DNA of 63,275 nucleotides, counting the filler, from Collodictyon triciliatum (taxonomy: Eukaryota): the NCBI GenBank assembly GCA_043381765.1. It is 5 parts of 5 records of this genome, joined end to end, with 100 filler letters (N's around TTAATTAATTAA, not from the genome) between each part and the next. Parts side by side here need not be neighbours in the genome. Positions count along the whole stretch, not along the records: positions 12,118 to 43,293 come from JBHJMP010000695.1; 4 more parts are not named here. One strand, given 5' to 3'. A model generated the notes under the pieces. It ran no database searches. It saw only the letters and a program-made list of their open reading frames with translations, and was not told the DNA's origin. This document shows positions 1 through 63,275 of the stretch, one piece after another (the stretch's first letter is position 1; every line of letters starts with the position of its first letter). The translations under genes were made by a program, and so were the position numbers.

Positions 1-32542: not shown

Positions 32543-33753
32543 GATGACCCATTCTGGCAGGAACGAATCCTCACATGACCTCACAATCATGTCTCCCCCT
32601 TGGTGCCTGTTTTCTGACGCACCTTCGACACCAGCAAATGCTCTTCTTGTGGATATGGACAACACCCAGCCTAAACGTCACTGCAGGGACGGGGTTGCAG
32701 CGCCTTCGCTAGCAGCGCCTTCGCTAGAATCACATGTCGATTGGGTCAATAGCATTCTGGCATCTCCTATCGGGGCCGAGACGGACGACCACTCTCGCTC
32801 AGTTGCTTCCGATAAGCTTGGAGGGACGCCCCCACAGAAGCAGCTGCATGTGAGAAATGTTTAAATAATCATTCAAAATATATTATGCCAATCTAGTTTA
32901 TCACTCAATAAATGATTTAACGTATCATTAACGTTTATTTTATGATCTCATTCAATCTCTCATTCAATCTCTCATTCAATCTCTCATTCAATCTCTCATT
33001 CAATCTCTCATTCAATCTCTCATTCAATCTCTCATTCAATCTCTTATCTAATCTCCCGTTTAACATCGCATCACTGTTTTTTTTTTTTTTGCCGCAAAAA
33101 ATGATTGAAACAGGATCAATCATACAGAGAACCTCATTCAATTCATAAGCTTGCTGGCGAATTACCTTCCAAAAACACAAACAAAGAGGAAATGAAGTCA
33201 CTTACAAATTTGATGAAAGAGCCTAATTGCCTTGCGACTCGCTCTCATGAATCGCATGACTCCAGCGCGCGAAGTTTTGCTGAATTCACCTCTACAATGC
33301 CGCATCCCCGCTCAGAGTTGTCTTCTAGCCCACATCTGAAATCTATGAGACTAATGCCATCCATCACTCTCTCATCCCTGTCTGCAAATATGTATGGATG
33401 CAAAGATATGTCTCCTCTCAGAAGCACAAAAAGCTTCGTCTCTGCCACCAATCCAACATTTCCTTACCCTGAATCTCCAAAAAGCTCTGCGTCAATACCG
33501 CATATGGTGTCCTTGTCATCTATAGTCAACATAGCTAGGCCATTGATGGAGTCGGCTTCACTTTTGGCATCCAATTTCCCTCGTTCGATGCAGATGTCTT
33601 CTTCTTCATGCTCATTCTCCTCTGCGTCCTTGTCTCCATCACCAGACCACTCACACTTGGCTCTCAAGAGGAAATACGAAATATCTTTTTCCAGCACAAA
33701 AGAGCGTGCGTATCGCTATTTTATTACTCGTCCCTTTATTGTCTGTTAGTTAC

Positions 33754-33786
<33 letters not shown>

Positions 33787-33799
33787 AAAAAAATTATTT

Positions 33800-33848
<49 letters not shown>

Positions 33849-34278
33849 TTTACAAAAATTAATTGGATATATGCGTCTATCTAATGTATTATATAAAAAT
33901 AGATAACCAAGCGACATGTAGTCCAACGCCAAAAGCGTTAGGGACAGCAGGCGACCCTTCTCGCATGATCGAAAGAAGGGACAAACTAGGAAGTAAGCAT
34001 TATATTTTTTGGATCATCTTTGTTTATAAATCCCAAAACCAAAGCCCTTAATATGATGCGAGCATATCACAACAACATTGAATTACGCAAACTCACTCAT
34101 GATATCAAATGTAGCCATCATCCTTAAATCGAACATTGGTGTCCAAGAATCCATCAAAAAAATCAATGCGACTGCAACGCATTTTAATTCAGTCAGTGGT
34201 GGCGAAAAAAACAGGTTTTCAAAGGCTTTTGCCTCTCTTAGAATGAACATTACGATGGAAATGCCGCCGCCCTCTTAA
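32543..34278 (+). CDS. Hypothetical Ser/Pro-rich, likely disordered protein, 4 exons
   Basis: Four open segments (about 32543-32849, 33114-33705, 33903-33992, 34116-34278) join in frame at GT-AG sites. No recognisable domain. Confidence 0.55.
32946..33043. repeat. Intronic (TCTCATTCAATC)n 12-mer repeat
   Basis: Read directly. Confidence 0.95.
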
Positions 34279-34793
34279 GTCTTAAAACAACCAAACAACA
34301 CTGAAAGACGAAAAAGTCAACAAAATATCAAATTATCAAGCCACATAGAAGACAACAGAGAGCATAACATAAAAAAAAATACACACGGGAGAAACAAACC
34401 ACCGCAAGAGCATATACGCAGGTCATTCCCAGCCAAAAATCTTTCATCCACCAAGGCTCCCTTTCTTTGCAATCATTTAACACCTTCCTGAATACTTCAA
34501 TTTCTTTTGACGCGCACCTTTTGAAAAAACACGAGGCTCGCATCTTGAAGAACTTCACTGAGAATAAAACACATATTTATTTCTTCAGTCCACGAGTTTC
34601 TCCTATTATCTTACGATATAACAACCACTTCACCTTTTTTCACGTTATGAAGAAGTTGTGGTATGAATCTTGTAGAGCATGGGAAAAGAAAAACTATAAT
34701 TCAGGACCGAGTATTGTTTATGCACAAGGAAAATGAGACTTTTCGCAGGGGCAGAGTCAGGAAGGGGATTCCATAACTTTTCAAGACTTTATT

Positions 34794-35174
34794 TTAGCAA
34801 GGAGGAGGCTTGTGTATTTTGGATTTCGCAAAGTTGATTCTTTTCTCAATATCTTTGGTTTTCTGGTCTTTTTCGCCGTAGCATGCGGAAAATGCATTTT
34901 TTGTTTTTAAAAATGAATCCAAAGCCTCCTGATATTTTCCAAGACGATAGTAGATATTTCCGACCTTATAAAATGCATCTCCTGTATGTACATGGAGATC
35001 TCCAAACAGCTTCAAATAAATCAGTAACGATTTTTGATAATGTTCTAACGCACCCTTGTTTCTATTCAACAAAGTAAAATCCAAAAAAAAAAAAGTAAAC
35101 AAAGTATAAATGAAATCATTCATTATTTCAATATGAACATACGATTGCAACTCTTTTATCCTTCCTGTTGTTTC

Positions 35175-35241
<67 letters not shown>

Positions 35242-35350
35242 TTTTTTTTTNNNNNNNNNNNNNNNNNNNNNNNNNNNNNNNNNNNNNNNNNNNNNNNNNN
35301 NNNNNNNNNNNNNNNNNNNNNNNNNNNNNNNNNNNNNNNNNNNNNNNNNN

Positions 35351-35381
<31 letters not shown>

Positions 35382-38300
35382 CATCTATCTGAATGACTTT
35401 ATATACTTACCGTCCCATAGCCTTATACAAATCTCCGATACTTGTGTAAGAAGTTGCAACGTCCAGGTGATTGTCACCGCATAGTTGGAGCCTTATTTTG
35501 AGTGATTTTTCAAAATAATCCAGGCTTTTCTCATATCTATGATACGCATAAAGCAGAATATGTCATTGAATACTTATGAATCTATTAGTGATTTAAATTT
35601 AAAATAATGGCAAAAATCAATAGAGAAATAGTTAAGACCTCCCACTCTTCAGATGTAAGCCAGCTATGTTATTATATGAGATTATGACATCATTATTCAA
35701 CTCCCCTAGTATCTCAAGGCGAATTTGAAGTGCTTTAATATAGAAATCCAATGTCTCTTCATTTCTAATTCAAAAAAAAAAAAAAAAAACAGAAGGTTAT
35801 GCGTGCTGTGAGTTTAGATAAGCGATGTAATGTTATTGCTACAGTATGCACCAATCTAGATAGATGTAATATATACCTTCCCATCACCTTATACACATCG
35901 CCAATATTGTTATATGAAGTGGCAACATCCAAGTGGATATCACCGCATAATTTGAGCCTTATTTGAAGCGATTTTTCATAATAGTCCAGTGCTTTTTCGT
36001 GTCTATTTAATAAAGATTAAAAAAATTAAAAATGGAAAGGTAGTGACAAATATTTTGGTACATGTTCTTTTCCTTTTTCTTTTTCTTTTTTTTTAAAAAA
36101 AGCATATCCTATCATATATACTTTCCAATTATCTTGAAAATATTCCCGATGTTGTTGAATGATGAAGCAACGTCTAAGTGCATTTCTCCAAACACTTTCA
36201 ATCGAATAGCAAGGGCTTTTTCATAATATTCTAATGTAGTTTCATATCTTTGCGCATATGTAATAATTAATTAAATTTAAACAGTGATACTAAATGGCTG
36301 AATTTTTTTTTTTTTTTTTTTACGAATATGATTTCAAAATGTTTGACAAATCCGAAAACGATAAAATCACAGAAAGACGTCTTACCTTCCAAGATTCTTG
36401 TAAACTAGCCCTATGTTATTATATGAGGTTGCAATACTAGGATGCTCTTCGCTGAAAACATGCAGATATATCCCCATTGATTTTTGATAAAATTCCAATG
36501 CTTTTTCGTGTCTATTTTATTTAAAAATGAATAAGACTAGACTTTGCCAGCCATGATAATTTTGATGGTTTGTATATAATCCAAATTGTTATTACTCTCC
36601 AAGATTTTTGTAAACGCTCCCTATGTTATTGTATGATGTTGCAACATCTGGGTGAATCTCTCCAAATATCTTTAAAGTGATATCCAAGTCTTTCCGATAA
36701 TATTCGAGAGCTTTTTCCATCCTTTGCAAGAATTTAATTAACATGGTTTAAGGCGTGTAACCTTTTTGTTTTTGTTTTTGTTTTTGTTTTATATGTTTGG
36801 TTGCTGTTTTCTTTGAAAAAAGGAAGCTATATATAAAACATACTGCCCAAAATTCTTGTAGAACAAACCGATGCTGTTATATGAAGTCGCTACATCTGGG
36901 TGTAATTCACCAAATACTTTCAACCGAATTTCCAGAGATTTTTGGTAGTATTCAAGAGCCTTGTCATATCTACATGAAGAAATCGAGAGAAAGAATCAAT
37001 GCGTGGAGTCTGCCTTGTTTAACTTTTTCCATCAAAAGAATAATTACCATGCTCCCATCTAAAGAGAATAGGTGCTATCGAATGAAATGGCATATATTGA
37101 TAAAGTAAGAAACATAAAATAATGTACTTTTTTAGGTTTTTATAAAACCCGCCGATGTTGTTGTAAGATGCAGCAACATCAGGATGAACCTCTCCAAAAA
37201 GATTAAGTCTTATTTGAAGAGATTTCTCGTAGTATTCCAGAGCTCTTTCGTGCCTGTAAATTACATTTTTTGCAATTATGAAGCAGACACTTTGATTAAA
37301 CATAAAATAACCTCTCTATCTATCCTTTTTAAAAACCTTTTAAGTTTGGTATGCACAAGTCCTATATTATTATAAGAGGCTGCAATGTCAGGATGCATTT
37401 GGCTGTGGACTACAGAGTATATTTCGAGAGACTTTTGGTAGTTTTCCAGTGCTTGCTCATGTCTAATGNNNNNNNNNNNNNNNNNNNNNNNNNNNNNNNN
37501 NNNNNNNNNNNNNNNNNNNNNNNNNNNNNNNNNNNNNNNNNNNNNNNNNNNNNNNNNNNNNNNNNNNNNNNNNNNNNNNNNNNAAAAAAACGAACCTAAA
37601 TCAGGACACATGAACGAAGCAAGACATAATATCTATATTTGCAATATCGGTGTAGTCGATGTGCTCTACTTTTTACCTTCCAAGGTTTCTATATACATTC
37701 CCAATAAATTGTAGATTTTTTGCCTTAGAACCTAGATGGTGTAACCTTTAGACCAAACCAAATATATAAAAACATATGCAGTAATCAGACAGAATGTAGT
37801 TGAATTAAATAAAGTAGATAGAGACAATCAGTCATTTTGTAAATATGAGAGACCTTCGTCTGCGTGATATTTGATTTTGTGTTCGAGAATTGGAATCAAA
37901 TATTCATTTTCATGAATATCTTGAAAGTAGGTCACAAGTTCATAGCCAATCGGTTCAAGTTTCTATGTAACACATGCATCCGTATGATTTGTTGGAAATA
38001 TGTAAATTAAATTAAATTTAAGTTGAAAGAGTGAAGAAAAAATCCATGAAAAAAAAATCTAAACCTTTGCCATTTCTTGATAAGCTACTTTGTGGTCATA
38101 TCCATTTTTATTCAGCTCTCTCCAACACTGAAAAAATTCAAATCGATAACTACCTCCTAACATAATATGGGCAACCTATGAAACATGCTATGGCTCATTA
38201 GTAAAATAGCTCAATCAATAAGAGTATCAATTGTAGTTCTACATAGTCTTATTCTGATATCAAATTTTAATCCTAACCTTTTCATGACCCAAATATGAAG

Positions 38301-40293
38301 CTAGTTTATCATATTGCTTCGAGGAAAGTAGAGCAAAACATATTTCGGCTATCTCACTTTGGTCGCTGGTAACAGTGCCATATTCTTCCAGTAACCACAA
38401 CCCATACTCCATGATTTCTTGTAGCTTGTACTCAGTATCTTTGAAATAACGTTGCTCGATCGATTGAGTGAGCAACTGATGAAAGAATGCATACCTGAGT
38501 TGAGGTATATGTAGATTAATTTCGCTTCAATAAATGTTAAGCGTTGACATCCTTGCTGTCTCCAACATCGATAATGTACGAATTAGTTTAAATGGGACGA
38601 TATTCGAGAAAAATGAATATTACCTTCCGTTTCTCAAAAAAAGTGAATCGAGAAGGACAAATAAAAGCGTTTTCCTACAGTTATTCATTTAGTGAATGAT
38701 TAGGAAGAGATGATAAAGTAATGTGAGATGATGCTTGAGTCACAAGGGTATACCATGTGGCGTGATTGAAAGGTTGGTTTTCTTTCTCTACTCGAAATTC
38801 TATATATTTGTCTAGTTCATTTTCATTCAGTCCTATCCTTGAGACGAACAAGACGCTAATTGATAACCTGACTAGTTGAGAGCCTGATTGGGCAGTAATT
38901 CGTTTAATGTCAATGTCATAAATAAAGCAGAATAAATAAAGCTCATCAAAGTTGAGGGGTTTATGCTACAGAATAGCACCTTCTAGATATTAGACAAGAC
39001 TGGTAATATATACTTTAAACCGTATTATTACACGGGTAATGAAAGACAGAAATATTAATAGAGTATTTTTGTACTGTATTTGCGTTCCCAGCGGTCCATG
39101 ACGAGATTGAAGAGGTCGACAACTCCTTTAGTTGACAATAGCGTCTTCAATTCCACTTCGATTTTTTCATAAATACCAAACACTCTCAGCTCATCTAATA
39201 TAATTCGCAAGTACAAGGGATGACCTGCATGTGCACATAGCGTCAGTATGTATACCATCATTCATTGTGAGGATAGGGATTTTATGAGTAAAGGTTTTAA
39301 TGAAGATAATTATAGTCCAACCTGTGTCTTGGCGGTCATTCAGAATCATTTGCATTTGATTTTCGTGGAGAGTTTTATTGTATCTGGAGAAAAATGATTT
39401 TGTTGCTTGAACGATTCCATCATCATCAAGCTTGGAGACTGGGACGATGTCGAGTTTGTATGACTCTGCAGCCTGTACAAATAGGAGGTATTAATTACAG
39501 AAACAATTTTCTTTAACAAAAGGAGCACATTAGCTGTTATTTGACAACATAACATGTGACAAGGAGAGTAGGTTTTATGATTAATGATAATGATAATGAT
39601 AATGATAATGATAATGATAATGATAATGATAATGATAATGATAATGATAATGATAATGATAATGATAATAGTTAAAGATATAGTTATAGTTATAGTTATA
39701 GTTGATGTTATAGTAGAAGTTGCAGTTTTAGTTATAAAAAGAAAATGAAAAGAAAATGTAAAAGCAAAAAGTTATTCGAACAACAAAGAGAAAAATTAAA
39801 CAACATAAGTAAAGTGCCTTGTATGATTCATGACGATCAATTGTGGATACGACGATGGACATATTTTTCGGCGTTCTTCTCGGCAACCATTCAAGGCGAT
39901 GTACGTGAGGGTACTGTTGAGAATTAACAAATTGGTTGATGGCGTCAACAACAAGAAGAACCCGCTTGAACCTAGTTTCCAATTCGTTTTAAAACTTGGT
40001 GAAGCACTTTAGATAAAAGAATCATGCTTCGGGTAAATATAATAGAAAATTTCATTTACAGACAACTAATTCAATAAAAAGCCGCCAAACCTGGATACAG
40101 ATGCTAATCGAAGGATGTAATCGAGCCCTTTCTTGATTGCTTCCTTTCCTAATTTTGGGTGGAAAAGCTTACGTACTGTATTTACAAGGTATATCATGAA
40201 TAGCTTTTATTTGGATAACACAGTTATTACTCACACAAAACAGAAAAGAAATGGCGTTCAAATGCTCCTTTGTTTAATTTCATTTTAGAAATG

Positions 40294-40390
<97 letters not shown>

Positions 40391-42839
40391 GTTGTTGTTG
40401 TTGTTTTAAAAAAAGAAACATATAAATCTTACCGTTCTCAGAGACTGGGTCGAAAAGAATTAACTCATTTTCAAAGAATATACGTAACACTCGTTCGACC
40501 ATGCTGTATAGGATTATAAAAATTAAATTTAATACAGACAGTTGATAAAGATGTGACTTAACCTTAGAATTCGCATTTGCTTTCATATTTCAATTGGAAG
40601 ATTGTTTACTTTTCAACATAATTGCTTAGATTTGAACACCCAACAAAATGGTATATGATAATCAAGCTTGAGTCTCTGTCATCATTCAAGTCACGCACAA
40701 GACCGCTCATTATAGTCGACTTTCCTATTCCCGACTCCGCACCAAGCACGGTGATGTATGAACCATCCGTGTCTATCTGCATCCTTAGCTTTTCTTTTAG
40801 CATGTGCAGGATCTTTTCTCTACCTTCCAGACAGATTAAGCGATGTCTCATGAATTGGTCATGCGCATGATCGTCGGAGTGAGCCTTTCATAATAAATTT
40901 ATAATTTAACTGTGCTTTAGATTAATAAAGTATGCTCCTAGCCTGTCTCTCTGACATAAAAAAATCCTTCCATGCTCTATTTTTTCTCAGATTTTTTCTC
41001 ATATCTTTACATATATTCAGATTAATAAAGAAAAAGAAACCTCATTTTTGGGAAAATCTTCATCTATTGATTTAATGAGGACTTCCGTCACCATTTCGAT
41101 AAGTTCTTTTGGCGTTTTGTAAGGATATATATGGAATTTTTCAGCAATCTTCCGCTTCAAACCGTCCTGCTTTAGTTTCTGGAAAGTATAGTTAAGGGGT
41201 GTCCAACTTCAGAGAGCTTCTAGTGGGAAAACAATCAAACTGTAAACTCACATCATTTTCGCTAACAGACCGATAAAGTGCACGCTCCTCATCACTTTCA
41301 GCTACGCACGAAACAGCATATTCCTCATCTCTGGCATAGAAAAAAGCCCTTCGCGCGACAGGTTGGTCTCTCAATGTAGCGTGAACGATCTGTTACATAT
41401 GATTTTTATCAGGATGATAATTTCTGTTTTTTTTTTCAGGTAGGTACGAATGTAGTCCGATTGAGATAAACCTCAGTGGAATTTCACAGTAGCATCTGAG
41501 ATACGTTTAACGTGATTGGTGTAGAATGTATAGTATGGATTCTAATAGAAAAAAAAAACTATATCTCAAAAACCTCATAATCAGTGACGCTAAGACCGCG
41601 TATGTGCTTGAGATAGGGAAACCTCATATCTGTCGTTGGATGCCACTCAGATTCAATCTCGTGGTTTGGTGACCAACCATATCGTGAACCGAGTGTGCAA
41701 AGAAAGTAGGGACATTCATCTATCGCCTCTAAACAACTGGAAACAATCTATGCTCATATTGTTTAACTAATCAGTTTTAGCGATTTATAGATCAAGAAGG
41801 GCTGGGAAAAAAACACGGGAAATAAATCAGTATACTTTTATACATGTAGGAGTTATTTTAAAGCAATAATCTACCAAAATTTTAGAAGTTCGCTCAATAC
41901 ATTATTAGGTACTTACAAGTCCATTTTCTGAAATTTCACTTGTAAGTCCCCACCGAAGATCGACAAATACCAGAACAAGCCCTTTCTTACTTGCATGATC
42001 TTTCAGTCTGCATAAAGAATATATATATATATGAATGGATGGCAGTGTCCGAGAATTTATTTCTACATTGTTATATTTTCATGCAGATAATTTCTGGTTA
42101 TATTTGTCTTATCAATATGTACATATGATAATACTTCAAATATGTTTCGTATTTCTTACTTTTTCTCCGCATTTTTAAAGAACTCATCCCTCTCTCTTTG
42201 CATATCCCTGAACGTAGACGACATGAAGACTCTCAAAAATCGTCCTTCCAGAACAGAAATCCATCGAGCCATTCCGTCCCCATAAGTCGAATCACAAACC
42301 AAGGGCGATACAGAATCTGCATGTGGCGCCCTTGGTAATATCATGGATTTCTCTTGATTCCCTTCGTCATGGCCTCCACTTTGCGTCCTGGTTACTTCTT
42401 CAGAAAAGACTGTATTTGGTGCAGTCATATGGAATACATGTTCAGGCTGATGGAGAACAGCAAGTGTTTGAGCGTCATCATCTTTTTCTGCAGTCCATTT
42501 TAGCGATGGATTTTCTACGTTTGCCTTTGGGGTATCCGGTTCGATATCCCCTTTGATTTTTGAAATGCGAGATTGCATCAACCCTCTTTGATATGAGACA
42601 CATGAGGCTGCGCATCCCCCGCCAATAAGAGAGATTGATACACGTGCTATGCCTCGTTCATCGATAGACAAAGTGAGCTGTTCTGCTCGACTCAATGCCA
42701 GGCTTGTCAATGAATGTAGATTCATTTCCGCTGGAAACACCACCCCATGTAGATACATGGGCTCTGAACGGCTGTTTTCTCGAAATATTGCTTTGTTATT
42801 GTGGACCCATAGGATCCCACTTTTTGTCCTCAGCGACAT
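34794..42839 (-). CDS. DUF4062-NACHT(STAND)-TPR protein, NPHP3/TEP1-like architecture
   Basis: LRVFMSSTFRDMQRERD and VDLRWG (DUF4062-like), GAESGIGKS (Walker A), HFVG, LLVVDAINQ (Walker B), WLP, GHPLYLRIILDELRVFG, FFHQ, then more than 10 42-aa TPR repeats (HPDVATSYNNIG). A short upstream exon near 43039-43151 is possible. Confidence 0.9.
35411..37462 (-). repeat. Array of nine 126-nt exons, each encoding one 42-aa TPR repeat
   Basis: Exons 37337-37462, 37128-37253, 36845-36970, 36596-36721, 36386-36511, 36122-36247, 35877-36002, 35639-35764 and 35411-35536 are each bounded by AG and GT with phase-2 introns. Confidence 0.92.
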
Positions 42840-43293
42840 CGTGGGATTGTTGGAATGGAAGTTCACTTTGGAATAGAAAAGGAAAAGAGAGGAAAAGACC
42901 ATAATATTTTAATATATATAAGAGAGAGAGCAATAACCACGCGAATACTTTGGAATGCCCAGCGCCAGGCATAGGGATTGTTTGTGAACACACAATCCCG
43001 TGCAACTTGAAGGAATACATATGGTGCTGAATCACTTACTGTCTTCCCTCCCGGTTTCCTGGCTCTGCTCTTCTGCGGCTGGCTTTGTCTTTGTGCCATA
43101 CCCAAAAGACCCGCAGAATCTCTCCAGTATACCCAGGCCAGTGCTGCGCATTCAGCCTCGCGCCAAAGGGCAAGAGAAACGATTCGGGGTGCCGAGGCTG
43201 TCTTCTGCGCGCTGGTCTTGGTCTATCTGGTTGCTTCAGCAATAGGCAGCGTGATTTTTTTTTTTTTTTTTTTTTATTCTTCCTTTCAATTTT

Positions 43294-43393
43294 NNNNNNN
43301 NNNNNNNNNNNNNNNNNNNNNNNNNNNNNNNNNNNNNTTAATTAATTAANNNNNNNNNNNNNNNNNNNNNNNNNNNNNNNNNNNNNNNNNNNN
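43294..43393. other. Artificial scaffold linker
   Basis: TTAATTAATTAA at 43338-43349 within Ns. Confidence 0.95.
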
Positions 43394-43593
43394 AAACAAA
43401 AAAAAAAAAACAAAAAAAAAAAAACAAAAAAACAAAACAAAACAAAAAAACGCCGTTGTCAGGCTGCCGACTCTGTGACGGCTGAGGCAACTTTTGCTCC
43501 AGCCTTCCATCATGCTAAACCTGCCGATCCTTTGAAATAGAAAAGCATCCAACTCTCGACGAAGGTCAAAAGAAAACACATCCGGCCAGGACT

Positions 43594-46500
43594 ATGGCTC
43601 AGGTGAATGACTATGTCTTTAATGAAGTTATTGGAAAGGGTTCCTTCGGATGTGTCCACAAAGTGCGTTCAAAGAGTGAGCCTTTGTTTTACTTATCACT
43701 CAAAGTATACTTCCTCCGTTTCATTTTTCTATCACCTAATATAATCCGTGGAAACTTGAGTATTTCATTAATGATGGAAATGATAGTAATGATAATATTA
43801 TTATTAAATATGTAGGTGATAACCAAGAGTATGTTATCAAAGAAGTTGACTTTACAGAGCTTACTCAGGAGCAACAAACAGCAACAACAAACGAGGTACA
43901 TTCTCTTTTGAATTGTATCACTTAATCTTCTCCATGATTCATTTTCACTTATTATTTATTTTAACAATTTATTTAGATCCAATTGCTTTCGTCTCTTGAC
44001 AGTCCCTATATTGTGAAACACGTTAACTCGTTTCTATCCGGTGGGAGTATGTATATCGTAATGGAATACTGCAGACACGGAACACTAGCAGATTACATAA
44101 AGGTACACGCGCTCCAGTTCAATATGATTATTATTCTTTAGCTAGAAGCAAAGCCGGCCACTGTTTGGACATTTTTTATTTTATTTTTTTACTAATAAGT
44201 GAAATACAATATCAAACAGAGCCAGAAGGGAAGATCTCTACCCGAGCCTGTTATATGGAAGGCGTTTCTTCAGGTTCTTCTCGGTTTACAAGGTAACATT
44301 TCATATTCTGGTATACTCTTACTTGTTTTTTCTTTTTTCGATATGAGCTAAATGACATGCATTAAGAAGTATAATAGCATCATTTTCATATGCATTATTG
44401 TATACATCGAATAGAAATCCACTCTAGGAACATCATACACAGAGACATAAAGACGTTGAATATCCTGCTTGATGATGACAACAATGCCAAGATTGCTGAC
44501 TTTGGTATTGCGAAGCGACTCGGAGGGAATTCTGAATATGCACAAACATTTGTTGGAACCCCATTTTATTTGAGTCCTGAACTTATTGATGGACAGCCAT
44601 ACAATGGTATGCAAGCTCAATATTATTTATTCTCTGCCATATCATATTGTAAACAGTTTAATCAAAATAATTCACGTTTGAAAGACTTTGAAATGCTTGC
44701 TCGTTTTTGTTTTTGTTTTGTTTTTGTTTTAGTTTTTGTTTTTGTTTTTGTTTTTGTTTTTGTTTTTGTTTTTGTTTTTGTTTTTGTTTTTGTTTTTGTT
44801 TTTGTTTTTGTTTTTGTTTTTGTTTTTGTTNNNNNNNNNNNNNNNNNNNNNNNNNNNNNNNNNNNNNNNNNNNNNNNNNNNNNNNNNNNNNNNNNNNNNN
44901 NNNNNNNNNNNNNNNNNNNNNNNNNNNNNNTGTTTTTGTTTTTGTTTTTGTTTTTGTTTTTGTTTTTGTTTTTGTTTTTGTTTTTGTTTTTGTTTTTGTT
45001 TTTGTTTTTGTTTTTGTTTTTGTTTTTACTATAAAACCCTTAAACCTCACAGAAAAAGCAGACATATGGGCGCTCGGGTGCTTACTTTACGAGCTGTGTA
45101 CCCAATGTCCACCATTTGAAGCATCAAATCAAGGGGCATTGATAATGAAAATATTGAAAGGAGAATACGCACCAATAAGGTTTCGTGAATGCATCACAAA
45201 ATACATTTAAATAAACTAAACATCATCATAGCAATAATTCATATGGTCGCTTTTCTATAAAAACTTCATGGATTCCCTCCAATTAACTATTCATATTATT
45301 GTATTATTAGCCGTAAATATTCCCACGATCTGTTCGAAACCATCTCTTCGTGTCTTACAAAAGAAGTGCGACTTCGGCCATCCGTTTCTGACTTAATTCA
45401 CCGACCACCCATTTATAACAAAGTAGACGAAAAGCTTCAATGCCTATGTTACATACTTTTCGAATAATTCATATGATTCAAGACTTCATACCTTCACGCT
45501 AAACACTGCGACACGATTATAGATTCAGGAGCTAGGCCTTAAATTACCGCCATCAGAATCGCACGACCCAAAAGCCATCCCAAGACGACGGCGCAGAACA
45601 CCAAGCAATTCATCGTCCATGTCCCCAGACATATCGCATGGGTATTGACAAATCATATCTCTTAAAACTTCATCATAACATTGGGCGTTGATGAACAATA
45701 AATGATTTTCCTTTTTCTTCTTTTTCTTCTTTTTCTTCTTTTTCTTCTTTTTCTTCTTTTTCTTCCTTTTCTTCCTTTTCTTCCTTTTCTTCCTTTTCTT
45801 CCTTTTCTTCCTTTTCTTCCTTTTCTTCCTTTTCTTTTCCCTGTAAATAAAAACAATGGAAGCATGAATTTTGACTGAAAAAAAAAAACGTGTTCAGGCA
45901 TCCTCCACAGCATGGGTTTGTGGGAAACTCGACCCCTGTCATAGGCCACTTGCGCGCATCTTTTGACAGAGAGTTGAGAACAAATGACCACACACTTCCT
46001 CCGATGTCGTCTGCCAGCATCCCGCCCCTCCCTCTCCGCCAAGCTAATGCTCACCCACTCACACACGATTTGCCCCAGGTATTGGATACCCCAAAAAATA
46101 TGTCCATATTTTATCAAATACATAATGTCCATTACCTGGGACATGCTTGTAAAATATAATAACAGATTCAAAGATTTTTGTTGCTTTACATCGACTTATA
46201 TGACTCTTTGACGAAGACAAATATTGAAAGTTGACAAAAAAGAATAACGAAGAAAAAGACCATATTCAGTGGGTCTATTTATGCCAATTTTTAACTTTTT
46301 TTTTTTTTATTGTATTATTCATATTAAAGTACCACTTCAGCACACATCAACACGGACCACCACCTTTGTATCCAGGCAGCCAAGGTCACGCTCACACAGG
46401 CGCATCTGCTTCACCAAACATGATTCGAACGTCTCTATCAGGAGACATCGCCGAAATGCGCTCATCACTTGAATTCCGTCCTTCGTCGCATCGACCGCCT

Positions 46501-63275: not shown

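Follow-up and report, generated by a model that had tools for sequence, protein, structure and literature searches.

A gene of Collodictyon triciliatum, on the minus strand of the 63,275 nt stretch of assembly GCA_043381765.1 analysed here (the window), carries what is best read as its family's own N-terminal dual-acylation signal (GCAASCVS) at an internal position, behind an orphan N-terminal extension that is transcribed and spliced from a 5′ exon. The codon preceding the motif is GGG, not Met, and the frame is open upstream, so that the free N-terminal glycine needed for myristoylation is not encoded. The explanation we favour, with about even confidence, is that the extension masks the acylation motif, which would stay buried and leave this copy soluble.

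Gene Structure and Start of Translation

The features referred to below are, in positions of the window:

43040–43174, minus strand: 5′ exon, of at least this extent (RNA contig of run X1, 135 nt, 0 differences)
42866–43039, minus strand: intron 1, 174 nt, with a GTAAGT donor and a pyrimidine-rich ...CCAAAG acceptor, predicted from sequence and with the same joint in the RNA contig
42160–42865, minus strand: exon 2, holding the leader, the motif, a linker of ~125 aa and the start of DUF4062, with a GTAAGA donor at its end
42618–42839, minus strand: leader of 74 codons counted from the exon-internal ATG at 42839, an orphan sequence ending L71-I72-G73-G74 (42629–42618)
42594–42617, minus strand: G75-C-A-A-S-C-V-S, the putative internal copy of the family's N-terminal myristoyl-Gly/palmitoyl-Cys motif (translation and relatives)
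42160–42233, minus strand: start of DUF4062 (NIR, TIR-like NADase), ...RVFMSSTFRDMQRERDEFF (Pfam, and tblastn with P0008)
~42007–41917 and 41735–41571, minus strand: DUF4062 continuation exons (Pfam, and tblastn with P0008)
34800–41500, minus strand: remainder of the gene, split into many short exons, with a P-loop NTPase and a TPR array (Pfam, tblastn, Walker A)
61424–61498, minus strand: putative first exon of a divergent paralog, MGCGASKK, 25 codons, phase 0, donor GTTTGT (sequence)

Minus-strand translation from the ATG at 42839 reproduced the initial annotation: 74 residues ending ...RVSISLIGG (last G codon 42620–42618), followed immediately by GCAASCVSYQ. Exon 2 lies within an open frame of 250 codons (42156–42908; window GC ~35–40%), and the ...AEKK boundary that closes this exon is also where relatives P0003 and P0004 stop. 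An upstream exon had been suggested at about 43039–43151, and a metatranscriptome contig (164 nt, 0 differences) bears this out, covering 43040–43174 and splicing 43040 to 42865 with removal of the 174 nt intron. The ends of this joint are CT..AC on the plus strand, equivalent to GT..AG on the minus strand. The RNA support is a single metatranscriptome contig of depth 2.8, with a shorter side of 29 nt, two below the 31 nt rule. Run X1 gave depth in 4 of 30 bins, located outside 42600–42836 and the exons below 42837; the GGG codon is read from the assembly alone.

In-frame AUGs are found at 42839 and, in exon 1, at 43151–43149, the latter with an in-frame stop directly upstream. A further AUG, at 43099, opens an out-of-frame uORF of 20 codons. 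Because the exon joined by splicing holds this upstream AUG, the leader is probably 120 aa rather than 74. Translation most likely starts at 43151, and the ubiquitin-like size first noted for the leader would apply only if ribosomes skip to the AUG at 42839. No AG acceptor able to supply a Met before G75 was present in the bases just upstream. Other acceptors (catag|CA..., gcgcag|CC...) would supply one on paper only, without RNA support, and were rejected.

By codon statistics the frame margin of the leader was 0.061, compared to 0.17–0.55 in 16 of 17 true exon blocks, although sliding windows overlap the true-exon range and the test is underpowered. Neither the first 40 leader codons nor exon 1 (GC 0.56) showed a frame-specific codon signal, as might be expected if the leader were an open 5′ UTR. 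Such a UTR would follow if the GGG were an assembly artefact or a strain polymorphism at a real ATG, with the protein starting MGCAAS, a rather unlikely alternative. The draft assembly contains many N gaps, among them 43294–43393 just upstream, and the site lies within a run of five G. In relative P0002, the longest-ORF reading places 41 open codons before a true-looking MGC start. However, two adjacent base errors would be required, together with an exon 1 AUG that is in frame by chance, and at an estimated ~0.053 stops per codon the probability of 97–120 stop-free codons arising by chance would be ~0.002–0.005.

Protein Family and Relatives

As read from its sequence, the gene product is a STAND protein of NPHP3-like type, combining a TIR-like NADase domain (DUF4062/NIR) with a NACHT-type P-loop NTPase and TPRs. 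A DUF4062 exon piece (41562–41747) matched Pfam with E 1e-6 (29.3 bits, cut-off 24.7), while the first 20 positions of the profile matched aa 203–222 below the cut-off (E 0.0053); identity to relatives across the DUF4062 boundary of exon 2 was 53–69%. The NTPase matches, taken per exon, were below the cut-off (NPHP3_N, E 0.0029; AAA_16, E 0.0052), and a Walker A sequence, GAESGIGKST, is visible in the translated exons. Matches to protein P0008, which carries PF24883, PF13191 and PF13401 (precomputed Pfam), were nearly collinear by tblastn along most of its length, with gaps (~residues 339–375 unmatched). Many exons contribute to the TPR array, with TPR_12 (E 2.5e-8) and TPR_10 (E 2.2e-8) above the cut-off and a weak match to TPR_NPHP3. 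Homologous-protein searches with the N-terminal and P-loop exons found no annotated model of the gene: none of the 1,067 candidate longer proteins for the N-terminal exon reached E<=0.001, and none of the 44 for the P-loop exon was confirmed.

DUF4062 is described as a TIR-like NADase, and human NPHP3 as carrying DUF4062 next to NACHT. The tie between NPHP3-type proteins and TIR-like NAD+ hydrolysis is very recent, being described in preprints of 2026. The localisation of NPHP3 depends on its myristoylated N-terminus.

Acylation-type N-termini recur in this family. Two of its 11 distinct Diphylleia transcript proteins start with MGCGSS (P0015) and MGCASS (P0016). The paralog in the window begins MGCGASKK at 61498 on the minus strand, with the motif exposed at position 2 as previously reported, and a stop lies 11 codons upstream of its ATG. 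Its membership of the family comes from tblastn matches (E 4e-6 and 3e-5); six of its exon pieces each matched 0 Pfam families. From the phases, our reading is that its first exon may be linked via an exon at ~61040–60860 to a DUF4062-like exon at 60335–60153. Among the 22 non-eukprot relatives with FxSSTF, 17 have this sequence in their first 25 residues and five have it at positions 74–443. The N-terminal regions of the protist copies are long and variable, and some begin with acylation motifs.

The Acylation Motif

N-myristoylation sites are commonly described by the PROSITE-type pattern G-{EDRKHPFYW}-x-x-[STAGCN]-{P}, and both GCAASC and the MGCGAS of the paralog fit it. GCAASC also resembles the myristoylated LCK peptide and the MGC[GA][AS]S starts of relatives. 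The motif is identical to the myristoylated NPHP3 peptide GTASSLVS at five of eight residues, which brings it closer to the NPHP3 N-terminus than the motifs of some paralogs. It is located ~130 aa ahead of FMSSTF, a spacing similar to that in P0015 (135 aa).

Could GCAAS be mere coincidence, a few small residues that happen to fall together in a linker of low complexity, with no relation to the family motif? The PROSITE-type pattern is very common, with 518 matches in 44,918 background residues (11.5 per 1000), and all of the patterns were chosen after the sequence had been seen. The narrower patterns, read with that same caution, are far rarer. GCxx[ST] occurred 13 times in the background (0.29 per 1000), giving an expectation of only ~0.06 in 202 residues. 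GG followed by the PROSITE-type pattern occurred twice in 44,918 residues, and GG followed by GCxx[ST] not at all. None of the 44,918 background positions gave a G-anchored match of at least 5/8 to GTASSLVS; the 227-residue N-terminal exon gave one, at G75. In the 1,956 pre-DUF4062 residues of 15 relatives, GCxx[ST] is present three times, each directly after Met. We therefore regard a chance origin as unlikely. Because relatives carry GCxx[ST] only right after Met, and because of the 5/8 match to NPHP3, GCAASCVS is best read as a genuine NPHP3-type dual-acylation motif. An exact 21 nt pattern across the motif had 0 matches in metagenome contigs.

The N-Terminal Extension

The leader had been proposed to be a divergent ubiquitin-like (UBL) pro-domain whose removal unmasks an acylation signal. 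The internal acylation signal itself is supported as the family's own motif, but for a UBL pro-domain no match was obtained by sequence or profile in Pfam, PDB sequences or 1.84 billion representative sequences, and the extension is not demonstrably ubiquitin-like. Pfam hmmscan of the 74 aa leader and of aa 1–200 returned 0 families at E<=10, and phmmer against PDB sequences likewise 0 at E<=10. In the phmmer search of the 1.84 billion representatives, the six true relatives align only to aa 168–227, and the two proteins that match the leader are repeat proteins with scores summed over near-identical repeats. One of these, P0006, had suggested an NPCBM carbohydrate-binding module. Its E-value of 7.3e-7 combines four near-identical repeats, the pairwise match is 31.6 bits at 22% identity, and the leader had no match to the NPCBM profile of Pfam at E<=10, so this candidate was rejected, as was P0007, whose score is inflated in the same way.

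The leader is also without a counterpart in nearer sequences. It showed no similarity to the N-terminal parts of the 49 proteins fetched, and neither the leader nor an internal GG-GC junction occurs in the fetched relatives. The window holds no second copy at the protein level, and at the DNA level the matches listed were essentially only poly-A/T. Among metagenome contigs, 62 pattern matches to aa 1–180 were obtained and none was confirmed.

Structure prediction places strands at residues 8–13, 16–21, 28–30, 54–59 and 65–70 of the leader and a helix at 41–50. Two AF2 runs, both of low confidence, agree on a ββ...α...ββ order and on a last β-strand (65–70) running straight into LIGG. These low-confidence models gave no β-grasp fold match, and the best ESM Atlas scores (0.81 and 0.83) lay in the noise range, with low recognition values. 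From G75 onwards, pLDDT was mostly <40 and no secondary structure was predicted.

Exposure or Burial of the Motif

In the family's MGC-starting members the glycine follows the initiator Met. Here the frame runs on upstream and the glycine is internal with no preceding Met; therefore, co-translational myristoylation is impossible for this paralog. In the preferred explanation, the signal would have become internal behind the orphan extension, so that the anchor motif is masked in the primary product. It would then stay buried as a recent relic, either of a lost start codon or of the N-terminal extension, and the protein would be soluble, unlike its MGC-starting relatives. This continued burial, like the AUG used, is inferred.

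Some features of the junction sit poorly with a relic. The motif is intact and has L-x-G-G immediately before it, whereas a nonfunctional relic should tend to decay. From residue frequencies, and estimated post hoc, L-x-G-G at exactly this spot would occur by chance at ~4e-4. GGG is two changes from ATG, more in keeping with a designed junction than with mere loss of the start codon, and the 97 open codons upstream of G75 (120 through the splice) argue for selected coding sequence and not a former UTR.

A doubtful alternative is that the lipid anchor of this NLR-like NADase is gated by a protease. A clip after L-I-G-G, by a DUB-like or other protease, would allow G75 and C76 to be acylated, and only then would the NIR-NACHT-TPR protein move to the membrane or cilium. 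In its specific form, with a divergent UBL pro-domain cut by a DUB/ULP-type protease, G75 myristoylated, C76 palmitoylated and membrane or ciliary targeting dependent on the protease, we consider it highly improbable. L-x-G-G does stand directly before a family-typical acylation motif lacking a Met, as in ubiquitin-fusion precursors, the AF2 runs agree on the last strand and the order of elements, and G75 opens a stretch that, being predicted as unstructured with low pLDDT, should be accessible. Weighing against it are the lack of any UBL family at E<=10 or PDB sequence match, the probable length of 120 aa and the absence of the leader from all fetched relatives.

Proteolysis at G74|G75 or close to it, by a protease with no need of a UBL fold and in the manner of BID or AvrPphB, is quite improbable, if less so. 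The motif is intact and close to the NPHP3 N-terminus, and the junction falls at the border between a predicted structured part and a disordered linker. Hidden acylation motifs freed by processing are described for AvrPphB, ORF4 and NopT (PMC4951486). However, no protease domain was detected in the N-terminal 227 aa, and there is no conservation indicating selection on the junction. Self-cleavage of the Hint/intein type at G|C was rejected, with no Hint-family match in aa 1–227.

The acylation motif turns up again in remote protist relatives within the NPHP3-type family, and one copy has it buried after an orphan extension whose last residues are L-x-G-G. Should this extension be kept, the gene shows the loss of an anchor in a paralog by N-terminal extension. 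If it is removed, an NLR-like enzyme would be targeted to membranes by a regulated, post-translational step, and a protease-gated anchor would give the hidden acylation motif of the AvrPphB type an endogenous counterpart in a eukaryote. A narrow look at titles and abstracts found no paper devoted to a UBL-masked acylation motif, which is not proof that the idea is unpublished.

Comparison with Known Systems

Ubiquitin-fusion precursors and UBL pro-proteins (UBA52/RPS27A, Sde2) are cut after GG. The gene resembles them in having an L-x-G-G tail after a predicted β-strand, directly followed, with no Met between, by what would be the first residue of a mature protein, but differs in that its leader has no sequence or profile match to UBL and no fold match in the low-confidence models, is probably 120 aa long and is absent from relatives. 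In BID and other proteins, an internal Gly becomes a substrate of NMT only after caspase cleavage. The glycine here is likewise internal and could be an NMT substrate only after proteolysis; unlike BID, there is no caspase-type site, and cleavage is hypothetical.

The DUF4062/NIR STAND proteins of bacteria and eukaryotes, described as TIR-like NADases, share the effector-type DUF4062 placed N-terminal to a STAND NTPase with repeats. They differ in the position of FxSSTF, which is near the N-terminus in most non-eukprot relatives, whereas the N-terminal regions of the protist copies are long and variable.

In published descriptions of the type III effectors AvrPphB, ORF4 and NopT, an N-terminal pro-segment hides a motif for myristoylation and palmitoylation that becomes N-terminal only after cleavage, an arrangement similar to that seen here. 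Those proteins are described as bacterial, self-cutting papain-like proteases, whereas the present gene encodes a putative eukaryotic STAND NTPase in which no protease domain was found and for which cleavage is hypothetical.

In domains and motif, the gene is also like NPHP3, an N-myristoylated UNC119 cargo. DUF4062, a NACHT-type NTPase and TPRs occur in both (for human NPHP3, as described), and five of the eight motif residues match Myr-GTASSLVS. The glycine of NPHP3 is residue 2 and is modified co-translationally, whereas that of the present gene is residue 75 or 121 with no preceding Met, and the Cys that follows it provides a site of palmitoylation type, like that of the LCK peptide Myr-GCGCSS.

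Gene identity and domain organisation

The window is eukaryotic in character, with short exons, introns of about 160–175 nt and numerous assembly gaps. The minus-strand frame containing the leader is open from 42908 to a GTAAGA donor at 42159 (250 codons, stop to stop), and by profile search the end of this exon, exon 2, matches DUF4062 (Pfam) over profile positions 1–20. In Pfam searches, DUF4062 is above cut-off in a later exon (E 1e-6), and the downstream exons carry a P-loop (GAESGIGKST), with weak matches to NPHP3_N and AAA_16, and a TPR array in which TPR_12 and TPR_10 exceed the cut-off. A Diphylleia rotans transcript protein (P0008, 865 aa) aligns with the window by tblastn, gapped and nearly collinear from 42269 to ~34900, its residues ~339–375 being without a match. 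Two 2026 preprints describe DUF4062 as a TIR-like NADase ('NIR'), and one of them places it adjoining the NACHT ATPase in human NPHP3, NWD1, NWD2 and TEP1. Together, the domains, the collinearity and the preprints identify the gene at 42839 (minus), by sequence, as encoding an NPHP3-like NIR-NACHT-TPR STAND protein. In the DUF4062 exon at 41735–41571 (minus), the S-V-T-x-x-E stretch common to bacterial and Diphylleia relatives is retained, here as SVTDYE; the NADase's catalytic Glu may lie within it.

Paralog and neighbouring genes

The following features accompany the gene in the window:

61498–61424, minus: putative first exon of the divergent paralog, MGCGASKK, a textbook myristoylation/palmitoylation start
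~61040–60860 and 60335–60160, minus: putative further exons of the paralog, from exon phases
~55130–47500, minus: multi-exon P-type ATPase gene between the two STAND genes, DKTGTLT phosphorylation motif at 52518–52285
43594–45034, plus: gene with protein-kinase motifs (IGKGSFG...)
43294–43337 and 43350–43393: two 44-N assembly gaps, lying ~120 nt 5′ of the exon seen in RNA

The initial annotation reported a paralog opening with MGCGASKK at 61498, and translation shows such a start in a second gene on the same strand. By phase, its exon 1 (phase 0) could be spliced to an exon starting cag|AAT at ~61040 (phase 1), and this in turn to a DUF4062-like exon (VRVVFCSSFRD); the chain is a candidate read from the phases, and an assembly gap (60485–60584) lies inside the stretch. 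By its DKTGTLT motif only, the P-type ATPase looks like a phospholipid flippase. The two 44-N gaps fall in the filler between two joined records that need not be genome neighbours, within the short interval that the STAND gene has in common with a gene of divergent orientation; the window therefore represents neither the STAND gene's true 5′ end nor its promoter in full. As placed in the window, the start of that kinase-motif gene and AUG 43151 are ~440 nt apart, and a bidirectional promoter region may therefore serve both genes.

The 5′ end and the choice of start codon

Sequence alone predicted an upstream exon whose ATG, at 43151, is immediately preceded by an in-frame stop and whose GTAAGT donor lies at 43039. 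The acceptor of exon 2 is pyrimidine-rich and ends at 42866, and the predicted upstream exon has phase 1, giving an in-frame junction. The single contig of metatranscriptome run X1 that matches the window (164 nt, depth 2.8, 0 differences) covers 43174–43040 and 42865–42837, skipping exactly the predicted 174 nt with GT..AG ends (minus), and supports the possible exon suggested earlier at about 43039–43151. The RNA basis is one contig, with a shorter side of 29 nt, 2 below the 31-nt rule; an exact match at a previously predicted junction is hard to get by accident. X1 cover stops at 42837, leaving 42600–42836 (the motif and the GGG codon before it) without reads.

The RNA-supported splice therefore gives an mRNA with three AUGs, at 43151 (in frame), 43099 (out of frame) and 42839 (in frame). 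Whichever in-frame AUG is used, the start does not lie downstream of the motif. The 74 codons from ATG 42839 (minus) do translate, as originally described, to an end of ...RVSISLIGG (last Gly codon ending at 42618) followed by GCAASCVSYQ. The description 'ubiquitin-sized' holds for this count; if the first AUG (43151) initiates, LIGG would end at residue 120, and the size would then be an accident of counting from an exon-internal ATG.

AUG 43099, which has G at both −3 and +4, starts a uORF of 20 codons that is out of frame (43099–43040 and 42865–42863, minus). The uORF ends at a TGA made up of exon 2's opening three bases, 23 nt before AUG 42839, and could influence the choice of in-frame AUG. 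The 9-mer ATGCGCAGC opening the upstream-exon ORF (43151–43143) is repeated at 42615–42607 (minus), across G75-C-A-A and one base out of frame; its chance expectation in a window this size is ~0.5 by our own estimate.

Relationships of the leader

A phmmer search with the 227-aa exon gave 8 matches among 1.84 billion representatives, six of which (P0001–P0005, P0008) align solely to residues 168–227. The remaining two (P0006, P0007) reach the leader and are repeat proteins with scores summed over near-identical repeats. Neither was accepted as a leader relative: P0006 has four NPCBM domains and scores 31.6 bits pairwise with 22% identity, and P0007 has only a short word in common. Residues 21–108 (42839–42516, minus) weakly resemble the NPCBM of P0006 over 88 aa, spanning the GG|GC site; NPCBM identity was rejected, as the single-domain score is not significant and Pfam NPCBM gave no report.

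Neither the leader nor residues 1–200 matched any Pfam family at E ≤ 10, and a search of PDB sequences was equally empty at that threshold. The ESM Atlas yielded scores within its stated noise range only, and metagenome scans for the leader/motif region gave no confirmed match. The proposed divergent ubiquitin-like (UBL) leader thus fails the sequence tests, with no UBL-type hit, and a UBL fold is unsupported, on weak structure models.

The probable acylation motif

Of the 11 distinct family proteins from Diphylleia, P0015 starts MGCGSSS, P0016 MGCASSVS and P0018 MGH(VLCSC); the other eight are without an MG start. Judged by these starts, protist DUF4062-NACHT(-TPR) proteins repeatedly carry N-terminal acylation motifs, as does human NPHP3. 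Three matches to the pattern GCxx[ST], each directly after Met, lie in the 1,956 residues before DUF4062 of 15 eukaryote-type relatives. P0002, from a close relative (127 aa, exon-level ORF on a 559-nt contig), has an upstream ATG and 41 open codons before an internal MGCPWT, and shows that a longest-ORF reading can yield an apparent leader before a probable true MGC start.

A list of myristoylated N-terminal peptides includes NPHP3 (GTASSLVS...) and LCK (GCGCSS...) (PMC8246649). GCAASCVS is identical to the NPHP3 peptide at 5/8 positions, whereas background G-anchored 8-mers (44,918 residues) gave none at 5/8 and 20 at 4/8; the patterns were picked after the data were seen, so p-values are indicative only. 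The motif lies ~130 residues N-terminal to FMSSTF, close to the 135 of P0015. That the motif is pure chance appears rather improbable, and G75–S82 is probably a homologue of the dual-acylation signal that the family carries at its N-terminus. The earlier reading of G-C-x-x-S as an acylation signal gains support from this peptide match and the MGC starts of P0015 and P0016.

Masking and fate of the motif

G75 is preceded by a GGG codon, and just upstream there is no AG acceptor through which splicing could supply a Met; the sequence therefore excludes co-translational myristoylation of G75. The GGG, a site that RNA reads do not span, is quite unlikely to reflect an assembly error or polymorphism. 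As predicted, the primary product carries the motif in masked form.

There is about an even chance that the motif stays buried. It would then be the relic of a lost start codon or of an N-terminal extension, and this paralog would have lost its anchor. Counted for this reading are the orphan leader, the lack of frame-specific codon bias in exon 1 and the first 40 leader codons, and the finding that no relative examined has a comparable leader. Proteolysis after LIGG could instead expose G75: the motif is intact, L-x-G-G falls precisely at the junction, two changes separate GGG from ATG, the 97–120 open codons suggest selected coding sequence, and the junction lies between a predicted structured part and a disordered linker. 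AvrPphB, ORF4 and NopT offer a precedent, as processing uncovers their hidden acylation motifs (PMC4951486). Cleavage after LIGG is unlikely, and its UBL/DUB version, a part of that probability, highly improbable.

Comparison with known systems

Each element has a known counterpart: N-myristoylated NPHP3, acylation motifs exposed by processing, and UBL fusions cut after GG. NPHP3 carries its myristoylated GTASSLVS at the N-terminus, whereas the window gene carries a like motif internally; in AvrPphB, ORF4 and NopT processing exposes the hidden motif, an outcome only proposed by analogy here. What is new is the putative acylation motif as a recurring feature of protist NIR-NACHT-TPR proteins, and one copy that has it buried inside the protein, after an orphan, spliced extension of the N-terminus ending in L-x-G-G.
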